Below, in pieces: positions 1 to 64,000 of a stretch of DNA of 64,000 bases. Within the stretch, counting starts at the first letter, position 1; the number at the start of each line of letters is the position of its first letter. Origin of the DNA: an uncultured Pelagibacteraceae bacterium (lineage in GTDB: Bacteria > Pseudomonadota > Alphaproteobacteria > Pelagibacterales > Pelagibacteraceae); the NCBI GenBank assembly GCA_902521075.1, contig CABYQM010000004.1:54443-118442 (forward strand), written 5' to 3'. A model generated the notes under the pieces. The model was given only the letters and a program-made list of their open reading frames with translations, ran no database searches and was not told the origin of the DNA. A program made the position numbers and the translations under genes.

Positions 1-1
1 T

Positions 2-1573
2 TTCTTTGTGGTCATACTTGTATACGGAATAGGTTGGAGTTTTTGGAGAACTTTTAAAACAGAAAATGTTTTAAAAGAAGTTGTAACAGAAACTTGTGTG
101 ACTACTTCAATGGTATTTATTATCCTTTTAGGAGCAGCAATGCTTACTTCAGGATTTAGAGCTTTTGGGGGAGAAGAATTAGTAAGAGACTTTTTACAAG
201 ATTTACCAGGCGGTTTTTGGACACAATTTGTTGTTGTGATGATTGTAATTTTCTTGCTAGGATTTTTCCTAGACTTTATTGAAATTGCAGTTGTTGTTGT
301 TCCTATAATTGCACCAATATTATTAGCTGAAACAGGTGCTAACGTCACTGCCGTTTGGTTAGGAGTTATGATTGGTGTTAACTTACAGACTTCATTCTTA
401 ACGCCACCATTTGGATTTGCACTCTTTTATTTGAAAGGTGTAGCTCCCAAAATTGTTAAAACACTTGATATTTGGAAAGGTGTTGTACCTTTTATAATTC
501 TTCAGCTTATAGGATTGGGAATAGTTGGTGCATACCCTAGCTTAGTAAATTATCTGCCAAATAGAGTATATTTAACTTCGAATGTTGCTCCTCCACCAAT
601 GAATCCTAAATTACAGTACTGTTTGCAAGAGTACAAATTTGCAAGATTTGATACCAACGGTGAGACAATTAAAAATGCAATATTAAAATTTCAATCTGAG
701 GCACCGACTAATCTGCCAGATGATAAAATGGAAATTTTAGAAGATCATTTTGATAGTGCATTAGGAACTTTTGCTCTAGTCGACAAATTAAAAAAAGTAG
801 AGGTTGAATACAACGCATATGCTGTTGATTATAGGGATCTGCATTTCACTGTTAGAAAAAAGCAAAAGAAAATACTTAAATTAAATAAAAAAATAGAAAA
901 ATATAAAGCAGAGATTAGAAATTTAGATGATGACGAATTAGATGAGAAAAATAAAATAGAATTAAGAATTGAAGATGTAAAACTTGAAATTGAGGAAATT
1001 CAAAACTCAATCCCTGAAACCTGGCAAGCTAAGAATTCAGAATTCGACAAAATAAATAAAGCTAAAAATACAACAACAAAAAGATATAGAAAGAATGTAG
1101 ATGAAGCCTACGATCTACTTGATCAGTTTGCATTGTTCATAAACGATGGAGTAAAACTTCAAGAAGTATCAAAAGATATTAAACAGTTAGATTATTTTAT
1201 AGCCATGGAAAGCAATACAAAAGTATATGAAAGATCAGTTACAATTATGGATGGATTGTTTGACAAGTTGAGTGAGATCTCTGGAATGGATGAATTTTTA
1301 AATAGTGTAGATGATTTATTATCAATGGTAGACTCAGACGAACTTGATCCAATGGCGATTAGAACAAAATCAAAAGAAGTTGTTGAGTTATTCAATAAAG
1401 AAGTTAGCTGGAGAGCAAATGCTAAAGAAAACTTAATGCCAAAACTTGAGGAATATAATAATGCAATCAAAGAAACAATCGGATTGAGGTTGCAGTCTAA
1501 ACTAACCAAAGAGCAAGCTATCTATGTATCTAAATGTAATTCAATACATAGAGATATTTCACTAAATTTTTAA
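2..1573 (+). CDS. dctM: TRAP transporter large permease (DctM family), 5'-truncated by the window edge, with a long soluble C-terminal extension
   Basis: DctM motifs LGFFLDFIEI and NLQTSFLTPPFGFALFYLKG. The frame is open to the window start. About 340 charged, helical residues follow the last TM segment. Confidence 0.88.
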   Translation, partial: FFVVILVYGIGWSFWRTFKTENVLKEVVTETCVTTSMVFIILLGAAMLTSGFRAFGGEELVRDFLQDLPGGFWTQFVVVMIVIFLLGFFLDFIEIAVVVVPIIAPILLAETGANVTAVWLGVMIGVNLQTSFLTPPFGFALFYLKGVAPKIVKTLDIWKGVVPFIILQLIGLGIVGAYPSLVNYLPNRVYLTSNVAPPPMNPKLQYCLQEYKFARFDTNGETIKNAILKFQSEAPTNLPDDKMEILEDHFDSALGTFALVDKLKKVEVEYNAYAVDYRDLHFTVRKKQKKILKLNKKIEKYKAEIRNLDDDELDEKNKIELRIEDVKLEIEEIQNSIPETWQAKNSEFDKINKAKNTTTKRYRKNVDEAYDLLDQFALFINDGVKLQEVSKDIKQLDYFIAMESNTKVYERSVTIMDGLFDKLSEISGMDEFLNSVDDLLSMVDSDELDPMAIRTKSKEVVELFNKEVSWRANAKENLMPKLEEYNNAIKETIGLRLQSKLTKEQAIYVSKCNSIHRDISLNF

Positions 1574-2589
1574 ACTGTTAATTTATCAATTAATTCTGAT
1601 CTTGTATAAAGACCCAAGTCTTCTGCCTTGGACTTTAATTTTTCATTAATCTCTTTTAATTTTGGAACATTTAAATCAAGCTTATTTGCAATTTCTATAA
1701 TTGAACCAATTATTGGATCTATTTCTAATGGTTTGCCAGCATTTAAATCTTGAGCTGTCGAAGGTCTATGTCCTATAATTGAGACTCCACCCTTAATTCG
1801 ATCCTCTATTGATATATTGAATTTAACTCCGATTTTTTCTCCAACTTGTTGGCACTCCTGCATTAAAACTTTTATTAAATTGTAAGTTTCAGGATCATTA
1901 CCCATTTCATCCATAGTTTTATTTGTTAGAGCACTTACTGGGTTGAAAGAACAGTTCCCCCACAGTTTCACCCAAATTTCGTCCCTTAAATTTTTCTTCT
2001 GAGGAGCTTTTAAACCCCCTTCTATGAATAAACTTGATATTATTTTTAGTCTTTCTGATCTGGTTCCATCTGGTTCACCTAAAGAAAATCGTTCACCATT
2101 ACCATTATGTTTAATAACACCTGGCTCTAATATCTGACAGGCTGGATAAACTACACAACCAATTGCTCTTTCAGGTCCTAGAGTTTGCCATATCTTTCCA
2201 CCTGGATCAACACTTTCAACTATTTGATTGTCTAATTTGGTACCCGTATTAGCTTTATGAAAGTACCACCAAGGTAATCCATTAATGGCGCATATAATTG
2301 AAGTTTTTTTACCCATAATTGGTTTTAAGCTTTCTGAAATTTTACTAATAGCATTAGCTTTTACAGAAATAATTATGAAATCTTGTTCATCCAAATCTTT
2401 AGGATTGTCTGTTACATCAAATTTAAAATTAACTTTATTATCATCTCTTATAAAAGTTAATCCATTTTGCTCTATTGCTTTCTTATGTTCTCCTCTAGCA
2501 ATTAAAGAGACTTGTGCATTTGTTTTTTTTAGACTCGTAGCAATAAATCCACCAATAGACCCCGCTCCAAATATACAAATTTTAGTCAT
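1570..2589 (-). CDS. panE: Ketopantoate reductase family (ApbA/PanE) oxidoreductase; possibly PanE2-type oxalyl-CoA reductase
   Basis: Rossmann GAGSIGG, NGLPWWYF, KLWGN..FNPVSALT, STAQD..GKPLEID motifs. Coupled by a 1-nt overlap to the upstream CoA ligase. Confidence 0.85.
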   Translation of the reverse strand: MTKICIFGAGSIGGFIATSLKKTNAQVSLIARGEHKKAIEQNGLTFIRDDNKVNFKFDVTDNPKDLDEQDFIIISVKANAISKISESLKPIMGKKTSIICAINGLPWWYFHKANTGTKLDNQIVESVDPGGKIWQTLGPERAIGCVVYPACQILEPGVIKHNGNGERFSLGEPDGTRSERLKIISSLFIEGGLKAPQKKNLRDEIWVKLWGNCSFNPVSALTNKTMDEMGNDPETYNLIKVLMQECQQVGEKIGVKFNISIEDRIKGGVSIIGHRPSTAQDLNAGKPLEIDPIIGSIIEIANKLDLNVPKLKEINEKLKSKAEDLGLYTRSELIDKLTV

Positions 2590-4097
2590 CAGTTCACTAA
2601 TCCAAACTTTTTAGCTAAAGTATTTCTTTGTAGTTTACCTGTTGCACCTTTAGGAATTTCATTTACAAAAAATATTTTCTTTGGAATTTTAAATTTTGCA
2701 AGTTTTTCATTTGCATAAATTTTTATATCATCTTCAGTACACTTCATGCCTTCTTTTATGATTATTGCGGTAGCTATATCTTCTCCAAGCATTTTATCCT
2801 CATATCCAAAGCAAACGGCTTGCTCAATATTTGGATGATCCATAAGAATATTATCGACTTCTAAAGGTGAAATCTTTTCGCCACCTTTATTTATTATTTC
2901 CTTTAATCTTCCAGAGATTTTTAGATAACCATCTTTATCAAAATATCCCTGATCGCCTGTTCTAAACCAACCATTTGAAAAGCTATTTTTATTTGCATCT
3001 GGATTATTTTCATATCCGGAAGTAACATTTTCACCTTTAATGCAAACTTCTCCCTCTTCTCCTTGATTTAAAATCTTGTTATTAGTATCCATAATACAAA
3101 CTTCTGGCCCAGCAGGAATTCCTACAAATCCAGGTTTTTGGGACTTAGGCGGTAATGGATTTGAGGTCATTTGATGAGTAGCTTCCGTCATTCCATATGC
3201 TTCTATTACTGGACAATTAAATACCTCATTTAGTTTTTCAAATACAGCTGGAGGTAGAGATGCTGATGATGATCTTAAAAATCTAAGATTTAATTGTTTA
3301 GCAGTTTCTAGATTTTTATCTGCTCTCATCAATATTGCTTGATGCATTGTTGGTACTCCAGAATACCAAGTTATTTTCTCTCTTTTTGCATTATCTAAAA
3401 ATTTTAATGCATTAAATCCACTACTTGCACATACAGATGCCCCTACCTTCATAGAGGCTGCAAGAACTGCAATTAAGCCATGTATATGAAATAATGGCAT
3501 AATATTTAGACAATGATCTTTATCAGTTAAATTTAGACTTTTGGAGATATTATCTGCCGAAGAAAAAATATTTTTATTTGTTAATGGAACAATCTTAGGT
3601 CTTGATGTAGTGCCCGAAGTATGAAGCACAAGAGCTTCATGATCTTCGCCTGGCAAAACATAATCACTGCTTTTTTCAAAAAGATTGAAATCTCCGCTTA
3701 AAGTATTTCCGTCTGATTTTATTTCGCAAACAGGAATTTTTAATTTATTTGCGACTTCTACTACTGGATTTTTAGAATTTTTCTCTACAATCACTATCTT
3801 AGGATTTAAATCCTCTAGGTAAAATTCGAATTCTTCAGATTTATAGTTAGGGTTTAAAGGCGCAGCAGACATGTAGCTTGAAATCGCCAAAAAACTAGTT
3901 GCCATGTAAGGACCGTTTGGCAAAACTATTGCTGCACGATCTTTATTATTAATACCGTTACCTGATAATTGTTTTGAAATTCTTTCTATTAATGATTTTA
4001 AATCAACAAATTTTAGTGGAGAACTACTTTCAGATGTTATTGCAATTCGATTATCATTTTGTGTTTCTATAATATTCCTAACAATTCTAGAGTTCAT
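2589..4097 (-). CDS. Acyl-CoA synthetase resembling oxalate-CoA ligase (AAE3/Pcs60/Oxs type)
   Basis: AMP-binding LHTSGTTSRPK, MPLFHIHGL, RSSSASL, EAYGMTEATHQMTSNPLPP, GWFRTGD, PKGATGK. These motifs are typical of the oxalyl-CoA synthetase subgroup. Confidence 0.8.
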   Translation of the reverse strand: MNSRIVRNIIETQNDNRIAITSESSSPLKFVDLKSLIERISKQLSGNGINNKDRAAIVLPNGPYMATSFLAISSYMSAAPLNPNYKSEEFEFYLEDLNPKIVIVEKNSKNPVVEVANKLKIPVCEIKSDGNTLSGDFNLFEKSSDYVLPGEDHEALVLHTSGTTSRPKIVPLTNKNIFSSADNISKSLNLTDKDHCLNIMPLFHIHGLIAVLAASMKVGASVCASSGFNALKFLDNAKREKITWYSGVPTMHQAILMRADKNLETAKQLNLRFLRSSSASLPPAVFEKLNEVFNCPVIEAYGMTEATHQMTSNPLPPKSQKPGFVGIPAGPEVCIMDTNNKILNQGEEGEVCIKGENVTSGYENNPDANKNSFSNGWFRTGDQGYFDKDGYLKISGRLKEIINKGGEKISPLEVDNILMDHPNIEQAVCFGYEDKMLGEDIATAIIIKEGMKCTEDDIKIYANEKLAKFKIPKKIFFVNEIPKGATGKLQRNTLAKKFGLVN

Positions 4098-4102
4098 TTA
4101 AA

Positions 4103-5686
4103 TTAATAACCTTTTGCGTATCCATCTTTTCTTGGATCTGAACCGCCAACTAAATTTCCTTTTTCTCTATCTATTTGAATTGCTTGTCCACCTCCATGAG
4201 TACCATCTATATACTCAACATTATGACCGACTTTTTTTAAATTATTAAAAATTTTTTCATCAATACTTTTCTCTAATTTATAAATGTTATTGAAATGGAA
4301 AGCTCTAGGAAATGAAATGGCTTGTTGAGGAGTTAAGTTATAATCAATAATGCTATTTAAAACATGAACTTGTCCAACAGGTTGATATTGTCCTCCCATT
4401 ACTCCATAAGATAATTCACATTCTCCTTTGTTGTTCATAACTATTCCAGGAATTATGGTATGTAGTGGTCTTTTTAATCCTTGAATACAATTAGGATGAC
4501 CTTCTTCAACTCTAAAATTAGTTCCTCTATTGTGAAGAACCACTCCAGATTTATCACCTGTTATTCCAGATCCAAAAGCATAGCAAACAGAATTTATTAT
4601 TGAAACTACATTTAAATCTCTGTCTACTACACTTAAATAAACTGTTTCAGGATGGTTTGGAATATTTAGATCTCCTACATCTGCGCAGCCATTAATAGAT
4701 ATATTTTTTGAGATATTATCAATGTTTTGTTCACTTAATATTTTTTTTAAATCTAAATCTACAAATTCTGGATCACCAATATTTTCCTCTTTAAGTTTAT
4801 AAGCCTGCTTTGTAACTTCTGCTTCAAGATGGAACCTTTCAAATGAATTCACATCATATTTTTCAATACCTAACTTTTCTAATAATTTCATCATTACTAA
4901 AACTGTTATTCCAGGGCCACTCGGAGGACATTGATGAATGATAATATCTCTATATCTATCTGATAAAGTGTCTGATTTAATAGTTTTTTGCTTATGGAAA
5001 TCTTCAATTGTATGTAAGCCCCCAAACTCTTTTAAAGTTTTAACTAAATCTTCAGCAATTGATCCTTCATAAAATTCTTTAACTCCATTTTTTGAAATTT
5101 TTTCGAGAGTCTCTCCAAGTGCAGGATTTTTATTTACCTCATTAAATTGATAACTCTTACCATTATTTAGCATATGTTTTCTAGAATATGGGTTATCGTT
5201 TAATTTATTAAATACGTTGCTCCAGGCGTTAGCAACAACTTTAGTCACTTTAAAACCATTCTTTGCAATATCTATACCTTTGTGAAACAACTCCTCAAAA
5301 TCGAGTTTTCCAAAATCATTATGAATTGAATTCCAAGCATCTAATGCACCAGGAATAGTTACAGCGTGAGGACTTGTTAGACCAATTTTATCTATATTCT
5401 TTTCCTTGAAATAATCAAAATTTGCTTTAGCTGGAGCAATACCTGATCCATTATATGAAACAGGGTCTTTGCCATTCATTTTTATTATTGCAAAACAATC
5501 TCCACCTATACTTGTGGCATTAGGCTCTGCAACAGACAGAACAACAGAAGCTGCAATAGCTGCATCCACTGCATTTCCACCTTTTTGCAATATTCTAAGA
5601 GCTTCTTCTGTAGCTATTGGATGTGATGTTGCGGCCATACCATTTGAAGAAATGGCATCTTTATCTTTTGTTGAATGATTATTCAT
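4103..5686 (-). CDS. ggt: Gamma-glutamyltransferase-family Ntn hydrolase (YwrD/HpxW-like, no signal peptide)
   Basis: GGNAVDAAIA, SIGGDCF, nucleophile Thr in ETVYLSVVD, KRPLHTIIPG, GVMGGQYQP, GGSDPRKDG. Confidence 0.88.
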   Translation of the reverse strand: MNNHSTKDKDAISSNGMAATSHPIATEEALRILQKGGNAVDAAIAASVVLSVAEPNATSIGGDCFAIIKMNGKDPVSYNGSGIAPAKANFDYFKEKNIDKIGLTSPHAVTIPGALDAWNSIHNDFGKLDFEELFHKGIDIAKNGFKVTKVVANAWSNVFNKLNDNPYSRKHMLNNGKSYQFNEVNKNPALGETLEKISKNGVKEFYEGSIAEDLVKTLKEFGGLHTIEDFHKQKTIKSDTLSDRYRDIIIHQCPPSGPGITVLVMMKLLEKLGIEKYDVNSFERFHLEAEVTKQAYKLKEENIGDPEFVDLDLKKILSEQNIDNISKNISINGCADVGDLNIPNHPETVYLSVVDRDLNVVSIINSVCYAFGSGITGDKSGVVLHNRGTNFRVEEGHPNCIQGLKRPLHTIIPGIVMNNKGECELSYGVMGGQYQPVGQVHVLNSIIDYNLTPQQAISFPRAFHFNNIYKLEKSIDEKIFNNLKKVGHNVEYIDGTHGGGQAIQIDREKGNLVGGSDPRKDGYAKGY

Positions 5687-5716
5687 AATAGAACTGTAAT
5701 TTCATAAAAAATATAA

Positions 5717-6925
5717 ATGATCAATAAAATAAATAAAAGTATTCTAATTTTTTCTGTATTTGCCTTTGGCTTTTTCATATCAAATTTACTGAGGTCAATT
5801 ACCGCAACATTAACACCTGCTCTTTCAACTGAATTCAATTTAAGTGCTGCAAATCTTGGACTTTTAGCTGGAGGATATTTTCTAGGGTTTTCGCTCATGC
5901 AAATTCCTACCGGTATGTTATTAGATAGATTTGGTCCAAAAAAAGTTATCGGATATTTATTAATCATTGCTCTTATTGGAACTATTTCATTTGCTTTTGC
6001 TAAAAGTTTTGCAGGTTTATTAATCTCTAGAATTTTCATTGGTGTAGGTGTTGCTGCTTGTTTAATGGGTCCTTTAACTGGTTACAGAGTATGGTTTGAA
6101 GAAAAATATCAACAACGTGCAAATTCATGGATGTTGATGGTTGCAAATTTTGGATTTGTTGCATCAACTCTACCAGTTCAAATTTTATTACCAATAATTG
6201 GTTGGCGATCTATTTTTTTAATTATAGCCTCTTTAATTTTGATAAGCATAATATTAATATCAATTTTAATACCTTCGTGGGAAACTAAGAGAGATGAAGA
6301 CCAAAATAATAATCTTCAAAATCTTTCCCATATATGGAAAAATAAATTCTTTATTAGCTTAGTACCGCTTGCATTTTTTAATTATGGAGGTGTTCAAGCA
6401 ATACAAACATTGTGGGCTGGTCCATGGATGCTAAATGTGACGGGTTATGATGCAATACAAAGTGCGACAGGTTTATTTTGGATAAATGTAACTATGCTTT
6501 TTTCTTTTTTAATATGGGGATATTTTTTGCCAAAACTATCTTCCAAGGGAATTGACAGTATGAGAATTGTAAAATTTACACTTCCTGTAAGTTATATAAT
6601 TTTATTTTTAATAGTCATAATGGGAGACAAAGCTGGTGCAACCATGTTCACTCTTTATATTTTATCATCAATAGTAATTTCTTTAACCCAACCAGCAATA
6701 GCATTAAATTTTCCTACTAAACTAGCAGGAAAATCTTTAACTTCATTCAATGTATTTTTATTTTCTGGTACTTTTTTTGTACAATGGATAATTGGTTTAA
6801 TAATAGATTTTTCCAGAAATTTAGGTGCTACTATTACAATGAGCTATCAAATTTCTTTTTCAATTTTTTTATTTTTATGCATTTTAAGTTACTTATTTTT
6901 TTTAATATTAAATAAAAATGAATAA
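5717..6925 (+). CDS. MFS transporter
   Basis: About 12 hydrophobic segments; MFS motif A GMLLDRFGPKK. Confidence 0.88.
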   Translation: MINKINKSILIFSVFAFGFFISNLLRSITATLTPALSTEFNLSAANLGLLAGGYFLGFSLMQIPTGMLLDRFGPKKVIGYLLIIALIGTISFAFAKSFAGLLISRIFIGVGVAACLMGPLTGYRVWFEEKYQQRANSWMLMVANFGFVASTLPVQILLPIIGWRSIFLIIASLILISIILISILIPSWETKRDEDQNNNLQNLSHIWKNKFFISLVPLAFFNYGGVQAIQTLWAGPWMLNVTGYDAIQSATGLFWINVTMLFSFLIWGYFLPKLSSKGIDSMRIVKFTLPVSYIILFLIVIMGDKAGATMFTLYILSSIVISLTQPAIALNFPTKLAGKSLTSFNVFLFSGTFFVQWIIGLIIDFSRNLGATITMSYQISFSIFLFLCILSYLFFLILNKNE

Positions 6926-7820
6926 AAATTTTATTGGATATTTTCTATTATTATTTCAGCCACTTTTTATGGCTAGTAATTTAATTGTAGCAAGAGGCGG
7001 TGTTGATGATGTTCCTCCCATATCTTTATCTTTTTGGAGATGGTTTATTTTTTTCATTATTTTATTCGTCCTAAATTATAAATATTTAGTTGAAAATATT
7101 CAGACTATTAAAAAAGAGAGTAAAAGAAGTTTTTTTCTAGGTTTGATGGGATGTGGTGTTTGTGGAATATTTCCATATATGGCTGGTTCATCTACAACCA
7201 TTGTTAATATGGGAATTCTTTATACTTCTTCACCAATATTTATAATTTTAATCTCATATTTTCTTTTTAAAGATAAGATAAATATTTTTCAATTTATTGG
7301 CTTACTTTTTTGTCTAGTTGGAGTGTTTGCTGTAATTTTAAAGGGCGATATCAATTTACTTCTTGAATTAAAATTTGCTTCCGGAGATTTTTGGATGTTA
7401 GGAGCTGCATTAGGCTGGGCGATTTATACAGTTATGCTTTTTCAATGGAATTCAGAACTTAATTTTTTTCCAAGACTAACAATTATATCTTTCTTTGGTT
7501 TTTTATCTATTTTGCCTTTTTATTTTATAGAGCATATTTATTTTGAAAAAACTTTATTAAATGAAGAATTTTATTATTGGATTTTGTTTGCAGCAATTTC
7601 TCCAGGTATAATTGCTTTCTCACTATACACATTAACTATTAAATACTTAGGACCATCAACAACTGGTTTCACACTATACCTCTACACAATTTATGGAGCT
7701 TTTTATGGAATAATATTTTTTTCTGAGATTTTGGAGAATTATCATTTAATAGGCACCATATTTGTATTTTTTGGTATTTATTTGGTAAGAAGAAAAAGTA
7801 AAAATGAAATTAAAGCCTAA
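6918..7820 (+). CDS. DMT/EamA-family transporter
   Basis: 300 aa, about 10 TM segments, PPISLSFWRW and GDFWMLGA signatures. Confidence 0.85.
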   Translation: MNKNFIGYFLLLFQPLFMASNLIVARGGVDDVPPISLSFWRWFIFFIILFVLNYKYLVENIQTIKKESKRSFFLGLMGCGVCGIFPYMAGSSTTIVNMGILYTSSPIFIILISYFLFKDKINIFQFIGLLFCLVGVFAVILKGDINLLLELKFASGDFWMLGAALGWAIYTVMLFQWNSELNFFPRLTIISFFGFLSILPFYFIEHIYFEKTLLNEEFYYWILFAAISPGIIAFSLYTLTIKYLGPSTTGFTLYLYTIYGAFYGIIFFSEILENYHLIGTIFVFFGIYLVRRKSKNEIKA

Positions 7821-8616
7821 AATGTTATTTGCAAAAATTCTGTTTTATATTTTTATTATTTACTTTGGGGTTTCTCTAATAGTTTATTTTTATCAAAGAA
7901 AATTATTATACCATCCTGGAGAAAATAATTATTTAGATGAGGGACCTCTATCTCACAAAATCGAAAAAGTAACTATTCAATCTGATAATGATCTGGTTGG
8001 ATGGTATTACAAAAAAAATAATAACTCTAAAACTTTGCTTTTTTTTCACGGAAATGCTGGAAAATTAGATAATAGAATTTATAAACTAAATGAGTTTGCA
8101 GATTTAGATTTAAACTATTTAATTTTTGCATATAGAGGCTTTAGTGGAAACAAAGGCAAACCAACAGAAGTTGGACTTTATAAAGATGCAATTAAAGCCA
8201 AAGAATGGCTTAATCAAAACAATATAGAAGATAAAGATATTGTTCTCTATGGAGAATCTCTTGGCACTGCTGTAGCAATAGAGACCGCAAGTAACAATTT
8301 ATTTGCAGGTATAATATTAGAGTCCCCATTTACATCCATGGAGATTTTGGCGCAAAAATATTACCCATATCTTCCTGCAAAAATTATTTTAAAAGATAAA
8401 TACAAATCTATTGAAAAAATTAACAAAATAAAGTTTCCCATGCATGTGATGCATGGGAAAAAGGATAAAATTGTACCATTTTATATGGGTGAAGAAATAT
8501 TTAATAAATATGGTGGTGTTAAGTCAAATTATTTTAATGACAACGACGACCATATGATGGAATTTAATAAAAATTTAATTCAATCAATCGACAATTTTAT
8601 AAAAAGTTTAAATTAA
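7804..8616 (+). CDS. Membrane-anchored alpha/beta hydrolase (BEM46/ABHD13-like)
   Basis: N-terminal TM, FFHGNAG, YRGF, nucleophile elbow GESLG, HGKKDKIVP, catalytic His near the C-terminus. Confidence 0.88.
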   Translation: MKLKPKMLFAKILFYIFIIYFGVSLIVYFYQRKLLYHPGENNYLDEGPLSHKIEKVTIQSDNDLVGWYYKKNNNSKTLLFFHGNAGKLDNRIYKLNEFADLDLNYLIFAYRGFSGNKGKPTEVGLYKDAIKAKEWLNQNNIEDKDIVLYGESLGTAVAIETASNNLFAGIILESPFTSMEILAQKYYPYLPAKIILKDKYKSIEKINKIKFPMHVMHGKKDKIVPFYMGEEIFNKYGGVKSNYFNDNDDHMMEFNKNLIQSIDNFIKSLN

Positions 8617-8664
8617 GACATAATTTAAACAAATCCACATCACTTTTAAATTCTAATTTTAGAT

Positions 8665-9228
8665 ATGTTTAAATTCCTTTTATTACTTTTTTTATTAATA
8701 TTGCCAACAAAACTTAGTTCAGAAATAAATAATGAGTACTATGATAACAATTATTTTCATATTGGAAAAATGAACTCTTACAATAGTGAGTTCACTTTAT
8801 ATTTTAAAACACGGAAGAAAGCTATCTTAGCAAAGGGTGAATTTTATAATTATATTAATGATTTTCCACAGGACTTATACTTATATGATAAAAATTTAAA
8901 TAAAGATTACCCTCTGATTTCATATGACTGGTTTCCAAAAAAAGTTAAAAAAATATCAAAAAAATATAATTACCCACTTTTCCCAGAGGATTTTGCTTAC
9001 TATTTATTACATGACAACAACACTTTAATTTTGATAAGTGCAAAAAAAAATTTTTATGAAAATTTAAAATATGACATAAAAAATAATAAGCTAGAAATTG
9101 CTAAGACTTCTGGCAAATTAAATTTTATAATCTCTTCTTATGCTGAAAACTGTGGTTATAAATCTCTAAAAAATAATTTTGAGTGCAACATTTATAAACC
9201 TTTAATTTCTAAAAATTTGCTTAATTAA
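8665..9228 (+). CDS. Hypothetical exported protein
   Basis: 187 aa ORF with a signal-peptide-like N-terminus (MFKFLLLLFLLILPTKLSS). It fills the gap between the hydrolase and the convergent ftsY. Confidence 0.65.
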   Translation: MFKFLLLLFLLILPTKLSSEINNEYYDNNYFHIGKMNSYNSEFTLYFKTRKKAILAKGEFYNYINDFPQDLYLYDKNLNKDYPLISYDWFPKKVKKISKKYNYPLFPEDFAYYLLHDNNTLILISAKKNFYENLKYDIKNNKLEIAKTSGKLNFIISSYAENCGYKSLKNNFECNIYKPLISKNLLN

Positions 9229-10138
9229 CTTGGGTAAATGCACTTGCAAACTTCTCAGCTTCAAATATTTGTAAGTCATCCTCTTTTTCTCCAAGCCCGA
9301 GACCAACAATAGGTACTTTATATTTCTTTGAAATCGCAATCAATATTCCACCTTTTGCAGTTCCATCAAGTTTTGTCATTATGATGCCTGTGATTGGAAG
9401 TAATTTATTAAATTCTTCGAGTTGATTAATTATATTTTGTCCCGATGTTGCATCTAAAACTAAGATAACCTCGTGAGGTGCTGTTTCATCACTTTTTTTA
9501 ATTACATTTCCTATTTTTTTTAATTCATCCATTAAATTCTTTTTATTTTGTAATCTTCCTGCCGTGTCTACTATTACTTGATTTATGTTTTGACTTTGAG
9601 CTATTTCCATTGCTTTAAAAGCAACTGAAGCTGGATCTGAACCAGGATCTGATTTTACAATTTTAGCATCAACCCTGTTAGCCCATTCTTCTAATTGATC
9701 AATAGCAGCTGCTCTAAATGTATCGCATGCTGAAAAAAGAACTTTATTATTATTTTGTATAAATATTTTTCCTAATTTTCCAATAGTAGTTGTCTTACCA
9801 ACTCCATTAACACCTGAAACTAATATTATATTTGTCTTTTCTTTTTTTAAGAAAAAATCTTTCTTTTCTAGGGGTTTCATTAGTTCTAAAATATAATTAT
9901 TAAGTATTTCAAAAACTTCCTTTATTGGATCATTTTTTGGATCAATCTTTTTTTGAGCAATTATAGATTTTATCTCTGATGCTGCATCTATGCCCACGTC
10001 TGAGCCGATCAAGAATTCCTCTATTTTATCAAGAGTTGTATCGTCAATTTCTTTCTTAACTATTATTTCTTTAAGACCTGATGCTATATTACTTGCACTT
10101 CTTTTAAATCCGATTTTAAATTTTTCAAAAATACCCAT
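9221..10138 (-). CDS. ftsY: SRP receptor FtsY
   Basis: GVNGVGKTTT, DTFRAAA, DTAGRLQ, TKLDGTAKGG. Confidence 0.97.
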   Translation of the reverse strand: MGIFEKFKIGFKRSASNIASGLKEIIVKKEIDDTTLDKIEEFLIGSDVGIDAASEIKSIIAQKKIDPKNDPIKEVFEILNNYILELMKPLEKKDFFLKKEKTNIILVSGVNGVGKTTTIGKLGKIFIQNNNKVLFSACDTFRAAAIDQLEEWANRVDAKIVKSDPGSDPASVAFKAMEIAQSQNINQVIVDTAGRLQNKKNLMDELKKIGNVIKKSDETAPHEVILVLDATSGQNIINQLEEFNKLLPITGIIMTKLDGTAKGGILIAISKKYKVPIVGLGLGEKEDDLQIFEAEKFASAFTQVN

Positions 10139-10962
10139 TATATTTTGATATTAATTTTTTCAATTTCAGATACAGGACCTCTCATTTTTATATTTAATTC
10201 ATTATCAATTTGAATATTTAAAATTCCTGTTGAAAATTCTATTTTTGAATTACTATTTTGTAGTTGATTTAAATTAGCTGCTACTGCCGTTGCACATGCT
10301 GCAGTCCCGCAAGCTTTTGTTAAACCAGCGCCCCTCTCCCAAACTTTAATTTTGTAATGTTGTTCACTAATTTTTTGAGCTATCGTGACATTACATTTTT
10401 CAGGGAAAACTTCATGATTTTCTATTAATGGACCATACTTTTTTAAATTTATTTTTTCTATATCCTCGCAAAAATATATGACATGAGGGTTTCCAACATT
10501 CACTGCAATACCACCATTCATTTTATTTCCGTCAATATCAATCATACCAAGTGATAGATTTTTAGTATCAAGATCTTTACTTAAAGGAATTTTGTTCCAC
10601 TCTAAATTTGGAGTTCCAATTATTGTTTCAACATCTTTATTATTAAGGACCTTAGATTTTAATATTTTTGAGGAAACCGAAATTTCAATTTCTTTTTTAT
10701 TTTTTTCAATACTTAGTAAATAAGCAACGCATCTAGTTCCATTTCCACATGCATCTGAGCGGCTTCCATCCGAGTTAAAAAAAGCAACATCAGCATCAGC
10801 TTTTTGACTTTTTTTTATGTAGATCAACTGATCGCACCCTATGAAATCTCTGTCACAAATTTTTAAGATTTGGTCATTTGATAAGTTTAAATTATTTATT
10901 CTCTGATCAATAATAACAAAGTCGTTACCTAATCCATCCATTTTAAATGCTTCAAATTCCAT
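10138..10962 (-). CDS. dapF: Diaminopimelate epimerase
   Basis: KMDGLGNDF, CGNGTRC, VGNPH, WERGAGLTKACGT. Confidence 0.96.
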   Translation of the reverse strand: MEFEAFKMDGLGNDFVIIDQRINNLNLSNDQILKICDRDFIGCDQLIYIKKSQKADADVAFFNSDGSRSDACGNGTRCVAYLLSIEKNKKEIEISVSSKILKSKVLNNKDVETIIGTPNLEWNKIPLSKDLDTKNLSLGMIDIDGNKMNGGIAVNVGNPHVIYFCEDIEKINLKKYGPLIENHEVFPEKCNVTIAQKISEQHYKIKVWERGAGLTKACGTAACATAVAANLNQLQNSNSKIEFSTGILNIQIDNELNIKMRGPVSEIEKINIKI

Positions 10963-10985
10963 ATAAATAATACTTAACTTATTTA

Positions 10986-11013
10986 TTGACTTTTTGAACC
11001 TCTAATATAGTTT
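10986..11013 (+). promoter_or_regulatory. Putative sigma70 promoter of the ffh operon
   Basis: TTGACT (10986-10991), 16 nt, then TAGTTT (11008-11013), immediately before the structured leader. Confidence 0.5.
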
Positions 11014-11014
11014 A

Positions 11015-11121
11015 CGCGCACTTCCGCAAAATACAGCAATTTGCGGTGTCTTTGGAAACAAAGAGATCGACACCAGTCAGCGAGGGTTCGCCCACTGGTG
11101 CGATACTTGCTGTGCGAAATT
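11015..11121 (+). ncRNA. ffh leader structured RNA (alphaproteobacterial/Pelagibacter ffh motif)
   Basis: GC-rich stretch in an AT-rich genome with stems CCGCAAA/TTTGCGG, TCTTTG-GAAA-CAAAGA, and CACCAGT/ACTGGTG enclosing GGG-TTCG-CCC. Lies directly 5' of ffh. Confidence 0.75.
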
Positions 11122-12480
11122 ATGTTTGAAAATTTAACTAATAAATTTGAAGAAATTTTTTCTTCATTAAAAAAAGCTCCTTCTCTTGATGAAAAGCAAG
11201 TTGATGAGGGTTTAAAAGGTATAAGGTTGGCCTTATTAGAAGCCGATGTTTCTTTAGATGTAGTTAAGGAGTTTATTAGTAGAGTTAAGCCTAAAGCGCT
11301 AGGTCAAGAAATTATAAGATCAACTTCTCCCGGGGATATGGTTGTAAAAATCGTTTATGACGAAATAGTATCTTTTTTAGGTGATAAGAATTCTGAAATC
11401 TCCCTTAATGCTGTCCCTCCAGTTCCAATCATGTTAGTTGGGTTGCAAGGTTCAGGAAAAACTACAACAACCTCAAAATTAGCGAAATTTTTAGAAAAAA
11501 ATAACAAGAAAAAAGTTATGATGGCTAGTTTGGACGTTTACAGACCTGCCGCGCAAGAGCAATTGAGACTTTTGGGTGAACAAAATAATATTGAAACTTT
11601 GCCAATTATAGAAGGCCAGCTTCCTGCTGATATTTGTAGAAGAGCTTTAAGTGCTGCAAATTTAAATGGTTGTGAAGTAGTTTTATTTGATACTGCTGGA
11701 AGAACGCAAATAGATTTTCAAATGATGAATGAAATCAAACAAATTGAAACTATTATTAATCCTGCAGAAACTATACTGGTAGCAGATTCTCTAACAGGTC
11801 AAGTTGCTGCTAATGTAGCAAAGGAATTTAAAAATACAGTAAATTTGAGCGGCATTATACTTACAAGAGCAGATGGAGATGGAAGAGGTGGAGCTGCATT
11901 AAGTATGAAATATGTTGCTGAGGTCCCCATAAAGTTTCTTGGTGTTGGAGAAAAAATTGAGAATTTTGAAGTTTTCCATCCTGATCGAATTGCAAATAGA
12001 ATTTTGGGAATGGGAGATATCGTTTCCTTAGTTGAAAAAGCTTCAGAAGATTTAGATCAAGAAAATTTAAAGAAAACAGAAGAGAAACTTAAAAAAGGTC
12101 AATTCTCGATGGAAGATTATCTTTCTCAATTACGTCAAATGAAAAAGATGGGTGGAATTGAAGGCATAATGTCATTTCTCCCTGGAGTTTCAAAAATTAA
12201 ATCACAAATGGACCAATCAGGAATAGATGAAAAAATTATAACTCAAAATGAAGCTGTTATTTTATCAATGACAAAGCAAGAAAGAGAAAATCCTAAAATT
12301 ATAAATGGATCAAGAAAAAAAAGAATTGCTAATGGCTCAGGTACAGACATTGCCACTATCAATAAGTTGTTAAAACAATTTAAGATGATGTCAGAAATGA
12401 TGAAAAAAATGTCTAAAGGAAACATGAAAGGAATGGCGGATAAAGGGATCCCGCCTGAACTATTTAATCAATTAAAATAA
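11122..12480 (+). CDS. ffh: Signal recognition particle protein Ffh (start re-assigned to ATG 11122, MFENLT)
   Basis: GLQGSGKTTT, DVYRPAA, DTAGR, Met-rich M domain with RIANGSG. Confidence 0.97.
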   Translation: MFENLTNKFEEIFSSLKKAPSLDEKQVDEGLKGIRLALLEADVSLDVVKEFISRVKPKALGQEIIRSTSPGDMVVKIVYDEIVSFLGDKNSEISLNAVPPVPIMLVGLQGSGKTTTTSKLAKFLEKNNKKKVMMASLDVYRPAAQEQLRLLGEQNNIETLPIIEGQLPADICRRALSAANLNGCEVVLFDTAGRTQIDFQMMNEIKQIETIINPAETILVADSLTGQVAANVAKEFKNTVNLSGIILTRADGDGRGGAALSMKYVAEVPIKFLGVGEKIENFEVFHPDRIANRILGMGDIVSLVEKASEDLDQENLKKTEEKLKKGQFSMEDYLSQLRQMKKMGGIEGIMSFLPGVSKIKSQMDQSGIDEKIITQNEAVILSMTKQERENPKIINGSRKKRIANGSGTDIATINKLLKQFKMMSEMMKKMSKGNMKGMADKGIPPELFNQLK

Positions 12481-12494
12481 AGGAGATATAAGTA

Positions 12495-12941
12495 ATGTTA
12501 AAAATGAGACTATCAATGGGAGGTACTAAAAAAAGGCCGGTGTATAAAATTGTTGTGGCTGATAGTAGATTTCCAAGAGACGGAAGGTTTATAGAAAAAT
12601 TAGGTTTTTATAATCCGTTATTACCAAAGGATAAAAAGGAAAGGATTGGCTTAGATTCTGAGCGAATTAAATATTGGTTAGGTCAAGGAGCTCAGCCAAC
12701 AACAAGAGTTGCAAGGTTATTGGGAGAAAACGATATAATGCCAATGCCTGAAAAAGGAAACAATCCTCAAAAAGCAATTCCTAAAAAAGATAGAAAAAAA
12801 GCTGACGAAGGTGGAGAAGCGAAACCAGAAGGAGATGCATCTAAACCAGCAGAAGCACCTAAGGAAGAAGCTAAACCAGCAGAAGCACCTAAGGAAGAAG
12901 CTAAGCCAGCAGAAGCACCTAAGGAAGAAGAAAAAAAATAA
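12495..12941 (+). CDS. rpsP: 30S ribosomal protein S16 with low-complexity C-terminal tail
   Basis: [29 protein letters not shown]; AGGAG SD upstream. Confidence 0.97.
12841..12930 (+). repeat. 3 x 30-bp in-frame tandem repeat ([10 protein letters not shown]) in rpsP
   Basis: CTAAACCAGCAGAAGCACCTAAGGAAGAAG three times; the third copy has one synonymous A>G change at 12905. Confidence 0.95.
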
Positions 12942-13636
12942 TGTTAGAAGCTCGTATATTCACACTCTATCCAGATTTTTTTCCAGGTTATTTAGGTCAA
13001 GGTATTTTTGGTAAAGCACTATCAGAGAATAAATGGAAAATAGATACTGTGGATATAAGAGAGTATGCATTTGATAAACATAAAACTGTTGATGACACTC
13101 CCTATGGAGGAGGTGAAGGTATGTTAATGAAAGCAGATGTATTAGCAAAATCAATAGATATGAATGTTAAAGATGGCGAAAAGATTATTTATCTAAGTCC
13201 GAAGGGTAAGTTGTTCAATCATCAATTAGCAAAACAACTATCTCAAGAAAAAACAATAAATATAATTTGTGGACACTTTGAAGGAGTTGATGAAAGATTA
13301 TTAAAAACAAGAAATATTGAGGAAGTAAGTATAGGAGACTTTGTTTTATCTGGAGGTGAAGGAGCTTCATTTGTAATTCTTGATGCAATTTTAAGATTTA
13401 TTCCTGGTATTCTTGGCAATACAAATTCAGCTAAAGAAGAAAGTTTTGAAAACGGACTTTTAGAGTATCCTCAATTTACAAAACCTCAAATATGGGAGGA
13501 AAAAAGTGTTCCAGATGTGCTATTATCAGGCGATCACGCCAAAATTAAAGACTGGCGTTTATCTCAATCTGAGGCTATAACACGCGACCGAAGACCAGAT
13601 TTGTGGCAATTATATAAAAAGACTAAAGAGAATTAA
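12941..13636 (+). CDS. trmD: tRNA (guanine37-N1)-methyltransferase
   Basis: [39 protein letters not shown]. Confidence 0.97.
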
Positions 13637-13637
13637 A

Positions 13638-14219
13638 ATGAAGACAATTGAAGAAATTAATCAATCTAAAGTAAAAAAAATTATTTCTGAGAGAAAGCAT
13701 CCAGAATTTTTCCCAGGGGACATTGTTAAAGTTGGAGTTAGAATAACTGAGGGAAAAAGAGATCGTATTCAATATTTTGAAGGTGTGTGTATTGCAAAAA
13801 AAAATAGAGATATCAATTCTTCTTTTACTGTAAGAAAAATTTCTTTTGGTGAGGGTGTGGAAAGAACATTTGCTTTATATAGTCCGATTGTAGATACAAT
13901 TAAAGTTGTAAGGTCAGGAAAAGTTAGAAGAGCCAAGTTATATTATTTGAGAGATAGAACAGGTAAATCTGCAAGAATTGCAGAAAAAATTAAAAAGAAA
14001 ATAGGTATAGATGTTGAAACTAAGATTCACGAAATAACAGAAGAAAATGTTATGCCTGATACAGAGCAAAAAACAGCAGATAGCCAACAAGATTCCAATA
14101 AAGATGCTCCAAAAGTAGAAGCAAAAAAACCAGAAGAAAAAAAAGAAACTAAAGAAGAAACCCCATCAGTGGAAAAAAAAACTGATGAAAAAAAAGAAAA
14201 TCCTGAAGTAAAAAAATAA
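13638..14219 (+). CDS. rplS: 50S ribosomal protein L19 with charged C-terminal tail
   Basis: [28 protein letters not shown]. Confidence 0.97.
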
Positions 14220-14228
14220 TTTTTTACA

Positions 14229-15632
14229 ATGCCTCAAACTATATACGATAAAATATGGAATGATCATCTTGTTCATCAACAAGAGGATGGGACTTCACTT
14301 TTATTTGTTGATAGACATTTAATTCATGAAGTTACTAGTCCACAAGCATTTGAAGGTTTAAGAAATTCTAATAGAAAAGTTAGACAACCTTCTTTAACTT
14401 TAGCAGTAGCAGATCATAATGTTCCAACAACGGATAGATCAGTGCCTATTACTGACGAAGATTCAAAAATACAAATTGAGACACTAGAAAAAAACTGTGC
14501 AGAATTTGGAATAAATCTTTTTGGAATGAACGATAAAAGACAAGGAATAGTTCATATTATTGGTCCAGAACAGGGATTTACACAACCAGGAACGATTATT
14601 GTTTGTGGTGATAGTCACACTGCTACGCACGGAGCATTTGGTGCATTAGCATTCGGAATTGGAACTTCGGAAGTGGAACATGTCTTGGCAACACAGACTT
14701 TAGTTCAAAAAAAATCAAAAAATTTTAGAATAAACGTTAATGGATCTCTTCCTGTTGGAGTAACATCTAAGGATGTAATATTACAAATAATCGGAAAAAT
14801 TGGTACAGCTGGTGGAACTGGTTATGTAATTGAATATGCTGGAAACTTAATTTCGAATTTAAGTGTCGAACAAAGAATGACTATTTGCAATATGACAATT
14901 GAAGGTGGAGCAAGGGCTGGACTTATAGAACCAGATGAAAAAGTTTTTAATTATTTAAAAGGTAAACCAATGTCTCCAAAGAATTCAAATTGGGACAAAG
15001 CATTAAAATATTGGAGTAAATTAAAGTCTGATAGTGATGCAGTATTTGACAAAGAAATCAGTCTTGAGGGCAAAGATATTAAACCAATGGTAACTTGGGG
15101 AACTTCACCTCAGGATGTAGTAGATATTGATGGAATTGTTCCCGATCCTGAAAATGAGCAAAACGAAGACAGAAAAAATTCTATTAACAGGTCATTAAAA
15201 TATATGGGTTTAAAGCCGAAAACTAAAATAAAAGATATTAGAATTGATAAAGTTTTTATTGGAAGTTGCACAAATGGAAGAATTGAAGATTTAAGAGAAG
15301 CTGCAAAAATATTAAAAGATAAAAAAATTGCTTCTCATGTAAATGCAATGATAGTTCCTGGTTCAGGATTAGTAAAACAACAAGCAGAGCAAGAAGGTTT
15401 AGATGTAATATTTAGAAATTCTGGATTTGAATGGCGTGAGCCAGGTTGCTCAATGTGTTTAGCTATGAATGCAGATAAGTTGAAGCCAGAAGAAAGATGT
15501 GCATCAACATCAAATAGAAATTTCGAAGGAAGACAAGGACGAGGTGGAAGAACTCATTTAGTTAGTCCAGCTATGGCAGCTGCAGCAGCCATAGCTGGAA
15601 ATTTAGATGATGTTAGAAAATACAATAGTTAA
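14229..15632 (+). CDS. leuC: 3-isopropylmalate dehydratase large subunit
   Basis: [40 protein letters not shown]. Confidence 0.97.
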
Positions 15633-16238
15633 ATGAACAAATTCTCAACATTAAAAAGTATTCCTGCATATTTACCAATTGTAAATATCGATACAGATAT
15701 GATTATTCCAAAGCAATTTTTAAAAACAATAAAAAGAACAGGACTTGGAAAAAATTTATTTTATGAAATGAGATATGACGAAGAAGGTAAAGTAATAGAT
15801 GACTTTATCTTAAATAAATCTCCATATGATAATTCTAAGATTTTAATTGCAGGGAATAATTTTGGATGTGGATCATCTAGAGAACATGCGCCATGGGCAC
15901 TTTTAGACTTTGGTATCACTTGCGTTATAAGTACTAGTTACGCAGATATATTTTATAATAATTGTTTTAAAAATGGAATATTGCCTATTAAAGTTAATGA
16001 TGAACAGATAAAAGAACTTTCTGAATATTCTAAGAGACAAGAAGAAATTGCAATAAATTTACCAGATCAAAAAATAATTTTTGGGAATAAAGAAATCAAA
16101 TTTGAATTAGATGAATTTAAAAAAAAATGTTTAATTGAGGGACTAGATGATATTGCACTGTCTTTGGAAAAGTCTAATAAAATAATTTCATTTGAAGAAA
16201 AATTAAAATCCACAAAGCCTTGGATATTTAATGATTAA
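15633..16238 (+). CDS. leuD: 3-isopropylmalate dehydratase small subunit
   Basis: [28 protein letters not shown]. Confidence 0.97.
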
Positions 16239-17340
16239 AGTCAAAAAAAGAAAATTCTTATTATTACCAGGTGATGGTATTGGTCCCGAGGTTATTGGTG
16301 AAGTTAAAAAAATTATAACTTGGTTTAATGTAAATAAATCTCTTGATTTTGATATGGAAGAGGCCTTAGTTGGAGGAGCATCTTACGATAAGCACGGAAC
16401 ACCGATTACAGATGAAGTATTTTATAAATCATTAGAATGTGAAGCAGTCATTTTAGGAGCTGTGGGTGGACCAAAATATGATAATTTAGATTTTTCCAAA
16501 AGACCTGAGAGAGCTCTTCTTAAGCTAAGAAAAGAATTAAAATTATTTGCAAATTTGAGGCCTGCAATCTGTTTTAAACAATTAGTTGAGGCATCTACCC
16601 TAAAACCTGAAATCGTATCAGGTCTAGACATCATGATTGTTAGAGAATTGACAGGTGGCATTTATTTTGGTGAGCCGAGAGGCATTAAGCCAATTGATAA
16701 TGGTGAACGTAAAGGAATAAACACTCATACTTATACTTCATCAGAAATTAAAAGAGTTGCTAGAGTTGCATTCGATCTAGCAAAGAAGAGAAACAATAAA
16801 GTTACTTCCTGTGAAAAATCGAATGTTATGGAAGCAGGTCAATTATGGAAAGAGGAAGTTCAAAATCTTCACGATAAAGAATTTAAAGATGTTGAGTTAA
16901 ATCATATGCTTGCAGATAATTGTGCAATGCAACTTTTGAGAAATCCAAAGCAATTTGATGTAATTGTGACAGATAATTTGTTTGGTGATATTTTGTCAGA
17001 TGAAGCATCTATGCTGACGGGATCTTTAGGTTTATTACCTTCAGCTTCTTTGGGTGCAAAAAATAAAGATGGTGAAATGAGAGCAATGTATGAGCCTGTT
17101 CATGGATCTGCTCCAGATATTGCTAGAAAAGGAATTGCAAATCCAATTGCAACCATCTTGAGTTTTGCAATGGCCCTGAGGTACTCTCTTGACTTAGATA
17201 AAGAGGCTGATGACTTAGAAAAAGCAGTGCAAAATGTACTAGATGATGGGTTAAGAACTAGAGATATTATGTCAAAAGGAACAAAAGAAATTTCAACTTC
17301 TGGTATGGGAGATGCGATTATTGCATATTTGCAAAAATAA
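16231..17340 (+). CDS. leuB: 3-isopropylmalate dehydrogenase
   Basis: [40 protein letters not shown]. Confidence 0.97.
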
Positions 17341-17372
17341 AAAAATTAACTTAATTTGATACTATTAAATTT

Positions 17373-19133
17373 ATGACTGTTTATTCCGCACCTGTGAAAG
17401 ATATGATGTTCTTATTTGAACATCTAAAAGATAATAAAAATTATAACGAAATTGAAAAATATAAAGAAGTCACTTCTGATTTAGTAAAAGATATCTTAGA
17501 GGAAGCTGCAAAAATTAATGAAGAAATGCTTCTTCCTTTAGCAAAAGCTGGAGACGAAAATCCTTGTGTCTATGAAAATGGAGTAGTTAGAACCCCTCCA
17601 GGTTATAAAGAGGCATATTCAAAATTTATAGAAGATGGATGGGTATCTTTAACTTGTGATCCAAAATATGGTGGTCAAGGAATGCCAAAAACTGTAAGTG
17701 CTTTTTTTGATGAAATGCTTTCATCATCAAGTTTATCTTTTAAATTATATAGTGAATTAAGTATAGGTGCATACAATTGTATTTTGAGTCATGCAACTGA
17801 AGAAATCAAAAACACATATCTTCCTAAAATTGTTGAGGGTAAATGGAGTGGGACAATGTGTTTAACAGAGCCTCAATGTGGAACAGATTTAGGATTAATA
17901 AAAACAAAGGCAATTAAAAATGAAAATGGTACTTATAATATAAGTGGACAAAAAATCTTTATTACTTCAGGTGACCACGATTTAACTGAAAATATTATAC
18001 ACCTTGTTTTAGCAAGAACGCAGGACGCACCAAAAGGAACGAAGGGAATAAGTTTATTTTTAGTACCAAAATATGAAATTAATGATGATGGATCAATTGG
18101 TCCAAGAAACGGTGTCAATACTGTTTCAATAGAATCAAAAATGGGTATTAAAGGTTCACCCGCATGTGTATTAAGTTTTGATGATGCCAAAGGGTATATG
18201 ATCGGACCAGAGAACAAAGGCTTAAATTCTATGTTTACAATGATGAACTTAGAAAGAATCGTTGTCGGTATACAAGGATTAGGTTTATCTGAAACAGCTT
18301 ATCAAACTGCTTTAAGTTATTCTAAAGAGAGAAAACAAGGTAAATCAAATAATAATTCTAATGGAGAAACAGATTTAATTATTAAGCACGCAGATATTCG
18401 AAGAAGTTTATTAAATATGAAGTCTATAATTGAGGGAGAAAGATCCTTATCTTTTTGGATGGCTCAGCAGGTAGATGTAAGCTTAAGTCATAGTTCAGAG
18501 GAAGTAAAAAAAGATGCATCGGATATTGTAGGTCTTATGACCCCAGTAATTAAGTCATTTTTTACAGATATGGGTATGGAAATAACCAATGAAGCAATTC
18601 AGGTTTTTGGTGGCTATGGTTATACCAAAGACCAAGGGATAGAACAATTATTTAGAGATAATAGAATTACACCTATTTACGAAGGAACTAATTCTGTGCA
18701 GGCAATTGATTTTGTATTTAGAAAAATTAGTCAGAAAAAAGTTTTTGAAAATTTTATGAAATATGTAGATACAGAAATTCAAAATTGTTCAAAAGTAGAC
18801 AATTTAAATGAACATGTAAAAAAAATATCTGAATTAAAAAATATATTGTCAGATTTCACGGACTGGATATCTCCTAATGGCAATACGCCAAAAGACGATA
18901 TAAGCGCATCATGTAACGATTATTTAAGATTTTTTGGTTATTTTTGTCTTTCATTTATATGGCTAAAAACAATGAGAAAAAGCTATGAAAATTTGGAAAA
19001 CAATAAAGAGTTTTATGAAGATAAATTAAATACAGGAAATTATTATTTTGACAAAATTTTGCCTAGAGCTGAGAGCCATTATAAATCTGCTATTTCTGGT
19101 AGTAAATATACTATGAGCGCAAAATTTAACTGA
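17373..19133 (+). CDS. dmdC: Acyl-CoA dehydrogenase, likely 3-methylmercaptopropionyl-CoA dehydrogenase DmdC
   Basis: GTMCLTEPQCGTDLG, KIFITSGDHDL, IYEGTN. Adjacent to dmdB and dmdA. Confidence 0.82.
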   Translation: MTVYSAPVKDMMFLFEHLKDNKNYNEIEKYKEVTSDLVKDILEEAAKINEEMLLPLAKAGDENPCVYENGVVRTPPGYKEAYSKFIEDGWVSLTCDPKYGGQGMPKTVSAFFDEMLSSSSLSFKLYSELSIGAYNCILSHATEEIKNTYLPKIVEGKWSGTMCLTEPQCGTDLGLIKTKAIKNENGTYNISGQKIFITSGDHDLTENIIHLVLARTQDAPKGTKGISLFLVPKYEINDDGSIGPRNGVNTVSIESKMGIKGSPACVLSFDDAKGYMIGPENKGLNSMFTMMNLERIVVGIQGLGLSETAYQTALSYSKERKQGKSNNNSNGETDLIIKHADIRRSLLNMKSIIEGERSLSFWMAQQVDVSLSHSSEEVKKDASDIVGLMTPVIKSFFTDMGMEITNEAIQVFGGYGYTKDQGIEQLFRDNRITPIYEGTNSVQAIDFVFRKISQKKVFENFMKYVDTEIQNCSKVDNLNEHVKKISELKNILSDFTDWISPNGNTPKDDISASCNDYLRFFGYFCLSFIWLKTMRKSYENLENNKEFYEDKLNTGNYYFDKILPRAESHYKSAISGSKYTMSAKFN

Positions 19134-20761
19134 TGAATAAATATAATCAGAACTTAGATAAAAATCCTTCAAATTATGTCCCGTTAACACCGCTTAGCTT
19201 TCTAGAAAGAGCAAAAGACATTTATCCAAATTATGAGGCTTTAGTATATGAAACAAAATCTTTCACATGGACTGAAGTATTTAACAGGTGTACCAAATTT
19301 GCAAGTGCACTAGAGAAAATTGGTATTGTTGAAGGAGACACAGTTTCAGTTATGACCTTTAATACTCCAGAGATTTTTGAAGCACATTATTCTGTTCCTA
19401 TGACAGGAGCCGTTTTAAATACAATTAATTCAAGACTTGATGCAAAAACTGTTGCTTATATTTTAGAACACAGTGAAGCAAAAGTATTAATAATAGATAG
19501 ACAATTGCATGCAGTTGCAGAAAAGGCTTTATCAACTTTAAAAGAAAAACCAATCGTAATTGATGTTCAAGATGATTTTGCTGACCAATCCTTGTTAAAA
19601 AAAATTGGAGATAGAGAATATGAGGAATTTTTAAGCACTGGTGATGAAAATTATATTTGGAAAAAACCAAAGGATGAATGGCAAGCAATTTCTTTAAGTT
19701 ATACGTCTGGAACAACCGGAAATCCAAAAGGTGTTGTTTATCATCATAGAGGTTCTTATTTAATGTCAACAGGTAGTGCTGTTGCATGGAATATGCCAAA
19801 TAGATTAAATTTTTTAACAGTTGTACCAATGTTCCACTGTAATGGATGGGGGTACCCGTGGACAATACCAATGTTAAATGGAAAAACAGTTTGTTTAAGA
19901 GCTATTGATGTAAAAAAAATATTTGAATTAATTGAAAAGCACGACATTACCCATTTTGGAGGTGCACCTATTGTACTTAATATGATAACAGGTGCATCAC
20001 AAAATGATATCAAAGAATTAAAAAACAAAGTTTATGTTTTGACTGCTGGAGCACCACCTCCAAGTATTATTTTCAAAAAAATGAAAGCATTAGGATTTGA
20101 GGTAATGCATGTCTATGGTTTAACAGAAACATATGGACATGTTTTACAATGTGCTTGGAATGATGAATGGAATGGTTTTGAAGAAGACAAAATTAATGAA
20201 ATTAAAGCAAGACAAGGGGTGAGATTTCCAAACACAGAAGGAGTGGTTGTTTTAGATCCAGAAACTATGAAACCCGTGCCTATGGATGGAGAAACCATTG
20301 GCGAGATAATGATCAAAGGTAATGTTGTTATGAAAGGGTATTTTAAAGACAAAGAGGCCACTGAAAAGGCTATGAAAGATGGATGGTTTCACTCTGGTGA
20401 TTTGGCAGTTATTTATCCAGATGGATACATCAAGGTTAAAGATAGGTCGAAAGATATTATTATTTCAGGTGGAGAGAATATTTCTTCTATCGAAATCGAA
20501 AACACACTTTCTAAGCACCCAGCTGTTTCAATTGTTGCTGTAGTAGCAAAACCAGATGAGAAATGGGGAGAAGTTCCATGCGCATTTATAGAGAAAGTGG
20601 CAGATAAAGAGACAAATGAAAAAGAATTAATCGATTTTTGTAGAGAAACTCTAGCAGGTTTCAAAATTCCAAAAAAAATAGACTTCTGTGAACTTCCAAA
20701 AACATCAACAGGTAAAATCCAAAAATTTGAATTAAGAAAAAGAGCTAAGGAACTTACTTAG
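19133..20761 (+). CDS. dmdB: Acyl-CoA ligase, likely 3-methylmercaptopropionate-CoA ligase DmdB
   Basis: YTSGTTGNPKGV, PMFHCNGW, YGLTETYG, PKTSTGKIQK. Lies between dmdC and dmdA. Confidence 0.82.
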   Translation: MNKYNQNLDKNPSNYVPLTPLSFLERAKDIYPNYEALVYETKSFTWTEVFNRCTKFASALEKIGIVEGDTVSVMTFNTPEIFEAHYSVPMTGAVLNTINSRLDAKTVAYILEHSEAKVLIIDRQLHAVAEKALSTLKEKPIVIDVQDDFADQSLLKKIGDREYEEFLSTGDENYIWKKPKDEWQAISLSYTSGTTGNPKGVVYHHRGSYLMSTGSAVAWNMPNRLNFLTVVPMFHCNGWGYPWTIPMLNGKTVCLRAIDVKKIFELIEKHDITHFGGAPIVLNMITGASQNDIKELKNKVYVLTAGAPPPSIIFKKMKALGFEVMHVYGLTETYGHVLQCAWNDEWNGFEEDKINEIKARQGVRFPNTEGVVVLDPETMKPVPMDGETIGEIMIKGNVVMKGYFKDKEATEKAMKDGWFHSGDLAVIYPDGYIKVKDRSKDIIISGGENISSIEIENTLSKHPAVSIVAVVAKPDEKWGEVPCAFIEKVADKETNEKELIDFCRETLAGFKIPKKIDFCELPKTSTGKIQKFELRKRAKELT

Positions 20762-20825
20762 ATTTCTTTCAAATAAACAACTTACTTTCTTTACAAATAG
20801 ATAAAAAGATGACACTAAGCTAATA

Positions 20826-21935
20826 ATGAAAAACTTTTCTATTGCAAAATCAAGAAGACTTAGAGGTACGCCTTATACATCAAGAATTGAAAAACAAGGT
20901 GTTACAGCTTACACAATATACAATCATATGTTGCTTCCTGCTGCATTTGGTTCTTTAGAAGACTCATATCATCATTTAAAAGAGCATGTTCAAGTTTGGG
21001 ATGTGGCTGCTGAAAGACAAGTAGAGATTACTGGAAAAGATGCTGCAAAATTGGTTCAACTTATGACTTGTAGAGATCTTTCAAAATCAAAAGATGGAAG
21101 ATGTTATTATTGTCCAATCATAGATGATAATGCTGGATTAATTAATGATCCAGTTGTTCTAAGATTTAATGAGAATAAATGGTGGGTTTCTATTGCAGAT
21201 ACGGATGTAATCTTATTTGCAAAAGGATTGGCAATTGGAAATAAATTTGATGTAAATATTATCGAACCCGAAGTTGACATTATGGCTGTGCAAGGGCCTA
21301 AATCATTTAAATTAATGGAAAAAGTTTTTGGTGAAAAAATAACAAATTTAAAATTTTTTGGTTTTGATTATTTTGATTTTGCTGGAGCCAAACATTTAAT
21401 TGCTCAATCAGGATGGTCTAAACAAGGTGGATATGAAATATATGTAGAGAATAATGAGGCGGGTTTAAAACTATACGATCATTTATTTGAAATCGGAGAT
21501 GAGTTTAATATTAGAGCAGGATGTCCTAATTTAATTGAACGTATCGAAAGTGGATTACTTTCTCAAGGAAACGATATGGACAATGGAGACAACCCATACG
21601 AATGTGGCTTTGATAAATATATTAATATTGAAAGTGATGTTGAATTTCTAGGAAAAGAGAAATTGAAAAAAATAAAGTCTGAAGGAATTAAAAGAAAACT
21701 AATGGGCGTTAAAATTGATACTGATAAAATAAGCGTAACTGGTTCAATGAATTTAACAGATGAAAAAAATAATATAATCGGAGAACTAAGATCAGGTTGT
21801 TACAATCCAACTTTTAAACAGGTAATTGGTATAGCTATGATAAAAAAACCATATTTTGAAGCAAAGCAAACATTCAAAATTGATATAAATGGTAATAGTT
21901 TTAACGGAACAGTTTGCGATTTACCTTTCATTTAG
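20826..21935 (+). CDS. dmdA: DMSP demethylase DmdA (GcvT family)
   Basis: N-terminus [42 protein letters not shown] recognised as P. ubique-type DmdA; [10 protein letters not shown]; [12 protein letters not shown]. Confidence 0.95.
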
Positions 21936-21949
21936 TATAAATCTTTAAA

Positions 21950-22960
21950 ATGACTAATATAGCTATCATCGGTGCAACCGGTAATGTTGGAAGAAAGACA
22001 CTAGAAGTTATAGAAAAAAAGGATATTAAATTTAATAACCTTTTTTTAGTAGCTTCTTCTAATAGTGCTGGAAAAAAAATAAGTTTTAAGGGCAAAGATT
22101 ATGAAGTCCATGATCTTGAAAAATACGATTTTTCAAATGCAAATATAACTTTTTTTGCAGCAGGTGGTAAAATTGCAGAACAATATGCAGAAAGTGCAGC
22201 AAAATTAACAACTGTAATTGATAATTCTAGTTTTTTTAGAATGGATCCTGACGTTCCACTTATTGTACCTCAAGTGAACGCAGAAAAAATTAATGAAATG
22301 AAAAAAAATATTGTGGCAAATCCTAACTGCTCAACAGCTCAGTTAGTATTAGCTCTTAAACCATTACATGATTTATATAAAATAAAAAGAGTAATAGTTT
22401 CCACCTATCAATCTGTTTCTGGAGGCGGAAAAGCACCTATGGATGAATTGATTGAACAAACTAAATCTTATCTTGATGGAAATTCTGTTGAATCTAAAAA
22501 TTTTACTAAACAAATAGCTTTCAATATCATTCCTCACATTGATGTTTTTTCGGATGATGGATACACAAAAGAAGAATTGAAAATGACTAATGAAACAAAA
22601 AAAATACTGGACAAAAATATAGAGCTAACAGCTACATGCGTCAGAATTCCTGTTCTTGTATCACATTCAGAGTCAGTAAATATAGAGTTTGAAAATCCTT
22701 ATTCTCTAGAACAAATCAGAGAAGCGTTAAATAATGCTGATGGTTGTAGAGTTATAGATAAAAGAGAAAATGGAGGATATAGTACACCAATAGAAGCAAC
22801 TGGTAGTGATGAAACATTTATCTCAAGAATTAGAGATGATAAAACTAAAGAGAACTCAATTAATTTGTGGATCGTTTCAGATAACCTATTAAGAGGCGCC
22901 GCATTAAATTCTGTTGAAATTGCAGAAACAATAATGAAAGCAAATCAAAATGGAAAATAA
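21950..22960 (+). CDS. asd: Aspartate-semialdehyde dehydrogenase
   Basis: GATGNVG, IDNSSFFRM, ANPNCST, STYQSVSG, DNLLRGAALN. Confidence 0.97.
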   Translation: MTNIAIIGATGNVGRKTLEVIEKKDIKFNNLFLVASSNSAGKKISFKGKDYEVHDLEKYDFSNANITFFAAGGKIAEQYAESAAKLTTVIDNSSFFRMDPDVPLIVPQVNAEKINEMKKNIVANPNCSTAQLVLALKPLHDLYKIKRVIVSTYQSVSGGGKAPMDELIEQTKSYLDGNSVESKNFTKQIAFNIIPHIDVFSDDGYTKEELKMTNETKKILDKNIELTATCVRIPVLVSHSESVNIEFENPYSLEQIREALNNADGCRVIDKRENGGYSTPIEATGSDETFISRIRDDKTKENSINLWIVSDNLLRGAALNSVEIAETIMKANQNGK

Positions 22961-23330
22961 TCCTTTATCTCCTCATATTCAAATTTATAGATGGCATGTT
23001 TCATCTTTAGTTTCAATATCTCATAGAATTACAGGAATAATAAATATATTAGCAATAACTTTAATTTGTATCTTTTTTATTTTTTTTTCATTTAGCGAAG
23101 GAAGTCATGAATTTATAAAATTATTCCTCCAATCTATTATTGGGAAATTTTTCATCTTGGGTATTACATGGTCTTTTAGTTTCCAAATCTTAAGTGAGAT
23201 AAGACATCTAATCATGGATTTTGGTTATGGATTTGAATTAAAAACCACAAAAATTACAGGGTTAATTGTCATATTTGGATCTTTTATATTAACCGTTTCA
23301 ATTTATTTAATAGGACGAAATTTATTGTAA
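22950..23330 (+). CDS. sdhC: Succinate dehydrogenase membrane anchor SdhC
   Basis: PLSPHIQIY, SISHRITG, IRHLIMD; operon position. Confidence 0.93.
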   Translation: MENNPLSPHIQIYRWHVSSLVSISHRITGIINILAITLICIFFIFFSFSEGSHEFIKLFLQSIIGKFFILGITWSFSFQILSEIRHLIMDFGYGFELKTTKITGLIVIFGSFILTVSIYLIGRNLL

Positions 23331-23659
23331 TGAGAGCAGTAACAAAAAAATGGGTATTTTTAAAGGTGAGTTCTCTCATATTAGTACCTTTGATGTTATG
23401 GTTTGCTTTAAATTTGGTTAGTATTTATGATAAAAGTTACTTAGAGATATTAACTTTTCTAACTTCTCAACCTTCAAAGTTTATATTTAGTCTATTTCTT
23501 ATTTTTGCGTACTTTTTCTCAGCATTAAGCATAAGTGAGGTTTTTGAAGACTATATTAAAGACGAAAAAATCAAAAATGCCGCAAACAAAGCTTTAAATT
23601 TTTTTGCTATAACAATTCCTTTAATTACAATATTTGCGGTATTTAAACTAACTATATGA
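23330..23659 (+). CDS. sdhD: Succinate dehydrogenase membrane anchor SdhD
   Basis: Three hydrophobic segments and V.EDY motif; between sdhC and sdhA. Confidence 0.88.
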
Positions 23660-25431
23660 AATCTTATAATATTATAGATCATGAATACGATGTCGTTGTC
23701 CTTGGTGCTGGAGGTTCTGGCCTAAGAGCTGCGGTTGGTTTAAGTGAAGCTGGATTAAAAACTGCATGCATTTCTAAAGTCTTTCCAACCAGAAGTCATA
23801 CATCAGCTGCCCAAGGTGGAATTTCAGCAGCCCTTGGAAACATGGGAGAAGACGATTGGCGGTGGCATATGTACGATACTGTAAAAGGAGCAGATTGGTT
23901 AGGCGATCAAGATAGTATTGAATATTTGTGTAAGGAAGCTCCAAAAGCAGTTTTAGAATTAGAAAAGTATGGTGTTCCTTTTAGTAGAACAGAAGATGGA
24001 AAAATTTATCAAAGACCATTTGGAGGAATGACAAAAAATTATGGAAATGGAATTGTACAAAGAACTTGTGCTGCAGCAGACAGAACTGGTCATGCAATTC
24101 TCCATACATTGTATGGTCAAGCACTTAAACATAATACAGAATTTTTTATTGAATATTTTGCATTAGACTTAATTATGAAAGATGGACAATGCAAAGGTTT
24201 AATTGCCTGGAATTTAAATGATGGAACGATTCATCGTTTTAGATCTCACATAACAATTATAGCCACAGGAGGATATGGGAAGGTGTATTACTCAGCAACA
24301 TCTGCACATACTTGTACTGGTGATGGTAATGCAATGGTATTAAGAGCTGGATTACCTCTTCAAGATATGGAGTTTGTACAATTTCACCCTACAGGAATAT
24401 ATGGACACGGAACACTTATTTCTGAAGGTGTAAGAGGTGAAGGTGGATATTTGGTAAACTCTAAAGGTGAAAGATTTATGGAGAGATATGCTCCCAACGC
24501 AAAAGATCTTGCATCAAGAGATGTAGTTAGCAGATCAATGTCTATTGAAATCAATGAGGGAAGAGGTGTTGGTAAAGATCAAGACCATGTTCATTTATAT
24601 TTAAGTCATTTGGATAAAAAAGTTATTGAAGATAGATTGCCAGGCATTACTGAGGCAGCAAGATTATTTGCAAATGTAGATGTAACCAAAGAACCGATAC
24701 CAGTTGTTCCAACAGTTCATTATAATATGGGTGGTATACCAACAAATTATAAAGCTGAAGTTTTAACAGTAAACGGATCTCAAAAAACAGTCCCAGGTTT
24801 GATGGCGATTGGTGAGGCCGCGTGCGTATCTGTGCATGGAGCAAATAGACTAGGTTCAAATTCACTTATTGACTTGGTTGTTTTTGGAAGAGCAGCAGCA
24901 AAGAGAGCAGCAGAATTGGTAAAACCTGGAACGCCTCACGAAGAAGTTAGTGAAAGCGAAACTGAAAAATGTCTAAATAGATTTGATAAACTAAGGCATG
25001 CAGAGGGAGATAATGGAACTGCTGAACTTAGACTGGCGATGCAAAAAACAATGCAGTCTAAATGTGCTGTATTTAGAACTGAAAAGAATCTTAAAGAGGG
25101 TGTAGACGAGATCAGAAAAACATATGACGGCATGGAATCGATTTCTGTTAAAGATAAATCGTTGGTATTCAATACTGATTTAGTTGAGACTTTAGAATTT
25201 GATAATTTAATTAGACAAGCAATAACAACCGTAGATTCTGCATATCACAGAAAAGAAAGCAGAGGAGCTCATGCTCGTGAAGATTATCCGAAAAGAAATG
25301 ATGAAAAATTTATGAAACATACATTATCTTGGTGTGATGGAAAAAATACTAAAATTGAATACAGAGATGTACATACTTCAACATTAACAAATGAAGTCCA
25401 ATATTTTCCTCCACAAGAAAGAGTGTATTAA
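23656..25431 (+). CDS. sdhA: Succinate dehydrogenase flavoprotein
   Basis: [33 protein letters not shown]. Confidence 0.98.
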
Positions 25432-26204
25432 TGGTTCAATTAAATTTACCACAAAACTCAAAAGTTAATAAAGGTAAATATTTTAAAGACAAAACCGGTT
25501 CAAAGAATATCAGAAAAGTAAATGTTTATAGATGGGATCCATCCACTGGAGAGAACCCAAGAATAGACACATATGAAGTAGATATGGATAATTGCCCATC
25601 TAAAGTTTTAGACATACTAAATAAAATTAAAAACGAAATTGATCCAACACTTGCATATAGAAGATCTTGTGCGCATGGAGTTTGTGGTTCTTGTGCAATG
25701 AATATGGGTGGAAAAAATGGTCTTGCATGTACTAAGCCACATGCAGAAATCAAGGGAGATATAGATATATACCCTTTGCCTCACTTAAAAGTAAAAAAAG
25801 ATTTAATAGGAGACTTAAGTGGATTATATAAACAATACCAATCCATTGAACCTTGGTTAAAAAATAATTCAAAAAGTGAAACAACAGAAATTCATCAATC
25901 TCCAGAAGATAGAGCTAAACTTGATGGAGCTTATGAATGTATAATGTGTGCTTGTTGTTCTACTTCATGTCCTAGTTATTGGTGGAATGGCGATAAGTAT
26001 TTAGGTCCTGCAGTTTTATTACAAGCTTATAGATGGATAATGGATAGCAGAGACGAAGATAGAAAGGAAAGACTTCAAAAGGTTGCAGATGAACTTAAGC
26101 TTTATAGATGCCATACGATTTTGAACTGCACTAACGCATGTCCAAAAGGATTAAATCCAGCAAAAGCCATTGCTGAGATAAAGAAAATGCTTGCAACCAC
26201 ATAA
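25431..26204 (+). CDS. sdhB: Succinate dehydrogenase iron-sulfur subunit
   Basis: [36 protein letters not shown]. Confidence 0.98.
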
Positions 26205-26224
26205 TTACTTATTTAAATACATCC

Positions 26225-28685
<2,461 letters not shown>

Positions 28686-28688
28686 TTA

Positions 28689-29849
28689 ATGAATATTCAC
28701 GAACACCAAGCAAAGAATATACTTAGAAAATATGGAGCTAAAGTTCCGGATGGAGTTTATGCTCTAGATGTAAATGAATTATTGGAAAAAGCTAAAAATC
28801 TTAAAACTGATAAATATGTGTTGAAAGCACAAATTCATGCTGGAGGCAGAGGTAAAGCTGGTGGAGTTAAAATAGTAAATGATTTAAAAAGTCTTGAAAC
28901 AGAGGCAAAATCTTTGCTTGGAAAAAAATTAATCACTCATCAGACAGGACCTAGTGGAAGAATTGTTAAAAGATTATATGTCGAAGTTTCATCTAACATT
29001 GATAAAGAATTTTATTTGTCTTGTGTAGTAGATCGTGCAAGCTCAAAGATAGCTTTTATCTCAAGTGATCAAGGGGGTATGGATATAGAGGAAGTCGCAA
29101 TCAAATCTCCTGAGAAAATTTTAACAACAAAAGTAGATTTAGATAACGAAATATCTGATGAAAATTGTAATAAAATAATAAGTATTTTTAATCTAGATGA
29201 AGAAACAAAAGAACAAGGAATTAGTCTAATAAAGTCCATATACAAATTATTTATAGAAACGGATGCTAATCTAATTGAAATTAATCCTTTAATTTTAACA
29301 AAAGAAAAAGAGTTGATTTGTTTAGATGCAAAAATGAATTTTGATGGAAATGCTTTATTCAGACATCCAGAGCTAATTGAGTTGAGAGACCTCAATGAAG
29401 AAGAAGAAACAGAGATAGAAGCTAGCAAGCATGATTTAGCATATATTAAACTTGATGGAACAATTGGATGCATGGTTAATGGAGCTGGGCTCGCAATGGC
29501 AACTATGGACATAATTAAATTATATGGAAAGGAACCAGCAAATTTTTTAGATGTTGGTGGTGGAGCTTCTAAAGAAAAAGTGGCAGCTGCTTTTAAAATA
29601 ATCTTATCAGATAAAAATGTTAAAGGAATATTGATTAATATTTTTGGCGGAATAATGAGGTGTGATGTTCTTGCCCAAGGTGTTGTAGACGCAGCAAAAG
29701 AAATAAAAATGAATGTTCCTTTAGTTGTAAGATTGGCCGGAACAAATTTTGAAGAGGGAAAAAAAATACTTGATAATTCAGGTCTTGAGTTAATTTCTGC
29801 TTCTGATTTATCAGATGCTGCTAAAAAAATTGTAGAGGCTATTAAATAA
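28689..29849 (+). CDS. sucC: Succinyl-CoA synthetase beta subunit
   Basis: [42 protein letters not shown]. Confidence 0.98.
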
Positions 29850-30725
29850 ATGTCTGTTTTAGTTAATAAAAATACAAAGTTAATTTGCCAAGGTTTTACG
29901 GGTAGTCACGGAACTTTTCATTCAGAGCAAGCAATTAAATATGGAACAAATTTAGTCGGAGGAGTTACACCAAAAAAAGGTGGTCAAACTCACCTAGATA
30001 GACCAGTATTTAATACAGTAAAGGAAGCAGTCGATGAAACTGGTGCCAACGCAACTATGATTTATGTTCCTGCGAAATTTGCATCCACAGCAATCATAGA
30101 GGCCATTGAAGCTAACTTAGAATTAATCGTTTGTATCACTGAGGGTATACCAGTTCTTGATATGATTAAGGTCAAAAAAAAGTTACTTAATTCAAAATCA
30201 AGATTAATCGGTCCCAATTGTCCAGGGATAATTACGCCTGATGAATGCAAAATCGGAATAATGCCAGGAAATATACATAAAAAGGGTTCTGTTGGTATTG
30301 TATCAAGATCTGGAACTTTGACCTATGAGGCTGTCGCACAAACTACAGAGAATGATTTGGGACAATCAACATGTATAGGTATAGGTGGTGATCCAATAAA
30401 TGGTACGAACTTCATTGATTGTTTAGATTTATTTTTAAAGGATGAGGAAACTAAATCAATTTTAATGATTGGTGAAATAGGAGGATCAGCTGAAGAAGAA
30501 GCAGCTGAATTTGTAAAAAATCATGAAATAAAAAAACCCATGGTTGGTTTTATTGCAGGTGTTACAGCACCACCGGGTAGAAGAATGGGACATGCAGGCG
30601 CTATAATATCAGGTGGCAAAGGCGGGGCCAAAGATAAGATCAAAAAAATGGAAGATTGTGGTATAGAAGTCGCCACATCCCCTTCAGAAATTGGAAAAAC
30701 ATTGTTAAATAAATTGTCCAATTGA
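29850..30725 (+). CDS. sucD: Succinyl-CoA synthetase alpha subunit
   Basis: [27 protein letters not shown]. Confidence 0.98.
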
Positions 30726-30755
30726 AAACAAAATTTAGTATTATATTAAAATAAA

Positions 30756-33653
30756 ATGAGCTCTCCTAAAAATCTGGAATATAAAAAAACATCATTTCTA
30801 AATAAGGCCAATAGTGCATTTATTGAGGAAATGTATGTAAAATTTATAAATAAAGATCCATCTCTATCTGAAAGTTGGATTGAATATTTCTCAGGTGTAG
30901 ATGAGGATATGAAGATATTAGTCGATGAGATAAATGGACCGTCGTGGAAACCTTTCTCAAAAAAAATTAATATAGAAGATGTTGAGAAAACAGCTAAAGA
31001 AAATGAAAAAAACAAAGATAATTCTAGCAAGTTTAATTTTCAAGTAATTGCAAATTCAAATAAAAATTCAATAAGTGCCGTAGCCTTGATAAGAGCTTAT
31101 CGGCTAAGGGGACATCTATTATCAAAATTAGATCCTTTAGAATTGATGAAGTCAGAATATTTAGACGAATTACATCCTGAGTACTATGGTTTTAAAAAAG
31201 AAGATTATGACAAAGAAATTTTTCTAAACGGAATAATAAATAAAAAAAGTGCAAATATTAGAGAAATACTGAAGTTTTTAAAAAAAACTTATTGTGGTCC
31301 CATAGGTTATGAATATATGCATATTTCAAATCCAACTGAGAGAATGTGGTTTAGAGATAGGGTTGAAAAAGACGAAAATGCACTCAAGTTTACAAAAAAT
31401 GGAAAGCAAGCGATTTTAAATAAATTAATACAAGCAGAGGGCTTTGAAAAATTTTTAAATACAAAATATGTTGGTACTAAAAGATTTGGTTTGGATGGCG
31501 GAGAAAGTCTAATACCTGCTCTTGAGCAAATTATAAAAATTGGAGGACAATCCAAAATAAAAGAAGTTAAAATAGGAATGTCACATAGAGGAAGACTAAA
31601 TGTCTTAGCAAACGTTTTACAAAAGTCTTATAAAAGAATTTTTAATGAATTTGCTGGTGAAATGGATGGTTCAGAAGATGGTGCTGGAGATGTCAAATAC
31701 CATTTAGGAGCCTCATCTGATAGAGAATTTGATGGAAATCCTGTACACGTTAGTTTAACAGATAATCCTTCACATTTAGAGGCAGTTAATCCTGTTGTTC
31801 TTGGCCAAACTAGAGCTAAACAATTTTTTCACCAAGACAAACAAAGAAATAAAGTTATACCAATATTAATTCACGGCGATGCTGCATTTGCAGGACAAGG
31901 AATAGTAGCAGAGTGTTTTGCGATGTCCGGACTTCCTGGTCATAACACTGGAGGGACAATCCATATTATTGTTAACAACCAAATTGGATTTACAACAAGT
32001 CCTAGATTTGCGCGATCTTCCCCTTATCCTTCTGACGTAGGTAAAATGGTTGATGCACCAATCATCCATGTTAATGGAGATGATCCTGAGGCAGTTGTTT
32101 ACGCAACTAGAATAGCAACTGAGTTTAGATTAAAATTTAATAGAGATGTTGTAATTGATTTAATATGTTACAGAAGATTTGGACATAATGAGGGAGATGA
32201 GCCATCTTTCACCCAACCACTTATGTACAAAAAAATTAGATCTCATCCATCTACAATTAAAATTTATGGTGAAAAGCTCGTAAATGAAGGACTTTTTACG
32301 AAACAAGATTTAGATCAACAAATTATTGATTTTAAAAATTTATTAGATGATCAATTTAAAAATGCGAAAAATTATAAACCTAAAATTAGGTGGTTTGAGG
32401 GAACTTGGTCGAGATATAAACCCGAAAGAGGTAAAGATAAAAGAGGTGTAACTGGATCAGATTTGAAAATTTTAAATAATATTTCTGACAGAATACATGT
32501 TTTTCCAACTGATAAAAATATTCACAAAACCATAACAAAAATTATGGAAAATAGAAAAAAAACTATTAATGAAGGCTCAGGAATTGATTGGGCAACAGCT
32601 GAGTCTTTAGCATTTGGTTCATTATTAGTTGAAGGTTATCCAGTAAGGTTAGTAGGTCAGGACTCAGGTAGAGGTACCTTTAGTCAAAGACACTCAGTTT
32701 TAAGAAATCAAATTGATAATTCAAGGTACATACCTTTAAACAATATATCTAGTAACCAAAAAAATTTTGAAATTGTAGATAGTTTTTTATCTGAACTTGC
32801 AGTTTTAGGATTTGAATATGGATACAGTTTAGTAGAACCGAATACATTGACAATTTGGGAAGCTCAATTTGGAGATTTTGCAAATGGTGCACAAGTAATT
32901 ATTGATCAATTTATATCATCTGGTGAAAGAAAGTGGAAAAGAGCATCAGGACTGGTTATGTTATTACCCCATGGTTATGAAGGACAAGGTCCAGAGCACT
33001 CTTCTGCGAGATTAGAGAGATTTTTACAATTATGTGCAAATGATAATTTACAAGTTATGAATTGTACTACACCTGCAAATTATTTTCATGCTTTAAGAAG
33101 ACAGATGCACCGTGATTTTAGAAAACCTTTAATTATAATGACACCTAAGTCACTTTTAAGAAATAAATATTGTGTATCAAATTTAGAAGATTTTAGTAAA
33201 AAAAATTCTTTTCATAGAGTGCTATGGGATCATGCTAGAGATACTAAGCAAAAAGGTTTTATTAAGTTAAAAGAAGATAAAAAAATTAGAAAAGTAATAT
33301 TATGCTCTGGAAAAATTTATTTTGATCTTCTCGCAGCAAGAGAGAAACTAAAAATCAATGATGTGATTTTGTATAGAATTGAACAACTATATCCTTTCCC
33401 TGCAAAAAGTTTGGTTAAAGAGCTAAAACCATTTGCAAAAAATTCAAAATTTTATTGGTGCCAAGAGGAGCCCAAAAATATGGGTGCTTGGTTTGCTGTT
33501 AGAGATTATATACAATGGACATTAGAGACTATTAAGGCTAAAAACAATGCAATTTCTTACATTGGAAGAAGTCCAGATGCTACACCTGCTACAGGTTATG
33601 CAAGAAGACATAATTCTGAACAACAAGAAATTATAAATAAAGTATTTGAATAA
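30756..33653 (+). CDS. sucA: 2-oxoglutarate dehydrogenase E1
   Basis: KRFGLDGGE, HRGRLN, GDVKYHLG, HGDAAFAGQG, WEAQFGDF. Confidence 0.98.
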   Translation: MSSPKNLEYKKTSFLNKANSAFIEEMYVKFINKDPSLSESWIEYFSGVDEDMKILVDEINGPSWKPFSKKINIEDVEKTAKENEKNKDNSSKFNFQVIANSNKNSISAVALIRAYRLRGHLLSKLDPLELMKSEYLDELHPEYYGFKKEDYDKEIFLNGIINKKSANIREILKFLKKTYCGPIGYEYMHISNPTERMWFRDRVEKDENALKFTKNGKQAILNKLIQAEGFEKFLNTKYVGTKRFGLDGGESLIPALEQIIKIGGQSKIKEVKIGMSHRGRLNVLANVLQKSYKRIFNEFAGEMDGSEDGAGDVKYHLGASSDREFDGNPVHVSLTDNPSHLEAVNPVVLGQTRAKQFFHQDKQRNKVIPILIHGDAAFAGQGIVAECFAMSGLPGHNTGGTIHIIVNNQIGFTTSPRFARSSPYPSDVGKMVDAPIIHVNGDDPEAVVYATRIATEFRLKFNRDVVIDLICYRRFGHNEGDEPSFTQPLMYKKIRSHPSTIKIYGEKLVNEGLFTKQDLDQQIIDFKNLLDDQFKNAKNYKPKIRWFEGTWSRYKPERGKDKRGVTGSDLKILNNISDRIHVFPTDKNIHKTITKIMENRKKTINEGSGIDWATAESLAFGSLLVEGYPVRLVGQDSGRGTFSQRHSVLRNQIDNSRYIPLNNISSNQKNFEIVDSFLSELAVLGFEYGYSLVEPNTLTIWEAQFGDFANGAQVIIDQFISSGERKWKRASGLVMLLPHGYEGQGPEHSSARLERFLQLCANDNLQVMNCTTPANYFHALRRQMHRDFRKPLIIMTPKSLLRNKYCVSNLEDFSKKNSFHRVLWDHARDTKQKGFIKLKEDKKIRKVILCSGKIYFDLLAAREKLKINDVILYRIEQLYPFPAKSLVKELKPFAKNSKFYWCQEEPKNMGAWFAVRDYIQWTLETIKAKNNAISYIGRSPDATPATGYARRHNSEQQEIINKVFE

Positions 33654-34928
33654 ATGAGTGAAAAAATATTAGTTCCAGTTTTGGGAGAAAGTATTACAGA
33701 GGCTACGGTCACGAAATGGTTAAAGAAAAAGGGTGATAACGTAGTTGCTGATGAAGCTGTAGTAGAATTAGAAACTGACAAAGTAAACTTAGAAGTTCCT
33801 GCACCTGCGAGTGGTGTTATATCAGAGATCAACTCAAAAGATGGTGATACAGTCGAAGTTGGAACTGTATTAGGAATGATTTCAGAAGGTGGTGCTCTTA
33901 AAGAAGAAAAGGAAGCTGAGCCGGTTAAAGGAAACGTTGAAAAAAATAATGTAATAAATTTAGAAATCGAAAAGAAAAAAGATACAAAAAAAACTCAAGA
34001 ACCTTTATTGCTTGACGAAGAACCATTGGTATTAACTGATGAAGTTAAAGAAACCAAGCCTATTAAACAAAATAAAACACTTTCTCCTGCTGTAAGAAAA
34101 ATGGTTGTTGAAAATAAAATTAATTTAGATGAAGTAAAAGGGACAGGTAAAGATGGTAGAATTTTAAAAGGTGATTTAATAAGTTTAATGGGAGCTAACC
34201 CTCAACCTAACGAAAGAAAAATTCAATACGGCGAAGAAGAACGAATTAAAATGTCAAGACTAAGACAAACGATTGCTAAACGTTTAAAAGAGGCTCAAAA
34301 TAATGCAGCTATGCTTACAACGTTTAATGAGGTTGATATGTCAAATATAATTTCAATGAGAAAAGATAACCAGGAAGATTTCCAAAATAGTTATGGAATT
34401 AAACTTGGCTTCATGTCCTTTTTTGTGAAAGCTTGTATAGTAGGATTAAAATTATTTCCTGCAATAAATGCTGAAGTTGAAAATGATGAAATGGTTTACA
34501 AAAATTATTATAATGTGAGCTTTGCAGTAGGAACTGAAAAAGGATTAGTAGTTCCAGTATTAAAAAATGCAGATGAAATGTCTTTTGCTGACATTGAAAA
34601 AAACATAAAAGATCTGTCAGACAAAGCAAAAAATGGCAGTCTTACCATAGAGGATCTTCAAGGGGGAACGTTTACAATTAGCAACGGAGGTGTTTATGGA
34701 TCAATGTTATCTACTCCTATTTTAAACCCTCCACAATCAGCAGTTCTTGGAATGCATAATATTGTTGAAAGACCTGTTGTTGTCGATGGTGAGATAAAAG
34801 CTAGACCTGTAATGTTTTTAGCATTGTCTTATGATCATAGAATAATTGATGGAAAAGAATCTGTGAGTTTTTTAAAAACTGTTAAAGAAAACTTAGAAGA
34901 TCCAAGAAGGTTATTTTTAAATTTATAA
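33654..34928 (+). CDS. sucB: Dihydrolipoamide succinyltransferase E2
   Basis: Lipoyl [21 protein letters not shown]. Confidence 0.97.
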
Positions 34929-34929
34929 T

Positions 34930-36327
34930 ATGTCAGAAAAATTTGATGTTACAGTAATTGGTGGTGGTCCTGGTGGTTATGTTTGTGCAATTAGATTGTC
35001 TCAACTTGGACTTAAAACAGCATGCATAGAGTCTAGAGGATCTCTAGGAGGGACATGTTTAAATATTGGATGCATCCCATCAAAAAGTTTACTTAATTTA
35101 TCTGAAAAATTTCACAGTGCTAAAAATTTTGAAAAAATTGGAATCGAGACTGGAGAAATAAAACTCAATTTAGATAAAATGATGAAAAATAAAGACAAAG
35201 CTGTAACAGTTTTGACTAAAGGAGTTGAATTTTTATTCAAAAAAAACAAGGTCACTTATTTTAAAGGCAAAGGTTCATTTGAGAACGAGAATTCAATAAA
35301 AATTGAAGGCTTGGAAGGCACTAAAATAATTCAAACTGATAAAACAATAATCAGTACAGGATCAGAGCCAGTTTCATTGCCTGGAGTAGATTTTGATGAA
35401 GAGAGAATTCTTTCTTCAACTGGAGCCCTATCTATTCCCAAACTCCCAAATAAAATGATTGTTGTTGGTGGAGGATATATAGGGTTGGAAATGGGATCAG
35501 TTTGGTCAAGACTTGGCACTGAAGTCACAGTCGTTGAATTTTTAGATCATATCACGCCTGGAATGGATCGAGATATTTCAAATGAATTTATGAAAATATT
35601 AAAGAAACAAGGTATAAAATTCAACCTTAATACTAAAGTTGATAAAATAACTAAAAACTCTAACGGTGTGACGGTTGAGACTTCGCAAAATGATGGCCAA
35701 AAAGTTAAACATGATGTTGATGTTGTTTTAATTTCTGTAGGAAGAAGACCTTATACTAAAAACTTAAATTTAGATAAAGTTGGTGTAAAGTTAGATGAAA
35801 AAGGAAGAGTTAAAGTAAATAAAAATTTTGAAACGAATGTTAAAAATATTTATGCAATAGGTGATGTTATTGATGGCCCAATGTTAGCCCATAAAGCTGA
35901 AGAGGAAGGAATTGCAGTTGCAGAATTAATAGCAGGCCAATCAGGTCATGTTAATTATGATATTATTCCTGGAGTTGTTTATACATCTCCTGAGGTTGCT
36001 TATGTTGGCAAAAGCGAGGAGCAATTAAAAAAAGAAAACATAGGTTATAAAATTGGTAAATTTCCTTTTATGGCAAATTCAAGAGCCAAAGCAATTGATG
36101 AGCCAGAGGGTTTTGTAAAAATTTTGGCAGACCAATCAACTGATAAAGTGCTTGGTGTACATATTATTGGTCCTCATGCAGGAGAAATGATAGCTGAGAT
36201 GGCTGTCGCAATGGAATTTGGAGCTAGTTCCGAAGATATTGCAAGAACATGTCACGCACACCCAACATTTTCTGAAGCTATAAAAGAAGCAGCATTATCA
36301 GTAGATAAAAGACAAATTCACTCTTAA
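34930..36327 (+). CDS. lpdA: Dihydrolipoamide dehydrogenase
   Basis: GGGPGGY, GGTCLNIGCIPSK, HAHPTFSE; ends KRQIHS*. Confidence 0.98.
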   Translation: MSEKFDVTVIGGGPGGYVCAIRLSQLGLKTACIESRGSLGGTCLNIGCIPSKSLLNLSEKFHSAKNFEKIGIETGEIKLNLDKMMKNKDKAVTVLTKGVEFLFKKNKVTYFKGKGSFENENSIKIEGLEGTKIIQTDKTIISTGSEPVSLPGVDFDEERILSSTGALSIPKLPNKMIVVGGGYIGLEMGSVWSRLGTEVTVVEFLDHITPGMDRDISNEFMKILKKQGIKFNLNTKVDKITKNSNGVTVETSQNDGQKVKHDVDVVLISVGRRPYTKNLNLDKVGVKLDEKGRVKVNKNFETNVKNIYAIGDVIDGPMLAHKAEEEGIAVAELIAGQSGHVNYDIIPGVVYTSPEVAYVGKSEEQLKKENIGYKIGKFPFMANSRAKAIDEPEGFVKILADQSTDKVLGVHIIGPHAGEMIAEMAVAMEFGASSEDIARTCHAHPTFSEAIKEAALSVDKRQIHS

Positions 36328-36328
36328 T
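36307..36328 (+). repeat. attL-like direct repeat (lpdA last 7 codons)
   Basis: AAAAGACAAATTCACTCTTAAT, 19/22 identical to 41740-41761. Confidence 0.8.
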
Positions 36329-36449
36329 GTCCTACATTATCCTATAAAATCTTAAATTCTCCTTTAATACCAAAGGTAATAATCAAATTAGCTAACTCTT
36401 ATAATATTTTTTTAGTTTGTTGTGGTTGCTAACTTTTTTAAACATTTAT

Positions 36450-36512
36450 TTTACAATTCTTGGTCTTTTCTTGGTTCGCAATCAAAAAATCTCTTGGTCC
36501 GCTCTTGGTTCG
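36450..36512 (+). repeat. Two copies of TCTTGGT-N4-TCTTGGTTCG (arm-type-like sites, left end)
   Basis: TCTTGGT at 36458, 36469, 36492 and 36503. Segment 36450-36478 is 26/29 identical to 41648-41676. Confidence 0.85.
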
Positions 36513-36612
36513 CGACTGTATTGCTCTTATCCAAATAGACTCAACGATCAGGATTTGTTAATCTTAAATCATTTAATGTTTAATTTACTGATATACATTA
36601 ATAATAGATAAA

Positions 36613-36641
36613 TTGTTGTTTAGTATTATCTTTGTTACAAT
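36613..36641 (+). promoter_or_regulatory. Putative extended -10 sigma70 promoter for mod, probably leaderless
   Basis: TTGTTG-17-TACAAT with TG at 36633-36634; the ATG starts 7 nt after the -10 box; no SD. Confidence 0.5.
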
Positions 36642-36647
36642 CATTTT

Positions 36648-38879
36648 ATGGATTTAAGTGATAGTGAAAAACGAGATTTAATAAATCTAATTGAAAATAA
36701 TAAGTCATTACCAGAGCAATATAGATTTAAACTTTTTAAAAAGAACGAGGAAATAGAATTACTATGGAATGGAAAAAGTAATGAGGTTACGAATGTTAAT
36801 CTTCCATTTCAAATTATAGAACATGTCGATGAACCACGTAAAAATATCGAACCAGAATTACAAGGAAATTTATTTGATACTAGGGGCAGAAAACTAACTG
36901 GCTGGACAAATAAATTAATTTGGGGAAATAACAGTCTTATTCTCTCTAGTTTAATTAATGGTGAGTTAAAGAATGAAATTGAAAAACAAGGTGGATTAAA
37001 ACTTGTATATATAGACCCACCATTCAACGTTGGTGATAATTTTGAATTTGAGCTGGAAATTGGCAAAGAAACTTTATCAAAAAAGAGAAATGCGCTTGAG
37101 CAATTAGCATTCGGTGATACATGGGGCAAAGGCGAGGATAGTTTCTTGTCGATGATTTATGAACGTTTAAAATTGATACATTCCCTACTACATGAAGATG
37201 GTTTGATATTTGTACATTGTGATTGGAGATTAAATTCTTCTTTAAGATTAGTTTTAAATGAAATTTTTGGAGAAGATTGTTTTAAAAACGAAGTTTACAT
37301 AAAGAGAAAAACAAAAAATATTCAAAATCAATTTTCTGAAGTAAAAATGCTTAATATTGCCTTTGACTCAATTTTTATATTTTCAAAAAAATCAGATAAA
37401 AAAATTAGAGTTCCAAAAAAAAAATTATTAGAAGCAAATGTTGATGGTAAATGGAATAACTTTTGGAACAATGCTGATAGGCCAACTATGAGATATGAAT
37501 TGTTGGGCATCAAGCTTACAACTGGACAATGGAGATGGAAAAAAGAAAAAGCGATAGAAGCTGTTGAAAATTACAATGAATACATAACGAAGCATAAACA
37601 TTTAACCTTAAAGGAATATTGGGAAAAAACTGGGAAAGAAAAAAGATTCATTATGCGTAAAGAAGGTGCTACAAGATGTTATTACTGGGTACCACCAACT
37701 GAAGAAACTACTGTTGATACAGATTGGACAGATTTCTATGGTTACGACAATGCTCAGCCCTATCCAACTGCAAAATCAGAATTATTATTGGATAGGATTA
37801 TCAAAAATTTCAGTGATGAGAATGATTTGATAGCTGATTTTTTTTGTGGAAGCGGCACTACATTGTCAGTAGCAGAAAAATTAAATAGAAAATGGATTGG
37901 ATGCGATTTAGGTAAATTTGCAATTCATACTTCTCGTAAAAGATTAATAGAAGTGCAAAGAGACAAAGAAAAGAATGGTGAACATTTTAGGCCATTTGAA
38001 GTTTTAAACTTAGGTAAATATCAAAGAGAATTTTTCTTCAAAGATTATTTGTACAACCAAAGAAATATTAAAAATGAACAAAGTGAAGAGCATTATTATG
38101 ATTTAATTTTAAAAGCATATAAAGGTAAAAAAGAGGAAGGTTATAGAATAATAAAAGGTACCAAAAATAATAGAGCGGTAGCTATTGGTCCATTTAATTT
38201 ACAAGTAACTAGATTATTTGTTGAGAGTGTTATTAATGAATGTTTAGAGAATAAAATTTTATCAGTTGATATTTTAGGTTTTGAATTTGAAATGGGATTA
38301 TTTCCAAACATCAGAGATATTGCTGGTAAGCAAGGTATAGATCTAAACTGCCTTTATATTCCTAACGATATATTCGACAAAAAAGCAGTGAAAAAACATC
38401 AAATTATTTTTTACAATACTGCTTTCATTGATGCTCAAATTGTTACAAAAAAAAAAGAATTTTGTGTGAAGTTAAAAGGCTATGTAGTTTTTGACAGTGA
38501 TACTTTGTTTGAAGAAGCTTTGAGTGAATTAGACAAAGGAGAAAAAAGAGAAATTTTAATGAACAATTCAATTATTAAAATTGAAAAAGGTAAAGATGGA
38601 AAAATAAAAAAGCAAGTAATCAAAATGAATTGGAGTGACTGGGTTGACTATTGGAGTGTTGATTTTGATTTTGAAAATAAAAAAGAAATTATAAAAGAAG
38701 ACGGCAAAGACAAATGGACTAACGATTATATTTTTGAAAATGAATGGCAGTCTTTTAGATCAAAAGAAAATGAAATAGAATTTGAAACACCATGTAGACC
38801 AATTGTCAAAGGAAAGAAAATAGCTGTAAAAGTAATTGATATTTTTGGAAATGATACAATGAAAATTTTGGAAATGTAA
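36648..38879 (+). CDS. mod: Type III restriction-modification DNA methyltransferase (Mod, amino-MTase beta class)
   Basis: YIDPPF (motif IV) precedes DFFCGSGTT (motif I) with a variable TRD between them; C-terminal AVKVIDIFGND; directly upstream of Res. Confidence 0.9.
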   Translation: MDLSDSEKRDLINLIENNKSLPEQYRFKLFKKNEEIELLWNGKSNEVTNVNLPFQIIEHVDEPRKNIEPELQGNLFDTRGRKLTGWTNKLIWGNNSLILSSLINGELKNEIEKQGGLKLVYIDPPFNVGDNFEFELEIGKETLSKKRNALEQLAFGDTWGKGEDSFLSMIYERLKLIHSLLHEDGLIFVHCDWRLNSSLRLVLNEIFGEDCFKNEVYIKRKTKNIQNQFSEVKMLNIAFDSIFIFSKKSDKKIRVPKKKLLEANVDGKWNNFWNNADRPTMRYELLGIKLTTGQWRWKKEKAIEAVENYNEYITKHKHLTLKEYWEKTGKEKRFIMRKEGATRCYYWVPPTEETTVDTDWTDFYGYDNAQPYPTAKSELLLDRIIKNFSDENDLIADFFCGSGTTLSVAEKLNRKWIGCDLGKFAIHTSRKRLIEVQRDKEKNGEHFRPFEVLNLGKYQREFFFKDYLYNQRNIKNEQSEEHYYDLILKAYKGKKEEGYRIIKGTKNNRAVAIGPFNLQVTRLFVESVINECLENKILSVDILGFEFEMGLFPNIRDIAGKQGIDLNCLYIPNDIFDKKAVKKHQIIFYNTAFIDAQIVTKKKEFCVKLKGYVVFDSDTLFEEALSELDKGEKREILMNNSIIKIEKGKDGKIKKQVIKMNWSDWVDYWSVDFDFENKKEIIKEDGKDKWTNDYIFENEWQSFRSKENEIEFETPCRPIVKGKKIAVKVIDIFGNDTMKILEM

Positions 38880-38881
38880 TT

Positions 38882-41536
38882 ATGTCTTTAACTAAATCAC
38901 CTTTTGAAATTGTAGATCCTAAAGAAAGATGGATTCCAACAGTTGAAAAAGACTTAGGCAAGTTTTTACCTCCTTTGGTTCTTAAAATTAGAGAAGAAGT
39001 TTATGAATGGCGACAACAAAAATATAAAGGAGCTACAACTACTACAAAAGCATTGCTTAAATGGTGGTTTGATACAGAGCATGAAAATTTTAGATATTAT
39101 TTTGCTCAACGTGAAGCTGTTGAGACTATAATTTTTTTACACGAAATTGCTAACATTAGAGATAAAGACCAACTTTTTAATAATTATAATTCTTCATTAG
39201 AAGTTACTCAAAAACACTTTACTGAAAATTGGTTAAGATTAGTAACTAAAATGGCAACAGGAAGCGGCAAAACTAAAGTCATGTCTCTACTGATAGTTTG
39301 GAGTTATTTTAATAGATTATATGAGGAGAATAATGAGCTTAGTTCTAACTTTTTAATAATTGCACCAAACATTATTGTATTAGACAGATTAAAAACTGAT
39401 TTTGATAATTTAAATATATTTAGAGAAGATCCCTGCATACCAGAAGATGGAATAAACAATCAAAATTGGAAAATAGATTTTTTTAGTGATGTTGAAATAC
39501 ATGTTCAAAAACAAGCTAGAGTAAAAAAACAAAAAGGTAATATTTTTTTAACTAATATTCAGCAAATTTATGCAGGTAGAGAAAAAAATCCAAGTTTAGA
39601 TGATGAAGATTTAACAGATTTTTTTTTTGGTAAAAAAGTCAAAAAAAAACTGGAAAATACTATAGATTTATTGAAGCTGATTAAACAAGTTGATGAATTA
39701 ATTGTGCTTAATGACGAAGCCCATCATATTAATGATGAAGACCAAGTTTGGTATAAAACAATTCAAAACATTCATAATAGTTTGCTGTCAAATAACAGTA
39801 GGTTATCACTACAATTAGATTTTACGGCAACTCCAAAACACAAAGATGCATCAATTTTTGTTCAAACGGTTTCGGATTATCCTTTGATTGAAGCAATTCA
39901 TCAAAATATTGTTAAAAATATTGAAGTTCCTAAAAAAATTTATAGAGACGAATTAAAATCATTACCATCAACCAAATTTTCTGAAAAGTGGAGACAATTT
40001 ATCGATTTAGGCTACATAGAATGGAAGAAAAGTTACAATGTTTGTTTAGAGACAGACAAAAAAGCTTTGTTATTCATAATGACAGACGATACAAAAAATT
40101 GTGATGATGTAGCAAATTATTTAGAAAATAATTATGATGATTTAAAAGGAAGAGTTTTAACTATTCATACAAATAGAAATGGAGACATTGTTGAAAATGA
40201 AAATGCTCCAAAAAAAACAAAAGAGGAATTACAAAATCTTAGAAGAGAAGCTAATACAATAGATAATATTGACAATGACAAAGTAGTTATAGTTTCTGTT
40301 TTAATGCTTAAAGAAGGTTGGGACGTAAACAATGTTACAACAATTGTAGGTTTAAGACCATTTGCTAAACCTAAAATTTTGCCAGAACAAACCTTAGGAC
40401 GTGGATTAAGAAAAATGTATAGAGATCAAAATTTATTAGAAAGATTGACCGTAATCGGAACACCAAATTTTATGGAGTTCGCTAAAGATTTAGAAAAAGA
40501 AGGTATTAAAGTTAAAGAGATAGATGTAGGAGAAGACGTTCCTCCATTTTTTATTACATCAAAAGTTGTAGAGGATGAGAAAGTAAAAGAAAAATTAGAT
40601 ATAGAATTCCCCCAAATTATTGAAAAGATTTTTAGAAATGATGAATTAATTAAAACAATAGAAGTAAGTAAATTCAAATTTAAACCAGTAGAGTATAAAA
40701 ACATAGATTTGATAAAAAAAATGAAAATTGAATGGGAATTTACAGTAAGCAAAGAAACAAGCAGAGTTGAGGAGTATGAAAGAAATTATGCTTTAGATGT
40801 TTATAATATTTTAGGTGCATTTGCTAAAGAAGTTATGGATGAACTTAAATTAAAACAAGGAATGGGTTTTGAAACTATTTGTGAAAAGATAAAAGATTTA
40901 ATCGAAAATTATTTGTTTGGTAAGAAAATCGAATTTGATAATGATCTAACAAAAGCAAACTTATGTATAATTGAAACAAGAAGAACAATTGTTTCAATAA
41001 TGGTAGAAGAAATTAAAAAAGTGATTATCAATGATAGAACTGAAAAAAAACTTGGTAAGACACTGAGGTTTAGTGAAGATAAAAATAAAAGAGTGCAAGA
41101 TGGAACGACAGCAATTTATTTTGAACCTGAAAAAAGTGTATATAATAGACACTTCCTTGCAAACTCATATGAAGAAGATATGAATGTTTATTTAGAAAGC
41201 TTACCAGACGTAGTTTCTTGTATTAAGAATATGGGCTTTATTAAAATACCATATCAAAAAGTAGATGGAGTATGGGCTTCATATATACCTGATTTTTTTA
41301 TTAAACTTGGAGAAAATGAATATTGTATTTTAGAAACTAAAGGAGCAGAACATATTAATGATCCGATCAAAAGAGATGCATTAAAAAATAAAGTTAAACA
41401 AATTAATGAAGGACAAAATAAAATAAAATATTCAACTTTATATGTACTTCAAACAAAATTTGAGAAATTGGAAGGAAGACCATCTACATTTAAGACTTTT
41501 TATGAAATGTTTAAAGATTTAGATATTGAACAATAA
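38882..41536 (+). CDS. res: Type III restriction endonuclease (Res): SF2 helicase plus PD-(D/E)xK nuclease
   Basis: YFAQREA, KMATGSGKT, NDEAHH, FTATP, LKEGWDV, EQTLGRGLR, C-terminal YIPDF...LETKG. Confidence 0.92.
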   Translation: MSLTKSPFEIVDPKERWIPTVEKDLGKFLPPLVLKIREEVYEWRQQKYKGATTTTKALLKWWFDTEHENFRYYFAQREAVETIIFLHEIANIRDKDQLFNNYNSSLEVTQKHFTENWLRLVTKMATGSGKTKVMSLLIVWSYFNRLYEENNELSSNFLIIAPNIIVLDRLKTDFDNLNIFREDPCIPEDGINNQNWKIDFFSDVEIHVQKQARVKKQKGNIFLTNIQQIYAGREKNPSLDDEDLTDFFFGKKVKKKLENTIDLLKLIKQVDELIVLNDEAHHINDEDQVWYKTIQNIHNSLLSNNSRLSLQLDFTATPKHKDASIFVQTVSDYPLIEAIHQNIVKNIEVPKKIYRDELKSLPSTKFSEKWRQFIDLGYIEWKKSYNVCLETDKKALLFIMTDDTKNCDDVANYLENNYDDLKGRVLTIHTNRNGDIVENENAPKKTKEELQNLRREANTIDNIDNDKVVIVSVLMLKEGWDVNNVTTIVGLRPFAKPKILPEQTLGRGLRKMYRDQNLLERLTVIGTPNFMEFAKDLEKEGIKVKEIDVGEDVPPFFITSKVVEDEKVKEKLDIEFPQIIEKIFRNDELIKTIEVSKFKFKPVEYKNIDLIKKMKIEWEFTVSKETSRVEEYERNYALDVYNILGAFAKEVMDELKLKQGMGFETICEKIKDLIENYLFGKKIEFDNDLTKANLCIIETRRTIVSIMVEEIKKVIINDRTEKKLGKTLRFSEDKNKRVQDGTTAIYFEPEKSVYNRHFLANSYEEDMNVYLESLPDVVSCIKNMGFIKIPYQKVDGVWASYIPDFFIKLGENEYCILETKGAEHINDPIKRDALKNKVKQINEGQNKIKYSTLYVLQTKFEKLEGRPSTFKTFYEMFKDLDIEQ

Positions 41537-41589
41537 TGAGTGATAGTGACAAAAAAAAAGATCTGATCACAATACTATTTGACCAATAA
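41536..41589 (+). pseudogene. 17-codon mini-ORF or gene relic coupled to the res stop (MSDSDKKKDLITILFDQ)
   Basis: TAATG overlap with res; resembles the Mod N-terminus SDSEKRDLI. Confidence 0.3.
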
Positions 41590-41647
41590 AAAAAGTTTTA
41601 ATAATGTTAATTTTAATCGAGAATACTAATCAAATATTTGTAAAGAA

Positions 41648-41676
41648 TTTACAATTCTTGGTACATTCTTGGTTCG
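41648..41676 (+). repeat. Third TCTTGGT-N4-TCTTGGTTCG copy (right end of islet)
   Basis: TTTACAATTCTTGGTACATTCTTGGTTCG; TCTTGGT at 41656 and 41667. Confidence 0.85.
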
Positions 41677-41739
41677 GAAAGTATGAGAATGAAATTGGTT
41701 CTAGAAGCCTTGATTATTAATGATAATAGAGATCTGTTA

Positions 41740-41761
41740 AAAAGGCAGATACACTCTTAAT
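41740..41761 (+). repeat. attR-like direct repeat: displaced duplicate of the lpdA 3' end
   Basis: AAA AGG CAG ATA CAC TCT TAA = KRQIHS*, the same peptide as the lpdA C-terminus with 3 synonymous differences. Confidence 0.8.
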
Positions 41762-41763
41762 AA

Positions 41764-42408
41764 TTATTTTTCTACATTCAATAAAGCAAATCTTTTAAAT
41801 TTTTCTTCAAGTTTTATTTTATTATTATTTGCAAAGTCTTTTATTGCTTTTTCAACACTTTCAATTTTTGTAATACCTGCAAAATCATCACAAACAATTT
41901 TAGAGTTATTTTTCATGTTGTCATAAAGTTTTTGTAAATCACTTAAAACAGTATCGTAACTATGGCCTCCATCTAAAAATACGAAATCAATTTCACTTAA
42001 AGGAACTTTTTCTAAAGTCACCCTTGTGTCTCCTTTTATTAGCTCAATATTTTGCGAAAATTCCTTTAAAAAATTTTGAACAGATATCTTTGAATTTAAA
42101 TTTTCTTTTTTTATGAAATTATAATAGATAGTTTTAAGTGGATTCGAAAACTTTTGATTTTCAAGAAATTTAGGTTCGATCTCATCTACACTTGATGTTT
42201 TAGAAGATCCAAATAAATCTAATCCGTAATATCTAAAATCACTACCAAAATTTGTCTTTAACAATTCACATATATTTCTTGATGTAACACCACAAAAAAC
42301 ACCGATTTCTAGAACATTTTTTGGCTTATATTCCTCAACTAAACTCAAAAAATTATCCCCATAAGGTTTTTTTAAACCTGATTTTCTCCAGTAATAATTA
42401 TATTTCAT
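41764..42408 (-). CDS. Class I SAM-dependent methyltransferase (Methyltransf_24-like)
   Basis: VLEIGVFCG, YYGLDLF, DFVFLDGGHSY, VCDD. Confidence 0.82.
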   Translation of the reverse strand: MKYNYYWRKSGLKKPYGDNFLSLVEEYKPKNVLEIGVFCGVTSRNICELLKTNFGSDFRYYGLDLFGSSKTSSVDEIEPKFLENQKFSNPLKTIYYNFIKKENLNSKISVQNFLKEFSQNIELIKGDTRVTLEKVPLSEIDFVFLDGGHSYDTVLSDLQKLYDNMKNNSKIVCDDFAGITKIESVEKAIKDFANNNKIKLEEKFKRFALLNVEK

Positions 42409-42459
42409 TTGATCTATTTATATATTTTTAAGATATAAAAAAACTAAAATTAAATATTT

Positions 42460-44415
42460 ATGAAATATCCAGTTTTGTTGCCAAATATCTTTGATTATCC
42501 TTTTACATATGAAAGTGATATTAAATTAAAAGCAGGAGATTATGTAAAAGTTCCATTTGGTAAGAAAAATATTATTGGTGTAATTTGGGATTTTTTTGAA
42601 GAAAAGAATAATAAGGAATTTAAATTAAAATCTATAATTGAAAAAATAGAAATTGAACCGCTAAGTAAAAAGACAATGAATTTTCTAAAGTGGTTTTCCA
42701 ATTACAATATTGTACCCCTAGGAATGTGTTTAAAACTGCATTTGATTAATGACGAAAATTTAAAAATAAAAAATGACAAAGATTTATTAAAATATGCTCT
42801 ATCAAATGAAAAAGAAAGCTATCAACTTTCTGAAGAGCAAGATAAAGCCTATAAAGATTTGTCCAAAAATGATACCAGTTTTAGAGTTCATTTACTTCAA
42901 GGTACAACCGGGTCAGGAAAAACAATAGTTTATTTTAAAGCTATTGAAAAAATTATAAATATAGGATTGCAAGCTCTAATTTTATTACCAGAAATAGGAC
43001 TAACAAATGAGTTTGAAAAAAAATTTAAATCTTATTTTGGATTTGAAGCTGCAGTTTGGCATTCAAAAGTCAGCCCAAAAAAAAGAAAAACTATATGGAA
43101 TGGATTATCAGCAGGAAAAATTAAAGTAGTACTCGGAGCAAGATCATCCTTATTTCTGCCATTCAAAAAATTAGGTTTGATAACTGTAGATGAAGAGCAC
43201 GATCAATCTTATAAACAAGATGAAGGAATTATCTATAATGCTAGAGATATGGCAATATCAAGAGCTAAACACGAAAACATTCCAATAAATTTAGTAACTG
43301 CAGTTCCATCAATCGAAACATATGAAAATATTAAAATTAAAAAATATAATTACTCAAGATTACTTAATCGATATAAAGGTGCAAATTTACCCAAACACCA
43401 TGTTATCGATCTTTATCAAAATCAACTAGCGACCAAAAGTTCTATATCTCTTAAAACTCTTGAAAAAGTAAAAGAACATTTAAATAAAAAAGATCAAGTT
43501 CTCTTTTTCATAAATAGAAGAGGTTTTGCACCCTATGTGTTATGTAAAAAATGTTTAAATGTTTTTACATGCCCAAGGTGTTCTATAAATTTAGTATTTC
43601 ACAAAAATAAAAAAATTCTTTTGTGTCATTACTGTGGATATAATTCAAAATTAAATAGAGATTGTAAAAAAGGAAATGTTTGTGAGTTTGTATTTAGTGG
43701 ACCTGGGGTAGAAAAAATTGCAGAGGAAGTTAAAAACCTCTTTCCTAATAAAAAAACAATAATTTTTTCTAGCGACACAATGAATAAAGCATCTGGCAAA
43801 GATAAATTGAATAAAATTATATCTGGTGAAATAGATATTCTTGTAGGTACTCAATTAATATCAAAAGGATTTCACTTTCCAAAATTGAATTGTATTGTTG
43901 TATTAGATATTGATTTAACTTCTCAAGGACATGATCTTAGGAGCACTGAAAAAAATTTACAACTTTACCACCAGTTATCAGGAAGAGCAGGTAGAACCGG
44001 CAAACCAGCTAATATTTATTTCCAAACATACAATTTAAAACCAGAAGTTATAAATCAAATTACAAATGAAGATCCTTTTAAATTTCTAGAAAATGAATTA
44101 AATTTAAGAAAGAGGAATAATTTACCGCCCTACGAAAGATTTATCGCTTTAATCTTATCTTCATCAAATGAAAAAAAACTTGATATAGATGCCGTAAAAC
44201 TTAAAAATATTTTATCAAAGTCTATAGATGCAAAAATTTTAGGACCAGTAAATGCTCCAATATATAGAATCAATCAAAAATTCAGAAATAGACTATTAAT
44301 AAGGGCAAAAAAAACATCTAGTGTTCAGAAAAAATTGAAAGATGTATTGAAAGATTTTCAACTCTCCAAAGGAATGAAACTTTCAGTTGATGTTGACCCT
44401 ATCAGCTTCAATTAG
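42460..44415 (+). CDS. priA: Primosomal protein N' (PriA)
   Basis: GTTGSGKT, VDEEHD, Cys-rich zinc region, KGFHFP, GRAGR, VDVDP. Confidence 0.96.
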   Translation: MKYPVLLPNIFDYPFTYESDIKLKAGDYVKVPFGKKNIIGVIWDFFEEKNNKEFKLKSIIEKIEIEPLSKKTMNFLKWFSNYNIVPLGMCLKLHLINDENLKIKNDKDLLKYALSNEKESYQLSEEQDKAYKDLSKNDTSFRVHLLQGTTGSGKTIVYFKAIEKIINIGLQALILLPEIGLTNEFEKKFKSYFGFEAAVWHSKVSPKKRKTIWNGLSAGKIKVVLGARSSLFLPFKKLGLITVDEEHDQSYKQDEGIIYNARDMAISRAKHENIPINLVTAVPSIETYENIKIKKYNYSRLLNRYKGANLPKHHVIDLYQNQLATKSSISLKTLEKVKEHLNKKDQVLFFINRRGFAPYVLCKKCLNVFTCPRCSINLVFHKNKKILLCHYCGYNSKLNRDCKKGNVCEFVFSGPGVEKIAEEVKNLFPNKKTIIFSSDTMNKASGKDKLNKIISGEIDILVGTQLISKGFHFPKLNCIVVLDIDLTSQGHDLRSTEKNLQLYHQLSGRAGRTGKPANIYFQTYNLKPEVINQITNEDPFKFLENELNLRKRNNLPPYERFIALILSSSNEKKLDIDAVKLKNILSKSIDAKILGPVNAPIYRINQKFRNRLLIRAKKTSSVQKKLKDVLKDFQLSKGMKLSVDVDPISFN

Positions 44416-44450
44416 CCCATTAAATCTTACCATTTTTCACAATCTGAGCC

Positions 44451-44479
44451 TTGAAGACTGATAATTCGTATGTTATCTA
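44451..44479 (+). promoter_or_regulatory. Putative promoter of the atpHAGDC operon
   Basis: TTGAAG-17-TATCTA in the 100-bp priA/atpH gap. Confidence 0.4.
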
Positions 44480-44517
44480 AGCGAAATTTTAAACATCTTC
44501 ACAATTGAGAGTATAAA

Positions 44518-45072
44518 TTGAGCGAAAATAAAATATCAATAACTTCTAATAACAGTTATGCTCAAGCATTATTTGAGCTGGCTAACGAAGATAAATCTCT
44601 AACAAAAGTAGAGGAACAAGTCGTTGCAATTAGTAGACTCATAAATGAAAGTGAAGAATTTAGATATTTAATCAAAAACCCTACGACTAGCATTGAGGAT
44701 TTAACTAAAGTTATTGAAACAATTTCTGAAAAAAACAATTTTGATAATCTTTTAAAAAGATTTTTAGTTTTTTTAATTCAAAAAAGAAGATTTTTTTATT
44801 TAGAAAAAATTTTAAGTGATTTTATAGAGGTATGTTCGAAAGCTAGAGGTGAAATAAAAGCAGAGCTTCTTTCAGCTAAAGAACTTAATGAAACAGATAT
44901 TTCTAAAATTAAAGAAGAGCTATCTAAAAACTTTGGAGCAAAGATACAGTTAAATTATAAATTTGACCCAAGTTTAATTGGTGGCTTGGTATTAAAAGTA
45001 GGAAGTACAATGGTAGATAATTCTATTAAAAATAAACTGCAACAAATTCAAAAACAAATGATAGAGGCATAA
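44518..45072 (+). CDS. atpH: ATP synthase F1 delta subunit (TTG start)
   Basis: YAQALFELA, DPSLIGG..KVGSTMVDNS. Confidence 0.95.
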   Translation: MSENKISITSNNSYAQALFELANEDKSLTKVEEQVVAISRLINESEEFRYLIKNPTTSIEDLTKVIETISEKNNFDNLLKRFLVFLIQKRRFFYLEKILSDFIEVCSKARGEIKAELLSAKELNETDISKIKEELSKNFGAKIQLNYKFDPSLIGGLVLKVGSTMVDNSIKNKLQQIQKQMIEA

Positions 45073-46593
45073 ATGGAAATAAATCCTTCAGAAGTAACAA
45101 AAATATTGAAAGAACAGATAAAAAAACTTGGCGATAGAGCTGAGGTTTCAGAGGTCGGACAAGTATTGTCTGTTGGAGATGGAATTGCAAGAATTTATGG
45201 CTTGGATAATGTTCAAGCAGGAGAAATGGTTGAGTTTTCTGATGGCTCTAAAGGAATGGCATTAAACTTAGAGAGTGACAACGTTGGTGTTGTTATATTT
45301 GGTGATGATAGAGAAATTAAAGAGGGTGATACTGTAAAAAGAACTGGTGCGATTGTTGATGTACCAGTTGGAAAACAACTTTTAGGAAGAGTTGTTGATG
45401 GATTAGGAAATCCAATTGATGGAAAAGGAGCTTTAGATAAAAGTTTAGAAAGAAAAAGAGTTGAAGTTAAAGCTCCAGGAATTATTCCACGACAATCAGT
45501 TGGAGAACCAATGCAAACAGGTTTAAAAGCAATTGATAGCTTAATTCCTGTTGGAAGAGGGCAAAGAGAACTTATAATTGGAGATCGTCAAACTGGTAAA
45601 ACCGCAGTAGCTATCGATACAATTATCAATCAAAAGAAAATTAATGAGTCAGACGATGAAAGTAAAAAACTTTATTGTATATATGTTGCAATTGGACAAA
45701 AAAGATCAACTGTTGCTCAGATTGTAAAAACTTTAGAGGATGCTGGTGCAATGGAATATACGACTATAGTTTCCGCAACAGCCTCAGACTCTGCGCCTCT
45801 TCAGTTTTTAGCTCCTTACACAGGATGTACTATGGGAGAATATTTTAGAGATAATGGAATGCATGCTTTAATTATTTACGATGATTTATCTAAGCAAGCA
45901 GTCGCATATAGACAAATGTCATTATTATTAAGAAGACCACCGGGGCGTGAAGCATACCCAGGAGATGTGTTTTATTTACATAGTAGATTATTAGAAAGAG
46001 CTGCTAAATTAAGTGATGAAAATGGCGGAGGTTCTTTAACTGCGCTACCAATTATTGAAACACAAGCAGGCGATGTCTCTGCATACATTCCAACAAATGT
46101 AATATCTATTACAGATGGGCAAATATTTTTAGAAACTGAACTATTCAATCAAGGAATTAGACCAGCAGTAAACGTTGGATTATCCGTATCTAGAGTTGGA
46201 TCAGCTGCACAAACTAAAGCTATGAAATCTGTGGCTGGATCAATTAAATTAGAGTTAGCTCAATACAGAGAAATGGCAGCTTTTGCTCAATTTGGATCTG
46301 ATTTAGACGCATCTACACAAAAACTTTTAAATAGAGGTTCGAAGTTAACTGAACTTTTAAAACAAGGACAGTATTCTCCCATGACAGTTGCAGAACAAGT
46401 TATATCAATTTTCTGTGGAGTAAAAGGTTATTTGGATGATATTGAACTTAAAGATGTAGCAGACTTTGAAAATAAAGTTCTACAAAAGTGTAAATCTGAT
46501 AAGCCTGAGATTATGGAGTCTATTGCCAAAACTGGGAAGATTGAGGAAGGCATTGAAAAACAATTAGTAGAATTAATTAAAGGAATTAAATAA
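45073..46593 (+). CDS. atpA: ATP synthase F1 alpha subunit
   Basis: [23 protein letters not shown]. Confidence 0.98.
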
Positions 46594-46599
46594 TCATAA

Positions 46600-48904
<2,305 letters not shown>

Positions 48905-48905
<1 letters not shown>

Positions 48906-49303
48906 TGAGTAATCTTTTTAATATAGATATTGTTAATCCAGAACAATCTTTTCTTTCTAAAGACAATGTATTTGAGGTTGTAATACCTGCTGTAGAAGGA
49001 GAGATTGGTATTCTTAAAGACCATATTCCAATTATCTCTTTTTTAAAACCAGGTATAATTAGAGTATTCTCTGAGTCTGAGGAACAAAGTTTCTATGTTG
49101 AAGATGGTATTGTCGAATTTAAAGACAATACATTATCTGTATTAACTAGTTCAATTTTTGATTTAAAAAATGCTGATAAAAATTTTGTATCTGAGTCGAT
49201 AAGCAGTGCTGAAGCAGAATTATCAAAAGATAATATTGATGATCAAAAAAGATTTCTTTTAAACCACAAAGTCGAAGTTCTAAAATCTATAAGTATTAAT
49301 TAA
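48905..49303 (+). CDS. atpC: ATP synthase F1 epsilon subunit
   Basis: GEIGILKDH.P; position after atpD. Confidence 0.93.
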
Positions 49304-49772
49304 CTACTTTTTCTAGTTCTTTTTGAATTTCTTGATAAACATGAAGTTTGAAATCTACAACTTTAGTTGTTAAATCTTTAATATCTATCCATTTCCAATC
49401 TAAAAATTCAGGATATTTAGTTTTAATGTTAATCTCATTTTCCTCTCCATTAAATTTTACAATAAACCACTTTTGCTTTTGGCCTTTATATTTTCCTTTC
49501 CAAATAATTCCTAAAAGGCGATCAGGAAGATCGTAAGTTGTGTATTTGCTTATTTCTTTAACTAGTTCTACTGACTTTATGCTTGTTTCTTCTTTAAGTT
49601 CCCTCAACGCTGCATCAAAATAATTTTCACCTTCATCAATACCGCCCTGAGGCATCTGCCAAAAATCAGCAGGATTATCAATTCTTTTTGCAACAAATAT
49701 CTTATTTTCTTTATTTAGGACTGCGATACCAACACCATTTCTTAGTGGAAGTTTTTGAAATTTTTCTTTCAT
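49296..49772 (-). CDS. rppH: RNA pyrophosphohydrolase (Nudix)
   Basis: WQMPQGGID, AALRELKEET, GQKQKWF. Confidence 0.95.
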   Translation of the reverse strand: MKEKFQKLPLRNGVGIAVLNKENKIFVAKRIDNPADFWQMPQGGIDEGENYFDAALRELKEETSIKSVELVKEISKYTTYDLPDRLLGIIWKGKYKGQKQKWFIVKFNGEENEINIKTKYPEFLDWKWIDIKDLTTKVVDFKLHVYQEIQKELEKVVN

Positions 49773-49774
49773 TC

Positions 49775-50908
49775 TTAACCATTTAATAATTTAAGAGCAA
49801 ATTCCAACTGGTTATCAGTATCTGTATTTATTCTAAATTCATCTGAACCTTCAGCAATAACTATATCTGGATTTACACCTACTCTTGAAATCGATTTACC
49901 CGATGGGAGATAGTATTTAGAAACAGTAAGTCTTATGGCACCTTCATTTTCTAAAGGAATAATTGATTGGACTGACCCTTTTCCATATGTACTCTCTCCT
50001 ACTAATATCGCTCTTTTGTGATCTTGTAGTGCTCCTGCAACAATTTCAGATGCTGATGCAGACCCATAATTAATCAAAATAACCATCGTTTCTCCATCAA
50101 TAATGTCTCCTTTTTTTGCAAACCATTTTCTATTTTCATACTTCCTTTTACTTTTTGTAGAAACAATTTCTCCATTTTCTAAAAAATAATCTGAAATTTT
50201 TATTGCTTGAGATAACAATCCACCAGGATTATTTCTTAAATCTAATATGTAATTTTTAATTTTCTTATTTTTCTTAAATTCTTTGATTTTATTTCTTATT
50301 TGTTTACTACTATTCTCATTGAATGATGTTAATCTTATATAAGCTGTTTGATCATCTTTAATTTCTGACTTTACAGATGCAACTTGTATAATTTCTCTTG
50401 TAATTGTAAATATAAGTGCTTTTCTTTCTCCCCTTCTTCTAACAGTAATCTCTATATCAGATCCAACTGGACCTCTCATTAATTCTACAGCTTCAGAAAG
50501 AGTTTTTCCTTGAACTTGAACATCATCAATTTTAACGATGTAATCTCCGGCTTTGACACCAACCTCCTCAGCTGGCGAGTTATCAATTGGAGAAATTACT
50601 TTTACGACACCAGCCTCCATACTGACTTCAATGCCCAATCCTCCAAATTCTCCGCTAGTCTCAGTTTGCATATTTTTAAACGAGTCCGGAGACATATATG
50701 CTGAATAAGGATCCAAAGATTGTAAAACGCCGTTTATAGCAGCATCCATTGCTTCACTCTGGTTTACTTCATCAACATATTCTTTATTAATTTTATCTAA
50801 GACTTCGCTGAATAAATCAATTTTTTTGTAAATATCGTTTTCATTACTCAAAATTGGATTTGTAAATATGAAAAAAAATAATGAAGCTATAAAGTATACT
50901 TTTTTCAT
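49775..50908 (-). CDS. ctpA: S41 C-terminal processing protease
   Basis: LDPYS, PDZ GGLGI, LDLRNNPGG, SASASEI, GKGSVQ. Confidence 0.93.
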   Translation of the reverse strand: MKKVYFIASLFFFIFTNPILSNENDIYKKIDLFSEVLDKINKEYVDEVNQSEAMDAAINGVLQSLDPYSAYMSPDSFKNMQTETSGEFGGLGIEVSMEAGVVKVISPIDNSPAEEVGVKAGDYIVKIDDVQVQGKTLSEAVELMRGPVGSDIEITVRRRGERKALIFTITREIIQVASVKSEIKDDQTAYIRLTSFNENSSKQIRNKIKEFKKNKKIKNYILDLRNNPGGLLSQAIKISDYFLENGEIVSTKSKRKYENRKWFAKKGDIIDGETMVILINYGSASASEIVAGALQDHKRAILVGESTYGKGSVQSIIPLENEGAIRLTVSKYYLPSGKSISRVGVNPDIVIAEGSDEFRINTDTDNQLEFALKLLNG

Positions 50909-51255
50909 ATGATCAGTTTTTCTTTAGGAATTAATTCTGACCACATTTTTTCTAATTCGTAAAATTTTCTTTTTTCAGGATTGAAAATATGAACTATTAA
51001 GTCTATTCCATCTACAAGCTTCCAATCATTGCTATCCTTTCCTTCAATTTTACAATTATTCACACCATTAATTTTTAATTTTTCAAAAACTTGTTCAGAT
51101 AAAGCTTGAATATGTCTTGATGATGTACCACTAGCTATAATCATGAAGTCCGCAACTGATGACTTTCCTTCGAGATCTATTGAAACTATGTCTAAGGCTT
51201 TATTAATATCAAGCGTTTTGATTATTTCATCTTTAAGAGCTGATATTTTTTCCAT
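50905..51255 (-). CDS. rsfS: Ribosome silencing factor RsfS (Iojap)
   Basis: IASGTSSRH, WKLVD, VHIF, RKFYELEKMW. Confidence 0.95.
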   Translation of the reverse strand: MEKISALKDEIIKTLDINKALDIVSIDLEGKSSVADFMIIASGTSSRHIQALSEQVFEKLKINGVNNCKIEGKDSNDWKLVDGIDLIVHIFNPEKRKFYELEKMWSELIPKEKLII

Positions 51256-51272
51256 TAATTAAATTTAGAGTA

Positions 51273-51815
51273 TCAAATTTTTCTTAATTGAGAAGATGAA
51301 ATATTGACTTTATTAAACTTTATAAATTCAACTGCTTTTTTATTATATTTCTTAAATGATTTAGATCTAAAAGCCTTTGATTTGTATCCATTTCGATCAA
51401 ATACCAATATTTTGCACATTTTAGTTATTGAATTGTACCCTTTCCATTTATGAAAATTTATTAGGTTATCTGCCCCCATTAAAAAAAATATTTCTGAATG
51501 TTTAAATTTTTTTTTCAAATATTTGATTAAATCTACTGTACGATTAGATTTTATTATTTCTTCAAAACATTTAACTTTTATAAATTTATTATTTTTATTA
51601 ATTTTTTTTGCATAAGCTGTTCTTTTATATAGATCATTTGGATTATTTTTTTTAAATGGATTTTGTTTTGTTATAGCCCATATAACTTGGCTCAAATCAT
51701 AATTTTTTTTTGCTAATTTAGAAATTCTTACATGACCAACATGCGCTGGATCAAACGATCCACCGAGTACACCAATCTTTTTATTTTCTAATTTGCCCTG
51801 AACCATAAACTTCAT
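51273..51815 (-). CDS. nadD: Nicotinate-nucleotide adenylyltransferase (exact start uncertain)
   Basis: GGSFDPAHVGH, MGADN, ISSSQLR. Confidence 0.92.
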   Translation of the reverse strand: MKFMVQGKLENKKIGVLGGSFDPAHVGHVRISKLAKKNYDLSQVIWAITKQNPFKKNNPNDLYKRTAYAKKINKNNKFIKVKCFEEIIKSNRTVDLIKYLKKKFKHSEIFFLMGADNLINFHKWKGYNSITKMCKILVFDRNGYKSKAFRSKSFKKYNKKAVEFIKFNKVNISSSQLRKI

Positions 51816-53028
51816 ATTTATAACTTACTAACTGATTTAGACCGACAGGACCTCTTGGTGGCAAGGTGTTTGTTGAAATTCCAACCTCTCCACCAAAACC
51901 AAATTCTCCTCCGTCAGCAAATTGTGTTGATGAATTTTGAATAGCAATAGAGCTTTTTACATTTTTAATAAAGAATTTTGCTGTATTTTTGTTTTTGGTT
52001 ACTATTGCATCTGTATGCATAGTTCCATATTTGTTGATATGGGCAACTGCTTCTTTGACATTATTCACTAATTTAACTGAAATAATCGGTGAAAGATGTT
52101 CTTTTGACCAAGTTTTATTATTTGCAGGATATGTTTTGCCTTTAAATAATTTACTTATTTTTTTATCAGCTAAAATTTTACAACCCCTTTTAGCTAGTGA
52201 ATTTAAAATTAAATTTACTGATTTTGATTTACTTTTATGTATTAAGAGAGTTTCAGTTGCACCACATATACTAGTATTTCTCAACTTAGCATTTAATACT
52301 ATTTTGTTTGCCATATTATCTTCTGCTTCTTTATCAATATATGTATGACAAATTCCTTCCAAATGACCAATAACTGGCACCTTTGAAAGTTGTTTAACTT
52401 TTTTTACTAAATTTTTTCCGCCTCGTGGTATTACAACATCAATGGAGTTTTCCATTTTTGATAATAAATAATCTACGAGTTTTCTGCTTTTATTGTTTAT
52501 AAATTGGACGTAATTTTCGTTTACTTTATTTTTTTTTAGAGCTTTCCTAAATAAATTTACTAAAATTTTATTACTATTGTAGGCTTCGGAACCACCTCTT
52601 AATATAACAGCATTTCCAGATTTAAAACATAGTGCTGATACATCCGATGTAACATTGGGTCTACTCTCAAATATTACACCTATAACTCCTATTGGTATTG
52701 TAACCCTTCTAATTTGAAGTCCATTTGGCCTTTTCCATTTGGAAGTTACTTGATCTATAGGATCTTTAAAAGAAGTAATAGTTTTAACAGAGTCAATTAT
52801 ACTTTTTAATTTATTATTACTAAGAGTGAGTCTTTGAATTAAGTTTTCTTTTAATTTTTTTCCTCTTGCATAAAAAATATCTTTCTTATTTTCGCTAATA
52901 ATTTTATTCTTATTAATCTCAATTAATTTTACAAAATCTTTTAAAACTTTATTCTTTTTTTTTGGACTAATACTTGAATTCAAAGCTTTTCTAGAATTCA
53001 ATCCAATTTTTTTAAGTAGTTTACTCAT
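51781..53028 (-). CDS. proA: Gamma-glutamyl phosphate reductase
   Basis: FESRPNVT, IPRGG, CGATET, STQFADGGEFG, RGPVGL. Confidence 0.96.
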   Translation of the reverse strand: MSKLLKKIGLNSRKALNSSISPKKKNKVLKDFVKLIEINKNKIISENKKDIFYARGKKLKENLIQRLTLSNNKLKSIIDSVKTITSFKDPIDQVTSKWKRPNGLQIRRVTIPIGVIGVIFESRPNVTSDVSALCFKSGNAVILRGGSEAYNSNKILVNLFRKALKKNKVNENYVQFINNKSRKLVDYLLSKMENSIDVVIPRGGKNLVKKVKQLSKVPVIGHLEGICHTYIDKEAEDNMANKIVLNAKLRNTSICGATETLLIHKSKSKSVNLILNSLAKRGCKILADKKISKLFKGKTYPANNKTWSKEHLSPIISVKLVNNVKEAVAHINKYGTMHTDAIVTKNKNTAKFFIKNVKSSIAIQNSSTQFADGGEFGFGGEVGISTNTLPPRGPVGLNQLVSYKYEVYGSGQIRK

Positions 53029-54134
53029 TAAATTTTAACCATATCATCTTTATGTATAACCTCAGACTTTGTAACATAGCCTAAAAGATTACTAATTTTG
53101 TTAGAATGTTCTCCTTTTATTTTGGATATCTCATCAGATGTAAAACTGCTCAACCCTCTTGCAAATTCTTTGTTATTTTTATCCAAAATTCTAACATGAT
53201 CACCTTTAACAAATTTTCCTGAAACTTTTCTAATACCTGCAGCTAATAAACTTTTTCCATTTTTTAAAGCATTTAAAGCACCATCATCTATAATAATTTC
53301 TCCTTTTGGAGATATAGAGCTAATTATCCATTTTTTTCTTGCATCTAATTTAGATACTTTTGGCAAAAACCATGTCCCAGAATTATGTTCCAGTATATTT
53401 TTAATTGGTCTATTAATTAAACCATTTGCAATAGCCATATAGCAACCCGAGACTTGACATACTTTTGCAGCATCAATTTTCGTTTTCATTCCACCAGTAC
53501 CATACTCACTTGTGCTTTTACTTGAAAAATTTTCAATTTTAGAATCAATATTTTTTATTTCTTTAATCAATTTAGCATTTTTATGAATTTTTGGGTTTTT
53601 AGAATACAATCCATCAACATCAGACAATAATATTAAACAATCTGCACCTGATATTTGTGCAACTCTTGATGCTAATCTGTCATTATCTCCGTATTTAATT
53701 TCAGAAGTTGCAATACTATCATTTTCATTAACAACAGGCACAAAATTAAGCTCAAATAAGTTTTCGAAAGTTCTTTTAGCATTTATAGCTCTTCTTCTTT
53801 GTTCAGTATCTTCTAAAGTAATTAAAATTTGAGAAATATTTATTTTATTTGAGCTAAATGTCTTTTTAAAAAGATTCATTAATTCTATTTGTCCAATTGA
53901 TGCAACAGCTTGGCTTTTATCAAGCTTTAAAGTTTTTTTATTTAATTGTAATTTTTTACACCCTAAAGCAATTGCTCCAGAACTCACTATAACAATGTTT
54001 TTTTTTAGTTTTTGTAACTCTTTAATATCTTTAGCAAATTCCAAAAGCCATTTTTCTCTAATAATTTTATTGTCATTTATTAATAAAGATGAACCTATTT
54101 TTATTACTACAGTTTTGGAGTCCTTAAGATACAT
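53028..54134 (-). CDS. proB: Glutamate 5-kinase with PUA domain
   Basis: KIGSS, VSSGA, NEND, GDNDRL, GTGGMKTK. Confidence 0.96.
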   Translation of the reverse strand: MYLKDSKTVVIKIGSSLLINDNKIIREKWLLEFAKDIKELQKLKKNIVIVSSGAIALGCKKLQLNKKTLKLDKSQAVASIGQIELMNLFKKTFSSNKINISQILITLEDTEQRRRAINAKRTFENLFELNFVPVVNENDSIATSEIKYGDNDRLASRVAQISGADCLILLSDVDGLYSKNPKIHKNAKLIKEIKNIDSKIENFSSKSTSEYGTGGMKTKIDAAKVCQVSGCYMAIANGLINRPIKNILEHNSGTWFLPKVSKLDARKKWIISSISPKGEIIIDDGALNALKNGKSLLAAGIRKVSGKFVKGDHVRILDKNNKEFARGLSSFTSDEISKIKGEHSNKISNLLGYVTKSEVIHKDDMVKI

Positions 54135-55107
54135 AGTTTACCAACTTTGACTTTATATCTGATACTGATTTTTTATCCATTGTTGACATTAAAAAGATAT
54201 TTTTTTTTAATTTATTCTTGAGTTTTTTTATCTTGTCTTTTTTTTCCTCTTCATCAATTAAATCAGTTTTATTTAAAACTACTATTTCTTTTTTTTTAAC
54301 TAAATCTTTACTGTATTTTGATAATTCTTTTCTGACTTGATTGTAAGAAATAAATAAATCATCTTCTGTTATATCTATTAAATGCAGCAAAGTTTTGCAC
54401 CTTTCTATATGTTTTAAAAACTTTATTCCAAGACCAGTTCCGGTATGAGCACCCTCAATTAAGCCTGGTATATCTGCTAAAGTAACTTCTTTGTCATCAT
54501 AACTAGCAACACCAAGATTTGGATTAATTGTAGTAAATTTATAGTTTGCTATTTTTGGATTTGCACTCGTCATTGATGCAAGCAAGCTGGATTTCCCAGC
54601 ATTGGGCAATCCTATGATACCGATATCAGCAATTGTTTTTAGTTGAAGCCAAATCCAAAATTCCTCTCCTTGACCCCCTTTTGTAAATTTCTTTGGGGCT
54701 CTATTGGTTGAGGACTTAAATCTTGTATTTCCAAATCCTCCTTTACCTCCGCTTGCTACTAAAAATTCCTCTTTCTGACTTTTAAAATCATAAATAAGTG
54801 TTTTATTATCTTCTTCAAATACTTGTGTTCCTAAAGGTACTTTTAAATATAAATCTTCGCCACCTTTCCCAGTTTTGTTTTTTCCGCTGCCATCTTTTCC
54901 TCTTTCAGCTTTGAAGTGTTGTTGATACCTGTAATCAATCAAAGTATTAAGATTTCTTTCACTAATAAAAATTACAGATCCTCCTTTCCCTCCATCGCCG
55001 CCATCAGGGCCACCAAACTCTACAAATTTTTCCCTACGAAAACTTGGAGATCCCGACCCTCCGTTGCCAGCTTTTACATATATCTTAACTTGATCTAGAA
55101 ATTTCAT
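54124..55107 (-). CDS. obgE: GTPase Obg
   Basis: GGPDGGDGG, GLPNAGKSS, DIPGLIEG, NKTD. Confidence 0.97.
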   Translation of the reverse strand: MKFLDQVKIYVKAGNGGSGSPSFRREKFVEFGGPDGGDGGKGGSVIFISERNLNTLIDYRYQQHFKAERGKDGSGKNKTGKGGEDLYLKVPLGTQVFEEDNKTLIYDFKSQKEEFLVASGGKGGFGNTRFKSSTNRAPKKFTKGGQGEEFWIWLQLKTIADIGIIGLPNAGKSSLLASMTSANPKIANYKFTTINPNLGVASYDDKEVTLADIPGLIEGAHTGTGLGIKFLKHIERCKTLLHLIDITEDDLFISYNQVRKELSKYSKDLVKKKEIVVLNKTDLIDEEEKKDKIKKLKNKLKKNIFLMSTMDKKSVSDIKSKLVNYVS

Positions 55108-55134
55108 ATAACAACTATGTGAGTGTTGTATCTA

Positions 55135-55389
55135 TTAATTGGGCTTTACAGAAACGTAAGTTCTATCAGATTTTGATTTTTTAAACTCTACTTTACCTTT
55201 AACAACTGAAAATATCGAATGGTCTTTACCCATGCCAACATTTTCTCCAGGAAATATTTTAGTTCCCCTTTGTCTTACAATAATGTTGCCAGGCAAAACC
55301 ATCTCGCCACCATATTTTTTCACACCAAGTCTACGACCTGCACTATCTCTTCCGTTTCTTGACGATCCACCTGCTTTTTTCGTTGCCAT
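55135..55389 (-). CDS. rpmA: 50S ribosomal protein L27
   Basis: [24 protein letters not shown]. Confidence 0.98.
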
Positions 55390-55399
55390 AAATTACTTT

Positions 55400-55801
55400 T
55401 TATTTAGCTGCTTCCTTAGTTTCAACTGTTTTTTTTGATGGTATTTCTTTTCTTTTTTCTGCTTCAGAAATAACTTTACCATCTTTTGAATAGATTTTAC
55501 TTATTCTTACCATTGTAAATTTTTGTCTATGACCATTTTTTCTTCTCGAATTTTGCCTTCTCCTTTTTTTAAAAATAAGAACTGTTCTGTTTTTTCCATT
55601 TTTTATTAATTCAGCTTCAACTTTAGCTCCACTAATTGTCGGCTCTCCTAACTCTAAATTTTTATCATCTCCGTAAGCTAGTATTTCATTAAACTCTATT
55701 TTTGAATTTTCTTTTGAATCTTCGAGCTTTTCAACTTTGAGAATCTCTCCAGCTTTCACTTTATACTGTTTACCACCTGTTTGAATTACCGCGAATGACA
55801 T
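55400..55801 (-). CDS. rplU: 50S ribosomal protein L21
   Basis: AVIQTGGKQYKV, KNGHRQ. Confidence 0.97.
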   Translation of the reverse strand: MSFAVIQTGGKQYKVKAGEILKVEKLEDSKENSKIEFNEILAYGDDKNLELGEPTISGAKVEAELIKNGKNRTVLIFKKRRRQNSRRKNGHRQKFTMVRISKIYSKDGKVISEAEKRKEIPSKKTVETKEAAK

Positions 55802-55827
55802 AGTTAGCCCTAATTTTTATAGTCAGC

Positions 55828-55855
55828 AATATAGTCTGGGTTGCATCATAGTCAA
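55828..55855 (-). promoter_or_regulatory. Putative sigma70 promoter of rplU-rpmA-obgE
   Basis: Minus strand TTGACT-16-TATATT, about 26 nt before the rplU ATG. Confidence 0.6.
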
Positions 55856-55865
55856 GGTTAATAAC

Positions 55866-56585
55866 TTAGAAATTATCCTTTAAATCCCTCAATTTTTTGA
55901 AATTTTCTAGATCGTTTGACTTAAGAAAAATGTTACAATTAAGTTCCTCACCAATCGTTGATGGCATACTAGTTTTACCTTGTTTAATTTTTTCTTTAAT
56001 TTCTTTAATTTTGTTTAGTAATTCATTGTTATTGGAATCTTGTGCTAAACAAAATTCAGAATTCTTTAAAGTATATTCATGTCCACAATAAATTTTTGTA
56101 TCTTTATCTAAATTTTTTAAAACTTGTAGTGAGTTGTACATTTGCTCATAACTCCCTTCAAAAATTCTTCCACATCCCATAGAGAATAAAGTATCTCCTG
56201 TAAAAATTAACTTATTTTTAAAAAAATGAAAACAGATATGACCTAATGTATGGCCAGGGACATGATATATTTTTGCTTCAAAAATATCTTTCTTCCAAAT
56301 TTCACCATCACTTAAGCAAATATCAATTTGAGGTATTCTATTTTTATCTCCAATATAACCTATTACTTCTGCATTAAATTTTTTTTTTAATTCTTCATTC
56401 CCGCCAACATGGTCATGATGATGATGTGTATTTAATATATATTTTAAATTTAATTTATTTTTCTGTAAATAATTTATAATTGGATCTGCTTCACCAGGAT
56501 CAACAACACAACAATTTCTATTAGCTTCATTAATTAAAATGTAAGAAAAATTATCTTCCAGACACTTAATAATTTCTACTTTCAT
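55866..56585 (-). CDS. gloB: Hydroxyacylglutathione hydrolase (glyoxalase II)
   Basis: THHHHDHVGG, PGHT.GH, GDTLF..GCGR, CGHEYT, LRDLKDNF. Confidence 0.95.
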   Translation of the reverse strand: MKVEIIKCLEDNFSYILINEANRNCCVVDPGEADPIINYLQKNKLNLKYILNTHHHHDHVGGNEELKKKFNAEVIGYIGDKNRIPQIDICLSDGEIWKKDIFEAKIYHVPGHTLGHICFHFFKNKLIFTGDTLFSMGCGRIFEGSYEQMYNSLQVLKNLDKDTKIYCGHEYTLKNSEFCLAQDSNNNELLNKIKEIKEKIKQGKTSMPSTIGEELNCNIFLKSNDLENFKKLRDLKDNF

Positions 56586-57182
56586 TTAACTTTCTATTAA
56601 AAATATACCTAAATGAGAGTCAAGATTTTTATAATTTAAATTTGATTTATTTATTTCTGAAATTCGACTTTTTTTTAAAGCGATAGACTTAAATATTTTA
56701 ATATTCTTACTACTGCAAAAATTATAAAAATCTTTAATTGTACACATATGTAAATTTGGTGTATTGTACCATTCATGGGGTAAATTTTCTGTTACAGGCA
56801 TTGTGCCTTTAAACAATAATTGTAGTCTAACTCTCCAGTAACCAAAATTAGGTATAGTAACAATTACTTTTTTTCCTACTTTTAGTAATTCATTAATTAC
56901 TAATTCAGGATTAAGAAAAGCTTGTAATGTTTGGCTTAAAATAACGTAATCAAAAGACGATTTAGGAAATTGTTTTAAATCGCTTTCAGCATTCCCCTCA
57001 ATTACAGTTAATCCTTTTGATAAACAATTTTGAACTTTTTCTTTAGAGATTTCTAGTCCACGAATATCTTTAGTTTTGTTTTCTTGTAAAAATTTCATCA
57101 AGTCTCCATTGCCACAACCGACATCTAGAACTCTAGTATTTTCCTCTATCAAATTAGATATAATGTTAAATTCTTCTTTCAT
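56586..57182 (-). CDS. metW: Methionine biosynthesis protein MetW
   Basis: [30 protein letters not shown]; overlaps metX. Confidence 0.93.
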
Positions 57183-58299
57183 TTATAACTTTGTAGGTTG
57201 AATTAATATAATCGCCAAGTGTCTTTAGGAAACTTGGAACATCGAGCAAAAATGAGTCATGCCCTTTATCAGATTCTATTTCTACAAATCCGACATCTGC
57301 ACCAATAGAATTTAGTGCTATAACTATTTCTCTATTCTCCGATGTTGGATACAACCAATCTGATGTAAATGATATTACAAAAAATTTTGTTTTAGTTTCT
57401 TTGAATGCACCAGATAAGTTTCCTTTGTACTGTTTGGATAAGTCAAAATAATCCATTGCACGAGTTATATATAAATAACTATTAGCATCAAATCTATCAA
57501 CAAACACAGATCCTTGGTATCTAAGATAACTCTCAATTTGAAAATCTGCCTCAAATCCATATCTCAGGCTATCCCTATCTTGCAATTTTCTTCCAAATTT
57601 TTCCTGCAATCCTTTTTCAGAAAGATAAGTAATATGTGCTGCCATTCTTGCTACCGCTAACCCTTTGTCAGGATTTAATTTGTAATTACTATAAAATCCA
57701 TTTTCCCACTTACTGTCAGCCATAATTGCCTGTCTTCCTAATTCATTAAACGCTATGTTTTGTGCCGAGTGACTAGATGTGCAAGCAATCGGTATTGCAA
57801 GTTTTGCTTTATCTGGAAAATTGGCAACAAATTGAAGTACTTGCATTCCACCCATTGAACCACCTACTACAGCAAAAAGTTTTTCAATTTCTAAATATTT
57901 AATTAGCTCATATTGAGCGTTAACCATGTCGTTAATAGTTATAATTGGAAAATCAGTTCCTATTTGTTTACCAGTGGACTCATTTATTGTGCTAGGTCCG
58001 TAAGATCCCATGCAGCCTCCAATTACGTTTGCACAAATCACAAAAAATTTATTTGTATCAATTGGCTTATTTTCTCCAACAACATAACTCCACCAACCAT
58101 CTTTATTAGTTATTGGGTTTTTTCCAGAAACATATTGATCTCCAGTCAAAGCATGGAAAACTAATATTGCATTACTTTTTTCACTGTTTAATTCCCCATA
58201 TGTCTCATATGCTATTGGAAAGTTATTAATTTCCTTACCACAATCCAATTTAAGGGGATTTGATATAATTATTTTTTTTGTATCAATATTCTTATTCAT
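57166..58299 (-). CDS. metX: Homoserine O-acetyltransferase
   Basis: [35 protein letters not shown]. Confidence 0.96.
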
Positions 58300-58332
58300 A
58301 ATAATTGTACTGATTGAATTGTGAGAAAAAAA

Positions 58333-58384
58333 ACATTTTAGCGGTTTTTTTATAGCGCTCGCAATTCAGTATAAATCAGCGCAT
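58333..58384 (-). ncRNA. SAM-II riboswitch upstream of metX
   Basis: Minus strand GCGCUGAUUU-AUACUGAA-UUGCGAGCGC-UAUAAAAAAACC-GCUAAAA matches the SAM-II consensus (GCGCUGAUUU...UUGCAAGCGC...A-rich...GCUAAA); expected context 5' of metX. Confidence 0.92.
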
Positions 58385-58388
58385 GCAG

Positions 58389-58417
58389 CTTTTACTTCAA
58401 AGGAATTTATATGTCAA
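58389..58417 (-). promoter_or_regulatory. sigma70 promoter for riboswitch-metXW
   Basis: Minus strand TTGACA-17-TAAAAG places +1 at about the aptamer 5' end. Confidence 0.7.
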
Positions 58418-58479
58418 ATATTGCTCAATTAATTATTGTTTTATCTAGTTAAAAGACTATTTATAGTGAAATATTTACT

Positions 58480-59562
58480 ATGACATTGCTAAGATTTAAA
58501 AACATAAAATTACAGAGTTACAAACCAGGAAAATCCTTATTGGCTGGTAATAAAAATATTATTAAGTTATCAGCAAATGAATCTGCTTTAGGTGTCAGTA
58601 AAAATGTCGAAAAAATTGTTAAGTCTAAATTTGATATATCAAAATATCCAGACAGTAAATTTTCGGAATTAACACAAAAAATATCAAAGAAGTATGGTTG
58701 TGATAAATCCAAGATAATTTGTGGCTCTGGTTCTGACGAAGTAATTCAAATGCTTTGTCAATTGTTCCTTAGAGAAAATGATGAAGTTGTTGTTCCTCAG
58801 TACAGTTTCCTCATGTATAGGATATACTCCAAAATCGTTGGGGCAAATGTAAAATTAGCTAAAGAAATTAATTTTAAAGTTTCAGTTAAAGAAATTCTTA
58901 AAAAGACATCAAAAAAAACAAAAATTGTTTTTATTGCAAATCCAAATAATCCAACAGGCACTTATTTAACAAAAAAAGAGCTATTAGACTTAAGGAGAAG
59001 ATTAAATAAAAATATTTTATTGGTTGTTGATGATGCATATTTTGAATATATGAAGAATAAAGATTACAAATCTGGAATTGAGTTATTTAAAAACTTTAAA
59101 AATGTATTTATTTTAAGAACATTTTCAAAAATCTATGGTCTAGCTTCATTAAGGATAGGCTGGGGATACGGTGATAAATCTATAATTAAAGAATTATATA
59201 AAATTAAACCACCTTTTAACGTAAATAAATTTGCTCAAATTTGTGCTGTTGAATCACTTAAAGATGATAAATTTGTTAAAAAGTCAGTAATACATAATCT
59301 TAAATGGTGCAAAAAAATTAAAAATGAGATGTTAAAATATAATATTGGCACAAACAAAATATCTGGAAATTTCTTTTTGTTAGATTTCAAAAAAGCAAAA
59401 TTTACTGCAGACACAACTTTAAAAAAATTACAGAAATATGGAATTATACTAAGAGAAATGAATTCATATGGCATAAAAAATTGTCTAAGACTTACAATTG
59501 GTAACACAAAAGAAAACCAAATATTCCTTAAAAGAATGAATACTATTTTTAAAAATGTTTAA
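58480..59562 (+). CDS. hisC: Histidinol-phosphate aminotransferase
   Basis: KLSANE, GSGSDE, NPNNPTG, DDAYFEY, RTFSKIYGLASLRIG. Confidence 0.95.
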   Translation: MTLLRFKNIKLQSYKPGKSLLAGNKNIIKLSANESALGVSKNVEKIVKSKFDISKYPDSKFSELTQKISKKYGCDKSKIICGSGSDEVIQMLCQLFLRENDEVVVPQYSFLMYRIYSKIVGANVKLAKEINFKVSVKEILKKTSKKTKIVFIANPNNPTGTYLTKKELLDLRRRLNKNILLVVDDAYFEYMKNKDYKSGIELFKNFKNVFILRTFSKIYGLASLRIGWGYGDKSIIKELYKIKPPFNVNKFAQICAVESLKDDKFVKKSVIHNLKWCKKIKNEMLKYNIGTNKISGNFFLLDFKKAKFTADTTLKKLQKYGIILREMNSYGIKNCLRLTIGNTKENQIFLKRMNTIFKNV

Positions 59563-60448
59563 TAATATTCTTATTATTGGTTGCGGATTAATAGGCTCAT
59601 CAATATTAAAGGCTTCAATACAAAAAAAAATTTCTAAAAATTTTTTTGTATTTGAAAAGTCTAAAAAATATAGATCTATTATTAAAAAATTTAACAAAAA
59701 AATTAAATTTTTAACAAGGTTAGATAAAAATTTAAATAAAATTGATCTTGTGATTTTAAGCACTCCTATGAGTGAATATCCTAAATTTTTTTCGTCATTA
59801 AATAAAAATCTCAATCATAATTCAATTATAATTGACGTTGGTTCAACAAAAAAAAATCTAATTTCTTTAAAAAAAAAAAAATTATCAAAAAATCTTGATT
59901 GGGTGATGAGTCATCCTATCTCAGGATCCGAAGTTAGTGGGCCCAAATATGGTAATGCTAATTTGTTCAAAAACAAGTGGTGCATAATAATAAAAGATAA
60001 AAATGTTCTAAAACAAAAAAAAGTAGAGAGATTTTGGAAATCTTTAGGATCTAAAATAATTATTATGAACCCCGATGATCATGATAAAATTTTTTCAGTC
60101 ACTAGCCATCTACCTCACTTGATTGCTTACAATTTAATAAAGACTGCTCAGGATTTTCAGAAAAAAAAGAATAAAAATTTGATTAAATTTAGTGCAGGTG
60201 GATTAAGAGATTTCTCAAGAATTGCTGCTTCCAACGAAATAATGTGGAGAGACATATTTTTCGAGAATAAAACTAATATGATTGAAGCAATAAATCTTTT
60301 TATGAAAAATTTAAAAGATTTTAAGAAGAATATAAGTAAGAAAGAAAATTCAAAGATAATAAAAAAATTAATCAATTCGAAAGTAGTAAGAAAACAAATA
60401 ATTTCTCAAAAACAAGATATTTCTAAACCTGATTTTGGTCGAGAGTAA
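59555..60448 (+). CDS. tyrA: Prephenate/cyclohexadienyl dehydrogenase (TyrA family)
   Basis: GCGLIGSS, DVGSTK, HPISGSE, HD...SHLPH, RDFSRIA, MWRDIF. Confidence 0.92.
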   Translation: MFNNILIIGCGLIGSSILKASIQKKISKNFFVFEKSKKYRSIIKKFNKKIKFLTRLDKNLNKIDLVILSTPMSEYPKFFSSLNKNLNHNSIIIDVGSTKKNLISLKKKKLSKNLDWVMSHPISGSEVSGPKYGNANLFKNKWCIIIKDKNVLKQKKVERFWKSLGSKIIIMNPDDHDKIFSVTSHLPHLIAYNLIKTAQDFQKKKNKNLIKFSAGGLRDFSRIAASNEIMWRDIFFENKTNMIEAINLFMKNLKDFKKNISKKENSKIIKKLINSKVVRKQIISQKQDISKPDFGRE

Positions 60449-60449
60449 T

Positions 60450-61196
60450 TCAGATCCTTGTTACTTTCTTTACATCTAATTTCGCCGTTTCTTTAATTAG
60501 TTTTATCGTTTTTTTAATTGGCATTATGATCACTCTTTTTTTTGGACCATAAGCGTGGATAAGATCATTTGTATTGATGCATATAGCAACATGTCCTTTC
60601 CAAAAAATAATATCACCTTTTTTAAATTTTTTTTTGTATTCCACACCTTTTTTTAATTTAACTTGATCAATCGTATCTCTTGGAAAAAAATTATTATTAA
60701 ATTTATAAAATATTTGCAATAGAGCCGAACAATCAATTCCTTCGAATGTTTTTCCACCCCATTTATATTTACAATTTAGAAAACTTTTAAATATCTTTAC
60801 AAAATCAGAATTTTTTTTTTGGATTGGAAATATGTCTTTTGATCTTAGCCATTTATCTTTCTTATACATAATGAAATTTTGATTCTTTTTTAAAATTTGT
60901 ATTTTGCTCGAAAATGGTAAAAATTTTTTTGATTTCTTTTTTTTATTACCTAAATAAATTCTAGCTTTTAAAATTCCAACTTTGTGAGTTGGATTGAATT
61001 TTTCGTAGCTATCAATTTTTTTTATAAAGCCTGAATATTTGTCATATGAAGTCTTTATTTTAAAATAATTATTTTTTTTACTAATTATTTTAAAACTCTC
61101 ACCGTAGATAAGTTGAGAGCTAACATTAGAGTTCTTCTTTGGTTCCTCTAATATATCGACAAAAGGCTCTTTTAAAAAAAAACTATTTTGCACCAA
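60450..61196 (-). CDS. SH3-NlpC/P60 cysteine peptidase (gamma-D-glutamyl peptidase type; start TTG 61196 or GTG 61193)
   Basis: SQLIYGE SH3-like N-terminus, YKWGG, GIDCSAL, GHVAI, IHA; no signal peptide. Confidence 0.88.
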   Translation of the reverse strand: MVQNSFFLKEPFVDILEEPKKNSNVSSQLIYGESFKIISKKNNYFKIKTSYDKYSGFIKKIDSYEKFNPTHKVGILKARIYLGNKKKKSKKFLPFSSKIQILKKNQNFIMYKKDKWLRSKDIFPIQKKNSDFVKIFKSFLNCKYKWGGKTFEGIDCSALLQIFYKFNNNFFPRDTIDQVKLKKGVEYKKKFKKGDIIFWKGHVAICINTNDLIHAYGPKKRVIIMPIKKTIKLIKETAKLDVKKVTRI

Positions 61197-62556
61197 TTTT
61201 AATTTTATTCCTTATAAACCATAAACAAATTAAGGATGGGATGACCATTAAAGTAGTAATTATAAAAAAGGTTCCCCAGTTTCCATTTAGCCAATCAACT
61301 AAAGCACCCGATGAAGAAGCAAGTGTCGTTCTTCCTGCAGTTCCAATTGAAGCTAGAAGTGCATACTGTGTAGCGGTATAAGTCCTATCCACTAAAAGAG
61401 AGATAAAGGCTACGAAAGCAACAGTTGCAAATGCTGCAGATATATCATCAGCGATAACCGCTAAAGCAAACAACCATTCAGATTTTCCTGACCACGCGAG
61501 AGCAGCAAATAATAAATTTGTTGCTGCCATAAATCCACCAGCAACAAACATTGTTTTTATTGTGCCAGCTCTCATAGCAAATATTCCACCTAATAATGTA
61601 AATACAACTGTCGTTATCCAGCCTAGAGTTTTAGAGTATATCGCTATTTCACCTTTTGAAAATCCTACCTCTTTATAAAAAACTATGGACATTCTTCCAA
61701 GAAAGGCTTCTCCAATTTTAAAAAGAAAGACAAAACCAAGGATTCCAACTGCAATTGAGAAACCATTTTTTTTGAAGAAACTAATTATTGGACCTCCTAT
61801 TGTACCAGTAATATAAGCAACAAATTTTGTTATTACATTATTTGATCCAAGTTTTGATTGTATTATTTCGTCTGTTTCTTTTTGTTTGTTTTGCCTATCT
61901 GATGTTATAGGCTCGTGTATAAACATTAAACCTATATTCATCAGGATTACTACAACGCCAAGAACTAAAAAAGTAGTTTGCCAGTAATCTTCAATTCCAA
62001 TGTTTTGAAAAAATTCGGCAGTAAACAATGCTATAACACCACCCAACTTATATCCGGTCCACCATCCAACTACAGCCATAGCAGCACCTGCTGCCATAGA
62101 TTTTCCTTCATCAGCATTAATTTGTTCGATTCTCAACGCATCAACTGTAATATCTTGTGTAGCCGAAGCAATTGCTATAACTAATCCAACACTAATTAGT
62201 AACGCCAAATTTTCTGTAGGGTTAATAAAACTCCAAACAATTAAACTAAATAAAATTATAATTTGCATAAGGACAATCCAGCCTCGTCGATGCCCTAATC
62301 TTTTTGTTAAAAATGGAATTTGTATTCTATCAATTATTGGTGCCCACAAATAATTAAAGGCGTACACCCCAAATATTAAACCTGCCCATCCAATAGTTGA
62401 TCTACTTAAACCTTCTTCTTTTAGCCAAAGGCTTAAACTGCTGGCAATTAAAACCCAAGGAAATCCACTAATTGCACCAAGAAGTAATATTCTTAGCATT
62501 CGAATATCCTTGTAAACTAAAATAGATTCTGACCAGGTTTGTTTTTTTTCAAACAT
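61183..62556 (-). CDS. ampG: AmpG-family muropeptide MFS permease (start re-assigned to ATG 62556, MFEKK)
   Basis: LLGAISGFP, LWAPIID, LGHRRGW, SATQDITVDA, TATQYALL. The ATG overlaps the trkH stop. Confidence 0.9.
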   Translation of the reverse strand: MFEKKQTWSESILVYKDIRMLRILLLGAISGFPWVLIASSLSLWLKEEGLSRSTIGWAGLIFGVYAFNYLWAPIIDRIQIPFLTKRLGHRRGWIVLMQIIILFSLIVWSFINPTENLALLISVGLVIAIASATQDITVDALRIEQINADEGKSMAAGAAMAVVGWWTGYKLGGVIALFTAEFFQNIGIEDYWQTTFLVLGVVVILMNIGLMFIHEPITSDRQNKQKETDEIIQSKLGSNNVITKFVAYITGTIGGPIISFFKKNGFSIAVGILGFVFLFKIGEAFLGRMSIVFYKEVGFSKGEIAIYSKTLGWITTVVFTLLGGIFAMRAGTIKTMFVAGGFMAATNLLFAALAWSGKSEWLFALAVIADDISAAFATVAFVAFISLLVDRTYTATQYALLASIGTAGRTTLASSSGALVDWLNGNWGTFFIITTLMVIPSLICLWFIRNKIKIGAK

Positions 62557-64000
62557 TAATATTTTCTCCAAAAAGATGGAATAAATAATACTAGAATTGC
62601 AAATAATTCCAACCTTCCAAGTATCATTGCAGCACTGAGAACCCATTTAGAAAAATCAGACAGGCTTGAAAAACTTCCGTTTGGACCAATAATATCACCT
62701 AAACCTGGACCAACATTTGAAATTGACGTGGCGGCTGCTGAAATTGCAGTAATAAAATTTAATCCATCAAGCGATAAAAGCGCGGTCACAACAAAAAATA
62801 TTAATATATAAAGAAATATAAAAGAAATAATTGAGTCCATAAATTTTTCATCCACATTATTATTTTGATATTTAATTTTGAAAATTCCTCGAGGGTAAAT
62901 TATTTTTTTCAGCTGGTTTGATATGAATTGATACAAAATTTGAACTCTAAAAATCTTTATTCCGCAAGTTGTAGAGCCTGCACAGCCTCCAATGAACATT
63001 AAAATTATGAAGTATACTAGTGGAAATTGACCCCAATTACTAAAATTTTCTGTAGCATACCCTGTTCCAGTTAAAATAGAAATTATATTAAAGCTAACAG
63101 ACAAAAAACTTATCTCAGTTAAGCTTTTATTTATAACAGATAAATAAAAAAACATTAAAAGAATTGAAATAATAACCAAAATTATAAAAGTTTTTATTTG
63201 TGTGTCTTTGAAAAATACTTTCTTATCTCCAGCCAAGTATTTGATGTAACTAATAAAAGGTATACTTCCAAGAATAATAAATATTATTGCATTAATTTCT
63301 ATTAACGAGCTGTTAAAATAACCTATAGATTCATTATAATTTGCAAAACCTCCAGTCGCTATTGTTGTCATAGCATGCACGATGCTATCAAAAAAACTCA
63401 TCCCAAATATAAAATAAAAAAAAGCACAAGTTAAAGTTAATAAGGAATATATAGACAATAATCTCAAAGAAACTTCTTTAGTTTTAGGAAAAATTTTTTC
63501 AGAAGTATCATTAGATGAAATATTGAAAAGTTGCATACCCCCTATATTCATTAAAGGCATTAAAGTGATTGCCATTACGATAATTCCAATACCACCAAAC
63601 CACTGTAACATTCCTCTCCAAAGTAATATCGCTTTAGACGTTTCATTTAGATTCGTGATAATTGTAGATCCTGTTGTTGTAATACCAGACATGCTCTCAA
63701 AAAATGCATCTGTAAAACTCAAATCCGTACTAGAAAAAATTAAAGGTAAAGAACCAAATATAGCAATACTTAACCACGAAAGTGCTGTGAGCAAAAAAGC
63801 TTTAGGTAAACTTATCTTTTTATCGTGATCATAATTAGAAATGAAAAATAAAAATCCAAAAACAATAGTAACAATCATTGATCCGATAAATCCTGCATCA
63901 ATTTGATCAAATATTAATTGAACCAAAATAGGTACAATCATAGAAAGACCTAAAATAATTTGCAAAACCCCTAATGTAAAAAAGACAGTTTTATAATTGG
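62556..64000 (-). CDS. trkH: Trk potassium uptake permease, start lies beyond the window edge
   Basis: FESMSGITTTG, TIATGG, GCAGSTTCGIK, ISNVGPG, LGRLE. The frame is open to the window end. Confidence 0.95.
   Translation of the reverse strand, partial: NYKTVFFTLGVLQIILGLSMIVPILVQLIFDQIDAGFIGSMIVTIVFGFLFFISNYDHDKKISLPKAFLLTALSWLSIAIFGSLPLIFSSTDLSFTDAFFESMSGITTTGSTIITNLNETSKAILLWRGMLQWFGGIGIIVMAITLMPLMNIGGMQLFNISSNDTSEKIFPKTKEVSLRLLSIYSLLTLTCAFFYFIFGMSFFDSIVHAMTTIATGGFANYNESIGYFNSSLIEINAIIFIILGSIPFISYIKYLAGDKKVFFKDTQIKTFIILVIISILLMFFYLSVINKSLTEISFLSVSFNIISILTGTGYATENFSNWGQFPLVYFIILMFIGGCAGSTTCGIKIFRVQILYQFISNQLKKIIYPRGIFKIKYQNNNVDEKFMDSIISFIFLYILIFFVVTALLSLDGLNFITAISAAATSISNVGPGLGDIIGPNGSFSSLSDFSKWVLSAAMILGRLELFAILVLFIPSFWRKY

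Follow-up and report, generated by a model that had tools for sequence, protein, structure and literature searches.

How does a two-gene restriction-modification (R-M) islet come to sit at the 3' end of lpdA, a TCA-cycle gene, in a SAR11 bacterium, and by what enzyme could it move? SAR11 genomes are rich in small variable cassettes at recurrent positions and are nearly without mobility genes, and lpdA offers a testable answer for at least one such site. In the portions available to us, three reports (PMC11796062, PMC11876622 and 10.64898/2026.10.07.757358) describe SAR11 mobile elements as few or as tied to tRNAs, and mention neither lpdA nor the name of its product. The last of them, an October 2026 preprint, leaves the cassette mechanism unresolved in its available part and places 0.1% of such genes near an annotated integrase. 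Likewise, we found no report of lpdA as a SAR11 integration target in the literature searched, the scope of which stopped short of subscription journals and preprint supplements.

We analyzed a window of 64,000 nt from the SAR11 assembly GCA_902521075.1 (contig CABYQM010000004.1; genome G000 below). The islet spans 5,433 bp at the lpdA 3' end, and the features of the locus are as follows.

34930..36327, + strand: lpdA (dihydrolipoamide dehydrogenase; Pfam Pyr_redox_2 and Pyr_redox_dim), intact, the 3' end being the native one and its last codons serving as target
36307..36318, + strand: host-side half of the left junction, a likely core-type integrase site; matches the empty site
36319..36328, + strand: left copy of the 10-nt shared core, which holds the crossover; a contig joint runs from 36318 to 41752
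36329..36457, + strand: cassette-type left-end spacer, the first arm repeat following 130 nt after the lpdA stop; falls in the left-end clade, nearest relative cassette L177 (81%)
36458..36509, + strand: two TCTTGGT pairs, likely arm-type sites of the integrase; 11-nt period, pairs 34 nt apart
36536..36564, + strand: promoter-like TAGACT-N17-TAATCT, a conserved feature of cassette-type left ends, from which transcription of the first cargo gene is predicted
36648..38879, + strand: Type III Mod methyltransferase, 743 aa, intact frame (PADLOC MTase_III, E 2.7e-86)
38882..41536, + strand: Type III Res subunit, 884 aa, intact frame (Pfam ResIII; PADLOC REase_III)
41628..41640, + strand: single exact match to the IHF-site consensus, a weak assignment
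41653..41753, + strand: right end, where the three 'synonymous' differences and an arm pair (41656-41673) lie; all 101 nt agree with the right junction of satellite G158
41752..41761, + strand: right copy of the 10-nt shared core, placed by repeat comparison, empty site and contig joint
41764..42408, - strand: SAM-dependent methyltransferase in convergent orientation, not part of the islet; at the empty site, found in close kin only

The 22-nt copies that bound the islet (36307-36328 and 41740-41761) differ at three synonymous third positions and both encode KRQIHS*, as the initial annotation of this DNA had read them. Allowing up to three mismatches to the left copy, these were the only two copies among the roughly 2.18 million positions of both strands of the 1.09-Mb assembly, and a fourth mismatch added one more; outside the 22 nt the two copies are no longer alike. 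Mod and Res are the sole genes between them, and the gaps at 36328-36647 (320 nt, with just a 64-codon TTG frame overlying the arm repeats) and 41537-41763 (227 nt) are the longest two of the window. An 876-nt entry in the gap list was discarded, as it is really an ORF running off the window end. Searching the islet by tblastn with 16 cognate integrases revealed no integrase or remnant (best E 0.098). The picture of mod, res and the longest non-coding gaps without an integrase thus stands as first described. The islet and the genes on its right cannot be told apart by GC content. Besides, the paired arm-like repeats inside both ends had not been noted before.

The islet is a real site-specific insertion at lpdA, as the initial annotation had proposed. 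We searched 61 genomes with the lpdA end and examined the 30 best loci, 28 of them from the genus. In 14 of these 28, priA lies directly after lpdA, and in three the methyltransferase alone stands between the two genes; nine contain other genes, where arms were not found, and only the window and G006 show arms together with a second core. Variation between lpdA and priA is therefore only partly accounted for, given the nine arm-less occupied loci. In G012, G029 and G020, with flanks 97-98% identical to those of the window, the islet is absent, and the gene end reads as the window's left copy and then as the DNA 3' of the right copy. The methyltransferase stop (41764-41766) falls 3 nt after the lpdA stop, the tight packing that had been predicted for the empty site and is seen in these kin. 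Retention of both KRQIHS copies in the absence of the R-M genes, which the initial annotation had named as speaking against insertion, is seen in none of the three relatives; all have a single site. The upstream copy equals the allele of the empty sites, so the native end of lpdA has been retained. The same comparison assigns the three differences to the element side at the right junction and confines the crossover to the last 10 nt, CACTCTTAAT, which decides for this 10-mer over the AAAAG stretch that had been the other candidate.

Contigs assembled from wild populations gave the same result. One contig (run X4) carries the joint from 36318 to 41752, skipping 5,433 nt, with 10 letters that fit either side and a depth of 115. 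The empty site was thus recovered, and the joint expected of an islet circle was absent among the joints listed for contigs of five runs. Depth over the islet fell to 0-14 as compared to 119-268 on the right flank in four runs from three studies, the coverage drop that had been anticipated; these depths give no share of cells, and one of the runs may be the source sample. Another joint, from 36528 to 41579, could have represented a cargo-free cassette, and was rejected after appearing in one run at likeness 90 (side 25) and disappearing at likeness 95. In G388, a close genome whose lpdA is 99% identical at the DNA level, a different cassette occupies the same site.

One could argue, as the initial annotation did, that the element brings a synonymously recoded lpdA end that replaces the native one. 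The three differences are indeed synonymous in the window host, and G158 provides the one case that fits this idea, its junctions differing by synonymous changes in the final two codons and the stop. For the islet, the empty-site alleles refute it: the native allele is the upstream one, and the differences are element sequence. The three-difference stretch is also unchanged in a satellite whose host lpdA ends KRAIHS* and in a cassette whose host lpdA shows 83% protein identity. Moreover, KRQIHS is found in two of 28 element-side copies, the others reading KSQ (11), KRT (9), KTT (2), KTP (2), ITT (1) and KRA (1) at these positions, so there is no synonymy rule. We therefore give the recoded end practically no chance. 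As a side point, three of the seven loop positions differ between the G158 junctions, which is at odds with strict overlap homology.

Regarding the enzyme, relatives with the same ends plus a tyrosine integrase, which the initial annotation suggested looking for, do exist and are phage-satellite-like. The genomes G158 and G062 each have an element of about 9 kb at lpdA, in which the left arms are directly followed by a 509-514-aa protein; a small terminase and a family A DNA polymerase are also encoded. Across satellites, the integrase-like protein measures 506-517 aa. The IMG/VR contig L076 (9,177 nt) has overlapping ends and the same genes, and a single junction brings together its right arm, core, left arms and integrase. 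L092 contains two copies 9,100 nt apart. The overlapping ends of the former and the two copies of the latter would suit concatemers packaged in phage particles, although each can be an assembly product. Within about 9 kb, G158, G062 and L076 thus bring together a tyrosine integrase, a small terminase and a DNA polymerase, as satellites do, and no conjugation gene was detected among the satellite proteins scanned, which include the encoded integrase, PolA and TerS. The window islet differs from them in having only Mod and Res, without integrase, replication or packaging genes of its own.

The islet ends tie it to these satellites. A repeat scan found TCTTGGT pairs with an 11-nt period at both ends (two pairs at 36458-36509 and one at 41656-41673), and arms with the same spacing lie directly upstream of the integrase gene in satellites; the pairs are likely the arm sites of the integrase. 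The 101 nt at 41653-41753 are identical to the right junction of the autonomous G158 satellite and, since they hold the three 'recoded' bases, these bases are element sequence. The right end also shares 83 identical nt with cassette L177. The islet is an integrase-less cassette, very probably put at lpdA by a tyrosine integrase of the satellite family.

The satellite protein itself falls below the Pfam cut-off (E 5e-4 and 5e-5) and has a K in place of the usual H of the HxxR motif, so annotation pipelines likely miss it. Nine integrase rows show no variation in the R, K, R, H and Y motifs. These nine rows as an alignment gave a model with a pLDDT of 40, which was unusable, and a profile that matched no solved structure, whereas a 64-row alignment gave a pLDDT of 89.3, with an N-terminal three-strand sheet plus helix. 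The best fold match of this model was lambda Int (E 5e-9), and the protein is thus predicted to be a three-domain lambda-type integrase. The arm-binding domain of the lpdA integrase clade has no Pfam match of its own (Arm-DNA-bind_3 is matched in relatives only), and its match to a solved arm-binding domain is partly circular, as the alignment included distant P4-like integrases. The locus adds a new pair of integrase and target, located in a conserved core gene of a group that is hard to handle genetically.

The cognate integrase is rare. We found it in two of 401 genus genomes, both times at lpdA, together with two distant relatives beside tRNA-Thr. G000 itself contains none by either a PF00589 search or a search with the cognate proteins, and the genome is 78.5% complete, so that a resident copy may still exist. 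None of the phage records encodes it. A single-protein integrase scan of viral contigs returned 12 pattern matches, none of which was confirmed, and the alignment found two.

A host recombinase such as Xer, or another resident enzyme, might instead move the cassettes, with satellites only sharing the site. The cognate integrase is absent from 17 of 19 carriers, in assemblies that are mostly incomplete. Yet the arm-like repeats adjoin the satellite integrase gene and are common, letter for letter, to cassettes and satellites, the PF00589 search of G000 came back empty, and to our knowledge Xer proteins have no arm-binding domain. We consider a host enzyme very improbable, and return to the satellite integrase.

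To what extent this arrangement recurs was measured through the ends. The four-repeat left motif occurs in 15 of 401 genus genomes (0 for the reversed control), lying 117-130 nt after the lpdA stop in 14 of them and, in the fifteenth, at an inner junction within a stack whose start is at lpdA. The right-end motif occurs in 19 of the 401 (reversed control, 0), in one case, G380, by chance. Taken as a union, element ends are carried by 19 genomes of the 401, situated at lpdA or just before priA; two of these genomes have the integrase and 17 lack it. As the assemblies are mostly incomplete, 19 is a floor, and the G228 assembly covers only the right end, before priA. Of 20 loci found by scanning all species genomes, 19 belong to Pelagibacteraceae; the 10 that we examined were kept out of the count, since some may duplicate the 401-genome draw. 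On this account, an integrase need not adjoin its cargo: this one is found in about one genome in 200, below the Pfam cut-off, and it is the short ends that betray the elements.

Metagenomes yielded 67 loci, among them 17 motif places followed by the integrase-like satellite protein, 11 lpdA junctions without it (L099 repeats L092) and 24 motif places without a core. When 17 of the loci were checked, most of them core-less, they were mostly simple repeats or unrelated DNA, and L101, L106 and L134 proved to be true element ends. Several further matches were set aside: a Clostridia match (L175) is due to chance, as are 16 viral contigs with one arm pair, which show no island-end similarity past the motif, and the second viral match to the four-repeat motif (L077) is a repeat in an unrelated phage fragment. 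The left-junction 20-mer had no match in viral contigs.

The cargo between these ends is diverse. Pilins, one to five of them, are found in G120, G371, G215, L164, L176 and L181, and whole type IV pilus loci in G066, G165, G193 and L173. Exported and membrane proteins are carried by G388, G273, G311, G295 and L177, and an egtD-containing trio by G066. G006 has a 1,531-aa helicase, with a relative in G283 and weak likeness to the ProA and Hhe defence proteins. R-M genes make up one of the 17 integrase-less cargo sets of the genus draw, Type III R-M being restricted to the window. The lpdA site had been proposed as a hotspot for swappable anti-phage cargo: many cargoes behind the same ends bear out the swappable hotspot, while an anti-phage rule finds no support, and the hotspot is not specific to defence. 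Elements are also stacked in tandem with inner element-element junctions in G120, G066 and G193, where the stack reaches about 48 kb. G070 and G274 have cargo 91% identical over 3.3 kb and lpdA genes that are 74% identical, which points, by sequence, to transfer between distant hosts.

The R-M cargo of the window is ordinary in itself. Mod shows DPPF at 123 and FCGSG at 399, and Res the motifs GSGKT, DEAH, QTLGR and PD..E.K, so the locus has the adjacent mod and res genes and the methyltransferase, helicase and nuclease motifs of a Type III system, which likely restricts phage DNA. Res relatives form 29 clusters at 59-96% identity and then fall to about 45%, and two of the 401 genus genomes have a relative (42% identity) on other contigs.

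The two ends of the elements have different histories. In the right-end tree, cassettes and satellites are intermixed, and the window pairs with G158 (support 98/94). In the left-end tree, 35 cassette-type rows form one clade (100/100) with no integrase-bearing member; the other 25 rows comprise all the satellites plus four integrase-less elements with satellite-type left ends. That none of the 35 cassette-type left ends adjoins an integrase counts against the explanation favoured below. A motif like TAGACT-N17-TAATCT is present in 20 of the 35 cassette-type and in 0 of the 25 satellite-type left ends, and many cargo genes begin a few bases downstream of it, suggesting that it acts as a promoter. 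A scan for sigma-70 consensus and terminators gave nothing above shuffled sequences and did not flag this motif. L104 and L120 contain integrase stubs followed by cargo and represent decay intermediates, and L106 is a fragment in which a cassette-type right end is joined to a satellite-type left end. Integrase-less elements may thus arise in two ways, by decay of satellites and through a standing cassette lineage that adopts satellite right ends in tandems.

It could also be that the islet is a dead remnant, an ex-satellite that gained R-M genes and is now moved only by homologous recombination through lpdA and priA. Recombination is high in SAR11, the integrase is rare (2/401), the stubs with cargo and the four integrase-less elements with satellite-type left ends agree with decay, and the joints listed include no circle. 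An Arctic preprint (10.64898/2026.10.07.757358), in its available part, favours homologous replacement. Decay alone, however, would not preserve a 35-row left-end lineage with its kept spacing and promoter-like motif, and clean-junction tandems require repeated site-specific events. Against a remnant speak also the same cargo in hosts 74% identical in lpdA and a right end that has not drifted from that of the satellite over 101 nt. All in all, we regard the remnant as unlikely.

The explanation that we favour, and judge to be quite probable from the sequence comparisons, includes continued mobility via the satellite integrase. This enzyme would bind the TCTTGGT pairs and cut in the 10-nt core. 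A visiting or tandem satellite would supply it, allowing cassettes to excise, circularise and re-insert. Satellite right ends would reach the cassettes by deletion within tandems, and the cassette's own left end would supply the promoter.

Known systems offer partial parallels. Integron cassette arrays, like those at lpdA, are stacks of small cassettes at a single chromosomal site that is served by one integrase. The lpdA cassettes differ from integrons in that G000 has no resident integrase by PF00589 match, the ends are arm-bearing and about 100-240 nt long, and the cassettes appear to bring their own promoter. A closer parallel are the CIMEs, cis-mobilisable elements of Streptococcus ICEs (PMC5704250, available in part). 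As in these, the islet keeps both attachment junctions and has neither integrase nor transfer genes, elements accrete in tandem at one gene end, and a related autonomous element is the proposed helper. Unlike in the portion of that work available to us, the helper here is phage-satellite-like instead of a conjugative ICE or IME, the target is a TCA-cycle gene, and the cassettes have a left end of their own, forming one clade over many hosts and carrying a promoter-like motif. By analogy, the islet would work like a CIME with a satellite helper, the conjugative helper being the feature that is lacking.

The 9-kb helpers resemble, by description only, module 6 of the VEIMEs (Eppley et al. 2022, PMC9618062), which in the available parts of that study have Pelagibacter hosts and a tyrosine integrase, some with a small terminase and a DNA polymerase. 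Its available text and seven spreadsheets, SI PDF aside, name no target gene, and the text parts contain no integrase-less dependants. Tycheposons of Prochlorococcus (10.1101/2020.12.28.424599, in the part available) are similar in that forms with cargo and satellite forms use common sites and generate the variable islands of a streamlined marine genome; they carry an integrase of their own and target tRNA or tmRNA genes, whereas the lpdA cassettes do neither. Finally, lambda-type heterobivalent systems and the tRNA anticodon-loop islands of Islander (PMC4383910, seen in part) share with the lpdA elements a short shared core, arm repeats on both sides, a three-domain integrase (here a model prediction) and, at the far end, a displaced fragment of the target. 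In the available part of that work, sites centred on the anticodon form a main class of island targets, and the target here differs in being a protein gene end that resembles an anticodon arm.

Within the left core, positions 36321-36327 are the counterpart of the 7-nt anticodon loop in tRNA(CAT). Among 26 lpdA ends examined, the commonest (11) matches this tRNA at 16 of 18 nt, from the D stem to the anticodon loop, and the match is the single best among 2,174,608 positions of G000; the window's own allele matches at 13 of 18. ARAGORN calls this tRNA a tRNA-Met, and its likeness to tRNA-Ile(GAT) leads us to infer the Ile2 class. In the sister satellite L162, with 38% integrase identity, the junction holds the 5' half of a tRNA(CAT) gene and ends at the anticodon loop, G661 has a related integrase beside tRNA(CAT), and in L134 an lpdA-type right end is joined to the 3' half of tRNA(CAT). 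We built an integrase tree from 33 rows, excluding five near-duplicate or truncated ones and rooting at the midpoint. The lpdA clade (100/100) is sister (99/99) to a group that contains the two tRNA(CAT)-targeting integrases, and the tRNA-Thr integrases fall outside; the sister group has a support of 87/83 and a known site in two of its six rows only. From these sequences, we lean towards a switch of target from tRNA(CAT) to its lpdA look-alike: the family would have come to lpdA from an anticodon-loop target since the commonest lpdA end mimics the tRNA. This would make it a traceable case of an integrase shifting from a tRNA to a protein-gene look-alike. Counting against such a switch are the weaker match of the window's allele, the few known sites in the sister group, and the core of the tRNA-targeting elements, whose orientation relative to the integrase gene is opposite to that in the lpdA elements. 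More speculatively, the standing cassette lineage might consist of satellite parasites that borrow the integrase and a ride in pelagiphage capsids, exchanging defence genes, pilins, exported proteins and whole pilus loci between members of the genus; lpdA would then be a target only through the chance likeness of its last six codons to a tRNA anticodon arm.

Entire type IV pilus loci bounded by lpdA-type element ends, consisting of arm repeats and the 10-nt core, were found in genomes G066 (L079, L183), G165 (L080) and G193 (L090, L185-L187) and at locus L173, with no integrase between the ends that enclose them. In G066, the pilus locus spans about 24 kb and is followed by a second cassette ahead of priA. 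In G193, the start of a pilin gene (L185:4498-4649, minus strand) continues into a core-like sequence and ends there; this sequence is possibly a secondary target within the pilin gene. G066 (L183) and G034 (L031:292-3127) also have in common a three-gene set containing egtD, located in both between lpdA and priA. The set is accompanied by arms in G066, and no arms were found with that of G034, which is possibly an eroded cassette.

Regarding the junctions, the core of the integrase-bearing satellite in G158 (L085) differs at three positions between its left junction (near 1426) and its right one (near 10377), all of them synonymous for H-S-stop. Judging from these sequences, the G158 integrase may tolerate a mismatched overlap. 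The metagenome contig L156 (1,387 nt) contains an element-element junction and, after it, a left end of the cassette type, a single gene for an exported protein and a right arm, and we interpret it as a piece either of a tandem or of a cassette circle.

To the right of the islet, the methyltransferase at 41764-42408 of the window is found between lpdA and priA in the window's close kin only (G012, G029, G020 and G388) and has no repeats with it; we consider it an older, separate gain. Distant relatives of the Type III R-M system (Res 42%) were located on other contigs, in L189 (G021:C16) and L190 (G155:C15), the lpdA-priA gap of G021 holding sugar-pathway genes instead. The whole assembly containing the window (G000, 78.5% complete) gave zero PF00589 matches, XerC and XerD included, and these two are likely unassembled.

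Finally, L134 carries, at about 8130-10250 (motif orientation), an lpdA-type remnant in which left and right arms are fused and which is connected to the tRNA(CAT) 3' half; it follows an intact copy at a distance of 1.9 kb. In L160, L161, L218 and L220, related integrases are located 5' of tRNA-Thr genes, and in L162 and L217 they are located 5' of tRNA(CAT), with L162 carrying that tRNA's 5' half in place of the usual 3' half.
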